A stretch of 63,999 nucleotides of DNA, counting the filler, from Circinaria calcarea (lineage: Eukaryota), in the NCBI GenBank assembly GCA_051942165.1. It is 9 parts of 9 records of this genome, joined end to end, with 100 filler letters (N's around TTAATTAATTAA, not from the genome) between each part and the next. Parts side by side here need not be neighbours in the genome. Positions count along the whole stretch, not along the records: positions 14,361 to 21,436 come from JAVECS010001414.1; 8 more parts are not named here. One strand, 5' to 3'. Positions within the stretch are counted from its first letter, which is position 1. Each line of letters starts with the position of its first letter. This document shows, piece after piece, positions 1 to 63,999 of this stretch. A program made the position numbers and the translations under genes. The notes below the pieces were generated by a model that did no database searches, had not been told where the DNA came from, and was given only the letters and a program-made list of their open reading frames with translations.

Positions 1-609
1 GGGGAGTGCGGGACAGGAAACGTTTGGTCTTGTCGCGGTATCTGTATAACAACACCCGAACCAGCACTGACCTTCGCAGAATCACCATTGGGCTCAGAAT
101 GATCACTAACTCCCGGCCCATTGATGATTCGCTCTCCTGCAGTTATTGTATCTTCTATGGTCCGAGCGTCGACACTCCCTTGACTACCCACGGCAGCATT
201 TGAGGGGCTCGCTGTCCGTGATGGGAAGGCAGACGACGTAGCCGAGCTCCCACCATGTTTCGTGTTACTTCGACTCACTACGGCCTTTGCTAGGCGCTCC
301 TGCAGGCGGTCGTTAGTTTTACTGGTGGAAGGGGTACACGAGATGTCTGATCAGTTGCGAAGGTTAGATTGGCATTCGTGAGCAAGGGCGCATGTCCATA
401 CCCGAGCTCGATCTCGAGGTTATGATCGGCATACTTTCTATTCTTCCTGGTTGCTCCGTTGCGACTTCTTTGGGCCGTGCCGAGTTGGTTGTGGCAGTTT
501 CCTCGTCTGCTAGAATAGTGTCTAGCCTTGATTCGACCCCAGCCACAGCCTGTTGTAGAAAGGAGCCCCATCTCGAAGTGGATTTTGTAGAAGTGGGCAG
601 TGATGCCAT
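1..609 (-). CDS. Sgm1/TATA element modulatory factor (TMF1)-like golgin, 5' part; runs off the window start
   Basis: Exon 1 (609-435) MASLPTSTKSTSRWGSFLQQAVAGVESRLDTILADEE. Intron 434-347 (GTATGC..CTAAC..CAG). Exon 2 reads ISCTPSTSKTNDRLQERLAKAV. The WGSFLQQAVAGVESRLD and DRLQERLA motifs are recalled from filamentous-fungal Sgm1-like proteins. Confidence 0.7.
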
Positions 610-3600
610 TACCACGGTTCAAGCAAGTCTAGCTTTAGATTCTAGGGCTTGACGTAACTTATCTCGTTCTTCTCGCGCTGCTTCATGGTACATTCTAGCT
701 CGAAACGCAATAGCTGCTGTGACAGCTGTATGTAACAACCCTATAATGCTTGTGCTTTGTACCAGAAGACGGAAGGAAAGGTGGGAAGCTTTACCGTGTT
801 AGCCAGGTGTTGGCCCGAGCGTCATTGGTAACGGCAAGGCTGATAATCTGGGGAAAGATACGCTAGAATTGGACTAGGAAATATCGAGCATAGAGCAGAT
901 CACCATGACATCTAACCGTTGATGTGGCAAAAAATCCTCCGTAGTAGTATGACATAGTGGAATTCACTCTCGCCATAGATTACCATTTATCGAGAAAAGT
1001 TGAAAATGGTGGTTGCAGTGAGTCGATCATGTCTCAATCGACCGTCCTTCAGTAGCTGAACATCTACATTTCAGGCCGTTGGACAGCTGTGTTCGACAGC
1101 AAGTATAGCAGATGATCTGCACCAATACCAAGTCATAATCACATAAGCAGTGGCTGCTGGAGTAGAAGTCTGTTCAAGCACTCATGATATGCAATGGGCA
1201 ATCCCCTCGTCCTCATCCACTAACTCAACCGGGTCTTCTAGGCTCTTTTTGGCCCGATGCTACTGACCGGAAACTATCGCACTTGCGCTTTCGGCACAGA
1301 ATAGCGATTGTGTCAGGGGCTTACAGCACGAAGCAAGGGTGGCCGACTTGGCGATTAATATCGGCATTCACGAGCCAATATCGGATGGCAAAAGGGTGAC
1401 AACACACAGATCTGGATCGACGGCCAGGGGGATATTGTGCAGAGATATCGAAAGCTACATCTTTTTGATGTCGACATCGACGGTGGTCCCGTATTGAAGG
1501 AAAGTAGGTATGTTCGGGTTTGGTTGGTGTATCAGAAACCAGGAGCGTTAGAAGAGGCACAAGCATCTTACCCCCTTTTGAGAGTGCGGTTGGGAGGGTT
1601 GGCCTAGGTACATGCTTTGATGTATGTCAGCTCGTGATCTACATGCTCTTGAGGGAGTCCCTGTCGATCTCCGTCGTTTGGAGAACATATAGTAGAGGCA
1701 CTAGATGCTGTTCCCAGAAACCAGTCTTGCGTTGAAACGGCGAAGCGCTCAACTGATAAGTTTTCCTTCTGCGTTTACAGTCTCTACTGGACGGGCCCAC
1801 TGGGAAACCATACTCCGTGCTCGAGCGATCGAGACTCAAGCATACGTGGTTGCGGCTGCTTAGGTAGGCGTTCACAGCGAGAAGCGGAGGAGCTATGGTC
1901 ACTCGTTGATAATATCACCCTGGAGTGAAGTGGTGGCGCGACTAGGAGCTGTGGGTAAGCAACTAGAGATAGTGCGTCGCGAGATGCCATTACTGCGCAG
2001 GACGTAAGTTAACTTCCCGATAATGGTTGATGGAACCGTTGTGTTGACGTGCCATAGGGATGTATATCCTGAAGTATGAATGTAGATGATCGAGGATGTT
2101 GAGGAAATTACGGATCGCTCAAATCTCCGGTTCAGTCGGCATGCTGTCACCATTTCGGCCGTTATAATTGGGATCTCATATGAGCTTGATTAGCGCTTAT
2201 CAACGCTATTCGAAAGACATTCATTGAGGATATCAGTCTTATTAAATACTGTTACTGCAGTGAAGATTGGGTCGGCATCGCTCTTATTTTAGGAAATGAA
2301 TCTTTCGAGGCTCTAATGTCGTATATTCTTCGGAACAATCCACGGAGGCCTTCGTTATAGAGCTCGTTCCATGAGCCTACTTTGCAGTCTGGAGCACATG
2401 TCATGCTTGCAAGCCATTCTCCGATATCAGAGTAACTGTACGTATAGTCGCGTGGTTTTGACGCCGCGGGTGAAGTGAGCAGTCACAATCTGATCCGGAC
2501 CGGAAGCCGATGCACACTCGCTGCCAAACTTTTGGCAGAGCATTCGAGCAGTGCCGTTAATAATTAGCCCACACTCTGTGTTGACCATCCTCAGTATGTG
2601 GGTGCCTTGGTAATCTGCATGTTCGGTTTATTCAGGCTATCTTCGAGCATGGAGCAGCAACCATGTTAATCATTGGGACAGGTTATCATCACTACATCAT
2701 GCAGCTGCGGTTTTATTCCATGAGGACTATCTCCTAGACTCGTACCGGCCGTGCTTCATCAGACGAGAAGACAACGAAGAAGGCATGACTTGGGGAGGAG
2801 CAAGGACTCCATTGCATGATCTCGTTGGAATTGGTGAAGCTTTGCGCTTTCATATCGTCTTTTAAGCTCTGATATACTACTTGCGTGACGGTTCCAGCAA
2901 CGGATTCGTTAAAGATTCGCCAGTAGAGGTGCAGCGATGTGTGTGTTACATCCGCCGTTATCGAGACCAAGATAGTCTTTTTCGATCCGCAAACTCCAAC
3001 CGCTAGACACCATGGATACTGCAAGCTCAACCAGCTCCGTGAGCCTCAATTCCTTTTTCTCGGTTAGACAGCATCGAGAGCGAATGCCAAGTCGTCCTAA
3101 TCATCAGTGTAGGCAACATCGCGGACGTATAGTTGCTACATATCAAACTCAATATATACAGCTGTCAAGTGAGTTGCACTACAAGCCTGAATCCTGGCAA
3201 GTATCTCGACAAGATAACTAGCCGAATTAGGGGCCTCAGGGAGTTGCGGTCTACAAAGGCAAAGAGAGGTTTCCTGCCGATCGAGAGCATAGGATGGGTG
3301 TGGACGGGAGTATTCATGAACGAGCTGTTTCACGAGACTATCTACCTCCAACACCACAGGTATCATGCCACGCCCCATTTCAAAGAAACCAGCATCAAAA
3401 CCCGAAGCGTCGCAGCGCTAGGCAGGGAGGGTATCAATAAGTTACATTTAGAAGGCAATTAAGAATGTAGATCTAATGACAGATGTAGACTGCCAGGAGG
3501 ACATTATTAATTCAACTCACAAGAGTATCTGGGGGTAGATATAGGAATCCGGGAATGAAACTGAACAGAGTAGCCGTTCATGATGGATGTAGCCCATGAC

Positions 3601-6290
3601 TGGCTTAGCAACCTATTCCCCAAATTGCTCTCCTTGCTCTTTTTGATTTCCTCCTAGGCTGATTGTGCATAATTCCATTGCCCCCTTGGCCGGATGTATC
3701 TCCAAGCTCGCATGGAGCCGGTGCGACTAACAGTCGTTAATCGGATACCATATTCGGACCCAAAAAGCTGGCCTGCCAGGCATTCAGCTCGCATACGCAT
3801 AATCGTATAGGCATCCAAGCCTTGCACCGAGAAAGGGTAACAGTCTGGAGGCTTGGCTGAAGCCGAACACGTGACAAGGCCAGACCTATTGTAGTTCCGA
3901 ATAAGTTATAGTCACAAGGAAATCAATCTGGGGCCCGCTCTGTACATATAAAGTAAGTATACTTAGTATAGCTGCTATACTTAGTTGCTGTATTAAAGTA
4001 CTCAGAAATTTCCAGGGACTATATTTAATTAAGATATCGTCGTCCCCAAGTGCTGCCGGTGGCCATGCATATCTTCCCTGGACAACCCTCCTTTGGGGTG
4101 CTATTATCATCACCGCCAGGTGTCTTTCTTTTGAATCCTCTTGCGTCTACGCGCTCGTAGAACAGAATGACAACACCATGGGCCCAGTACTTAGATTGAA
4201 ACTGCCTCTGGAGTAACTGATCTATTGATACTCTGGCCGTGGGATCTTCAGAGCGAGCTCCAACCGTTAGGCCTTTTTCGACTATATCTAGAAGAGATTT
4301 AGTGTTCCGGGACTAGGGTGTTGCATGTTCTACATCTGGCTTGATTCCTATAGCGGATCTTGGATCGATGAACCATTGACGTACACAGCTGTCAAAGGCT
4401 GATAGCAGGGAACATCTCCGATCTTGACTATTTCGGGGCTCATTAGCACCGCACAGTGAGCTGTGTTATAAGCTGCAAGACACGCTTGGAAATGCTCAAG
4501 TCGCCTGTTGATGCACGTGTGACGAATGGACAATTCCCAATTAGATCCGATTGCGCTAATAAAACTTTGCTCGTGGGGTTTAAGGCTCTTGATCCATTGC
4601 TGACGGTGTCTACCAAGGCAGTCTGTCCGTCCTAAGCTCACATCGAGTAATCTTTCTACAATCAAAACACAATAAAACGAGCAGGAATTATTGTTCCACA
4701 CAGGGCCTCTGCCTCGCAGAGGGTAAGGATTACCGCTGGGACCAACAAAGAAATCCCGAGTTTGCTCTCAGCCTCTTTGAGTACCGTTGGTGTCCCCTGA
4801 TCTCGGTGTACTCTTGATAATTATAAACTTAATTGGAAGGGCTTGAATTCCTGGGTCTTCTTCCTCGTTGAACGCTGTGGCCATCGTGAGCTATGCCTTT
4901 GTAGTCTGGCTATTACGGAGGACCACGGCGCCCGGAACATCAACATCTGCAGCACGTGGGTGAGAAGTAGGCAATGGCTCAGTCTCGAACAGATGTACAT
5001 CATCTGTCTTCCCCCTAGCTATGTTCTTTACCCTTTTTGTAGTTAACACAGGTTGTCGAGCATCGACCAGGTTCACGCCTGCATCAAACCCCATCTGCTT
5101 ATTTGCATGAGTAGCTGGTTGTATGATTAGTGGGCAAAGAACTACTTGAATAAGATGATTACATAGGTCAATGGTAATCTTGTATCCCACCAAATAAACG
5201 ATGGCATCCCATACCACGTTTAGTTGACGTTGTGCAGACGTCTCAAGATGATAACAGTATGATTAAGCATTATAAACGCAGGAGCTAGCTTGTTAAGAGG
5301 TAGGTGTATGTCCAATCGAGTGAATATAACGGCAGTAGCGAACAAGATAGCGTAAACTTGAAGGAAGGTAACAACAACTGGGACTTGCGTCTGGATACTC
5401 TGGTATTTAGCTCAACTTGCAGGTGTAAGGAAAGCAAGCAACAGGAGCAAATTGGCAAAGTAGGAATACCAACCGGATCCGGCACCATGAACAAACAAAT
5501 GGTCATGAACAAGTTCTAGGTGTGTAGCGACGCAACTACAGCTGAAGATGCGCTCTGGCTGTAGTCGCAAGAGGAAGAAAGGAGGAATGAAAACACGATC
5601 TCTCAACATGACTCCGAGACTCGGCAATCGTAGCCGCCACTAGAGGCCATCATGACATTGATCTACAAGGAGGGACGCAAAGACAGTCCACATGCATGCA
5701 TTAAGGTGGCTTCAAGCCGCGAGGAGCGCGAGTGCTGCTGTCGCGAGTCTTCCGAGCGACGGAGCTGGCTCTGAATAGATGAAACCGACCGAGAGTGGTA
5801 TCTAGGAGGCCGAGTACACTATACGGACTCCGGATGGAAGACGAAAGGCAAAGGGAGTTCGGACGTCCAGGGTCCGGGTGGTCTAGCGTAGGGCTAGCGA
5901 CCTGTTTGTATCCTCCCGGAAGCTTTGGTCGAAACAACATCAACCGTAATACAGTAAACCTAGAAACTCAACAAGTCGGATCTTAACGAGAACTTGGGTA
6001 TAGCGGAATTTCTTGATCGTGTATCAAGTAAGGAGTATGACAGGGGCTATATGCACAAGGCAAATATTATGGCATAAGTCTCTGCATAATTCAAGTTTTA
6101 TACGGTACAAGTACCCCGCTATTCACTCAGCCCTATCTGACTTTCAATGAGAACTGGATGATAACGAGATAAATCTTTGGCTTTTCAACTCGTTATATCC
6201 AAGCTTTACTGTATTCCCACGGCCATCTCTACCTCGAGAGCTTCCACACTCCGACATCACGTCTTCCCCGCATCGCCGAGCCTATCCATC

Positions 6291-7083
6291 ATGCCTCCGG
6301 TGGCTGGCCAAGTAAGAGGACTCGTTGATTGGGATCAACGCTCCCTCCTTGGTGGGTCTGACCGGCAGACTTCCTCTTCCCACGTCGCCCCATTCACGCC
6401 ACATAGTTACCGCCCTTTCAATCGCCTTTAACCCCATCTTCTGGAAGTAAGGCTCCATCCTCAGTTGGGTCCTCTCCTGCATCGCTCACTGCCTTCGCAG
6501 TACTATCGCTCGCCAAGGTACTGATGGACCTAACCTCACCCTTCACCCTAGCCGTCCTCACCTTGGAAGACGTGACACTGAAGAGGGCCCCGTGCAGAAT
6601 ACCATCACAAGGTCCTTAGCCGCCTCTTCAATGGCAACTCGCGACTGGCATGCTACGCTCTCGCTGCGACGATCTTCGCCATCGGTATATTCAGAGACAG
6701 CCTGTAAATCCCCTTCCCGCGAGGCCTTGGCCGACGGCTAAGACCCGAGGTCCGAACCTAGCTATGAACGAGCGCTCCGCGATCAACCGTCGCATCCTCT
6801 GCTCCAAACGTCCGTCTCAAACTACATTGCTTACATTCTGATCACCAGCGGCAATGTCCTCGTCCTTAGCAGCATGTGGGCTCTCGGCTTGACCGGCACT
6901 TACCTAGGTGATTATTTCGGAATCCTCATGGATCACCGCGTTACCTCATTCCCATTCAGCATCACGGATGCACCGATGTACTACGGGTCGACGCTATCCT
7001 TCCTAGGCACGGCCATCCTATATGGAAAGCCGGCGGGGATACTGTTGACGGCCGAGGTCCTGGTCGTTTACTTGGTCGCGTTA
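6291..7083 (+). CDS. OPI3: Phosphatidyl-N-methylethanolamine N-methyltransferase (Opi3/PEM2), 3'-truncated by the contig end
   Basis: Five spliced exons give IAFNPIFWN-TIARQ-EYHHKVLS...MWALGLTGTYLGDYFGILMDHRVTSFPF..APMYYGSTLSFLG, the PEMT family signature. Includes a 17-nt micro-exon at 6501-6517. Confidence 0.93.
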
Positions 7084-7183
7084 NNNNNNNNNNNNNNNNN
7101 NNNNNNNNNNNNNNNNNNNNNNNNNNNTTAATTAATTAANNNNNNNNNNNNNNNNNNNNNNNNNNNNNNNNNNNNNNNNNNNN
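7084..7183. other. Artificial contig linker (N44-TTAATTAATTAA-N44)
   Basis: 100-nt spacer with stop codons in all six frames. Identical copies recur about every 7.17 kb. Confidence 0.99.
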
Positions 7184-8182
7184 AGGCAACGGTGTTTGAT
7201 GGGGATTTTTTGAGGGGGTCAGGGGGGTTTGATGTGATTTTCGAGTTAGTGGAGCAGAGAGCAAATTGCAGTGAAAGACAGAAGGAGGGATAGGATGGCT
7301 CGGCAGAAAACGTACTACGTTCACCACTTAGAAATAAGAGGATGCTGAAAAGCAAACATGTATGCCAGAGGCTTGTTGATTAAAAAGAGCGTGTAAGTTA
7401 GAAGTATCGCCTGAGACCCCAAGATGGCACAGTGCTTGTCGTTACAGCACTCTGAAACGTCATTTTGGCTTTTTTTTTCCCGGTCTTTGGGAAATGAGAC
7501 ATTAACCAGCGGCCAGCCGCTAGCCCCCTCCTCCCCCTTGTTCCGCTCTCCATCTTTCTTCCGTGCGAGGATCCCATTAGCCGGCCACTCGCTCCAGCCT
7601 AATAGAAAAAACGTAAAAGCTTGAGGAAGAACCCAATAATGAACATGGCGAAGGTAGTTGATATCATGGTCTCGGCTAGGGGTTCGTGAGCTTCGGTTCT
7701 CCCTATGGCCTGGTCCGTAATGTTGCGGTGATCATTGTGCGCGACTGGCAATGCGGCTCGAGCTTCAAATGTGGGTGCATTTATGATCGTGATACCAGGC
7801 AGTTGATGGATGTGGGTTTGGTGGAGCTGTGTCTCTCCGCAGCTGAGTATCACCAGGCGGGAATGGATCGCTGGGGAGGGAGGAACGGTTAGAGGAAGGG
7901 TCGATGTCCAGTTGAAGGGTAGGCCAAGTTGGGATAATGCAAGCATCGTGAAGAGGGAGGGAAAATCGATTTTGCGAATGATATAATGTGCTGAAGAGAA
8001 AAGGCGAAAAATCGAAGAAGTATTATGAATTGGTAGGTAAGTGATATGTATGATGTGAAAGCAGACTGAAGAGAAAATCTGCGCGAAGAGGGTGGTATTA
8101 TAGAAGATGTCGACAATTCGATTTCCATCCACTTCATTCGTCTAAACGTATCCAACATCTACCATAAGAAACTGGTCAAGTC

Positions 8183-10078
8183 TCAAATGTCGCTAACTTC
8201 ACTAGCACTTTCCTCGGTTTCTTGTCCCTTTTTCTTCTTCATTCTCTTTCCTTTTCCCTTGCCTTTCGCCTTCTCAGCAGCTTGACGATCTTTCTCCTGT
8301 TTTCGATCATATTGTTCCTGATTTTTCTTTCTTTCTTCTTCTCCTTGTGCAGCAATACTTGTCTCTAAAGATTTGAACTCTTCTCCACTGGGGTCCATGC
8401 CAATCAGACTCTCGAGAAGCTTTATTTCCTTGGCCCAAATACTTTTATCTTCAATATCTTTACCGTCAGCATCTTTCCTTTCGATCGGGGTTTCGAGAAC
8501 TATAGGCAGGCCTTCAAATCTGGGTTCGTTCATGATGTTATGAAATGCCCGTAGGCCGAGGAAGCCAGTACCTATGTTTTGGTGCAAGTCTCTGTGACTA
8601 TTGAAAGGGGCCTTTGAGTCATTAACATGCAGAGCGCTGAGATAATTGATACCAACCACGTCGTCAAAGTGGTCAATCGTTTTTTTAAAGGCCTCGGGCG
8701 TTCGGAGATCGTATCCTGCAACAAAAGAGTGGCATGTGTCGATACACACACCGATGCGTGTCTTATCTTCTACTTGCTCGATGATGTCTCGAAGGTCTTC
8801 GAACGTTCCCCCGATGACATTGCCCTTCCCGGCCATGTTCTCCAGGACTGGTCTGACGGTCTTTGTTTCTGCATGAGCCCGATTGAGGGCCTGTGCGATA
8901 CGAGCGATGGCAGAAGGACGAGAAGCAGGACCAGTATTCCCAGGGTGAAAGTTGTAGAGCTTGATACCGAGAGATTCGCATCGTTGAAGGTCTTCAAGAA
9001 AAGCATCATAGGCTTGCTTCGCTCTGTCGGGGTCTTCTTGGGCAAGGTTGACAAGATAAGACCCGTGTGGCAAGATAAACCTAAGGAAGACGTTATTACA
9101 TGGAGGCCTTCTAATACTACAAGTGGTAGTGTTGAGCTTACTTTGCAGAATCGTACTTATGGTCCTGGCAGAAAAGCTTGAACTGATCCCGATGCTCATC
9201 TTGCATGGGAGGATTCTCCCATTTGCGCTGAGATTTAAGAAACAAGGCGAACGAATTCCCACTGGAATGAGATTAGTGGCATATAACCAGTCTGTAGGGA
9301 AAAATTGGTCCTACCCAATATGCACGGCATTAGTGACAGCATTATGTACTCCTACATGAACATTTATCTTAGTCATATTGTAACTATTTACAAATGTTAT
9401 ACACTTCAAAAACTCAGCAGCGTAAAACAAACCTTTCGCAGCGCTCACGTGAGCCCCTATAAACATCTGTAACCCGACGGTTCGAGCAGCCAGCGGCATG
9501 GCTTCTGCCTCTTTCTCCTCCTTCGTCTTCCTGCACCTTTTGACCTTCTTTGGTATATCCTCTACGTTCTCGCCGTCTACGCTCTGGTCACCTCCAGCTT
9601 CCTCGTGTCCAGCCTCCTGTAGCTTCTTCACTGTCTTCTTGACCTTGATCTTGTCCTCTGCTGTATCTAATTTTCTAGCCCTCGATCTCTTGTTGGTCGG
9701 CGTATGCTTCGTCTCCGATTTTTCTAGCTGAATGTTTGACTCAATAGCCTGAACACGGTCAATCTCAGCCTCGGATTTTGTGACTATCTTGGCTTTTCGG
9801 GTCACCCGAGCGCGTGAAGTAGGACTGTCTTTTTCAAGGCTCTCTTTAAAGGCCTCGACTTGGGCGATTTTTATCCTTTTCCTTGGGAAGTTGACATCTG
9901 TCAGAGCTTGTGTTACTCTCTTGCAGCTCTTAGATTCCTGTTGCATAGGCGCATTTGCGGTCGCTAGGCCGGGCTCCTCAAATATTGCGTTCTCTTCATC
10001 GACACTTTCTGGGGATGACAGACTCGAGTCAGAGCTGAGTTCTATCGAAATTTGTTTTCCGATAGCTTTACGAGACAT
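8183..10078 (-). CDS. APN1: AP endonuclease Apn1 (endonuclease IV family) with a long charged N-terminal extension
   Basis: Exons 10078-9433, 9351-9315, 9261-9142, 9080-8183, all introns GT..AG. Motifs IGAHVSAAKGVHNAV, FALFLKSQRKW, PHGSYLVNL, YNFHPG, LENMAG, CIDTCH, HVNDSK, HRDLHQNIG, LETP. Confidence 0.96.
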
Positions 10079-10358
10079 TTTCCATTGCTTGGGAAAGTCA
10101 AAACAGAAGTTGATTGGTGGTTTGGCAGACAACAGCTCAAAGTTACAGAGTACATTCTGTGCACGCCGCTGTGAGATTCACCGTTCGCGGCGTCAATTAA
10201 CCCTGACTAGCGCGCCGGTCGTACTAACCGGATTTGAGCTCGATGTAAACATTGAATCAAACATCAACATCTTTCAACTCCAAACCTCCAAAACAGTCAC
10301 CTCCGCTTCTTTTAAGCATCAGCCCTACTTGTATAGCGGGTTCTCAATAGCTAACATC

Positions 10359-13300
10359 ATGTCAATCACAGAAGATCTGATCAATTTTGACATTATTGAG
10401 ACACATAAGGAAAACATCCAGTCACTTCCGGGGGGCCGCTCAGCAAAAGCATTGGCATCCGCCTTTGCTCCTCGTTCGCTATTTTCGCCCGTACCAACAC
10501 CAGGGGAAACAAGAAATCTTAATGATACAATTCGACAAGAGTATGAGCTGGAAATCATTGCTATTTCAGATTCAGATGACCCGCTGGACATCTACGATCG
10601 ATACGTTAAATGGACGTTGAATGCGTATCCTTCGACGCAAGCAACACCCGAATCGCAACTAAGACCACTACTTGAACGTGCAACAAAGGCTTTTCAGGCA
10701 GCTGCTCACTATAAAAACGACCCGCGATACCTGAAGCTATGGCTCACATACATTCGCCTCTTTTCGGACGCCCCGAGAGAAACATTCGCTTACCTTGCAA
10801 GACACAACATTGGAGAAGGGCTAGCACTTTTCTACGAAGAGTTCGCGGCATGGCTTGAAGGTGCCGGAAGATGGTCACAGGCAGAAGAGGTGTATAAGTT
10901 AGGAATTGAGCGCGAAGCCAGACCAACAGAGCGCTTACTTCGGAAATTTGGGGAATTTCAGCATAGATTCGAACAACGACCTCGAGATGCAGACGAACCT
11001 TCGTCGCCTGCTCTACCGACAATACGTCCAGCTTTGGTAGCTAAACTAGATCCATTTGCTTCATCAACGCCGGTGCCTACCGATCCTCAAGCTTCCAGAC
11101 TTGCTTCTGCAGTCAGTAGCTCTTCAACTTCGCGGTCCGGGCGACAGAAAATTGCCATATTTTCTGATGCAGATGCGCCTGCTTCAAATGCTAAGTTAGG
11201 TCTTGGGGAAACTTCGAAGGGCTGGGATAATATTGGGTCGATAAAAGATCGGAAAAAGGAGAACACCATGGAGGCAAGGCCCTGGGTAGGGGAGACTCTC
11301 AAGGCGGGAAAGAAAATAGGCGCAGCCCCTAAACTGATGGTCTTTAAAGATGCTGTAAGTTGCCTTCCTCTTCTGACAACATGTTCATCTATTTACGATA
11401 ACAGGACTAATTGGTGGCGTGTTTGGCAATTTTTGTTTAAACAGTCGGTATCTACTATTACAGATACAAATGAAACACATTTTCCAGCGCTTGCAGACCA
11501 GCAACAAGTCCCAAATCCTAAGACTGGCAAGATTGACCGAGTATTCGTGAACCTTGAAGCGGTGTATCCCAACCGCGACAATCCTAACGAGGAATATAGT
11601 TTTGAGGAACTCAGAGCCAAGAGTAGAGGGTGGCTTGAAATGCGATGGGCCAAGGAGCAGGAAGAGGAAGTGGTAGACGACACGGGCTCATCGGCTGAAC
11701 GATATCCCTTACGTGAGTTACCGGAGTTCGAGACCGAAGAGCTTGTTGATCTCGGTGCGAAAGAATCTAAAAAGAAAGGCTTAACCGTGTTTAACGATGA
11801 GAATGAGCACATCTCACGTGAGACTGTTCACACTAAGGAGGCAGTCCGCGAGGTTAACAACGGGCGGCTAAAAAAGATGAAGGTTATGGAGGTAAAGGGG
11901 GAAACGCAGACCAGTAAGCTTACCTACAGGCTGTACAGGAAATGGTGAAATTGCTAATATACGCTAGTCAAAACAAACCTTGACTCTCCTACAGGGCCTA
12001 AATTGAAACGCAAGAACTCCGCGGAGCCAACTATGACCCTCCACACAAGAGCAGCGACCGATGATATTCTCGACATCTTCAACCAGCCATTGAGAAATCT
12101 AGGCCCTATTGGGAGTCATCCAGACAGTGGTGGCGAGAGTGATTATGACGATGATGACTACACAAGCGCCGGAGAAAGCACTGGTACAGGGAGAGTATCT
12201 ACCACAACCGATATCAGAGACAATGAAACTGGCATAGGAGGATTTAGCCTCCCAGAAGTGACTGAAGCGAGAAGTGTAGGCGAGTGGTCTGACTTTACCA
12301 GTAGCAAGCACATACCCAACGGAGAAGAGATTGAGCTAGATGAGAATATCAGGGATTGTTTGGACAAAATCCAGATCAGTGATCGAGAGCGTCCAGCTCA
12401 TAACCAAGACGAAGAAGAACTGGTGACACCGGTATCACCAAAATCCAAGACCTCGTCCTTACAACCCAAATTTGTCCCTATACCACCCGAAGATTATGAC
12501 GCGCCTGTCGGACCGTACCGTGATGCTTTGCAATTGGGCCAGAATCGGCTTCCGTTCATGACACCCATTGTTGAGAAGACGGAATCATCAATGGTCTTGC
12601 CAACTGGTCGAGAAGAAAAGGACTATTTCAGCTCGAAGACCCCTTCGCGACGAAAAGGTGAAAAAACTCCAACAATTCCTGACATAGATGATGTGCTACT
12701 CAGCAGTCCTTTCCAGGAGATAGTGAACGACGCTAGCGTCGACCGTCAGAACGTCCGTCAGGTAGAACATGTATTGAAACCCGAGACAAGGAAGATTGGT
12801 ACTTCTTCCAAGAAGCCAGCCCCCAGGAAGGAGGGGAAGGGGCCCATCATAAAAGACTTGCAGTGCAACCCTGTTGACGAGTCTATTCGCAAGACGATAC
12901 TTGACAATCTTCAGGTATCATTATCAACGTACGATGGCTTCCATGATTACAGACCACAGACATTCAACAAGGCGCCGGAAATCCGTAAGTTCATCAAGGC
13001 TCTGGCCAAAGTGTCAAAAAACGCTTCAGAGAGAACGACGACGAACCTCTCTATACCTCCAACTATCCGCTTTCCTCATCCAAGCAGCAAACCCTACACC
13101 ATTAAGCGAGAACTCGGAAAAGGTGCCTTTGCGCCCGTCTATCTTGCCGAACAGGTCACCACTGGTAACAATGTGAATGACGACGAATACGTACTAGTAG
13201 AACCCTCATCGCTCCAAGACTCCCGAAACCCCCTTCAACCTCGCTTCTCGGCCATAAAATGCGAATCCCCACCCACGCCCTGGGAGTTCTACATCATGTC

Positions 13301-14260
13301 CACCGCCCACCGCCGTCTCGGCCTCTCCCGCGCTACAGAATCCCTGGCTAAACCATACGGCATGCACCTCTTCGCAGACGAAGGCTACCTGATAGAAGAA
13401 TACCGCGACCAAGGCACGCTCCTCGACCTCGTCAACATTGCTCGCGCAGACACGTCCTCATCTTCCAACGGCGTCCTCGACGAAGCCGTCGTCATGTTCT
13501 TCACCATCGAACTCCTCCGCACAGTTGAAGCCCTCCACTCCCAGGGACTCCTGCACGGCGACCTCAAAGCCGACAACTGTCTCGTCCGCCTGAAACCCTC
13601 TCTCGCATCCTCGGGAAACTCCTCCTACTCCCCCACCGGTGCCAACGGCTGGTCCTCCCTCGGCCTCCTCCTCATCGACTTTGGCCGCGGCATCGACCTG
13701 CGCTGCTTTTCCCCCACGGTCCAGTTCATCGCCGACTGGAAAACCGGCACGCAGGACTGCGCCGAGATGCGCGAAATGCGGCCCTGGACCTGGCAGGTGG
13801 ATTACTGGGGCGTCGCGGCGATTGTGCACCTGCTGCTGTTTGGAAAGTGGATCGAGGATGTGGTGGAGAAGCCAACGGAGAAGGCGAACGGGTGCGAAGG
13901 GGACGGCGGCGTTGCCGGGGCGTTGGGAACGGGGGCGAAACGGTACCGGTTGAAAGAGGGGCTGAAGCGGTACTGGCAGGTGGAACTTTGGACTGCCTTT
14001 TTCGAGACCCTCATGAATCCGGGGAGAGTGAACCTGAGCGCGAGCCTGAGTAAAAGCGAAAGCGAGAGTGAAGGTGGAAGCGGGAGCGGGAGCGGGAGCA
14101 TCAACGGAAGCGTCAACGCAAGCGCGAATCAACCCGTCTGGCAGCGCCTGCGCCCAGTCCGCACGGCCATGGAGAGCTGGCTGGAACGGGAGGGCGACAG
14201 GAGGGATCTGAGGGGGAAGTTGCGTCGGTTGGAGGAGAGGTGTCGGGATGGGATGGGGAT
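10359..14260 (+). CDS. BUB1: Spindle checkpoint kinase Bub1/Mad3 (SldA-like, unduplicated MadBub); extreme C-terminus cut by the contig end
   Basis: N-terminal KEN box (HKENIQSLPGGRS), TPR domain (DDPLDIYDRYVKW, YKNDPRYLKLW), GLEBS-like EEYSFEELRA, kinase motifs LGKGAFAPVY, HGDLKADN, IDFGRGID. Introns 11355-11444 and 11914-11967. Confidence 0.95.
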
Positions 14261-14360
14261 NNNNNNNNNNNNNNNNNNNNNNNNNNNNNNNNNNNNNNNN
14301 NNNNTTAATTAATTAANNNNNNNNNNNNNNNNNNNNNNNNNNNNNNNNNNNNNNNNNNNN
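14261..14360. other. Artificial contig linker
   Basis: N44-TTAATTAATTAA-N44. Confidence 0.99.
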
Positions 14361-14403
14361 CTCCTCTTCCCTCCCTCCCCATACGAAACGCGCCGCCAGC
14401 CCT

Positions 14404-14612
14404 GCCAAAAGCCAAAAGCCAAAGCCCCAAAACGTAAATCGTAATCGTAGATCCATCTGTCCATCTAGACCAGCTCAGTGAGAAGCCGAAAGCCGAAAGC
14501 CGAAATCCGATTTAAAGCATAAACCACAATACATGAGGTTGAGGTTCAGGTTTGAATTCAAGGGGTTTGGAGGAATGAGAATGAGAATGAGAAGGACGGG
14601 GACGAGGACGAG
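14404..14612. repeat. Cluster of short simple repeats (GCCAAAA, GCCGAAA, GAATGA, GGACGA units) downstream of RAD57
   Basis: Visible runs of 3-4 tandem copies. Confidence 0.7.
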
Positions 14613-14894
14613 GCGGATTTGAGTTGAGAATTGTGTAGTTACTTGAGGGGGTTTTATAGAGGGTAGAAAGAAGGCTTGGGGAATGTAAGAAATTGAAAAA
14701 GGGAGCTCTGATAGGAAGGAAGGAAGGAAGGAAGAGGAGGGAGGGATATCAAGTGAGATGCTAGAGACGGATGATTTAATGGGAAAGCAACGGATGGATG
14801 GTTTTGTGAGGTTAGAAAAATTGTACACACTATGTATATATACACAATATCCGACTCATCGAGTCTCAGCATTATATACCCATCTGCCCCTTCC

Positions 14895-16407
14895 CTAACA
14901 CTCATCCCACCCCGACCCCTCCTTCTCCTTCCGATTTCGTACTTGTATGGTCCTCACACCGCCCTTCCAAATCTCAAATTCCACGCCCATATCTTCAGCC
15001 CCTACGCCCCTCGCCCATGGCGCGAATACTAACCTCATCCACCGTCGCCAGTGACGGGGAGCCCATTCCGCGCTTTCCCCATCTCCTCCTTCCCTTTGCT
15101 CTCCAGATGTGTGAGATTGGTAGGACAATTCCTTGACAAGAGCGATGCGGCAGGCTATTTGATTCGCCCAGACGAGGCCGAGTGCAGGAGTTTTGAGATT
15201 CTGGTTCTCGGAGGAATGATGAGGGTTCGGTGAGGAGTGAGGATGGAAATGCGGGTTGGAGGATTGGTAAGAGTAGGAAGGCGGAGGGGTATCGCCCCAG
15301 CCGGTGAAGAAACGTTGTTGATGGTCAAGGGAGAGGATGGTATCAAGATCTGGGTTCGAACGGAGGGGTGGGTTGAGGAAGGAAGAGGAAGGGTGGTTTG
15401 GGGTTCCTGGTAAGGGGGAAGAGGAGAGATGATCTGCGATACTCCGGTGGGCGGTGGAAGCGCGAGGGGAGAGAGGGGTAAACCGATCGGCCACTTGATT
15501 CGCAACTACTATTGCGCAGTTGTAATTTCGGGCTAAATCTCGGAGTAGTTGGCCAAGACGGACCAGTTCAGTAGAACGGTGCGCGAGCGCTTGTGGGCCT
15601 GTACCTGTAGATGCTGAAGTAGATGTTTCGGCGCGGTAGTTTGCGGCTATGGAATCGATGACCAAGAGGCCTATGTTATAGCGAGCTAGAGCGACGGGGA
15701 GTTGGTAGGTTAAAATATGTTCTTGAGATTCGAGGTCGGGAGTTTGGAGGGTTAGGATACGTGAAAGGGAGGGCGGAGAGGGGTGAGTGGAGAGGATAGG
15801 GTGGGTAGTTAGTATTTGAGAGAGGCGGGTAGTCGGGAGGGCATGCTCAGTGGAGATGTAGCATGTTGATTTGGAGAGGCCGTGAGGGGAAGGGAGTTGA
15901 GCGGAAAGGAGAAGGGTGAGGAGGAGTTGGGTTTTGCCGGCGCCGCTGGAAGTTTGAGAGGTAGTGTCAGTTGATGTAACCAGGAGGATTGTCTAAGAGG
16001 AAGGGAACGAACCTTTCGCCTGTAATTTCGGTGATGTAGCCTGGGGGTATACCTCCGCCCAAGACTGTGTCGAGGTCATAGTCCAAGGTACTGATGGTAG
16101 TCCATTCTGAGGACAAGTCGTTTCCGGACTTCCTCAGTGTAGTTTCTTTCTTACTACCCTGTGCAACTGGGAGGGTGTAGCTAGGATCATTGTTGACGCT
16201 CAATCCCAGCTGCTGCTGCAATGCAGCAGTGACATGGTTCGCTAGCCTCCGGACATCGAGCACAGGTAAGTGAGCGCGCTTTGCGATTTCGACAGCATCG
16301 AGTGTGAGAAGATCGGTAGTGGTGATGAGATTTTCTTCTAGAGATGGTATCAAATGAATATAAGATTTGGTAGGGAAATCTGGTAAAGTGTTAAGCAGAT
16401 CTGTCAT
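14895..16407 (-). CDS. RAD57: Rad51 paralog Rad57/XRCC3-like DNA repair protein
   Basis: Exons 16407-16013 and 15945-14895. Walker A GESGAGKT is formed across the intron. Also YISTE, Walker B LLVIDS, VVANQV and PALGLVWANQI. Confidence 0.92.
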
Positions 16408-17392
16408 GAGTGACGGAAGATGAAGAAGATCCCGGAATAGGCACAACATTTACCGAGAATTAGGGCTATCACTTGGCAACCTGGTTGGTAAGTCACCGCT
16501 ATGAGCCATTGCTGGAGTATATTGCTACTCTTTCCATCTAGAAACCTTTTTAGATTATAGCACCTACATCGACCAGGTCCGGGGTCACAGTGGCTGTCCA
16601 GAACCTTAACATGAGTTTTTTCGCCGTGGAAGCTTACGCAGATACTGAAATCTAAATTCAAGGCCATGATTGATACATTCCACGTGCCCATGTAGGCTCT
16701 CATGAAGCTTGCATAAAACTAAGCTGCTCAGGCTATTTGACACATACTCGGGCGGTACTGCACTCTAGCAATGGTGCTAATAGTGCTCCAATATAGGAAA
16801 CTTTGGCTGTCAATCTGGTGAGCAGGATTGGCTATGTAGAAGCACCCTAACTGGGTAGGACTGATATCCCATTAAAAGCTTTTGATAATATATGCTCAGA
16901 TACAGAATAGTTGGGCGGAAATAGGGAAATGAACAGTCGATTTCTAGAAAACATAGGAAACCTGGAAACACCGTCTCTATTTCCCATCTAGCCCCACTTA
17001 CCTACCTGTCCAGCACCCAACCACATAGATCTCAAACCTATTTCCATCCAGACACATACACTAGACGCCCCTAACGCATATCAAGCATTTCCAACATGAC
17101 CACGTAGTCTGGCTCTTTAACCCCTTTCCCTCTCGGCCCCCCTTGGCTTCCCTTCCCTCTTTTAGCTCCCTCTTCCTTCCCAAGTAAAATCAAATTACCC
17201 CATAATCTCCCAAAACGCAGGTAACTTCTCACCCTTCCTATAGCCCTCTCCCATTCACTCAGAAACTAGAATATAATAAACTTGAAAATACATAGCCTTG
17301 GATATTCTAGAGTAGGCACGCAATACTGTCTGGCTGGAAGAAAATTGTGGGAAGAAAATGCCATCTTACTTCCTTTTTATATTCAATAGGGA

Positions 17393-17400
17393 TATATAAA
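17393..17400 (+). promoter_or_regulatory. TATA-like element upstream of the tRNA gene
   Basis: TATATAAA lies 38-31 nt upstream of the mature tRNA 5' end, where TFIIIB binds. Confidence 0.5.
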
Positions 17401-17430
17401 AAATCGAGATAGACTCAACCAATCATAACG

Positions 17431-17578
17431 GCATTCTTGGTTTAGTGGGAAAATCCGTCGTTGCCAAAGATTGTCAATTCTAGAGATTTCGACGGGCCGT
17501 AAGCATACTATATCCCAGTTGATTCGTGGAGTTTGAAACTAATCTGTCGGTAGCCGGGTTCGATTCCCGGAGAATGCA
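17431..17578 (+). tRNA. tRNA-Gly(GCC): tRNA-Gly(GCC) with a canonical 22-nt intron (17467-17488) and a second 55-nt GT-AG insertion (17499-17553)
   Basis: Acceptor stem GCATTCT/AGAATGC (7/7). D arm GTTT-AGTGGGA-AAAT. Anticodon stem CGTCG/CGACG with GCC at 17463-17465. Variable loop GGCC. T arm CCGGG-TTCGATT-CCCGG. Discriminator A. The 71-nt spliced product has the same layout as yeast tRNA-Gly(GCC). Confidence 0.93.
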
Positions 17579-17598
17579 AGGCATGATCTTTAAATTTG

Positions 17599-17603
17599 TT
17601 TTT
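17599..17603 (+). terminator. RNA polymerase III terminator (T5) of the tRNA gene
   Basis: TTTGTTTTT about 20 nt downstream of the discriminator base. Confidence 0.65.
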
Positions 17604-17793
17604 GGTGGAGGGTATTATTGTTGATCTTTTACTTTTCTGGACTACTTGATAAAGTTTCTACAAAGACCGGGGATGTCATCATTTTCGATCATTAATCGTA
17701 AAATCTACAACTCCAGATGCCCAATGCTATTTTGTACATTTGAAGCCCAATCCGGTCAAACACCAGCTACTTTTGCTCCTTCTGCGCCAATAA

Positions 17794-19965
<2,172 letters not shown>

Positions 19966-20496
19966 AAAAGAAGGATGATAGTGAAGGAGGACTGCGAACA
20001 TGCAGATGCCGCCTGTAATAAGGTAGAGGAATGCGGACATCTGTTCCTGTAATTACTAAAGAGTCACATCATAGCTCTACATTCATTGTTCAGGAAGATT
20101 CGGCATGCCGTCATACGTCATAAGCGGTTTGGACCATGATCACGGAGGTATTCCCGCTGCTTAATACGATAGCCGTTCTAGACTCTGTTATCGATAAGCA
20201 CAAAACGTCTTTCGATAAGGATCCCTCGCATACCTTAACCGAGGACGTGCCTTTGGGTTACACTTAGTAAGTAGGGTCATCAAACAACCACCTCCCTACG
20301 CATATATCTACATATGAACCCCGTCATTGCAATTGAATTGAACGTCAAGGGATTTCAATTCACTAGGAACCTATTGGCTCTCTCCTCAACACGCTCCTCC
20401 TCTATCACCCAGCCCCATTGCACCCTTCAACCCCCGCTTCGACCAAAGGTCAATAAACATCGCTTGAGGGAGATCGGCACAACAAGAACCGCTAAA

Positions 20497-21436
20497 ATGA
20501 CTACTTTTCACAATGATATCCCATTGTTGAAGCTGAACGATGGTACATCTATTCCTATGGTGAACTTTTCTTCCTGCCGGATTGGATAACTGAGAAAGCT
20601 GAAATATCGGAAGCTCGCATACGGAACAGGAACCGCTTGGTATAAGAAGGACCCCAACGCCAAGCTCGACCGTACATTGGTTGAAGCTATCAAAACTGCC
20701 ATCAAACTTGGTTATCACCATCTCGACGGCGCCGAATTTTACAATACGGAGCCTGAGCTCGGATTGGCCATCAAGGAGAGTAAGATGGAAAGAGAAAAGC
20801 TCTTTGTAACAACAAAGGTCTTTAAGAATATCGGCGATGTCACAAAGGCTATAGATATGAGCCTGGAGAAGCTGCAGCTCGACTACGTTGATCTGTGGGC
20901 GTCCTTGTGACCAATCAAGAAGACCGACGTTTGTTCTGATCGCAAAACAGATACCTGATTCACTCCCCCTCCTTTGCCAAGTCAGACGAAGATTTACAGG
21001 CGGCATGGGCGGCAATGGAGAAAGTGAAGAAAGATGGTAAAGCTAAATCCATTGGCGTGTCAAACTATCTTCAGTCCGATTTCGAAGCTACGCTCAAGAC
21101 GGCTACAATCATTCCAAGCATCAATCAGACCGAGTATCATCCATATCTGCAGCGTGAAGGCCTACTACCTTTCCAACAACAACACAATATCGCAATGGCA
21201 GCGTATGGGCCATTGACCCCTATAACAAAAGGTAAGCCAGGACCATGCGACGAAATACTGGCGTCGCTAGCGAAGAAATATTACGTCAGCGAAGGGGAGA
21301 TTCTTCTCAGATGGTGTATCGACCAAGGAGTGGTTGCCGTCACCACAAGTAGCAAGGAAGAGCGGTTGACGGATTACCTCAGGGCAACTTCATTCAAGAT
21401 GACGCCCAAAGAAGTCAAGGAGATTGCGGAAGCGGG
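20497..21436 (+). CDS. Aldo-keto reductase, 3'-truncated by the contig end
   Basis: Exons 20497-20559, 20614-20894, 20951-end. Motifs LNDGTSIPMLAYGTGT, HLDGAEFY, LFVTTKV, YVDLYLIHSP, SIGVSNY, NQTEYHP. Confidence 0.92.
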
Positions 21437-21536
21437 NNNNNNNNNNNNNNNNNNNNNNNNNNNNNNNNNNNNNNNNNNNNTTAATTAATTAANNNNNNNN
21501 NNNNNNNNNNNNNNNNNNNNNNNNNNNNNNNNNNNN
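21437..21536. other. Artificial contig linker
   Basis: N44-TTAATTAATTAA-N44. Confidence 0.99.
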
Positions 21537-21586
21537 GAATAGGGAAAAGGGAGAAAACAAAGGGGAAGAGGGACGAGGAGGCTTAC

Positions 21587-21623
21587 CGTGGCGGTCGAAG
21601 ATGTAAAAAGAGTAGACGACCAT
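21587..21623 (-). CDS. BET5: TRAPP subunit Bet5/TRAPPC1, first exon only
   Basis: MVVYSFYIFDRH followed by a GTAAGC donor. The contig ends inside the intron. Confidence 0.8.
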
Positions 21624-22033
21624 TTTTGCCTGTCTGTCTGGTGGGAATGCTGGGGACCAAGGGGAGAAGCTCAAGGGGCCTAGAACAAGGTTTGGACAAG
21701 CGCGCGGTTCGGTTGCGGTTCTTTGCTGGGTCCGTGCGAGCCCTATGGTTCTATGCTTTTGCTTTTGGGGTCGCATGCCAATCTCCTTGCTGTTTGACAA
21801 GGTACGACATATGGGAACTACACGTGGCGAACATGCATCCGGTCAATTCTGCACAGTATTGTAAGTGGTGGTTTTGAAAATATTATTGCTACTATCGTCT
21901 CTCCCATCATGACCCTACATGAGCAACGAAGATAGCTAGTGAAGCTCCATCAGTCCTAAAGAAGGCCTTCACCAATGTATCATGCACGCACGCTGCAATG
22001 TAGCAGATCATTAATAACCATACCGTAGTCCCG

Positions 22034-23464
22034 TTAACCCCCCGAGTCATCATTTTCCTTATTTTCGCTTTTCCTCCGTCCATACCCTATGAAACTCGTC
22101 CGCGAACCTGCGCTCAAAATAAAATCCGGAATCGGAGGCGTCAACTCCCTCTTTACAGGTTCTGGCTCTACCGTCTCCACTGCGTCATGAAAATAACTGG
22201 GGGATGATAGGCCCAGTGGACTAGGACTCGAAGGCAAGCTCCCACTTCGCATCCTGTGTAGTACCCGCTGATTAATGCGGAGACCCTCGAAAGAACCTGG
22301 AGCTGCAGTGACAGTGGTACCGGGGGTTGCAGAAGGCGGTGGTGTAGGGCTGTTGGTACGAAATAGCGGATGGATGTGTTCTTCAGCAAAGTCAGCTGAA
22401 TATTGGCGAAATGCGCGAGAATCTGTGGATGCAGACCGCCGGCGTGAACCCGGGCGAGAGTAATTGGGTAGCGGACTAGTGGGTGGATAAGAGGATAGGC
22501 TCTCGGCTGGAACTGGAAAGAAGAAGGGACCCTCAAGCGCTTTGGCGGGAGATGGAGAGCGGGAGCCTGGGATTGGAGCTAGAATGGTAGGGCCGCGAGT
22601 AGTTGGAGAGGAGCGATGGACGGATTCACGGATGTAGGGTGCAACTGCGGAGGTATCCCAAGTATCAAAACCTGAATCCTGGGAGAGGCGCTCAGCAGGA
22701 CAGCTGGTGGAGGTGGACGGCCTGGAGTCACGAGCAAACGATTGCTGATGCGCGAGAAGCTTGGTTTTGGATGCTGATGGATGGACGGTGATGGTCAGGG
22801 ATGAGCGCAGAGACGTGGAGGGTTGGGAATTCTGAGGCGTTGACGGCTGTGATGAGAAGTCGTGCACTTCCTGATACGGATGAGACTGATCTGTCTTGGC
22901 TGTTCCTGGCCGGCTGGTCTCCACCATTTCTTGGGAGTCCGAAGAATTCACCTCTCTCTCGGGGGTGAGATCATTGTTTTCTCTCCGCAAGCGCTTCTGA
23001 TATAAAATGCTGCCGAACAGGACAGCTTGGGCGATGATGGAAACGAACAATACTATGAACGAACAAAGTAGGACGATCCAAGGTCTACGTCCTAGCACAT
23101 TGGAAATTCGGTTGAGTCGAACGCTCATCCATAGCAACGTAGCTAAAGATAGGCCTCCGGCGAGTACCGAGACGATAACGCTTGGGAGAATATCTCGAAG
23201 TCCACGTAAACGCCATCGGTTTTCCGCAACGTGATTTACGAACTCACGCTGCCGATGCCGATGCCTTTGCCGTTGCCGCCAGACCAAGTAGATGGTTGTA
23301 GCCTGAGAGAGAATGAGGAGGACGGCAGAGATAATCGACAAGACCTTTATCGGCTGACGGTCATCGGTCAAGGCGACGGACAGAATGATAAAAAGCCCTA
23401 CAGCAGTTGCTCCGAAAAGTACTGAGATTCCTCCAGCAGGCAATATTAGTCCAGGCGAAAGCAT
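22034..23464 (-). CDS. Hypothetical membrane protein (about 4 N-terminal TM helices, Ser/Pro-rich cytoplasmic tail)
   Basis: Uninterrupted 476-aa ORF with four hydrophobic segments, then low-complexity sequence containing DSGFDTWDTS and EEHIHPLFRTNSPTPPP. Confidence 0.8.
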   Translation of the reverse strand: MLSPGLILPAGGISVLFGATAVGLFIILSVALTDDRQPIKVLSIISAVLLILSQATTIYLVWRQRQRHRHRQREFVNHVAENRWRLRGLRDILPSVIVSVLAGGLSLATLLWMSVRLNRISNVLGRRPWIVLLCSFIVLFVSIIAQAVLFGSILYQKRLRRENNDLTPEREVNSSDSQEMVETSRPGTAKTDQSHPYQEVHDFSSQPSTPQNSQPSTSLRSSLTITVHPSASKTKLLAHQQSFARDSRPSTSTSCPAERLSQDSGFDTWDTSAVAPYIRESVHRSSPTTRGPTILAPIPGSRSPSPAKALEGPFFFPVPAESLSSYPPTSPLPNYSRPGSRRRSASTDSRAFRQYSADFAEEHIHPLFRTNSPTPPPSATPGTTVTAAPGSFEGLRINQRVLHRMRSGSLPSSPSPLGLSSPSYFHDAVETVEPEPVKRELTPPIPDFILSAGSRTSFIGYGRRKSENKENDDSGG

Positions 23465-26052
23465 CGTCCCTGTATAGCAAGCTAATGTCTTTCCTTGTGC
23501 TCGTCCTCATTCACCCAGATGATGCCCTCCCTGTAACTTGATATCTTCACGTGGTATGGTGGGCAGTTGCATGCCGAGTCTAGCACGTCAGAAACCCGAG
23601 TGAAAGCACGACGGCCGTCCCAACACTCCGATTATCTGCGGCTACCACAAGTCTGGCGAGGAACCGGTGGGGAAGGTTGACCTGGGCAAATGGAGGATCA
23701 ATTGCGAGAAGCAGAGGCGGTGAAAGAGACGGAGTCGAGTGGAAAGTTGATGCTGGAGGTATCTGGTATCTTGGAATAAGGTCGGACCCAATGGTTCGTG
23801 AACGAGAGGCTAAGATTGGAGTGTTCAACGACGGCCAACGCGTCGTCGATCAGGCCGGACGCAGTGACGCGCTTTGCAGGCCTTTAGCGGCAGGTCAGGG
23901 AGTAGGGATTGTGCGTTCTTATTCTGAAAATGCCGCAAATGAGTTGGCCGATCTGAAAGATAATATGATCTTGCATATGCTAAGGGATACCATATAGCCG
24001 ACTACCTTAGGACTGACTACCTTAGCCCGACACTCAATGGCAATCGATATTCTCATACCACCGAGAGGGGAAAAGGAACGATTAGGATTCTGACAATGCG
24101 GGGTTCCTGCACCATCGACTGGCCGAGCATCCGGAGATGAAAGCTGAGTGAGATTTGTATTTCCAGCGAAGATGACCGAAAGGATTCTTCAGATGGGTAT
24201 GGCCGAGAGCCGGGGGAGCTCTCTCTTTCACGCGCAGACGGAAGCAAACGATGTTGCATTCGCCATCCTGCCATTGTTATTGCATATCCTGCCTCCTCTA
24301 GACTCAGGCGCAGTCTGTTTACGGAGTACCCTTTGAGACTGGTACGCGTTGAAGGAAGAGACCCTGCCGCGAGATGGCGCATTCCCGGAATTACTCACCC
24401 GCTGCAATCAAACGCTGAAGGTAGTACCGAAGTGCGGAAGTACCTGGGTATTGCGGGGCTGAATGACGGGGAGGATCGATCCCCGGTTTGCCATTTGGAA
24501 TCTTCTCGAGCCTCGAAAGGAGCGAAAAAGAGCAGGCGGTTTCGGTTAACGAGGAAGAAGAGGGTTGGGGGGAACGAGTTTGTGGAGATGGAAAACTTGG
24601 CTATGGCGTAAGAGATGCGCGGTAGATCAGCACGCAAGTAACTGTAGTGAGATCTCCCGGTTCTATTTTAATGCCGCCGAGAACTACTGTAACCCATGTG
24701 GCCTCGACAAAAGAGAAGCCGGCGGCACACCGACCACGCTTGTAACCCGTTTCGGCTCTAGTTGTCCCGACGGGTCGGGAAGACTTTCACCGCATCAGCT
24801 TCCTACTCACGTGTTCCAGGAAACCCTTGCTCATACGTAGTAGATCCCCAAGAGTCCCAGCACCCTCGAGTCCTAATGCTGGCTATCTCGATGGATACAC
24901 GTTTCATAGCTAAGCTCCAGCAATCCCGGGACCCGTGGAGCCCTTGAGGATAATGGATAATGAATGTCCGATGCTTCGGGTTCGCTTGTGCTTCGTACCA
25001 AATTTCTGTCCTCTGTCGCATATGCTCATCCAATCAGAATGGGGCAAAATAGCTTCACAGCTAAGCTCTCCATCGCCAATGCCGAGTACCTATGTGCTCC
25101 CGTAGCGAGATTTGTGCATCAGTTAGAGACTTGTTTCAAGTTTTCCTTTCACTAGGAAACAACTCGATCCACGGTAGCTATAGATGCTAGTAACTTTCCC
25201 AATTGGCCGATCCAAGGTCCTGAAGTCCATCTCGAACGAGGGCTGGAAGGTAAACAACACCTCCTTTATCAGGGGATAAACAAAACTTCAATCTACAATA
25301 GCTCTAACCCGCACATAATGAGTTATCTAGGACCCATCAAACAGCCTCCAATCTGAAGGTCAAGAAATTCAGCTGGCTAGGCGATCCACACCAAACAGCC
25401 CATACCTACACCCACCAACCAAAATTCAGTATCAAGTAGCTAAACATGGGGTCAGCCGTAGGAATTAAATTACTGAGTAGTAAAAGTATCAATAAAGCCA
25501 TTTCTTGCAATGCGTTGCTCGAAATCTGTCTTTGCTGGTCTCCTGTTGAAACAGCCGTGGTGGTTCTGAAGTTGCGTGAAAAAGATGTTCCGGAAGATAT
25601 ACCATAAAGACTCGCAACTACATGAGCATAGAATTTAGAAAGGCACCTCTCTGACAGCTGGAGCCTGACGAGCGGGCTGAAGCGGCGAGGTGTCAAAATG
25701 GGTGGCAGTTCTGAAAAGTCGTTCCTGCTTCCTGCACGCATTTGTAAGGCCAAGCGAATCTGACAGTTTGTCGGACATAACATTAACCGCCGGCCTAGCG
25801 CTTCATCCACCATTCACAAGGGCGGCTAATGACATAAGTGAGCCAGGCATCAAGAAGCTTCGTGAGAGGCTTTTCTCATTCATCACCCTTCCACTACACA
25901 CGTCTATCTGGGCGTTCAACTTTGTCTGAATTCTCAACTTCAACGCAAAACATTCACGTGGTAAAAGAACCACGGATCTAAGTAGCTCGCAGTTTCACGC
26001 AGCTTGACCGTTCGTTGGCGTCTGTTATACCGTTTTTCGGTTGTGGGGCAAG

Positions 26053-27710
26053 ATGAAGCTTACGTTCAAGGTCCACCGGTGCTCTTGCCTCTCTCACATA
26101 ATCATTGCTAACGTGGTTCATCGTCAATAGGACCTCAAGCAGCAAAAGTTTGTTGTTGAAGCTGAGCCTTCTGAAACAGTAGGCACCACACTTTCCCTTC
26201 ACATTCAGAATGCAGGGGACGTTGGGAGAGGGGCTTTGGATTACAGAGCGCATGACCTTTCGAAACGCTGACTTGGGGTGTTTATAGATTGGCGAAGTGA
26301 AGGAGAAGATATCAAAGGAAAAAGGATGGGAGCCAAGCTTACAGAAGCTCATTTACTCTGGTACGTCGTCAAAAGATCTTGGAAGCCAAGCTCTCCGGCG
26401 CGAACAACGCAATGGAGCAACGTGTGAGCGCATTAGGCGCATTTTACACTAACAATACTTGCTGGAAAAAGGGAAAATTTTACAAGATGCCAACACCGTC
26501 GAGTCATATAACATCGAGGAGAAAGGGTTTATCGTATGCATGGTGTCTAAGGTTAGTTGGAGCCTTCATCGCTATATCAGCGAAAAATAATCATCATATC
26601 CACAGCCAAAGGCCGCGCCCGCTAGCTCCTCGGCCGCAGCTTCTTCCGCGAAACCACCCTCGACACCGACCGCTACAACTGCCCAAACACCTGCTCCGCC
26701 ACCAGCCCCGGTGGCAGCGCCGAGCACCTCAACTACAGATGCACCTTCTACACCCTCGCCGGCTCCCGTAGCCGCGAACACAACCACAACAGAAAGCGGA
26801 ACTTTTAATGATCCATCAGCGTTAGCTCTTGGGTCAGTGCGCGCTTCGGCGATTGCGAACATGGAGAGTATGGGATTCCCGCGTGCAGACATTGATCGTG
26901 CAATGAGAGCAGCATTTAATAATCCAGACCGTGCGGTGGAATACTTGCTCAACGTACGTTAAGTTGGCTTTGCCATGTGGAGCTGCTGTTAACCATTCTC
27001 TAGGGGATCCCCGAAAACATCCAAGCGGAAGAGAGACCGCGACAAACAGCTAGGCGTCCTGTAGCAGGGGCAGTACCACAAACCGATACCACTAATCCGA
27101 CACCAGCTGCTCCCTCAGGTGATGGCGGTGATGAACCGATCAATCTTTTCGAAGCCGCCGCTCAAGCCGGTCGCTCAGGAGGTGCTGGAGGACGAAGTGC
27201 ACCAAGACAGACAGCTGGTGCTGTTCCAGGGCTGGAAGGTCTGGCAGCTGCCGGGGCCGGGGCTGGTGCAGGTGGATTAGGTAACCTCGACTTTCTCCGC
27301 AACAATCCTCAATTCCAGCAACTTCGGCAAATCGTTCAGACGCAGCCTCGTATGCTTGAGCCTATTTTGCAGCAGGTTGGAGCTGGGAACCCACAACTTG
27401 CGCAGTTGATTGGTCAGAACCCTGATCAGTTCCTTCAGCTTTTAAGCGAAGATGCGGACGAGGACGCGCCGCTGCCGCCCAACGCGCAGGCTGTTAGTGT
27501 TACCGAGGAAGAGCGAGAAGCTATTGAGCGCGTAAGTTTTTCTAGTGTAGTAGTGTTCGTGACAGCTAGCTAATATGGTTACCTCAGCTATGCCGTCTCG
27601 GATTCGAGAGGGACTTGGTCATCCAGGCCTATTTTGCCTGCGAAAAGAACGAAGAGCTCGCCGCCAATTTCCTGTTCGACCAACCTGAAGAAGGAGGGGA
27701 TGATGCTTAG
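26053..27710 (+). CDS. RAD23: UV excision repair / proteasome shuttle protein Rad23 (UBL-UBA-XPCB-UBA)
   Basis: Seven exons: 26053-26070, 26131-26178, 26288-26360, 26472-26551, 26606-26953, 27004-27531, 27588-27710. Motifs [82 protein letters not shown]. Confidence 0.97.
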
Positions 27711-28260
27711 TCGATTCCGGGGGGGGGGGCCGCCTTTCCAGGACGTTGATGTCCGTAATTGGGGAATTGGCTTCATGCTTGCTCAAAAGCTCGTTGTGGC
27801 GAGGGGTGGGATGAGAAAACGGAAATCAGTGGTATCAGCTGAGGAGGGGGGGATACTGATTAGCAGAGCATGGATTGTTCTTTTTTTGCATGTACTTAAT
27901 TTGAGACGATGCCCTCGATCCTCGATAAAACGGGGTGTCCAGTCGACACTCCCCCCCGATGCATTCGCATTCGCATTCGCTAGCCAAAGCTTGCAAGTCC
28001 TACCTTTACCACCTTATTGTAATCTGCGATAGATTGGGGGAAAAAAGGAAAAATAATAATCAGGGGCTTTTTTTTTTTTTTTTTTTTTTTTCAATCAATC
28101 AAGCAAGTTCACCCTTGTAGTAGAGTAATCCATCTGTGTGTTTTTTTTTTTTAAGGGGGAGGAGGGAGAGGAGGGGCTTTGGTACAGAGAATGACCAGTT
28201 CAATCAATCGAGCTCCTCTCACCTTCTCCCCTCCTCCTCTTCTCCTTCTCCCTCTAAAAT

Positions 28261-28318
28261 ATTACAATACATAACATCACATCACCTTACATTACATTAC
28301 ATTACATTACATTACATT
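28261..28318. repeat. Pentanucleotide microsatellite (ACATT)n with a degenerate 5' part
   Basis: attacaatacataacatcacatcaccttacattacattacattacattacattacatt. A poly-T run of more than 20 nt lies nearby at about 28068-28091. Confidence 0.85.
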
Positions 28319-28609
28319 CCACGTGAGATTTCCGCGCCAAGGGTAGGTTTTTCAATAGAATAGGTACTGTACTCTCTCCGACAGCCAAAAGATGGTGTTC
28401 CTCGAGGCTTCTTTCTTTTCTTTCCTTGCTTTCCTCGCAATACACTGCCTACATGTAGAGAGTAGTATAGTACACGGCTTCCCCCACGGCTTTCTTTCCA
28501 GTTCTGTAATCAATTCTGATAATAAATACATGGAACAACCTTTCATCCCCCTCTCCCCATCTCTCAATATACTTTCTTAATCCACCCCTCCTATCTCGAC
28601 CTCTCGACC

Positions 28610-28709
28610 NNNNNNNNNNNNNNNNNNNNNNNNNNNNNNNNNNNNNNNNNNNNTTAATTAATTAANNNNNNNNNNNNNNNNNNNNNNNNNNNNNNNNNNN
28701 NNNNNNNNN
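28610..28709. other. Artificial contig linker
   Basis: N44-TTAATTAATTAA-N44. Confidence 0.99.
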
Positions 28710-29395
28710 CCCCTTCACCACCCCCTGCACCTCCTCCGTAACCCACCCGCCGTAAAAGTCTCCCGGCTGCGCCTGCACCAATTCCCCATCAACGTAGCAA
28801 TCCCAAGGTCCAGCGTAGAAAGAAAGGTAGTCGGTAATGGGCGTGAAGGAGGCGGTCGGGGAGGCGTAAGACCAAATACGGTTGGAGACTGTGAGGGGCT
28901 TCACTGGCGAGGAACGCGAGGGAGATGAGGTGGTCTGATTGGGGGAAGGGGTTTGATCAGTGGGCGGGAAGGAAGCGGTTTGGGGAAAGGTAAGGTTCCA
29001 GTAGGTCGCGCGGCCTTTCCATTCGCAAAAGGAGCTGTGTGAGGATTGGCGAAGGAGGGGGCCGAAGAGAGGGGTTAAAGAGCTGGGTGGAAGGTAGTAT
29101 GCTAGATGATCGGGTGTGAGCGTAGATAGTGAGAAGGAGTGCCCTCTGGGGCGTGTAGATAGAAATCAATGTACTGAGAAGCACTCCAATCCCTCTTGTA
29201 GCAGGCCTCGCCATACAACAGGAAGAAAGGAGAGGCGTGCTCACTAGGTGGATGCATCGTCTCCAGCACCCAATAACCCTCTTTCGTATCCGCGACCAAC
29301 TCTCCGTTCCACTTGACCTGCAGATGCCTCGAGGTACGTTCGAGTAGGGGTGGCCGTGGGAAGGTCCGAGGGTTGAGCGGCGCTTTCGGAGGCAT
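28710..29395 (-). CDS. DUF427 family protein, 3'-truncated
   Basis: Exons 29395-29245 and 29101-end. Motifs FPRPPLLE, VLETMHPPTYYLP, SFCEWKGRATYW, IWSY, FYAGPWDCYVDGELVQAQPGDFYGGWVT. Confidence 0.88.
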
Positions 29396-30168
29396 TTTGA
29401 TAAATTGGCTTTCTGAAGGGGCGGTAGGGTAGTGTTGGGGGGTGGGAGGCGGGAAGAGCGGCGAGGGAGTTTGTGAATATGGTAGTTGGAATGAAATAAC
29501 TTGTACGGTTTCAGGGGTACAATCTAGTTTAAGGGCCAAATTCCTACCCTATGTATTCTACCCCTAGACCTCATCACCCGCTGTGAGCAACACGAAACAT
29601 CCAACCCCCACGTGCGAATCGGCCCGGAAGGCGTAGACGACAAGGATCTCTGATTGAATTCGTTTCGAGGATGAGCACGGTGGAGGTGGAGAGGTGGAAA
29701 GGATTTGGATACTAGGGATTCCAAGGGATTTCTGGATACGGGGAGCGACTGGGATTGTCATAGCATCTTCTGGTGCCGGTGGTAACCAGATTGGAGGATG
29801 GGTGATTGCATAGTATATTTATTGACTACTGCCTCCCTTCGGGGGTGAAAGGGGTGCCGATATTATCATGGTGTTCACTTAGTCTTCACGGCTCCTGTGT
29901 AGTGAAAGTCATAGATAAAAACAGTAAACGATAACACCAAGCTAATGCCTTATAACGAAGGAACACAGAACCAACTAACAAAAACAAAGTAGGCCGACCT
30001 CTAGTGCCGCCCTCCACCATGGAGCCTTTTTTCGCTTGTACAATTAACAAGCAGAGACCAGAAAAACCCGATTAACTCCAATGCCCGTCATGCAAACTCT
30101 CGTAATGCTTCTCCCCGCAAATCCCCTTAGGAACCAGGACTCGTCGTTGAAGGGTTTTGGGTTTGCCC

Positions 30169-31011
30169 TTAAGCCTGTTGCTGTTGTATATATTGCTCGG
30201 CCTGGTTAATGATACTCGGACCATGACTGATTGCATTACCCAAATAGCCTAAGCTGCCAGATGGAATGCCATGCTTGCGCTTAGCTTCCCGCTTCCGATG
30301 ATATGACCCTCGAACGGAAGTTGGAGGGCTTCGGACCGGGCCATTGACGAAGTATGGGATAGCCCCGTCACGTTTCGGGTTGCTTCGGAACAGGTTAACG
30401 TAATCGGGAACAGAACTGACAACATCACCGGTGAAGCCCAGAGAACCACTGGGAAGACGGTGATTACGCTTTGCTTCTCGTTTCAGCCGTTTTGGTTGAT
30501 TTGGCTGGGGTTGCTGGTTCTGTGGAGTTGACTGGGATTGAAAGAGATTGACATAGTCTGGTACCGCTCCGATCACGCTACCGGCGAAGTCCAAGCTGCC
30601 GTCCGGCAGCGAATGGCCGGTTTTTGGTTTGGGTGCTGCGTCTGGCTTATTGGCCTGGGGGGGTTTCGTCTCGGGGGGTTTTACATCAGGGGTTTTGGTT
30701 TCGGGAGCTTTAGCATTATGAGGTTTTGCTCCGCGGTTTTTCCTCTTTACCGCCCTACGAGTAGAAGATGAATCCCGTCTATACCCTTGCGCCTTAGAGG
30801 TAGCCGCTTTGTGCGGCACATTTGATTGATAGTTATGTCCCTGTTGCAAGGAAGAGTATTGTGACGGTGGCGCAAGTGGCATCCCAATTGAGTGAGTATC
30901 GAGGGTATGTTTCTGTCGATCTTCCGGTCCTGGAGGAATCAAGGCTCCTGCGGTGACTTGGGACAGCGCCAGTACTGACAAGAAGAGGGTAAAGGCCTTG
31001 AGAAAAGTCAT
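30169..31011 (-). CDS. Secreted precursor with three repeated peptides bounded by KR/KREAKR sites (Kex2-processed repeat protein-like), 280 aa
   Basis: Signal peptide MTFLKAFTLFLSVLALSQVTAG. Repeats HSLPDGSLDFAGSVIGAVPDYVNLFQS, HRLPSGSLGFTGDVVSSVPDYVNLFRS and HGIPSGSLGYLGNAISHGPSIINQ. Two KREAKR linkers. Confidence 0.8.
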   Translation of the reverse strand: MTFLKAFTLFLSVLALSQVTAGALIPPGPEDRQKHTLDTHSIGMPLAPPSQYSSLQQGHNYQSNVPHKAATSKAQGYRRDSSSTRRAVKRKNRGAKPHNAKAPETKTPDVKPPETKPPQANKPDAAPKPKTGHSLPDGSLDFAGSVIGAVPDYVNLFQSQSTPQNQQPQPNQPKRLKREAKRNHRLPSGSLGFTGDVVSSVPDYVNLFRSNPKRDGAIPYFVNGPVRSPPTSVRGSYHRKREAKRKHGIPSGSLGYLGNAISHGPSIINQAEQYIQQQQA

Positions 31012-32617
31012 GATAGCGATTTCCAGAATCGTGATCACGTGAGGAAAATGAAAGAAAATCTGACGACTGTAATACAGGTGCACTTGTAAACTATATAAGA
31101 GAGATTTTCTGCAGACCAAAAGAAGGTCGAGAACAGATGATCTTATAGTACTGACAACAGAGATCGTGCCACTGTGCTTGTCTGTTTTTGTTGTCATAAA
31201 GCATTTCTTCTATAAACAGACGAGTCCCGTGTATCGTAGTTGCCGTCCAACAATGGACTTTCATAGGCGGCCCAATAGATTTCCACGACACTACTCCTCC
31301 ATTTTCCTTTTGTACCCCCAACATGTATCAGTAGAAGATGATTCTGTAAATCTCAAGCGGAACATGGTACTCTGTGAAGAAAATAACGTTGGTTAGAGAG
31401 ACAATAACCTACTCTTCTGCGTGCGAACCCCGAGACATGACACATGTGAGGATGCATTGCCTTTCAAACAGCCAGCAGCTGTCATCAACCCCAATTACAA
31501 CTCCCTTGGGGTCTAGGTCTGTTCGCTGTTAGGAGGTTAGCAAGTTCAATAGCCCCATGGAAGCTTTGGCGTGAAGTATTGAGCAATCAGACGAGACGGC
31601 TAGCTTCTGCGAGTGTACGTACTCTCGTGTACAGTACGACCAAATGAAAAGCACTAGGCGAAGATGCTCTAGGTCAGATGAGATGAATCTGCGTTGCACA
31701 GCATGCCAGCTGTGGTGCCACGAAGGCCATACATGCTCCATAGATGCGAACAAGACTTGCTTATGGTGTACTCTGCTTTACGGATCACCTACCCCTTAAG
31801 GATGCTATCTCTGTACCCTCATGACTTTCAATAGTACTTGGCAATACCGAGACAATCGCAGCGGACCAGTAGAAGATCGAGTCTGTACGGCGTTGACATC
31901 TCCTGTGGGGCAATCAACGAACTCGGGCAAACGGAGCCTCGGCATGTGCTCGGGTACCACTGTGAATTCAGCTAAGCCCAGACTCGAGTAGCGTCAAGCG
32001 GGAACGCCTTTCTCAAAATAGAGCCACGTGCTCACGTGTTTAAGGCGAGAACCACTTACCGAATACCCAAATACTCGGTCGATCCGTTGGTCTGTGTACT
32101 CCCAGAGGGTACCGAGAACCAGTTTTGGTGACTCGTCAACGTCAGATGTAATCTCCCTCTCCCAGAATACAGCAGACCCAACTGCCGCATGCAGATCGCC
32201 TTCTTAGCAGCCGGACCTAATTTCCCGGCAGACGGCAGATGGGGAGATTGGCGGGATTGGCAGATTGGCGGATTGCATCGTGAATCCTACCTACCTGTTT
32301 GGACGTGTGGTACGGGCCCAATTACTTCTCTTCGAAACTATTCCTCTCATGTTTTCATTTTCTCCAAGTATCTGGTCTTTGGCTTTGGTCCTTGGATTAT
32401 ACAAGCTAACAACGGCGCATCACCGGTGACAAGACCAACCCACCCAACTAAACCAACGTCTGTCACAACTGTTCCCAATTGCTTTCCACATAAAATTGCT
32501 CGCGATGCTAGACGTTTGGGCAAGAACTGAAGATAACCTGACAGGAAGAGCTGGGGACATAATACGACCAGAAGATACTTTTGTATCGGTATTGCCGTCG
32601 ACTAGTTTGTAAAGAAG

Positions 32618-35068
32618 ATGGAAACGATGAACGAGTTAAAAGCTGGTCAAGAGGTTATCGGAGAGCCCCTGGATAATCGACTACCTCCGCCCAAGTCCGC
32701 CAAGAAGAAGAAAAGTATTCCACGGCTCTTCTTGCTCTCGAGAGCGAAAAGTACAAAGTCAATACCGCCGTCACCTGTTATCCTACCTGAAATTTCCTCA
32801 CCCTCCCTCTCCAACCAGCATTCACCTCTACGCATATCTCCGTCTTCCTTCAAGGCAGATCTATCAAAATCCAGTGGTAATAGGTCAGAGGGGAAAGAGT
32901 CTGTACTGAAGGAGTCGAGTGGGAACATATTAAGGAATCTAGATCATTCGCCTCGAGATATGACAGACACATGGGGCAATTCTACGGATACGCTGCTCGA
33001 TTCGGTACAATATAATCAGAACGGAGAACCAGCTGTCAACGGATCAAAAACACGGTCCCCAAAAGCCCGTACGGAGCATTCTCGTACATCACATCACATC
33101 ACCGACGAAAAGCGTTCTCAGCGGCCTCCACGACTGCCTATGAAATCTTCCATGGTCCTGCGAGATAGAGTTGCCTCGACATCTCATCATCCTACGCACA
33201 TACAGTCTGATGTCGACTTACCCTTACGACCTTCCACGGCAACGCATTGCGAGTTCCCAGAAGCCTATTTGGACACCATCCAGCGTCCGCCTTTACCTGT
33301 TGCAAGTGCTCCACATGCAAAAAGTGAGGGCAAAATACCACAGAGACCGAAGACATCGAATGAGTGGAATCCGTGGTCAGGTCCGTTTAGTCGTGATCAC
33401 CTCAGAGATAGCTCTCGCTCCGGGCTGAGTACCGAATCTAGCTTACTCGATACTGGCAGCACAGAGCAAAGCAGCATCTTTACGAAGATGAGTTCAACAA
33501 GTGATATGACCGTGGATTTCGAAGAAGACGAATCTCCACGAACGCGGAGTATGACTGTCGACGATGCAATACAACTGTATTCGGCTGGATTTGACGGTGA
33601 TTTTGGTATTGGTGATGGACATACGCCTCGCTCAGGAAACTCGGCGGAGATTCGGAGACGGTCCGTTAAGATTGCGGAAGCAATGAATGACTGCATGGAC
33701 TCTCTTATGCTCACGTCGCCGGAGCCGGTAGTGCTTGAACCTGAATCAAAGTCTTCCGTAACGATCATGTCAGGGGGTGCCTTTCGAAACATTTTTCCGA
33801 ATCCTCCTTCCATACAACAACCGACCAATACACATGACCAATACGGGTTTCGGAAATCATCACGAGATATCAATCATACCCAGTACGATGTTTGGCAGAC
33901 AGGTTATGTTGAAATCCAGGATAGACGAACCAACAAGTGGATCATCTTTATGAAAGACCAAGGTCTCTCAACCCAAGACCCGACCCGCTTTCCACAACGT
34001 TCGATTAAAACTCAGCGATTTATTAGAAAAGGTATCCCACCTGCTTGGCGTGGCGAAGCCTGGTTCTTCTATGCCGGCGGTGAAGCGTACCTCAACAAGC
34101 ATCCCGATCTCTACGCTAGACTTGTTCTTTTGTCTCAGACCCCCAGACTTAGTGCAAATGATAAGGAGTCGGTGGAAAGGGACATTAATCGGACATTCCC
34201 GGATAATCTACACTTTAAGCCTGATCCTCCTCTTACGCCCACTTCAGAAACCTCTCTTTTGTCCTCTTTACGCCGTGTCCTCTGTGCTTTCGCTGTTCAT
34301 CATCCCCGGATAGGTTATTGCCAGTCGCTTAACTTCTTGGCCGGCCTGCTTTTGCTCTTTCTCCCCGAAGAGAAGGCTTTTTGGATGTTGCATATTATCA
34401 CGACCTCTTACCTACCCGGTACGCACGACATCAGTCTCGAAGGTGCGAATGTCGACCTTTGGGTTCTCATGCTCGCCTTGAAAGAAGCGGTCCCTTCTAT
34501 CTGGGCCAAGGTGGGGGGGGAGGTAAACGCCACCGCACAGCGTCTCCCTCCTGTCTCTCTCTGTACGACATCTTGGTTCATGAGCCTCTTCATTGGCACC
34601 TTACCTATAGAATCCGTGCTCCGGGTCTGGGATGTACTATTCTACGAGGGCAGCAAAACACTCTTTCGCGTCGCCCTAGCAATATTCAAGCTCGGCGAAA
34701 CCGAAATCAGAAACGTGAGCGATCCGATGGAGATCTTCCAAGTGGTACAGGGCCTGCCGAGGAAGATGCTAGAAGTGGGCGCCTTATTGGACGTCGCGTG
34801 CGGCCGGGGACTCGTTAGTCAAGCTTGGCTAGAGAAGAAGAGAAAGGAGCGGAGGGAATGGTATGCCAAGGAACGAGCGGTTGAAAAGGTCTGTAAGGAG
34901 TCCAGAGATTCCGGGAGGAAGCTGTCCAAATCTACGGAGAGGAATGATTCCGCACCTGCGGGGACCACGGAACTGCTAGACGATGAGGAGCTGAGTCTAG
35001 CAACTACCAGGAGCAGAGCTGATACAGGGTGGCGGACACGGTTTGGATTGGGTAGACGGACCGATTGA
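32618..35068 (+). CDS. MSB3: TBC-domain Rab GTPase-activating protein (Msb3/Gyp3-like)
   Basis: 816-aa ORF with HDQYGF, RKGIPPAWRGEAW, VERDINRTFP (Arg finger), IGYCQSLNF (Gln finger) and LRVWDVLFYEGSK. An upstream exon cannot be excluded. Confidence 0.9.
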   Translation: METMNELKAGQEVIGEPLDNRLPPPKSAKKKKSIPRLFLLSRAKSTKSIPPSPVILPEISSPSLSNQHSPLRISPSSFKADLSKSSGNRSEGKESVLKESSGNILRNLDHSPRDMTDTWGNSTDTLLDSVQYNQNGEPAVNGSKTRSPKARTEHSRTSHHITDEKRSQRPPRLPMKSSMVLRDRVASTSHHPTHIQSDVDLPLRPSTATHCEFPEAYLDTIQRPPLPVASAPHAKSEGKIPQRPKTSNEWNPWSGPFSRDHLRDSSRSGLSTESSLLDTGSTEQSSIFTKMSSTSDMTVDFEEDESPRTRSMTVDDAIQLYSAGFDGDFGIGDGHTPRSGNSAEIRRRSVKIAEAMNDCMDSLMLTSPEPVVLEPESKSSVTIMSGGAFRNIFPNPPSIQQPTNTHDQYGFRKSSRDINHTQYDVWQTGYVEIQDRRTNKWIIFMKDQGLSTQDPTRFPQRSIKTQRFIRKGIPPAWRGEAWFFYAGGEAYLNKHPDLYARLVLLSQTPRLSANDKESVERDINRTFPDNLHFKPDPPLTPTSETSLLSSLRRVLCAFAVHHPRIGYCQSLNFLAGLLLLFLPEEKAFWMLHIITTSYLPGTHDISLEGANVDLWVLMLALKEAVPSIWAKVGGEVNATAQRLPPVSLCTTSWFMSLFIGTLPIESVLRVWDVLFYEGSKTLFRVALAIFKLGETEIRNVSDPMEIFQVVQGLPRKMLEVGALLDVACGRGLVSQAWLEKKRKERREWYAKERAVEKVCKESRDSGRKLSKSTERNDSAPAGTTELLDDEELSLATTRSRADTGWRTRFGLGRRTD

Positions 35069-35776
35069 TTGATTGGGGATCGGAATGACCTGGTATCCAT
35101 GGTTACGGGCTGTATGAGTATTCGGAGGCTTTTCTTGTCTTGTGTTTGTATTCTGCCGGCGCACACGATGACGGGATATGAAATGGTCATATACACGATG
35201 TTTACGACATAAGGATATAAGATCTATATTTTCCCCCGAAAAGTTTACTTGGGGGCTGGGCGGTTGGTATGATTTTGTTTATATCTAGGAAGGAAGGAGA
35301 GGGGAATGAGGAATAGAATCTAACTCTCCTTGGGGGAATTGGCGGATTAGAAGCGTATAATAAGATCAGGGAAATAGATGGGGATATGATATAGTCTATA
35401 GAAATCTGATGAGAGAAACTGTCACTCACCGTTTAAGTACTCTGAAAAAAAAAACCCCCCCTTTCATCTCAATCAAAGCCCCTTATTTACATTCTCCCTC
35501 GAAAAAAAAACCTCCCTCCCCAAGGACCCCCGGGAGGGGAGGATTCGAGCTTGACTCGAGCTTGGCTGACTGAGGTAGGATAACGTACTCCCGTACATAG
35601 AGTCGCCAACTTTTTGTAGGAGGAGAAGTAGAAGAAGTAAAGGGGACGGACGCCGTGCGTTTCCAGGGAGGGGTTGTTTACTTTTTTTTGGTTTTCGAAA
35701 ATGAGGGTTTAAAGGGTTGAGTTGAATTGAAGAGGAAGCGAGCACCCCTTCCACCCCCCCACCCCCCCACTAAAAG

Positions 35777-35876
35777 NNNNNNNNNNNNNNNNNNNNNNNN
35801 NNNNNNNNNNNNNNNNNNNNTTAATTAATTAANNNNNNNNNNNNNNNNNNNNNNNNNNNNNNNNNNNNNNNNNNNN
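35777..35876. other. Artificial contig linker
   Basis: N44-TTAATTAATTAA-N44. Confidence 0.99.
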
Positions 35877-37302
35877 CCTGATACGATGTGCTCTCTTCTG
35901 AAATCACACGCTTGCCAGGGGGGCAAGGGGATGAGCAACGCCGAAAAGAGCATGGATGTTGGGGGGGGGGGAAACAGAGAGCCAAGGCTGACCCAGAGAG
36001 GCCAGGTGGCAACGGAAGAATGGCAGGGTTGGTTGGCGGGCGAGACAAGACAACAGTACAGCAGCCAGCGGCCAGCTGACGGGGGTCGGAGAGTAGAGTC
36101 ATGTATGATTGGCTGCAATGAAAGCGCGCGCGGAATCGTGCCGAGCGTTGGCTGCGTGTGTGTGGGATGCTCGGATAGTACGGAGTAGTAGGTAGCAGAT
36201 ACAGTACCTTGGATAAGTCGGACGGTACGACCGAGAAGATAGGACTGCCGGGATGGCGAAGGAAGCAGCAACGCCAACGGCCAAGAGTTAACGAGTCAAC
36301 GCAAGTCACAGAACGAGTGAGACTATTCCCCGTCAGAGTAGGAATGGGAACACTCTCCAAGCACCAAGCACCATTTACCAAGCACCAATCACCACCGGGC
36401 AAAAGCGCGGCGCGGGCTTGGAAGGGCATGGCATACTGTACATGGGATGATACATGTTAGGCTGACAGCAATGACAGCAGATGATTTGGATCGAGTGCCG
36501 TTGCCAGGAATTCGCTGCCAACGCCTCCAGCTATTCCCGCGCAACCGGGACTTTTGGTGACTCGACTGTGGGGTTCAGTAGTTTGCGAAGGTCGATCCGA
36601 GCTGAGAATGCTTCCTTCCATTCATTGGTCATGCAACCAACGACGACGACGTGGTCCCAAGGAGAATTCCGATCAGCGATGAAGCAATGATCGCCTCGAA
36701 CGCTAACGGTTTTAGTCACCCGCAGGACTACATTAGTAGAAAGGATTTGGGTGTTGGGGATTAGGTGGCGGGGTCGGTCAAATCAGAAAAGGGCAAGTCA
36801 ATCATCTGGGTGTGCCGACCGTACATTTCTTTGTCCTTCGTGGCTAGGAATGCGCCGACGTTGATTGGTGCGAGCGAGACTGGGGACCACGGGCGCAGAG
36901 TCGTATCGAAGAGTCCATCGCAGCCACACACAGCACACGGCTTAGGATGCGGTTTGACCAGCCTGTTCCACACGCAGGAATCCAACCCTCCTAATCCCTC
37001 CCTTCCATTCCTTCTGGCAATCCCGGACTGCCCCATCGACGCCTGCGGTTGGCCGCTTCACTTAAGTGACCGTGCATATGCGTTTGCAAGGGTTGGGTGT
37101 CAGAAAGAGGCAATTCGCATTGCGAGGAAAACCGCGCCTCGTTTGCGTGCGTGGGCGTTGATTCGCCCCCTGAAGACAATCAACCCTACCGCATGCAGAC
37201 TGCGTACACAGTACTCCCTTAGCGTCTGCCGTCTGCCCAGAGCCCAGCTGGCGATTTGAATGGCTAGTTTGGCAACCCTCCGCCCATGGGAGCGCCAAAA
37301 TG

Positions 37303-37338
37303 GGGCGAGGGCGAGGGCGAGGGCGAGGGCGAGGGCGA
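37303..37338. repeat. Hexanucleotide microsatellite (GGGCGA)x6
   Basis: gggcgagggcgagggcgagggcgagggcgagggcga. Confidence 0.9.
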
Positions 37339-39954
37339 CGATACGTTGATAGCACTGTCTCGGAGATTTCTCAGGGCGATCGCCAGCCAGGTTGAGGCGG
37401 CAGGCATCAATGCAACGTTAAGAGTAATCTATTCAAGAATAATGAAAAGTATAACATCAGCGGGGCGCAAAGTGTGATTGATGCATGCATAAAGCGGTAC
37501 CCGAAATGGCTTCCACCCCCCTTTGGTGCGTAATCCTGCTCCGTACGGTTGAAACCGTGGCAATTCATCCATCAACAGGGACGCCCCGATGCCTTTCCTT
37601 TTCTTCTGCGTCTTGTGAGGAAACCTCCTTCGAAAGCAACCATCGCCTCCGCCTCCGCCAGGTCCAGGGCCCTTGGTCTCTGGCCGTGACTAATCGTCGA
37701 GTGTTCATTGACCCGCCAAACGTCCGGTAACGAATCTCCACGTGAAATGCCATCGCGCACCTGACTGTCTTGTACACGAGTTATGATGCGGTGAGTCCTT
37801 CCATCTCACAATACGGCGGTAGCAAAGATACTAGGCTCTAGTTCCACCAACTCGGTCGTACGGAATCGTGACAGCTTCAGGAGTCCGGTAGATGCTGTGG
37901 AAATCCAAAAGAGTCCACGCGTCGTAGAGAAATTCCTCATCAGCTTCCCAAAGGTTCCATCCCCAATCGGGACTGCCAATCCCAGTTGCAAGCTTGGTTC
38001 GAAGGGTCACTGGTCAGAGGTCGGGGGCAAGCGGGGCATGCAGAATCCGATAAAGACTCTGTGATGGTTCATTGGTGTCGATTCCGAGTAAGCACTAATA
38101 GGCAGCAATCCTCTGGACGAAGAACAGTGGAAATGCCTCGAGCCAACTGCCGCGATCACGGGAGGACTTCGGACGGGCAGGCAGGGCAATGTTGATTCGT
38201 GACCGCAGAAGAACAACCGCCCCCATTTTCTTCTTTTTAGCTGAACGAGGTACGTGTGGTGGTCGGTGCTGTCACATGATCCATCAAAGCCCCTCGGAGT
38301 CCAATCCGGTGCTGCGTAAAGCTGCTGTAAGCTTGGGTGGAGCGCGTCAAGCAATAGGGTACTTTTCGCACATTGTTGCCTCCGTTAGTTGCCGACCACC
38401 ATCTGTCCGGCTGTTCTTTTAACCAAAAGTGGAAAACATCCTGAGGACACACCATTGCCTCGCTTAGATTACCTCGTCTCTAGAACTTCTTCTGCTGGAC
38501 CGATATTGGGCCCATTATCACGGCATGGTACAGTAGCTTCGAATGATAGTGCCGCCGGTGGCGGAAGGCTGAGTTGTGTCTTGTCGCTTTTCCGTTACGC
38601 TTTGCACTCGACAAGTACATCCCGGCCGCCATATCTCCTTGGGGGGGGGGCCGTTGTGCCCAGCTCGGCTACTACGCAGTACGCCTCTGACATGCTTTCT
38701 TGCTTTGTCCGTGTAGGTAGGGTAGCCTCTTGCGGCGAGACTCGAGGCCGAGTATCGGGAAATGTTCCCTTCAACTTCCTTGGGCTCGTCACTCGAGCCG
38801 ACCCTCAATCGAATCTTCCCGGGCCTTTCGGCCCACTTTTGGTGGAGATTTAGAGTTTAGGATCTCGCCGCAAGTCTTAGCGTTGGTGACGTCGCGCGCC
38901 TACCATTTTCAATCGCGACGCTTAAGAAGGCCCCTTTTCTTGGAGTAAGCCCTAAAGCAGTCTGCTATCGGTTTGCTCGTATTCAGGCAGTTTTCTTCCC
39001 GGATAGTCTACTGACATTGTACTGGTGGGCCACCGCCACAACCAATGTGTAGACACGCCCCTACCCTACAATATCAATAGTATGTTGAAGCATCACCATC
39101 CTGCAGGGTGCTAAGTGGGCACAGATGATGATGATTCTCCACTTGGCCGCGGCCTACTCAACTTTCTAATCTGCTCAAATCGCTCCATTCCCTGCTCTCC
39201 CGCTTTGCAACCGATTGACTCGCCCCGGGGGGGGGGTGGGAGAATAGCTTAGAGTACTTATCTCCTGGGCATTCGCATCTTTGGTACTCTACCGCTATGG
39301 TGGCAGTCTATTTCGATCCGGTGAGATATGGCCGTGCGTTGGTCCGTTTGATTCTAGTCCGATGTTAGGCCATGGAAAGGGAGGGTCTGTTCATATGAGC
39401 TTGCCAGACAATAGCGTCTGGGTTCTGAAATGGCTTTTGGCACCCACTGCAAATGTCCGAAGCTAGTCCGGCCGTTTACCGACTTGGCTACCTCACAATG
39501 GTAAACTACGTAGAACGGATTTCGATGGCAGACCCTAGATTTGGCCGAAGGCTATCTGCGCTTAACTACTGTATATAATCCCTACAATCGACGGGGGAAT
39601 GTGCCTCGGTACCTTGATGAGCTACTATTAAGACACGAGGTTACGACTTTAATGGTAGACTTTTAGTGCCTTGGCGACAATGATGGTAGACCGCGACAGA
39701 CATGGTAGACCTCGCCTAATAGTTTGTGTTTTAATACCAGGCCATAATACAATTTTATATGCAAACATGATAGAATTCCATAATATTCTATTTCTAAAAT
39801 GAAAAAACGTCGCGATTTCTTATCAGTACAGGTGGTCGTATTATGACCTATTCCATGACATATTGAATATTTCGGGCGTGTTATAGGTGTAATGGCGCAC
39901 CCCGCAGAGCTGTGCCAAGAAGTCTGAGCAGTACGCGGGCTAGGCGTATTGTTG

Positions 39955-40032
39955 GTACTGGACGTACTGGACGTACTGGACGTACTGGACGTGGGTTACG
40001 TCCACTACGTCCACGACGTCCACGACGTCCAC
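39955..40032. repeat. 9-bp tandem units in head-to-head arrangement: (GTACTGGAC)x4, spacer, (GTCCACKAC)x3.7
   Basis: Read directly. The right arm is a near reverse complement of the left arm. Confidence 0.85.
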
Positions 40033-40261
40033 CCCTTTTTGGAAGGTTCGTGTAACCTCGGAAAGACCTATATAGTCTCAGTCCTTTCCGTAGTATTTGA
40101 CCTGTGTGGTCAAGACCTTACAAGTGTAGCAATATACTTCTATTGTCACTTATTACTTGCCAAGTGATTGGTATAGAACCCGTGCGCATATTACAGAGCC
40201 CCTGCCTTATACCAGTAACTAGCATTGCCTTCGCCTAAGAAGCTTAGGAACGTAACAGCGA

Positions 40262-41929
40262 GGGAGATATATTTTCGTTTAATAAAGGAGGTATATTTTT
40301 ATCTGGCGAGGGAAATTATATTTAATTATTATTATATAACCACCGAAAACAATCAGCACCTTCTTTAATAAATTAATTAAATTTTCATTTCTTTATTCAA
40401 AAAGCCGTTATTATATATTCATAAATAATTTTGGAATAATCAGTATATTAATAGTTATAATAAAGAAAAATTATATTATAATTCAGATTTAAATTTTTTA
40501 CGATATTTTTTATTATTTTGCGGAAGAACGCAATTTTCTCGTTCTGTGAGTATAAGAAATTAATAAAACGACCTTTTTCTAAAAGTCCCAGAAGCGGTGA
40601 TAGAAGAAACTTTAAGAAATTTTTGTTATGCTTCCGATTTAATAAAATAAGCTTATTTATTATTTTCCGGTCGTTGTCGGAATAAAATAAATGGAATTTT
40701 ACGGCGGAAAGTATAAGATTAAACCATGACCCTAGAACACTAGTAATTATATTTATATTAACGTTATTAGTTGCCGCCATTTCTATAATAGTATTAAAGA
40801 GATAACTCAGCCACGATATTATTTTCTAAGAATTAGCTTTTGTGTCTTCTTATCCTTGAAGAAATAATCTAAGGCAGGCTTGGAGGAACTTATTAAGTGA
40901 TAAGCGTGATCGCTCACGGTTATCAATCGACTCCACAAAGACAACAGGGGCCCCGTAGTGGCGAAGATGGGCTAGCGGTAATGACCAATAGACGCCAGTA
41001 CACTGTGATTCTGGGACTTCAAGTCCAAGGGTAAGAACGCCTCCACGAATAAAGATCAGATCGCGTTGATAAACATGAGTGGCTGCAGGACCAACAACTA
41101 TCATGTCCGGGAAAAGATGCCAGGAGCAAAGAGCTAGTATGATTTCGCCATTGGACGGTTGAGAGATGCCATTGATCAGACCTTCCATTTGCGTCAAAGA
41201 ATTCTTCCATGCATGCATTACACTCTCAAAGGTATCCGGATAGTTGTTGACTGGTAATTTGATATTATCAACAATCAAGCTTAGCTGCTTCTGTTGGACT
41301 TTCTTCACCGTATCTGCAGTTCGTAGCCAAGCTCTTGCGCTAGCGTCCCATTCCCTGATTTGTTCGCGGGTGATTTCTTGTTTAGCTGCTGCAAGACTAG
41401 CAAAGTCTGCAATGTTGTGTTCTTCGAAAGCATCCTTGATCTCTTGCTGCCGTTTCTCTAATATCTCCATCTAAACCGACGTTGCTTAAGGCCCATCCTA
41501 CATCCGAGCGAGCATGCAAGCGAGTAGATGAACAGCAATAGCTCCCCGGCCAGATGTGGCAGCAGCCCATACGCTAGTAGCGTCGGTGCCAGCCTGGCTC
41601 GCAAATATTCCATAGCTCTCACGTTTTTGTGGATTAACAACAGACGACTGAGATATTTCCGACGCTCGTTGGCCGTATGCCCTGAAGAGTTCAGGCGTAG
41701 AAGGAAGGATACACTCAAAAAGCGCGCCTAATTTCCGAGCCGTGATATGTGGTGTACCAGCCTCGGCTTGTTCCCGACGGATATTGGACAATGCATCCCC
41801 TACTCCTTTGAATTCCTTCGGTGCCTCAATCTTGTAGAGCGCAAAATCAAAGTTGATATTTGCGAGTGCCGGCGCCACCTCCAACGTCGCGGTTCCGAGC
41901 GAGGGTATCAGTCTGCCTATGGAAGTCAT
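40262..41929 (-). pseudogene. RIP-type mutated pseudogene of an uncharacterised ascomycete protein family
   Basis: One reading frame, LANINFDFALYKIEAPKEF..TARKLGALF..WAAATSG..HLLACMLARM*DGP*ATSV*MEI..VYWSLPLAHLRHYG..LQG*, continues into very AT/TpA-rich degenerate coding sequence. The 3' boundary is approximate. Confidence 0.8.
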
Positions 41930-42873
41930 GTCCGGTTTCCAAGCAGCAGACTAGTCGTATATCCTGTCGATAATGGGACATGCCCTGTTCCAAGTGTTTA
42001 ACTGGCAGGTATGCACCGTTTTGGCAAAAGCCGCGCATGTTGCAACGTTGTACTTAGCTTCGGGGAGAGGACATCCAAGCTGTGATAAGTACCTAAATAG
42101 CATTGGGCAAGGCTGCGGAAGTCGACAAGGCTTCGACAAGGCTGCGAGACTCTTAGGATAAGTGGCAGTTTCGCCTCGCCCAATCCTTAGCATAAAAACT
42201 GCCACTTGTTGTGAAACCTAGCCTGCTAGACACAGAAGCTGTAGATATCTTCGGCATCCGAGCTGTCGAAGGATCGAATACGGTAAAGGCGTGCAGAATT
42301 GCCGCTTTTTAGGCCATTACGATCGGTAATTTTGGAACGGTCATTTGAGCGAAAGAGCAAATAGCTGAAGCTCGTGGGAGCGGAAACAAAATGTGGAGGG
42401 GGTATCACCGGAGTTGGGCTTAGATTCCAACAGCGCTACTTTTGGTGGTTCGGTGTGGTTCCCTCCTCCTGTTCTCTACAGCTATTCGGTATGCACGTGC
42501 TTTGGTGGCAAATAAATGAAAAGGGGCAAATTTTTCAGCGGCTCGAAAATATCGCCGTATTAAGTTTAGCGCAGAGGGCAGGGAGTATTTTGCCTAGGAG
42601 GCATAACTTTCAGCCATAAAAATGTAATAATCAAGGTATCGGAAGGTAGCGATACGATTTACACCGGACTGCTAAATGTCCATTGAGAATCTCCATGATC
42701 CAATGAGTGCGCGGGAGTGATTATTACATGTCCATGGGTCAAGGCGGTGTCCGGAAGTACAGAATGAGATCTTTGTGGGTCCGCTGTAAAAAACTGGGAG
42801 GAATCCAAGTCTAAACTAAACCGCAGATACCCAGAACTCCTTGGACAAACACGCACCACAAATCCATGCCCCT

Positions 42874-42941
42874 ATCTCCCTCCGTCCCCGTGCCTATTCC
42901 CCAGCGCCACCTGGGGAATAGGCACGGGGACGGAGGGAGAT
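42874..42941. repeat. Perfect 31-bp inverted repeat (6-nt loop) ending exactly at the contig end
   Basis: atctccctccgtccccgtgcctattccccag-cgccac-ctggggaataggcacggggacggagggagat. Confidence 0.95.
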
Positions 42942-43041
42942 NNNNNNNNNNNNNNNNNNNNNNNNNNNNNNNNNNNNNNNNNNNNTTAATTAATTAANNN
43001 NNNNNNNNNNNNNNNNNNNNNNNNNNNNNNNNNNNNNNNNN
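42942..43041. other. Artificial contig linker
   Basis: N44-TTAATTAATTAA-N44. Confidence 0.99.
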
Positions 43042-43731
43042 CAAAAAACCCCCACCACCCCCAGGGGGTATTACCCCTAGCCGTAGTGATTGACTGACTG
43101 ACTGACCCCTTCCAGCCTAAGATTCGGGTATTCGGGGGTATGGATGGGACCACCAACATTGGGGAGCGCGGGTGCCCACAAATCTCGAGGTTTAAAATAT
43201 TTTAGATTTTAGCGAGTAATTACGGTTGGTACATGCACGTCCCGTTCCAACTTCTACACAGGGCCGTCGTGGTTTCGAGACGAGCTGAACACGGGGGGGC
43301 CTGATGGACATGTTGGAAAAAAAATATGTCATGGCAATTCAACAAGTGCACAAATGGACCGAAGGATTTGGGGAAAATTGCTACCGAGAATACAAAAGTA
43401 GCCATGGGGGGTATCTAGCTGTAAGCCCTGGCCTGAAATAGCCGAGCTATCAGCCACCAATGCAGAAAAGACGGAAAAAAAAAAAAAAACGCCGTGTGCT
43501 GATGGGTAATACATTTACAATTTTATAGCCGTCCAGCGACTCTAGTGAAAACCCAACTGAGAACCTCCAGCACCTGTTCCGGTTGCAATGCCCTGTTACA
43601 CCTTTGCCGTCTGCCATGCTGGCAAAAGGTACCTTCCCTCCCGAACCATATCGACCATAAAAATGCTTTTGAGAATACAACACGATACCCTAGAAACCAA
43701 ATCACTTTTGAAAACGAAACCACCTCTCGTC

Positions 43732-46700
43732 TCAAACAAACGCACCAGGAATCGGTGGAGATCGTTCTTCCGGCTCAGACACCTGTATGCTGCTCTCCGG
43801 TGATCGAGCCGAATTCGACTCCGGTGGCTGAAAACTCTTCGCTGTATGTGTGCTGCTAGTCCTCATAGACGCTGGCCTTGCTTCCGAAGTCATCCCAGTC
43901 GTCACCGATATCGCGTCATCCTCGAGCACAGAGGGAACCGAAAGCTTCGATCCATCCGTGTGAGCTTGCTTGCGTAGTTTGAACCCTTCCTCCGGTGACA
44001 TGTTCTGCCACTCGGATCCAAAACTAACCACCGAAGCCTTCTTTCCATGTACGGTAAAGCTACCAGTGCCACGGGCAAGTCCTTCCCCTTCATGCACAGA
44101 AGCACCATCATCAACCATGCCAGTAGTCGAGGATGAGTCTCTGCCTTTCCTGACTCGGTGATGCGCGGGCACGTGTGCGTTCTGCAACTTGCGGTGAAGG
44201 CTATGACGAACTTTTGATAGACTGTCGTTCACCTCGTTTTCTGGCGGTTTCGACTTGTCCTCATCATTGGCATTTTCCAGAGCTTTCGATTCCGAAACTA
44301 AAGATTCAGGCGAAAGTAGACCAGCCTCGACTAGCATCTCGTGCTGGTCCTCTTCCGGGCTGACTGCGGGTTGCGCTAAATCCACTACCAGCTGACTTAT
44401 CTCAGTCGAAGGACCCGCGGTAAGAGGGGTTTGGTCTACCACAGCGGAATCGGAGGTTGGACGGACCCGATCATCTGATAAAGAGCCGTATCTAGGCTTT
44501 GTTGAAGAATCTGGCTGAACAAAACCCAAGGGAGGAAGTTCCCAAGAGCCTTGAGACTTGTGTTGTGCTCGAAGCTTTGAAGGAGTTCGAAAAATCTCGT
44601 CCATGCTGAATAACCGCGCCCCAGATGGCTGAGCGACAGGTCGAGAGCTACGAGGACAGGTTTGAGTACTAGGACCAATACTTCCTCGCGAGTTCAGTCG
44701 ATTGAAGCCAGTACTGTTTCGTGACTGGCTAGGGAGCGGTGGGGATGTGATACTAGATTTGACCTTTTCTTGGACTTGTCCGAGATTGGAGGACCCTAGT
44801 TTGATATCTTCATCAAGATCCAATGCAAGAATGTCTCGATGGCATCGCGTTCGCCACGACTCTATCCGAGTTTTCCTGATGCTCGTACCGAGGTGTGATG
44901 CAGCAAGCACTATATCTTCTCGTGTTTTCTGTTGAATTGGAGCCAATAAGCAAAGATGTCTTGCAGTACGTAACAGCATGTCTAATTCTTTTGCCGATAC
45001 CGTGAGCTTCTCGTTGGCTTCGTCGATTTTTTGTGTCAGAATCTGTCGTCTGGCTAACATGACTTGTTGGGCAAGCTCATCGTCAAACCTCCGACTTCTC
45101 CTAGACGCCTCACCGCTTGGACTATTGATGGACTGGGTTGAAACCGATGCGTCAGCCTCGCGCGTTTCCTGAGAACTTTGTGTATCATAATGACCTCCGA
45201 TAACGCCCCTCATTCGTACGCCAGCCGTTCGGAAAGCAGCAGCGTAATTAAGCTTAGCTAGCCAGTCATTCATATCAGCCTCATTGTCCGCAAGAAAGAT
45301 CTCTTCGAATTGATTCTGCCGGGCAAATACAAAAGCATTTTTGTGCTTCCTGTAATTAGCATCCACCAAAGTCACAACGTCCTCGGTAGACAGTAGAAAA
45401 TCCGGCTTGAACTGCTCCAAAGGTGGTTTGAAAACCACGGAAGTGGCCGAGCGCCCATGTTTGTGATGGCTCTCGTACTGATGAACCAGAGATTTGACCC
45501 AGGAAGCATTACGGAAAAAATATAGTTGGGATCCAGTTAGAATAGCACCCCATTCTTGCCAAGGTGATCGAGCTTTCTTCCTCTTGGTATCTTTACGCCA
45601 TAGTATTCCGACCTTGGTGATCTTCATATCAACCACTCCAACCTGTGCTTCAGATGGATTTGTAATTGTTGCTTGCGTCTTGAATGCATCGGGACGAGAT
45701 CGGGAAGACAAAATCTGTATTATTCCGGATCTGAAGAAGGTCCTATGAAGCTCTGTAACGTTATACAAGACTTCTGTACCAAGATAAGTGAAGGGGTCGT
45801 TGAATGTCAAGACATCGTCAAGAGCAGGCCTCAGGGTATCAAGCTTGTTTTCCAGGATCAACGCGTAAGGGTCGACAGGTTCATTCATGGCTTTTTTTAG
45901 GGTGCCTGTCCCAGCTGCCTTGAACCCCTTTTTCGACTTCCGTGTTATGATACGGTCCCCATTGATATCGAGTTCGTCTTCAACGTAGATGAACGGGGTG
46001 TAGGTAATATTATCGTAGAAGCATTCCAGGATAGCCATAGCAACTCCTTGGCCTTGTATGTTCTTCGTGTAATCAGGCTTTTGCATTTTATGCTTATTAT
46101 TTTTGTTGAAAACATCTGTATGCAAAATGAGTATGGAAAAAGCAACAAAGTAAGTCTCGTCTAGTGATGATATGGATTAGTATCAGGCTCAGCATAAAGA
46201 ACGGAAGGGCATACCAGGTGACATGAAGATACCAGGATTACATTCGTGGTATCTATCAGCAAATGACTGAATGGTCCTATCAATTTGCTGGGTCTCCTTT
46301 GGTAACTCAACATGCATTAACATCTTCCTTACAGCCATATCCAAGGGGTCCTCGAAGAATTTGAATCGACGCATATAACTACGGAGCACATTTTTGGTGA
46401 ATTCATCTGTTGACTTGGAAAGTAGGGCCACAACGGCGCCTCGGCTCACCACCTCCTCTAAACGCGCAAGATATTTGGCAGGGGTATCTCCTTCTTGCCG
46501 CTCGGGTACGACAACAGGCGCATCTCTAGGCAGGTTTATCGAATTCTGATTTGACCGTGAAGAAGATGGTGTTCCAGGAAAAGCTATCCCATGTCGAGAG
46601 GTGACAGGCTCTGAGCTCTGTCGTAACCGGGACAAACCAAACAAGCCACCCAGACTTGGTCGGCCAGAAGTAGAGGTAGACGTTCGTGTAGAGAGTGGTA

Positions 46701-47935
46701 GCGTTGGAGTAGGTGGTACTTCATCGTCTGGCACTCTTCGTAGAGAACCCATTGTCGATGATCGACCACGAGCATCAAGCCTTGGTGGGTGACCAACGGT
46801 AGAACGTGAGCGACCAGATCGAGCAGATACTGTGGAATTACTCCGTAAGAGTGATGACCCTGGTGCGGCAAAGTTGATAGACGATCTAGCAAGGGTCGCG
46901 TTCGCGAATGATGCACTCTTTACTGGACTTGGTCTTGCCTTACCATGACCACGAAAGTTGCTCAATGATTGGCGGGTGGGAGAGTCGGATGGGCGACCGC
47001 TTGTGGAATCAGGTGGAGAGATGGTAGGAGGTTCTATCCTCGGAGGCAGAGGGAAAAGGGGGCCTTTGTCCTTCTTTCGGCGTGGAAGTCGAAAGAACGT
47101 GGTCGTGGTTGAGACAGTATGCGTCGTGGTTGTTGTAGCAAATACCCCATGATCCCCTGAGCTCTCATCAGACCGTGAAGACTCTGAATACCTGGTAACG
47201 GGTAGAGCGAGGGTAGAGTGGAGATCGTCCCCATATGCCGGTGGTATTCCCGGTAGTCTTGAAGGCTCGTTGAACGTCGCATGCGACAGCTGGAGGCTTG
47301 GTCGACTACTGTCCAGATTTGTATTCCTGCGAAGTTGATCCGAGGATCCACGGGCTAGAAAGTTGCGAGACGATTTCCTCGACAAACTGCCAGGCGTATC
47401 CGGTGGCTTAGCTCTGCGGGGCAGTATAAAGGCCGACTTCCTCCGTTGGCTCGGATTATCGACAATCTGAGTTGGTGCCGTGGTGATGATTGCAGGGGGA
47501 GCAACTGCGAATCAGACAAGCTTAGTGTCGGGCATTTACTTCTTTCACAGGGAACTCACTCGAGGGCATGGGAGGAACGACCGCCACCGCATGTTCTTTT
47601 GCCGTCTTTGCCAATTGAGAGTCAGACGCATGCCTGAACCTGAGGATGCTGAAGCGTTGGTGCTTCGAAGTCCTCTCCTGTACTGGCGGACTTAACGACC
47701 GGTGAACAACAGGCGGTTCGTTCACTGCAGTCAAAGAGACAACGGAATCATGCAATCTCGCTCGTTGGAATGATTCTCTGGTAGGACTCATGGGCTGTAT
47801 TTGCGGGACTTGGTCACTCCGAGATAGTGAATCGCTGTAGTCGGTAGGGGTGAAAGCACTGTACCGGCGAATTTCCTTTTCGTCAGCCTTGTTACCTCGC
47901 AGTCGAGGCCAAGGCACTGCTAATGGGGGAGCCAT
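43732..47935 (-). CDS. SYT1: Sec7-domain plus PH-domain ARF guanine nucleotide exchange factor (Syt1-like)
   Basis: Exons 47935-47560, 47504-46215, 46160-43732. Sec7 motifs PLDMAVRK..ELPKETQQIDR and YFVAFSILILHTDVFN. PH motifs KVGILWRK, WQEWGAILTGSQLYFF, MNDWLAKLNYAAAF. Confidence 0.88.
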
Positions 47936-48470
47936 GGCATATTATGAGGAATGCGCGAAGGTCGTTGTTTGTATTGTGAATGACTTCGCAACGGTTTAAG
48001 AGCAGTCAAGGAAATCGGTAGCCAGCTGTGTGAGTCGTGCAAGTCGTGCAAGTCGAGTCGGTGAGCGATCAACGCGTCCTTTATGGTATCGGAGAAAACG
48101 AATGGCATATACCGACAAAGCGGTATGTAACGGGCATCAACACAGCTCACAGCTCAGCGAGAGAATGGGTGGATAGAGCTTCCATGGGATGTGTTATGAG
48201 GGCGGGTATCGTGGTAGCATAAAGGCTTCTTCTTCAACTTACGACGTCGTCCGTATTTGGAGACGGCAATTGGACACCCCCCCCCCCTGTCTTTCTTGAA
48301 GATCCGATGTGACGTTCCTCGGCTTTATCGGGGATAGCGGGAGATTGGGGGGGTTTTAACTCTAAAGTTTAAGGCAGCAGTTCAGGTACAGGACAAGAAC
48401 AGACAGACGACAAGCCCGACCATTGTCTGATCATGTAAAGCTCAAGCTGGAGATATAGTCGAATGTCATC

Positions 48471-50102
48471 ATGCGCTGTTCTGGATACTTCTTCTCATCT
48501 CTCGCCATTTCTATCTTGAGCTGCGCCTTCATCCATCCCTCCATCGCACGCGACCTCAATCGGCCATGGTCTCCTTCCCTTCCCTTCCAAATCCCCCAGT
48601 ATGCTACCAGGTCGCAAGATGACCGTCGGCTGTTGACGAAGATAAGAGATGGTGTAGTGCAATACATATGGGGCGCACCTTCGATACAGCAATCTATTCA
48701 TGGCAATGCCCGCCCAAAGTTGTGCAAATCATCTTCTTCGTCAACCCCGCCTCCTCCGGTATTGGCTAGATACGGTGAGGATGTTGTATTGCGCTTCAAC
48801 ATAAAGTCACCAGAGGAATCAAAGGCACTTGCAGTCGCTACCAATGCCCTCTTTCTGGATGTCTGGGAGTTCAACAGTGAATGGGCAGATATCAGACTGG
48901 CAAAGGATGTGGTATGTGGTTTACTGACCATTCTTACATGGTAGTATGCTCAATTGGTTCGATCTCTAGGTTCCTTCGCTACTAGGACTACTCCCGTCTT
49001 CTCTACACCATGCGCATACTCCATTAATGCATGATCTCGCCCAGACCATCTACGAATCTTATCCTTCACCACCTTCGGCAGATGGATCCTTACAATTCCC
49101 CTCGGAAAGCCACCGCGGCTTCAGTGCGTCCCTGCGGACGTCTCCCAATGAGAACAACATCTTCTTCCAAGAATACCAGCCGTTATCAGTCATTATACCC
49201 TGGATGCGACTCCTACAATCCCTGTTCCCGAGTCATGTTCGTATGATTAACATTGGGACGTCGTACGAAGGACGGGATATACCGGCTTTGAGAGTAGGGG
49301 TTCATCCAACCAATTCGGAAAAGCCATCAGGCCCACGAAAGAGTATAATCATCACAGGAGGGTCCCACGCAAGGGAGTGGATCAGTACGAGCACTGTGAA
49401 TTATGTAGCATATTCCATGATCACGGCATATGGCAAATCGCATTGGACAACTAAGGTTGTGGAAGAGTTTGACTGGATCTTCATCCCCACAATAAATCCA
49501 GATGGATATGTTTACACCTGGGAAAACGATCGGCTGTGGCGAAAGAATCGCCAACCCACCAACTTACGGTTCTGCAAAGGCTTAGATATTGATCGTGCAT
49601 ACGGATTTGAGTGGGATGGGGAAGTTTCGAAAACCAATCCTTGCTCCGAAAGCTTCTCTGGCGACGGTCCTTTCCAAGCTGTAGAGTCTCGCCGTCTCGC
49701 GAATTGGGCCAGAAACGAAACAGAGAATAACAACGTGGAATTTGTTGGGTTTCTAGACTTTCACTCTTATTCCCAGCAAGTGTTGTATCCATACTCTTAC
49801 TCTTGTACCTCTGCTCCCCCATCTTTGGAGAATCTTGAGGAGCTCGCATTGGGATTGGCGAAAGCTATTCGTTATGCCACTGGCGAGACTTACGGTGTTA
49901 CATCCGCTTGCGAAGGCAGCGTGACGATGAAGCAGAAGGGTAAGAAGAAATCGGAAGTATGGCCGCGAATTGAGACTGGCGGAGGAAGCGCCTTGGATTG
50001 GTTCTACCATGAGATGAAACTCAAATATGCCTATCAGATCAAGTTGAGGGATACCGGGAGTTATGGGTTCTTACTTCCGAGCAAGAATATCGTTCCTACG
50101 GG
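48471..50102 (+). CDS. ECM14: M14 metallocarboxypeptidase-like protein Ecm14 (pseudopeptidase), 3'-truncated
   Basis: Signal peptide and prodomain. Intron 48912-48969. Motifs [26 protein letters not shown] and [16 protein letters not shown], which has Lys at the catalytic Glu270-equivalent position as in Ecm14. Confidence 0.93.
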
Positions 50103-50202
50103 NNNNNNNNNNNNNNNNNNNNNNNNNNNNNNNNNNNNNNNNNNNNTTAATTAATTAANNNNNNNNNNNNNNNNNNNNNNNNNNNNNNNNNNNNNNNNNN
50201 NN
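50103..50202. other. Artificial contig linker
   Basis: N44-TTAATTAATTAA-N44. Confidence 0.99.
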
Positions 50203-51737
50203 GATGTGGTGCGGGACTACCTCTCGGCCATCTACAAACATGTCATGATGACCCTTTACCGACGCTTCGATCGAGGGGTAATGCAAATGACCAAGGTCGA
50301 CTTTGTCCTCACCGTCCCTGCCATCTGGTCCGATGCGGCAAAAAAGAAGACAGAGGATGCGGCGATCCGGGCGGGCATGGGAAATGAGCATGAGCTTCAA
50401 CTCTTGTCCGAACCTGAAAGCGCCGCAGTCTACACCCTCAAAAACCTCGACAATGCCTATTCACAGATCCGTGTTCATGATCGCATCGTCGTCTGTGATG
50501 CAGGAGGTGGAACTGTGGATCTGATATCCTATGACATCCGATCAGTCCATCCCACCCTCAGTGTCATGGAATGTGCCGCCGGCACAGGTATGCATCTATC
50601 ATGAATGTTTGGTTCGTCTATGCTAACTTCTGTCGAGGTGACTACTGTGGTTCGACATTTATTGACCGTGAATTCGAAAAGCTCTTTGCGAGAAGAATGG
50701 GGCCACATTACAGCGCAATATCGATAATCAACCGTCAGCAGGTGGTCAAAAACTTCGAGACCACCAAAAGCGCATTCCGGAATGATCCGGCTCAGCCAAC
50801 CTTCTATGTTAACGTTCCCACCGTTGGAAATCTCGAGGATGCTGGAGTATATGGAGGCAATTTTGAGATCACGCGCGAAGAGATGAAGTCTCTCTTTGAC
50901 CCGATAATCGATCAAATCGTCACTCTCATCCGAGCTCAAGTAATGACCGTCTCATCAGGCCCTCAACAAGTTAACGCAATCCTTTTGGTGGGCGGTTTCG
51001 GTGAATCAGAATATCTTTACCAGCGTGTGCATGCTTGGGCATATCAATATAACATCCAAGTGATACAACCCCGGGAGGCCTCGACAGCTATTGTTCGTGG
51101 TGCCGTGATGAAAGGACTGGAACCCAAGGTTGGGCCAGAAAAGACACAGGTCGTACGGCGAGCAAGACGATCCTACGGTGTTCCCACAAATCAACCTTTT
51201 ATTGAAGGGAAACACCTCAAGGAAGACATGTATATTGATGCTGAGTCGGGCCATAAACTGGCCAGAAACCAAATCAGCTGGTTTATTCGAATGGTCTGTC
51301 CTTTCTCTTTTCGCTCAGTTGTGCGTGTATTAATAACGCTGCTTCTACAGAATCAAGTCATGGCCGACGACCAAGTATTTAGTACGCCCACTCCTCCATA
51401 CTCACTCTCTCCCCTTTAACTAATCCTCACCTCTACAGAACACGCCTTCGTCCGGCACTTCCGCACCCTCACCACCTGGACCGACTCCCTTGTCTCCTCC
51501 ACCCTTGAAGTTCCCCCCACCCGCTGGGAACCCTCCGTCCATAAACACTGCACCATCACTTCCGACCTTACCCAACTCAATAAGAGTGCGAATTTCAAGC
51601 GCCGGTGGCGCAAATGGCGGCCATATTATACGGCAAATTACGATTTAGTGATGGGAGTGAAGAATAATAATCTAACAATTTGTTTGGAATTCGGTGGCAG
51701 GACGTATGGAGTTGCGGATGTGAAATTTGATCCGTGA
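50203..51737 (+). CDS. Atypical fungal Hsp70-like (HSPA12-like, actin-fold ATPase) protein, 5'-truncated
   Basis: Motifs LTVPAIWS, LSEPESAA, VVCDAGGGTVDLISY, CGSTFID, LLVGGFGESEYL, AIVRGA. Introns at 50588-50637, 51294-51350 and 51382-51438. Stop TGA at 51735-51737. Confidence 0.9.
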
Positions 51738-52153
51738 AAGGGGGAAAATCCAGGATATATAGTATGCAATATACTCATGACCTCGCAACTCCGAAGGACG
51801 CTCTATTACTAAGAGCAGCCTTCCCCCTAACGTATAAAGCATCACCACTTCTAATCATTATATGCTCAACCCATCATCACCCCTCAGATACAATCTAATC
51901 CGCGATTATCATATCTTCCCTCGCATGAACCAAATTCCTCACTACCCCCGCGTTCCCTCTCTCCGTACTCTATTCGTATATCTCCTTTCCTTGACTCTTC
52001 GACAGCACCCTCTCTCCTCGGCTAGACCCTCGAAGACTCAAGAAATAATTGGCCTACTGTACCGTTGCATAACTGCAGATGATATTCTTGTATTAGAATG
52101 CAAGGGTTGGTGCGCAGATCAACGCCCTACCTTCTATTAGTGGAAGGTGGCTA

Positions 52154-52314
52154 TTCACTGCGGTCACTGCGGAAGGTCGCTGTTATTATCGCAAAGACTC
52201 ACTTTCGCAGAGGTCACTGTCGCAGAGGTTATTATCGCAGAGGTCACTGCGATACAGTGGCATTGCGATACAGTGGCATTGCGACAGCGACCTACTGAAA
52301 ACCGCGATAGTGAA
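52154..52314. repeat. Small element with a 10-bp inverted repeat (AGGTCGCTGT / ACAGCGACCT) enclosing 15- and 16-bp tandem repeats
   Basis: Inverted repeat at 52174-52183 and 52284-52293. TCGCAGAGGTYAYTR x3 and GCGATACAGTGGCATT x2 lie inside. Confidence 0.55.
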
Positions 52315-52426
52315 CTTGGCCCGGAAGAAATTTTCAGGCTACTGCCCGTCTATTAATAGAGTGTGACCCTTAAAGTACCTCTTGAAATTTGGGGGTATAT
52401 TACAAGTTTCAAGCTTTTGGAGCAGG

Positions 52427-52640
52427 GCCGCCGGTAGTCCAGACAGTCCAGCTTAACAGTCTAAAACATATGTGGAAACTGCAGGCAAGTGGGGCGTTGA
52501 CTGGAAAACATATATGCACGTAGCAGAAATTGGCACGTGCGTATATGTTTCCCAATCAACGCCTTGTTTGCCTGCAGTTTCCACACATGTTTCGGACTGT
52601 TAAGCTGGACTGTCAGTTCGCAGTCCAGACTACTGGCGGC
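52427..52640. mobile_element. 214-bp foldback (MITE-like) element with ~95-105-bp imperfect inverted arms
   Basis: Left arm gccgccggtagtc..gacagtccagcttaacagt..ggaaactgcaggcaa..aaacatatatgcacgt is mirrored by acgtgcgtatatgttt..ttgcctgcagtttcc..actgttaagctggactgtc..gactactggcggc. The loop is 13 nt. Confidence 0.7.
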
Positions 52641-52749
52641 ACAAAACATGGAGCCTCACCTTCCGTTTCTACCTGGAACCTCCCACATCAACTCGCCACT
52701 GATTCCGGGCTTTCAATTCCGGCCCAGTGCCAGCTTGCAATCTTCATAG

Positions 52750-55700
52750 ATGGCAGAAGCGATAGGCACTACCGCAGCATTGCTGTCTTTGTTAGAATAC
52801 AGCTTCAAGGCTCTAGGAGTGGTCTCCAAGCTTAGGGATGCGCCGAAAACAGTCCACGAGCTTGCTCTCCAGATGAAACAGCTTCACCAGACTATCAGTG
52901 CTATCCAGGCCAATCCTGCTCTGAATACGGACACGGTTACTTTGGAGCCGATGCTCCTACTTTGCCTCGACGATGTCAAGATTGTTCGAACACAGCTCTC
53001 GAAAGTGACATGTGACCTTTCAGATGGAGTGCTCGGGAAAAGCTGGAAGTCTCTTGTCGGAGTTATCAAGGAAAAGAGTATCAAGGCATTATGTGACAAG
53101 CTTGAAAGGCACAAGAGCACGCTAACACTGTACATGGCCAATAAGAACGTGTAAGTTTGAGGCATTTAGTGATGACAATATTTGCAATGCCCTATTGGAA
53201 GTTAACAACATCCCATCTGCTTAACAAGCGGTAGCTATTTCGCCGGTTACTTCCCCACTTGAAGTGTCAATAGCGATCTCGAGGTACTTTGAACATTAGT
53301 TAAGCTAACATCAAATTAGGGTACTCCTCAGCGATATTGTCGTGAAAGTGACCTCCATGCAGCATAGTGTTAACGCAATGACGCCAAGATTCCAGGACAG
53401 CGCTGATGTGAAGTTTGTCACGGTATTAAGTCAACTTAATGCCAATCATAGTTATATTGTGAAATCAAGTCTCTCTTTTAACGATAAAATAGCTCACGAT
53501 ATCTAGATGCATGAACTAGAGACCATCAAAGCAATCAGCTCCAAGCCCGCTGCCCTTGCAGCCGAACTAGGGAAATTCAATAGTGTTCTAACTGCTCCTT
53601 CATGTGTTGATAATTTATCACCCATGAGGCGAGACAACATTGCTGCTCGAGACCTGTCAGAAGATCTTGTGGTCGAGGGCGGAGGTGTTGAATGGCGATC
53701 AGTCAATCCACCTAAGGTTGCCTTACACCTAAGTCTCCTTGAAGAGATTCGCAACCACCACAGGCGTAAATCAACCTTTCCTACGGAGTTTTCTGGCCTT
53801 GCACGGTCAACACAACTTGTTGAGGAACTACAGACAGACTTTCTTCCAGGAGATGGTAATGGTGAATCCATCAATAGTAGTAAAATACCCTATTCTCTCC
53901 AGTTCCCGCATGGCTCGACTACCCATATTGGGCGTACTTGCCGCTGCTTTCAGAAGATTCGATCAACAGCGACATGGGGTTCATCTGAAAGCATTCTTGG
54001 CTCAGGAAGTCTCTTCTTTGGGAGGCATAGAGCAAATTGTCCACTTAAGATAAGCGAGAGGGGTATCCATTCATGTCTTCGGTATGCTTTGCCGCGTTGG
54101 TTACTTAACCTGACCGTCGAGGCTCAATTCAAGATGACCTGCGGTGCTGGTGGCTTTTCTTTACCTTCATCTCTAGTCCTTAAATACACAGTCTCCGATC
54201 AATCTCCGATGATTCGCCTTCTCAGTACTTTCAGATATGAATCACGACAAGAAAGGACCCAGAACCCCATTCTGCCACGCGTACGAAACTTGTTCTTGGA
54301 GGGAAAAGCTTCACCATCCGACGTTGATGCTTCGGGCAACAACTATTTAAACGTTCGTGATAATCAATCCCAAAATATTAAGAATCAGTCTCAGATCTGA
54401 CTATTTCTAGTATTTATTAGAAATGCCTGAGATCGTTTTCAATGGCGATCTTCAGCTCTTTCTAGAACTTATTCTCTTTCTCATCCGGAGCGGAATTGAC
54501 ATAAACCAAGTCAATTTTGCAGGACAGTGAGCCTCATGGTTCCCTAAGATTGTGGGTTTTATTAATAGCAATAGGTCTCCATTGTGTCAAGCTATGACTA
54601 CGTTCTGGGCCTTCTCGTCGCTTGAAACTGTATTAAACGTGCTACAGAGGGAGGGCGCTACGTTCATCTCGACTACGCCAGAGTTAGTATTTAGGCTCCA
54701 CGTGAAGGATGACATGAAACGGCTGAACCCGTACCTTGCATGGAGAGATGGAATCTGCTATTTACGGAATCAAAAGAGTATTGCAGAAGGTCAGTTTTCA
54801 GCTTGAGTCGATGGTTACATTGCAGTAATTGATTATCTATTAGATTCTGAGCTTTACGGCCCGCTTAGCTTGGCCGTAATTGTGCGATCTCTCGTAGATG
54901 TTCGTAATCTCCTCCGAAACCATATCGGATTTGATGAGAAGAATGCTTATGGGCAAACGCCATTACATCTCTGTGGCGACTGGTCACCCGGAACCGAAGC
55001 CCTGTTAGCTGCCGGGCATGCTTACAACAGCTGCGACAGTCTTGGCCTTCGACCGCTTGATTACGCCTTGGCTTTTGGAGGGACAGAAGCGGCGTCACTC
55101 TTACTTTCAGTAGGGTGTATGCTGGCTTGTCAGCATTCCATGGAATATTGTACCACACGAGGGTTCTCATCCTGGTATTTTTTTAACAGGGATCTGGAAT
55201 CCCAACAAAATGTCTGGCCATTCCATTCAAATTGGTATGCGTTGGTAGAGGTCATTAATACAAAGAGAAAGGCGTTGGCGAAGACGGCCCGTCGGTATTT
55301 ACCTCAGGAACTGCTTCTTGAACTAGAGCGTTGCGGGACAGATGTTGACGATACACGGGCTATTGAGACCGAAAAGACACTTGTACAGCATGCCATCATC
55401 ATCCCAACAAGTATACAAACATCTAGAGTTTCCATCTATCATAGTATTTATATGATAGAAGCAGCACAGCATCTGTTTGCAACCGGTTTCAGAGATCTGA
55501 ATGCCTATGATCATCTTGGTTATACACCGTTAATGACCTGCGTCAGTCGAACGGTTTACAGCGTCTCTCAATACGAGAGAAGGCTTCCACTGTTGGAATG
55601 GATGCTTCAGCACGGGGCAAACCCGCTAAAATTGCACCGTGATCTTCATACTAATGCGCTACATGAGGCTTTGAGGCTTGTATGGTACGATACGATTGGA

Positions 55701-56315
55701 ACATCTTCTATGCGATTCTTTGGGGCCAGTACGTCCCTTGGCCGTTGGCCGTTGTTCGGCATAACCAATCAGGTTGTAAGTGGCCAAGGTATCACGTCTT
55801 CGTTCCTTCCTCCTCTTGCCCTACGTTTGCTACGGGAGGTATCTCCCTCTAGCCACGATCAATGTCGTTGCCCATGTTCGCCATCAGGCTGCACCCCTAC
55901 CACTATCCTTCACAAGTATGGCATGCCAGGCCACTCAGCCTATCAACAGATGAGGCTGGTGTACGAGTGGTTGAACGCCATCGCGTCTCTTAACGGTCCC
56001 GTAAAGGAGGTGTGTAAAGAACTTTACCGACTTCACGAGTTTGACAATCTCGGTCTCACGCACACTTGCTGCCGGGACACCTACCCTAGTGTACGTCTAC
56101 TGGATCCAGATGACGTGTTGGAAATCCAGGACGAAGAGGAAGAAATGATCGCCCGGCTGGAGAAAACGATGGGAGATTATGACAACAATCGGCATTTCAA
56201 TCGAAATGGTAATCCCAACTGGGCGGAGAGCTACTGGAGCGAACTCGTATGGAATGGCCCCCCGCCTACGTTTCGACGGGTGCAACTGCGGGATATCCAC
56301 GATGATGACGGATAA
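52750..56315 (+). CDS. HeLo-like (fungal STAND N-terminal-like) domain plus ankyrin-repeat protein, about 1050 aa
   Basis: Exons 52750-53150, 53320-53422, 53507-54352, 54411-54526, 54575-54789, 54844-56315 join in frame (3153 nt). N-terminus MAEAIGTTAALLSL..LRDAPKTVHEL. Ankyrin motifs GQTPLHL, GLRPLDYA, GYTPLM. Cys-rich DQCRCPCSPSGC and LGLTHTCC. Confidence 0.8.
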
Positions 56316-57256
56316 GATGGAGGCGATTGCGCGAACCTGGCGTACCTTGACGAATTGGTACATATTGGACAAAATACGTTTCAGACCTCCGGCAACGGTG
56401 TTTGGAATTATTTACGCACGAAACGGTAACTTTTGCAACAGATTTTAAAGGTTGGGTTTGGGCTCTGTCTTTGTTGTTTCTTTTTTTCGAACAACGCATC
56501 TAAAGTGTAAGAGATGAATTATTCAGTATTATATCATCGGTAGAAACCCCCTGGTCTACTTCCCATCGCGGGGAGTGCAAAGCATGCAAATAATGGAAAA
56601 TCGAGTTTTGGTTAATTCTATGTACCGCCTACCTGAAAGCTTCATAGGCCCGCAGACCCGCCTGCTCCCTTCCTCCTTTCCTATAACGCTTTCTGTTTTG
56701 TAGATTAAAAGGCTAAATATCAGCTGAATCGCTAATCTTAACTCCTTACATTATTTTATAGCACTACGCCATACCTTGGGCAAAATCAAGCGCCGGGAAC
56801 GGAGGAACTAGGGGCCGGGTGCTCCCAGTGCTCCCCAGGGTTGGGTTTGGCAGGGAGCAGCGGGAGCAGTTCATGTGAAGTGCTCCCAGGTGTTCCGGGG
56901 GATCCCTGGGGATCAGAGGGATTATTCGGGAGCACGGTGTAAGGGTGCTAGGATAGGCTAGACTTGTATAAGGGATAGAGTCACTCGGTGGTGCACGATT
57001 ACCGGAACGTAATATTGGTCTATTATTATTCCCTGTGTCTGGCTATAAGCATGCTATTCTAAAGAGCGGGAATAGCCTATTTATATATAATACGTTGCTC
57101 ACTCTGCTCACCTACACTGAGCAACCTTGCTCATGAGCATACTGAGTAACCGGCGTAGGGGTTCCTCTGTTCCGGAGCTAACCTTCCCCTAGTATGGCCC
57201 TGACGCCATAACATGAGCGCCCTTACCGGCCTATGAAACGATGAACTAGATATGGG

Positions 57257-57356
57257 NNNNNNNNNNNNNNNNNNNNNNNNNNNNNNNNNNNNNNNNNNNN
57301 TTAATTAATTAANNNNNNNNNNNNNNNNNNNNNNNNNNNNNNNNNNNNNNNNNNNN
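57257..57356. other. Artificial contig linker
   Basis: N44-TTAATTAATTAA-N44. Confidence 0.99.
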
Positions 57357-57511
57357 GCGGGAAGATATTAAGCGGGAAGATATTAAGCGGGAAGATATTA
57401 AGCGGGAAGATATTAAGCGGGAAGATATTAAGCGGGAAGATATTAAGCGGGAAGATATTAAGCGGGAAGATATTAAGCGGGAAGATATTAAGGGAGACAT
57501 TAAGCGGGAAG
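57357..57511. repeat. 15-bp minisatellite (GCGGGAAGATATTAA) x9 plus degenerate copies, cut by the contig start
   Basis: Nine identical units at 57357-57491 with no spacers. Confidence 0.95.
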
Positions 57512-57804
57512 TGGAAGATTAGTATAATATAATTAATAACGTATTTGTGTGGTCCCCGTTTAACTTCCACCAGTTTTGATTACAACTACCACTCTTATTA
57601 GCAGGAATTTAGAAAGGGCCTAGCACATCCTCCGTGGCTTTATATATGATACATATTCCGGCGAATAACTTCTTTCTTTAGTCCACCTGATACCTTCAAT
57701 GAGTTCAGATTAAACTAAGTCACACTTAACATTGAATCGCTATCATGTCAGAGAACATCGTGATACCACCAAGGTCCTTATCTCAGAGAAAAAGGGAGCC
57801 AACT

Positions 57805-58580
57805 ATGGAAGAGACGGTAGATCTGGAAAGAGAGCAAGATGTGCTGAACAGCAGTATCAAGTCAATTTGGAAAAGGCTAAAATCAAGCGGCAGTTTCGAT
57901 CTCGAGTGAGTTACTTTACATTCTTACTGTGTTTAGTCTATGCAGGCAGGTTTGGGATTATCTTCTAAATTCTTCTCGGCTCAGGTACTGGAGAGGGAGG
58001 GAAGAAACTGCAAGCATGACGGTTCGACGGGTCGATCTGCAGAGAAAGATATCAATTCAAAATCTCCGATTGAAAAATACAGAGGACAAGTGGGAAAACA
58101 CTGAAAAGGGTAGGAAGATCAGAGAGCAAACGGAGATATTCAGCCTCGAGGAGCGTCTTATCAGAAAGCGATTACAGAAGTTGGAGAGAGCCCCTGAGGG
58201 CCCAGACTTCCAATCTATGAAGGCTGGGATCTCATGAGTATAGACCCAAGGCCCGTTACTTGTACTTTCATTTTGTTTGTTCCATGCTACGTAGGGCATG
58301 GAATTACAAGGAAAAAAAGGAGAAGGTGGTGACGGATCAACTGGGTAAGAAGTTCTGGGGTACTCCGCGCCCCTATATGCGGCGGACTATGCTGCAGGCG
58401 TTTATTACCGAAGTCGGGCACGAGTTTGAGGAGATTCTAGTGGGCGCTGAGACAGGGAAGGAGGGAGGACAAGAGCTGGACTATACTGCTCTTGCCGCCG
58501 CTGCACAATAAATAATATTTTCGAATCGGAAGGACATGGCATACGAGAGTGATAGTGAAGATGATGGTGACGACGAATAG
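57805..58580 (+). pseudogene. Possible small charged/coiled-coil hypothetical gene, apparently disrupted
   Basis: MEETVDLEREQDVL.., then a GTGAGT..CAG intron, then ..QVWDYLLNSSRLRYW..EERLIRKRLQKLE, then in-frame TGA/TAA stops and an acidic tail ESDSEDDGDDE. No family recognised. Confidence 0.35.
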
Positions 58581-59186
58581 TTAGGTACAGGAAGGATGAC
58601 GAGAGAAGTTATAGACTTGCCTATAGTTTTACTAGCTCGTACCGCCCCTGTGAGCTCGAGCTAGGAACGATGCCGAGAGAATGTACTCCTCGATATGTCT
58701 GCGATCTTTCTCTCTGATTGTACTGTAGGCAGGTAGGCGTTTCTCGCGGTAATAGGGAAAAGTTCTTCGACTCCAGGATATCTCTCCAGTTTACGAAAGA
58801 TTATCAATTCGTAACTTGCGAGTTGCAAGGGCATGCCGTACGGGTAAATCTTAAGCCCGCTGGGCAAACCCCTTTCTTGATATTTCCTTGATAGCGAGAA
58901 ACTAGTTAAAATAATTTAACTTTCCGTCGTGACAGTATATGCAGCACAGGCTCCTGAGGATCATTAATCCTTTCTATAACGTATTGAGTCCAAAGAGAAA
59001 GGATGCCGTGAAATGCGATTTTTGGAGCCTTATATACGGCCCGTTTGCGCCCCAGAAGCATTTATGCTTTGTTCGATGGGTCCAAGCTTATATTAAACTC
59101 GAATCCAACCCACCCGCAGCCAAATATTCTGATCTATTATAATATGGGATTATGCTTTAATGTGCTTCACGCCCTTATTATATATC

Positions 59187-59365
59187 CACGCACTTGATAA
59201 AAACAGTGGTTAATTATTTAATTTAATTGCTGAAGCGTAGCTCCCATTAATAATGGGCGTAAAGCCCCCGGAGCCCAGGAGCTTACCACCAACCGAGGGC
59301 CTTTATTAGGCGACCAACTCCGGTGGGGGGAAATCAGAAAATAACCACTTTTTGGGTCATGCGTG
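59187..59365 (+). mobile_element. MITE-like element, copy A (~180 bp)
   Basis: Imperfect TIRs cacgca..aaaaacagtggtta / taaccacttttt..tgcgtg. The internal sequence is homologous to the reverse complement of copy B. Confidence 0.7.
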
Positions 59366-59833
59366 TGGTATCTTACACCGTTATTACGACTATGGTATAG
59401 CCGCGTCAGATATGCTAAGCCCCAAAAGCAGCGCGAAGATTCTATATTAATAGTTCAATTATACTCCGCCTTATCTGAACGTCTGAAAATTCCTTAGTTT
59501 TATGCTCAGCCACTCCACCCCCACGAATATCTCTGTACTTCCTGCCTAATCTGATAATTATTTCATCGGTTTTTACGAGGGAAAACTACCTGCTCGAATG
59601 ACAGCGTGGGAGTTTGCTATCTTAATACTATTTCAAATAAACAAGCACCTCAATTTATCGATTTGCCTGGACTATACTTCTTAATCAAAAAACAGATCAA
59701 TATATGGTGGTTAATTTGTGCCTACTTATCTTATTTGCAAAAGGGAAACCGGACACGCTTTTGCAGAAGCATCCTGCTCGTAAACATCAGCACTAGCACT
59801 ACAGAGTAGCACGTCCCTAATTACAACGCCCCA

Positions 59834-60012
59834 ACGCGCATAACAAAAAAAAGGTGGTTAATTACTAATTTTCCCCACTGTAGTTGCTCGCCTAATAAAG
59901 GCCCCTGGAATTGTGGGGGGCCTTGGATTCCGGGGACTCTACGCCTGTTAGTGGGAGCTACGGTGGGCTACTTTAATTCAACATTTAACCACTTTTTTTT
60001 TGTCATGCGCGT
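59834..60012 (-). mobile_element. MITE-like element, copy B (~180 bp), inverted relative to copy A
   Basis: TIRs acgcgcataacaaaaaaaaggtggttaa / ttaaccactttttttttgtcatgcgcgt. Shares the internal blocks cgtagctccca and gggcctttattaggcga with copy A. Confidence 0.75.
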
Positions 60013-60543
60013 GAGGGATAGCCAAGTCCTCGGAGTACTATCTAATGCCTAAAACAGAGGAGCGCTTGGTTCCAAAGTCCACGGAGGAATTTCCAATAGT
60101 AAATCCGTCATGCTGATGTACTTGAGGCCCTGCCTGGTTCAAACTGCTTCTACGGTCCTTCCCGCCCAGCCTCACCTACCGAATTTCAGCCTCACCAGCT
60201 GACTGTACAAAAGGATGAACCTCAATATGCGCAGCGAATAGTTCGCCTTGCCTAGATTGACTTGAAGCTTACTGCGGTTTTTTCGCGGCCGTGCTGGTCG
60301 GGCCTTACTCCTAGATGAGTGGTACTCCTTCTATAATTTCAAGACTCGTCAGGAGGATACGTGGGTATACGAGGCTGAGGATGGAAAGGAAGAGAGGGAA
60401 CTGGGGAGAGGACTCGATTAGGTGTGGTAGAAATTTGAATTATATACAAGTATATACTCTGGCCCTTTGATGCCTTTCTTCTTTATCCAGAACAATTTTT
60501 CCATATTCTCCTTTTACGTTTTCTTCCTCAATCTCAATCCACA

Positions 60544-62501
60544 ATGCGTCCTATCCTGCACACAACCGTTGGCTTCCTCCTCGTCTGCACATCCCAAGCA
60601 GTACACTACTGCCCTCCTCTCGGTCCTGTCTTCGATGCCCCAACCGCCCTCTCAGATGATCCCTCCATCCGCGCAGCAGCCTTCAACCTTTCCGCTACAT
60701 TAGACCATGGCCTCAGGAATGGAACAATCGGTTTCAACTCCAGCATTACCTCCTTCTCGCTGAACCTCTTCTCCATCCACGAGGCCGCCGACGCCCCCAT
60801 GTTCCAGTACCACCACACAGCGCCACTGCTCAACACCTCTGCGGGAGGGACCAACAAGGTCGACGTCGACACGGTGTACCGGATGGGGAGCATTTCGAAG
60901 ACTGTCACCGTCCTGGAGCTGCTCCTGCACGACGGGAAAGTGAGCTTCGACGACCCGGTGATAAAGTACGTGCCGGAGCTGGCGGCCATTGCTGCGGAAT
61001 CGGGGACCGCCAACGAGATCGACGGACCCTCGTGGGCGGAGATTACGGTGGGGGCGCTGACAAGCCATTTAGCAGGGATTGGGAGAGAATGTGAGTTTTA
61101 TCAAGTGCCCTCTGAAGAAATTCCAACGTGAAGTAGAGAGGAACTGACTCGGTGTACCGCTCAACAGTCGCGGCGGGGGATCTGACAGCTAGCGACCTTC
61201 CCTTGACTCAGCTCGGATTACCGGCCCTAGCTGCTTCTGACGTGCCCACCTGCGGCAGAGACGGTTCACAGACCGGGTGTTCAAGGCAAGGTAAGTGGGA
61301 TGGTAAAACACCGCCTCCGTCGTCCTTTTCCGCCTGCAAACATCACCTAAAATTCTCAACAGAATTCTTCCAGGGCTTCACAAAGCGCCACCCAGTCTAT
61401 GCTCCCTTTGCCACACCTGTCTACTCCAACGCAGCGTTCTGGATCCTTGGCTATGTGATCGAGACGGTCACGGGTAAACCGTATGACCAAGCCGTTCACG
61501 ACGATATCTTTGCGCCACTCCACATGAATCGTACGAGCCTTACGAAACCACAGGAAAACTCTTGGGGCGTGGTGCCTATCGGACAGAGTGGTTGGGATTA
61601 TGATATCAAAGGCCTAGGAGCGTACGTGCCATTCCTGAACCCTTCTCATTCACTCCCAGCTCTCTGACTGACCTGACATTGTAGTGCCGGCGGAGTGTTC
61701 ACCTCCACGAACGACCTGTCAAATTTCTGCCGCGGCATCCTCTCCTCCACATTACTTTCCCCTGCACATACCCGGCGCTGGCTGAAACCCCTCGCGCATA
61801 CCACCTCCCTGAGATCTTCTGTCGGGGCGTCCTGGGAGATTATTCGCTCGGCATCCCTGACGCCCGATAACCGTGTCATCGACCTCTATACCAAATCCGG
61901 CGACATAGGCTTGTACCATTCTCTTATGGTGCTTGTTCCGGACTTTGATATCGCCCTCACGATCCTTACGGCAGGCGATGGCGACGCCGTTCTTACTCTT
62001 GCTGCAGCGGTTCTAGAACAGTTCCTACCGCTCGTGGACGGAGTTGCAAAATCGCAGACGGAGGCGCTATACGGAGGGAAGTACAGCTCGCCACGGGCGT
62101 CCAACTCAAGTCAATCCTCAATCACGCTCAAGGTCGACGCCGGGCCCGGCCTCCCTGTCACACAATGGCTTAGCGACGGGAACGACCTTCTGGCCCAGTT
62201 TTCCTCGTTCGTTGGGGCAGAGGGGAACACGCCGGACATGAGACTGTATCCGACCGGTCTGATCACCAAAACGGAGAGAGCTTTCCGAGCTGTCATCCGG
62301 GCATTTCCGACCAGTGGCACTGGTGCTGCAGGGGAGTCGGGCCTTTTGTCGGATCCATGTATTACCTGGTTTAGTATTGATGGCTTAAGGTATGGGTTGA
62401 TTGCAGTCGACGATTTCGTCTTTACGGTGGCGGAGGGAGGGAAGGTAACGGCGGTGGAGCCTAGAGTCGTTCGACAGACCCTGATGAAAGATTTGAGCTA
62501 G
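60544..62501 (+). CDS. Secreted serine beta-lactamase/transpeptidase-like protein (alkaline D-peptidase-like)
   Basis: Signal peptide, then CPPLGPVF. Catalytic motifs SISK (SxxK), YSN and KSG. Exons 60544-61090, 61168-61290, 61363-61621, 61685-62501. Confidence 0.9.
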
Positions 62502-62751
62502 AATTATGCGTTGAAGGTTGGCGAGAAGAAGAGTGGCAACAGTGGCGTGTGGATGGGTTTTCTAATTAGTACCACAGTCTGTATGATAGCTCGGGATCTT
62601 ATATTCCGGAATGAACTTTTTTAACCGCGTAACGTGTAAAACCATTAGGAAGTCGAGAGTTTATAAAGTTAAATATATTGGCATGTGTTTTAAATACTCC
62701 TCCCTGAGGCCGCTCGCCATACCCAAGCTCTGAGCCTTTATTCATGAAATT

Positions 62752-63999
62752 TCATTCTTGATCAATCACGTGATGAACCCAGATCCAATCCTGTGACTCC
62801 TTTCCAGCCTTGGAACAACACTCCAGGCCGATCTGACCCTCATTCGCATTGATCGGAAAGACAGCGCCGTGAATCCTCAAGTTCTCCGGCACCTCCCCAT
62901 CAGCTGTAGACGGGGTTCCATGCTCCTCCAGGGATGCGATCTTCGCCGCAATCAGAGCCATTCTCACACCATCCCACGGCCCTTCCCTCCCCGCCACCTT
63001 GAGCAGTTCAATCGCCCGCCATCGGGTTCGGTGACAGCGGCATTTGAAGGCGGTGAAGTATAACGGATAGATAACGCCCAAGTCGACGGCAAAGGTGAAT
63101 TTCCGAGCCTTTTGGCCGATTTTGGATGCCAGCACGAATGAGCCGAGGTCCACTATTTCCTGGAACTCGCCAAGGAAGTGGTCGTAAGCCGTTTCTTCCG
63201 GTTCCAAACTTGTGGACAGCCGGATCAGAGAAGCGATGTATTGCATCCTTAGGATGTGGCAGGACTGGGTGTCAGCTAGGTTTGTGGAGCCGCGCTGGTT
63301 TTGCAAGAGGAGGGAGAAATTGTGCAGCCAGTGGGCTAGCTCGTTCATCTGTTGCTGCCGATCGGCGAGGACATGATCGGGCGTTGGTGTGGAAAGCTCA
63401 TATCTCCAATGGAAAGAATGAAACCGGAGGAAGTCATACATGGCTGAAAGTTGTTTCATCAAGCCATCCCGTGCCTGTTCCACTGTAGTAAAGGCATGGT
63501 TAGGTTGCTCCGGCTCATCCGCCATGGCAAATTCCTCAACCCTCACGGGTAAGTTTGTAACTGCACCGTCAATCAATGAGGAAGCCTGGATATCCAACCG
63601 TACGAAACAATGTGCAACTTGCTCCAGAAATGCATTATGGGAATTCCGTTCTCTCCTTACCCCCGTTTGAGCTGTTGCGGGAAATCTAGCTTGAAGGCTC
63701 CTTAGAGTCTGGAGGCCCCCTTTCAAATGTACGAGTGCTGCGAGATTGTCACCGCGGAGAACATCGTATAAGATGAACAGCAAACAAGCAGTCAGCGTCT
63801 CCTCTAGAATGTCTGGGTCATCGCTGACGATACGGCGGTTGAGACATTGTAGAGCGTCATTGTACTTCTTCGTATGCAATACGGGGGAGTACATTTGCCC
63901 GTCACAGCTTGCTTGAACACTTTCGGATTGGAGATAAGCATGATGAAGGGCTCCAACAGCCACAACCGCTAGAAAGACGGCAGGCCTGGTGCTGCAGCT
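62752..63999 (-). CDS. Fungal Zn(II)2Cys6-type transcription factor, C-terminal regulatory region; 5' end outside the window
   Basis: Motifs AVVAVGALH, YNDALQCL, ACLLFILYDVLRGD..ALVHLKGGL, FVRLDIQA, LGVIYPLYFTAFKCR..RWRAIELL..REGPWDG. The zinc cluster itself is not visible. Confidence 0.8.
   Translation of the reverse strand, partial: SCSTRPAVFLAVVAVGALHHAYLQSESVQASCDGQMYSPVLHTKKYNDALQCLNRRIVSDDPDILEETLTACLLFILYDVLRGDNLAALVHLKGGLQTLRSLQARFPATAQTGVRRERNSHNAFLEQVAHCFVRLDIQASSLIDGAVTNLPVRVEEFAMADEPEQPNHAFTTVEQARDGLMKQLSAMYDFLRFHSFHWRYELSTPTPDHVLADRQQQMNELAHWLHNFSLLLQNQRGSTNLADTQSCHILRMQYIASLIRLSTSLEPEETAYDHFLGEFQEIVDLGSFVLASKIGQKARKFTFAVDLGVIYPLYFTAFKCRCHRTRWRAIELLKVAGREGPWDGVRMALIAAKIASLEEHGTPSTADGEVPENLRIHGAVFPINANEGQIGLECCSKAGKESQDWIWVHHVIDQE

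What the first reader, a model, noticed from the sequence alone, without database searches (positions are those of the whole stretch)
17431..17578. tRNA-Gly gene apparently interrupted by a spliceosomal (GT-AG) intron as well as a normal tRNA intron
Seen: GCATTCT TG GTTT AGTGGGA AAAT C CGTCG TTGCCA [22 nt] T CGACG GGCC [55 nt] CCGGG TTCGATT CCCGG AGAATGC A. The 55-nt insert (17499-17553) starts GTAAGC, has a CTAAT branch-site match at 17539-17543 and ends TAG. This is the same architecture as the 54-nt BUB1 intron 2 in this window (GTAAGC...GCTAAT...TAG). Cutting at GT and AG gives a 4-nt GGCC variable loop and a 71-nt cloverleaf with intact stems, and shifting the cut by one base changes the product. 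An upstream TATA and a downstream T5 terminator are present, which suggests a live gene. Established: eukaryotic nuclear tRNA introns lie at 37/38 and are cut by the Sen/TSEN endonuclease. Spliceosomal introns are known in fungal U6 snRNA (a Pol III transcript) and in ascomycete rDNA, notably in lichen fungi. I know of no established case in tRNA. Inference: this pre-tRNA may need both the tRNA endonuclease and the spliceosome, and standard tRNA finders might miss or mis-call such genes.
Basis: partly seen in the sequence, partly recalled or inferred. Interest (0 to 1): 0.93.

Follow-up and report, generated by a model that had tools for sequence, protein, structure and literature searches.

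The report
Glycine tRNA gene with mRNA-type intron
A fungal glycine tRNA gene carries its ordinary tRNA intron plus a 55-base insert that looks exactly like a protein-gene intron, so this tRNA may need the mRNA-splicing machine to mature, though no RNA or related genome could be checked here.

Summary
Window 17431-17578 (+) is a tRNA-Gly(GCC) gene (Rfam tRNA 32.3 bits against a gathering score of 29). It has a 22-nt intron at 37/38 and a 55-nt insert (17499-17553) between the variable loop and the T stem.

- Removing both in silico gives a 71-nt Gly(GCC) cloverleaf.
- The insert has GTAAGC, ACTAAT (branch A 11 nt from the end) and TAG on the tRNA strand. It falls inside the range of 13 local introns, five of them on the same contig.
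- The chance that a fixed 55-mer shows these signals is about 2e-6.
- Of 2651 GT..AG candidates in the window, only this one yields a tRNA when removed.
- It is not a bulge-helix-bulge (BHB) intron: 1 of 4 central pairs form, against 3 of 4 for the 37/38 intron.
- Default finders miss or miscall the gene.

Splicing itself is not shown. No genome, no sequencing run and no orthologue could be obtained.

Best reading (about 0.55): a spliceosomal intron in a live Pol III tRNA gene. Main rival (0.25): an intron-bearing dead copy. My paper searches found no description of this.

The parts
17393..17403 (+). TATA-like element TATATAAAAAA, 28-38 nt upstream of the mature 5' end
   Evidence: Read from the sequence. 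Its role as a Pol III upstream element is inferred from recalled knowledge of fission-yeast tRNA genes.
17431..17466 (+). Exon 1: tRNA positions 1-37 (acceptor 5' strand, D arm with A box 17438-17448, anticodon stem 5' strand, loop TTGCCA with anticodon GCC)
17467..17488 (+). Canonical tRNA intron, 22 nt, at position 37/38
   Evidence: aragorn calls i(37,22) once the 55 nt are removed. 3 of 4 central-helix pairs form, including U32 with intron base -3.
17489..17498 (+). Exon 2, 10 nt: position 38, anticodon stem 3' strand CGACG, variable loop GGCC
17499..17553 (+). Spliceosomal-type intron, 55 nt: 5' site GTAAGC 17499-17504, branch ACTAAT 17538-17543 (branch A 17542), 3' site TAG 17551-17553
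   Evidence: Not BHB. No other copy in the window.
17554..17578 (+). Exon 3, 25 nt: T arm CCGGG-TTCGATT-CCCGG (B box GGTTCGATTCC 17557-17567), acceptor 3' strand AGAATGC, discriminator A
17599..17603 (+). T5 run, likely Pol III terminator, 21 nt after the discriminator
   Evidence: The function is inferred.

Best explanation
This is a nuclear tRNA-Gly(GCC) gene of a filamentous ascomycete (Pezizomycotina). It is split into three exons by two unrelated introns.

**Proposed pathway (inferred).**
1. RNA polymerase III, using the A and B boxes and perhaps the upstream TATA, transcribes from shortly upstream of 17431 to the T5 at 17599-17603.
2. The spliceosome recognises the 55-nt intron (17499-17553) through GUAAGC, the branch ACUAAU (A 17542) and UAG.
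3. It removes the intron as a lariat in the nucleus and joins C17498 to C17554. This rebuilds the variable loop GGCC next to the T stem CCGGG.
4. Only then can the T arm and acceptor stem sit as in a normal pre-tRNA.
5. The tRNA-splicing endonuclease and ligase remove the 22-nt intron at 37/38, and the ends are processed as usual.

**Proposed origin (inferred).** An excised mRNA intron was reverse-spliced into an abundant tRNA transcript, then reverse-transcribed and recombined into the gene. This is the route proposed for U6 snRNA introns.

**Shown here.** The sequence anatomy, the fit to local introns, the exact in-silico restoration of the tRNA, and the failure of the BHB model.

**Inferred only.** Transcription, splicing, the order of steps and the origin.
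For: **The gene is a tRNA.**
- Rfam tRNA spans the whole 148 nt at 32.3 bits (gathering score 29), despite 77 inserted bases.
- Removing 17499-17553 and 17467-17488 by coordinates gives a 71-nt Gly(GCC) cloverleaf.
- 1 of 2651 relaxed GT..AG candidates on both strands of the window gives a junction-spanning tRNA when removed, and it is this one.

**The insert fits local introns.**
- Insert: 55 nt, GTAAGC, ACTAAT, branch A 11 nt from the end, TAG, no AG between branch and 3' site.
- The 13 local introns: 45-77 nt long, branch A 7-21 nt from the end, ACTAAT in 4 of 13.
- Four of the 13 are homology-verified SelO introns of 49-51 nt on the same contig.

**Not chance and not BHB.**
- The chance that a fixed 55-mer shows these signals is about 1.9e-6.
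- The signals lie on the tRNA strand. The reverse complement starts CT and ends AC (read).
- The cut cannot slide.
- The BHB central helix forms 1 of 4 pairs at these cuts, against 3 of 4 for the 37/38 intron of the same gene.

**The gene looks intact.** B box is exact, A box and TATA are present, T5 lies downstream, and no T4 occurs inside.

[quoted passage not shown] Fungal U6 genes carry up to four such introns (PMC5855946 section 14, read).
Against: **No direct evidence of transcription or splicing.**
- No whole genome is held, so I cannot say whether intact Gly(GCC) copies exist.

**No orthologue or paralogue with the insert was found.**
- The first metagenome scan gave 0 loci.
- The second gave 50 loci, 0 of them tRNA-Gly genes with an insert; most are bacterial tRNA-Cys genes that begin GGGCC.
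- Two scans of prokaryote genome contigs gave 0. The one scan of viral contigs, for the uninterrupted form (gap 0-30), also gave 0.
- Conservation of the splice signals is therefore untested.

**Other points against.**
- The strict intron pattern alone is not rare: 11 matches on the two strands of the window, against 4.4 per strand in simulated sequence. The weight rests on both ends coinciding with the tRNA breakpoints.
- The review PMC4090602 (section 5, read) says insertions in D or T arms of eukaryotic tRNA genes mostly occur in one of many synonymous copies and are presumed pseudogenes.
- A recently inactivated copy would look the same.
- The assembly is fragmented into contigs of about 7 kb.
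Confidence: 0.55

Rival explanations
1. Dead or dispensable copy. An intron-like piece of DNA, possibly a real intron inserted by reverse splicing or by repair, landed in one of several tRNA-Gly(GCC) genes. The copy is not spliced, or not used, and has not yet decayed.
For: The review PMC4090602 section 5 states that non-canonical insertions in eukaryotic tRNA genes are mostly in one of many synonymous copies and are presumed pseudogenes. No insert-bearing relative was found in any scan. The copy number of Gly(GCC) genes is unknown because no genome is held.
Against: Every stem, the B box, the anticodon loop and the discriminator are intact. All three splice signals are intact and correctly spaced. 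No T4 terminator lies inside. None of this excludes a recent insertion.
Confidence: 0.25
2. Endonuclease (BHB-type) non-canonical tRNA intron, as in Cyanidioschyzon merolae, nucleomorphs and archaea. The tRNA-splicing endonuclease would cut both introns.
For: Such introns exist in a few eukaryotes, and eukaryotic endonuclease can cut BHB motifs (PMC4090602 section 5). One BHB-like pairing exists with cuts at 17501|17502 and 17553|17554: 4 of 4 central pairs and a 3-bp inner helix.
Against: At the cuts that restore the normal tRNA, only 1 of 4 central pairs forms. The BHB-like alternative would leave a 7-nt variable loop. 7 of the 240 cut pairs tried had 4 of 4 central pairs, about the chance level (roughly 4.7 expected, my own arithmetic from pairing odds). 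A BHB model does not explain GTAAGC, the placed ACTAAT and TAG.
Confidence: 0.04
3. Pol II host transcript. The locus is read by RNA polymerase II as part of a non-coding transcript, the intron is spliced there, and the tRNA is then released by RNase P and RNase Z.
For: The TATA element at 17393-17403 could serve either polymerase. The spliceosome usually acts on Pol II transcripts (PMC12530127, passages).
Against: No + strand gene or ORF structure surrounds the tRNA. It lies between two minus-strand genes, the Rad51 paralogue and SelO. Intact A and B boxes and a T5 just downstream fit Pol III.
Confidence: 0.06
4. Chance insertion of unrelated DNA that merely resembles an intron, or an assembly artefact.
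For: The strict pattern occurs by chance about 4.4 times per strand per 64 kb. The assembly is fragmented into contigs of about 7 kb. No reads could be laid on it.
Against: The chance that a fixed 55-mer has all signals at both ends is about 1.9e-6. The insert is unique in the window and is not a duplication of the flanks: its similarity to the left and right flanks is reached by 290 and 304 of 500 shuffles. A mis-join at a repeated tRNA gene would not create a unique, signal-bearing 55-mer between a 10-nt and a 25-nt exon.
Confidence: 0.08

Closest known systems
mRNA-type (spliceosomal) introns in fungal U6 snRNA genes (S. pombe; up to four per gene in other fungi), and in U1, U2 and U5 snRNA genes
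   Same: A short intron with canonical 5' site, branch site and 3' site, otherwise unconserved, sits inside a small structured non-coding RNA gene. For U6 the gene is Pol III-transcribed and the spliceosome removes the intron. The proposed origin is reverse splicing followed by reverse transcription (PMC5855946 section 14).
   Different: The host is a tRNA, which is not part of the spliceosome. The gene also carries a canonical endonuclease-type intron, so two machineries would be needed. The review's list of hosts (U6, U2, U5, U1, rRNA) does not include tRNA.
Spliceosomal introns in rDNA of ascomycetes (Bhattacharya et al. 2000, seen only as cited in PMC5855946)
   Same: Spliceosomal-type introns in an abundant non-Pol II RNA gene of ascomycetes.
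   Different: The host there is a Pol I rRNA gene, not a Pol III tRNA gene. I did not read the original paper.
Non-canonical (BHB) tRNA introns of archaea, Cyanidioschyzon merolae and nucleomorphs
   Same: A tRNA gene with more than one intron, one of them outside 37/38, for example in the T arm or at 45/46 (PMC4090602).
   Different: Those introns are defined by a bulge-helix-bulge fold and are cut by the tRNA endonuclease. Here the BHB test fails (1 of 4 pairs) and the insert carries GT-branch-AG signals instead.
tRNA pseudogenes with insertions in eukaryotic genomes
   Same: An insertion at a non-canonical position, possibly in one of several synonymous copies (PMC4090602 section 5).
   Different: The insert here has a full set of correctly placed splice signals on the gene's strand, and the exons are undamaged.

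Membership tests
tRNA gene (Rfam RF00005) | Covariance-model score at or above the gathering score | tested here: met
   32.3 bits against 29 over 17431-17578, model positions 1-71. Found only with lax filters; the gathering-mode run missed it.
tRNA gene (Rfam RF00005) | Complete cloverleaf with anticodon after removal of the intervening sequences | tested here: met
   aragorn calls a 71-nt tRNA-Gly(GCC) after removing 17467-17488 and 17499-17553.
Pol III type 2 gene | A box, B box, downstream T run, no internal T4 | tested here: met
   The B box GGTTCGATTCC at 17557 is the only B-box match in the window. A box TGGTTTAGTGG lies at 17438-17448 (consensus recalled). T5 lies at 17599-17603 and the longest internal T run is 3. 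Transcription itself was not tested.
Spliceosomal (U2-type GT-AG) intron | 5' splice site GTRNGY-like, as in local introns | tested here: met
   GTAAGC. The same hexamer occurs in 1 of 13 local introns (BUB1), and all 13 start GT.
Spliceosomal (U2-type GT-AG) intron | Branch site CTRAY close to the 3' end, and the first AG after it used as the 3' site (YAG) | tested here: met
   ACTAAT with branch A 11 nt from the end; the local range is 7-21 nt and ACTAAT occurs in 4 of 13. The intron ends TAG with no AG in between.
Spliceosomal (U2-type GT-AG) intron | Length within the organism's intron range, on the strand of the host gene | tested here: met
   55 nt against 45-77 nt for 13 local introns. 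The four verified SelO introns on the same contig are 49-51 nt. The signals are on the + strand only.
Spliceosomal (U2-type GT-AG) intron | Removed from RNA as a lariat, giving the exact exon junction | not testable with these tools
   No sequencing run was listed, so read laying could not be used.
Spliceosomal (U2-type GT-AG) intron | Splice signals conserved in orthologues while the interior diverges | tested here: inconclusive
   No orthologue was found: 0 loci, 0 relevant of 50 loci, 0. No genome is held.
Canonical eukaryotic tRNA intron (Sen endonuclease) | Position 37/38, one base 3' of the anticodon | tested here: not met
   The 55-nt insert lies between the variable loop and the T stem. 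The 22-nt intron does meet this feature.
BHB-type non-canonical tRNA intron | Two 3-nt bulges carrying the cuts, separated by a 4-bp helix | tested here: not met
   1 of 4 central pairs and no flanking helices at cuts 17498|17499 and 17553|17554. The control, the 37/38 intron, gives 3 of 4.
Introner-like / repeated intron family | Several near-identical copies in the genome | tested here: inconclusive
   No second copy in the 64-kb window; the best other match is 11 nt. The rest of the genome is not available.
Group I / group II intron | Match to the ribozyme families | tested here: not met
   At E up to 10 over 17300-17700, the only non-tRNA matches were two weak snoRNA hits and one weak plastid-leader hit. 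55 nt is too short for either ribozyme (established knowledge).

The most novel reading that the evidence does not exclude
In this fungus the spliceosome is a tRNA-maturation enzyme. A Pol III pre-tRNA-Gly(GCC) must be spliced twice, once by the spliceosome (lariat at A17542) and once by the tRNA endonuclease and ligase. The intron reached the tRNA gene by reverse splicing into an abundant RNA. If the genome has no intron-less Gly(GCC) gene, decoding of GGY codons would depend on the spliceosome.
Probability: 0.5. Interest if true: 0.9.

Novelty: new variant of a known kind. Interest (0 to 1): 0.7.

Why it matters
Textbook accounts keep the eukaryotic intron classes apart. [quoted passage not shown]

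A spliceosomal intron in a tRNA gene would:
- add tRNA to the short list of non-coding hosts (U6, U2, U5, U1, rRNA; PMC5855946);
- give a second Pol III substrate of the spliceosome;
- support RNA abundance as a driver of intron gain by reverse splicing.

It also has a practical consequence, because standard tRNA finders miss or miscall the gene. Default ARAGORN and the gathering-mode Rfam run found nothing, and aragorn -i called a false tRNA-Ile. tRNA counts in such fungi would therefore be too low.

Tried and rejected
**Data I could not get.**
- Whole genome: none is held.
- Sequencing runs for window 15500-19500: none was listed and no RNA holder was listed, so no reads could be laid.

**Scans for relatives.**
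- Metagenome scan 1 (V-loop anchor, gap 40-70, T arm plus acceptor): 0 loci.
- Metagenome scan 2 (anticodon loop, gap, GGGCC, gap 40-70, T arm with either stem orientation): 50 loci, all noise. Most are bacterial tRNA-Cys genes that begin GGGCC behind a TTGCCA promoter-like hexamer. The rest are a few other tRNAs and non-tRNA DNA. 0 of 50 are relevant.
- Prokaryote genome contigs, with gap 40-70 and gap 0-30: 0 and 0.
- Viral contigs: 0.
I went on with one gap.

**Models tested and rejected.**
- BHB model: rejected.
- Insert as a duplication of the tRNA or its flanks: not significant, 290 and 304 of 500 shuffles. A 14-nt inverted match to the upstream TATA region is borderline, 15 of 500 over four tests.
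- Helix between 17489-17496 and 17543-17550 that would bring the 5' site and branch together: chance level, 146 of 1000 shuffles.
- Target-site duplication: GCCG occurs at both borders (read), but removing one copy would leave a 2-nt variable loop. I treat the repeat as coincidence.
- Other copies of the insert in the window: none.
- Other split tRNA genes in the window: none.
- Other RNA families in the window at E up to 0.1: only a hairpin at a contig end.

**Notes of this scan.**
- Nothing for this genome, this sequence or its relatives. A many-word search also found nothing.
- Word searches gave notes on other genomes, which I used only as leads.

**Paper searches.**
- Searches found no description of a spliceosomal intron in a tRNA gene.
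- One search failed because a term was too short.

Full report
**1. The observation**

- acceptor GCATTCT / AGAATGC
- D arm GTTT-AGTGGGA-AAAT
- anticodon stem CGTCG / CGACG
- loop TTGCCA, then 22 nt (17467-17488), then T
- variable loop GGCC
- 55 nt (17499-17553)
- T arm CCGGG-TTCGATT-CCCGG
- discriminator A

Standard tools respond as follows:
- The Rfam tRNA model covers the whole 148 nt at 32.3 bits (gathering score 29), but only when the filters are lax.
- The gathering-mode run over the window found nothing, and so did default ARAGORN.
- With introns allowed, aragorn calls a false tRNA-Ile(AAT) with a 79-nt intron.

Removing 17499-17553 by coordinates gives tRNA-Gly(GCC) with a 22-nt intron at 37/38. 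Removing both gives a 71-nt Gly(GCC) cloverleaf. The cut cannot slide by a base without changing the product.

**2. Is it more than chance?**

The strict intron pattern (GTRAGY, a placed CTRAY, YAG) is not rare by itself. It has 11 matches on the two strands of the window, against 4.4 per strand in simulated sequence. The telling point is that both of its ends fall exactly on the two breakpoints of the tRNA.

- For a fixed 55-mer, the three signals have a joint probability of about 1.9e-6.
- I removed each of 2651 relaxed GT..AG candidates on both strands and ran aragorn. Only 17499-17553 gave a tRNA across the junction.

**3. Fit to local introns**

The organism is a member of the Pezizomycotina. 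The neighbouring SelO-like ORF has its best named matches at 64-68% identity in Leotiomycetes, lichen-forming Lecanoromycetes, Eurotiomycetes and Dothideomycetes. One unnamed match is 88% identical.

I mapped four SelO introns on the same contig by homology. They are 51, 51, 49 and 50 nt long. I added the following:
- a Rad51-paralogue intron;
- seven more ORF-joining introns.

That makes 13 in all. They are 45-77 nt long and have the branch A 7-21 nt from the 3' end. They use ACTAAT in 4 of 13 cases and end TAG or CAG.

The insert is 55 nt, with GTAAGC, ACTAAT, branch A 11 nt from the end, TAG, and no AG in between. It sits in the middle of this range. Its signals are on the tRNA's strand only.

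**4. Other mechanisms**

*BHB.* A bulge-helix-bulge intron needs a 4-bp helix between two 3-nt bulges that carry the cuts.
- At the cuts that restore the tRNA, only 1 of 4 pairs forms.
- The 37/38 intron of the same gene forms 3 of 4, including the pair between position 32 and intron base -3.
- One BHB-like alternative has cuts at 17501|17502 and 17553|17554. It would leave a 7-nt variable loop, and full helices arose in 7 of 240 cut pairs tried, about chance level.

*Other checks.*
- No group I or II match appears.
- The insert is not a copy of the flanks or of anything else in the window.
- An 8-bp helix between exon 2 and the stretch after the branch is at chance level, 146 of 1000 shuffles.

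**5. Is the gene alive?**

Features of a live gene:
- The exons are undamaged.
- The B box is exact and is the only B-box match in the window.
- An A box and an upstream TATATAAAAAA (17393-17403) are present.
- A T5 lies 21 nt downstream, and no T run above 3 lies inside.
- The gene sits between two minus-strand genes, a Rad51 paralogue and SelO, with no + strand gene around it.

All this fits a live Pol III gene, but a recently disabled copy would look the same.

I could not test expression or conservation:
- No genome is held and no sequencing run was listed.
- Two metagenome scans found no relative with an insert here: 0 loci, then 0 relevant of 50.
- Two scans of prokaryote genome contigs (one for the insert form, one for the uninterrupted form) and one scan of viral contigs (uninterrupted form) gave 0.

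**6. What is known**

- The review by Yoshihisa (PMC4090602; passages, section 5 read) says eukaryotic tRNA introns lie at 37/38. It says insertions in D or T arms are mostly in one of many synonymous copies and are presumed pseudogenes. The exceptions it names, in nucleomorphs and Cyanidioschyzon merolae, depend on BHB motifs.
- The U6 review (PMC5855946; passages, section 14 read) describes the spliceosome-removed intron of the S. pombe U6 gene. It also describes up to four canonical introns in other fungal U6 genes, the reverse-splicing origin model, and further cases in U2, U5, U1 and rRNA genes. tRNA is not in that list.
- Six searches gave no paper that describes a spliceosomal intron in a tRNA gene. 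These included exact phrases such as 'spliceosomal intron in tRNA'. They cover only the library searched.
- My statements about yeast and human tRNA-Gly(GCC) having a 4-nt variable loop are recalled, not checked. So are those about TATA use by Pol III in fission yeast, the A/B box consensus and the anticodon-intron pair.

**7. Notes of this scan**

Word searches of earlier notes returned 71 notes in at least 14 other genomes on spliceosomal-type introns in fungal tRNA genes.
- They include a Gly(GCC) gene (e1-7559189) and a Gly(CCC) gene (e1-7587406).
- Several follow-ups state that public RNA data show exact excision (e1-7587722, e1-7503533, e1-7559352, e1-7558907).
- These are unchecked AI notes on other genomes. 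I could test none of them here, and I do not count them as evidence for this locus.
Better-supported members of that series are the place to settle the mechanism.

**8. Verdict**

- Best reading (0.55): a live Pol III tRNA-Gly(GCC) gene that needs the spliceosome and then the tRNA endonuclease.
- Main rival (0.25): an intron-bearing copy that is dead or dispensable.
- Minor rivals: a Pol II host transcript (0.06), chance or artefact (0.08), and BHB (0.04).

The kind, a spliceosomal intron in a structured non-coding RNA gene, is known from U6. The host, a tRNA, and the pairing with a canonical tRNA intron are not described in what I could search.

**9. A caution on the window**

The window is nine contigs of about 7.1 kb joined by linkers of 44 N, TTAATTAATTAA and 44 N. 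The tRNA contig is 14361-21436. Only the SelO and Rad51-paralogue introns are certainly from the same molecule as the tRNA.

Noticed in passing
window 7084-7183, 14261-14360, 21437-21536, 28610-28709, 35777-35876, 42942-43041, 50103-50202, 57257-57356: Eight identical linkers (44 N, TTAATTAATTAA, 44 N) cut the window into nine pieces of about 7.1 kb whose lengths fall slowly. The window is therefore a chain of size-sorted contigs from a fragmented assembly, not one contiguous locus. Genes on different pieces, such as BUB1 and the tRNA, are not shown to be neighbours.
   Followed up: partly
window 42874-42941: A perfect 31-bp hairpin directly abuts a linker, that is, a contig end. Rfam mir-3130 matches both strands at 43 bits, far below its gathering score of 95. 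It is probably an assembly-end palindrome.
   Followed up: partly
window 19406-19456 (-): The second SelO intron, placed by protein homology, starts GTACAC, an unusual 5' splice site for this set.
   Followed up: no
window 17385-17398 and 17508-17521: A 14-nt stretch of the insert (TATATCCCAGTTGA) matches the reverse complement of the upstream TATA region in 12 of 14 bases. 15 of 500 shuffles reach this score, in one of four comparisons. It is borderline and unexplained.
   Followed up: partly
L001-L050 (metagenome loci): Most of the 50 loci are bacterial tRNA-Cys(GCA) genes that begin GGGCC or GGCC, with a TTGCCA hexamer 26-35 nt upstream. This looks like a conserved -35-type promoter box in front of these genes.
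   Followed up: no
window 57357-57430: A tandem repeat of GCGGGAAGATATTAA units starts right after a linker, that is, at a contig end.
   Followed up: no
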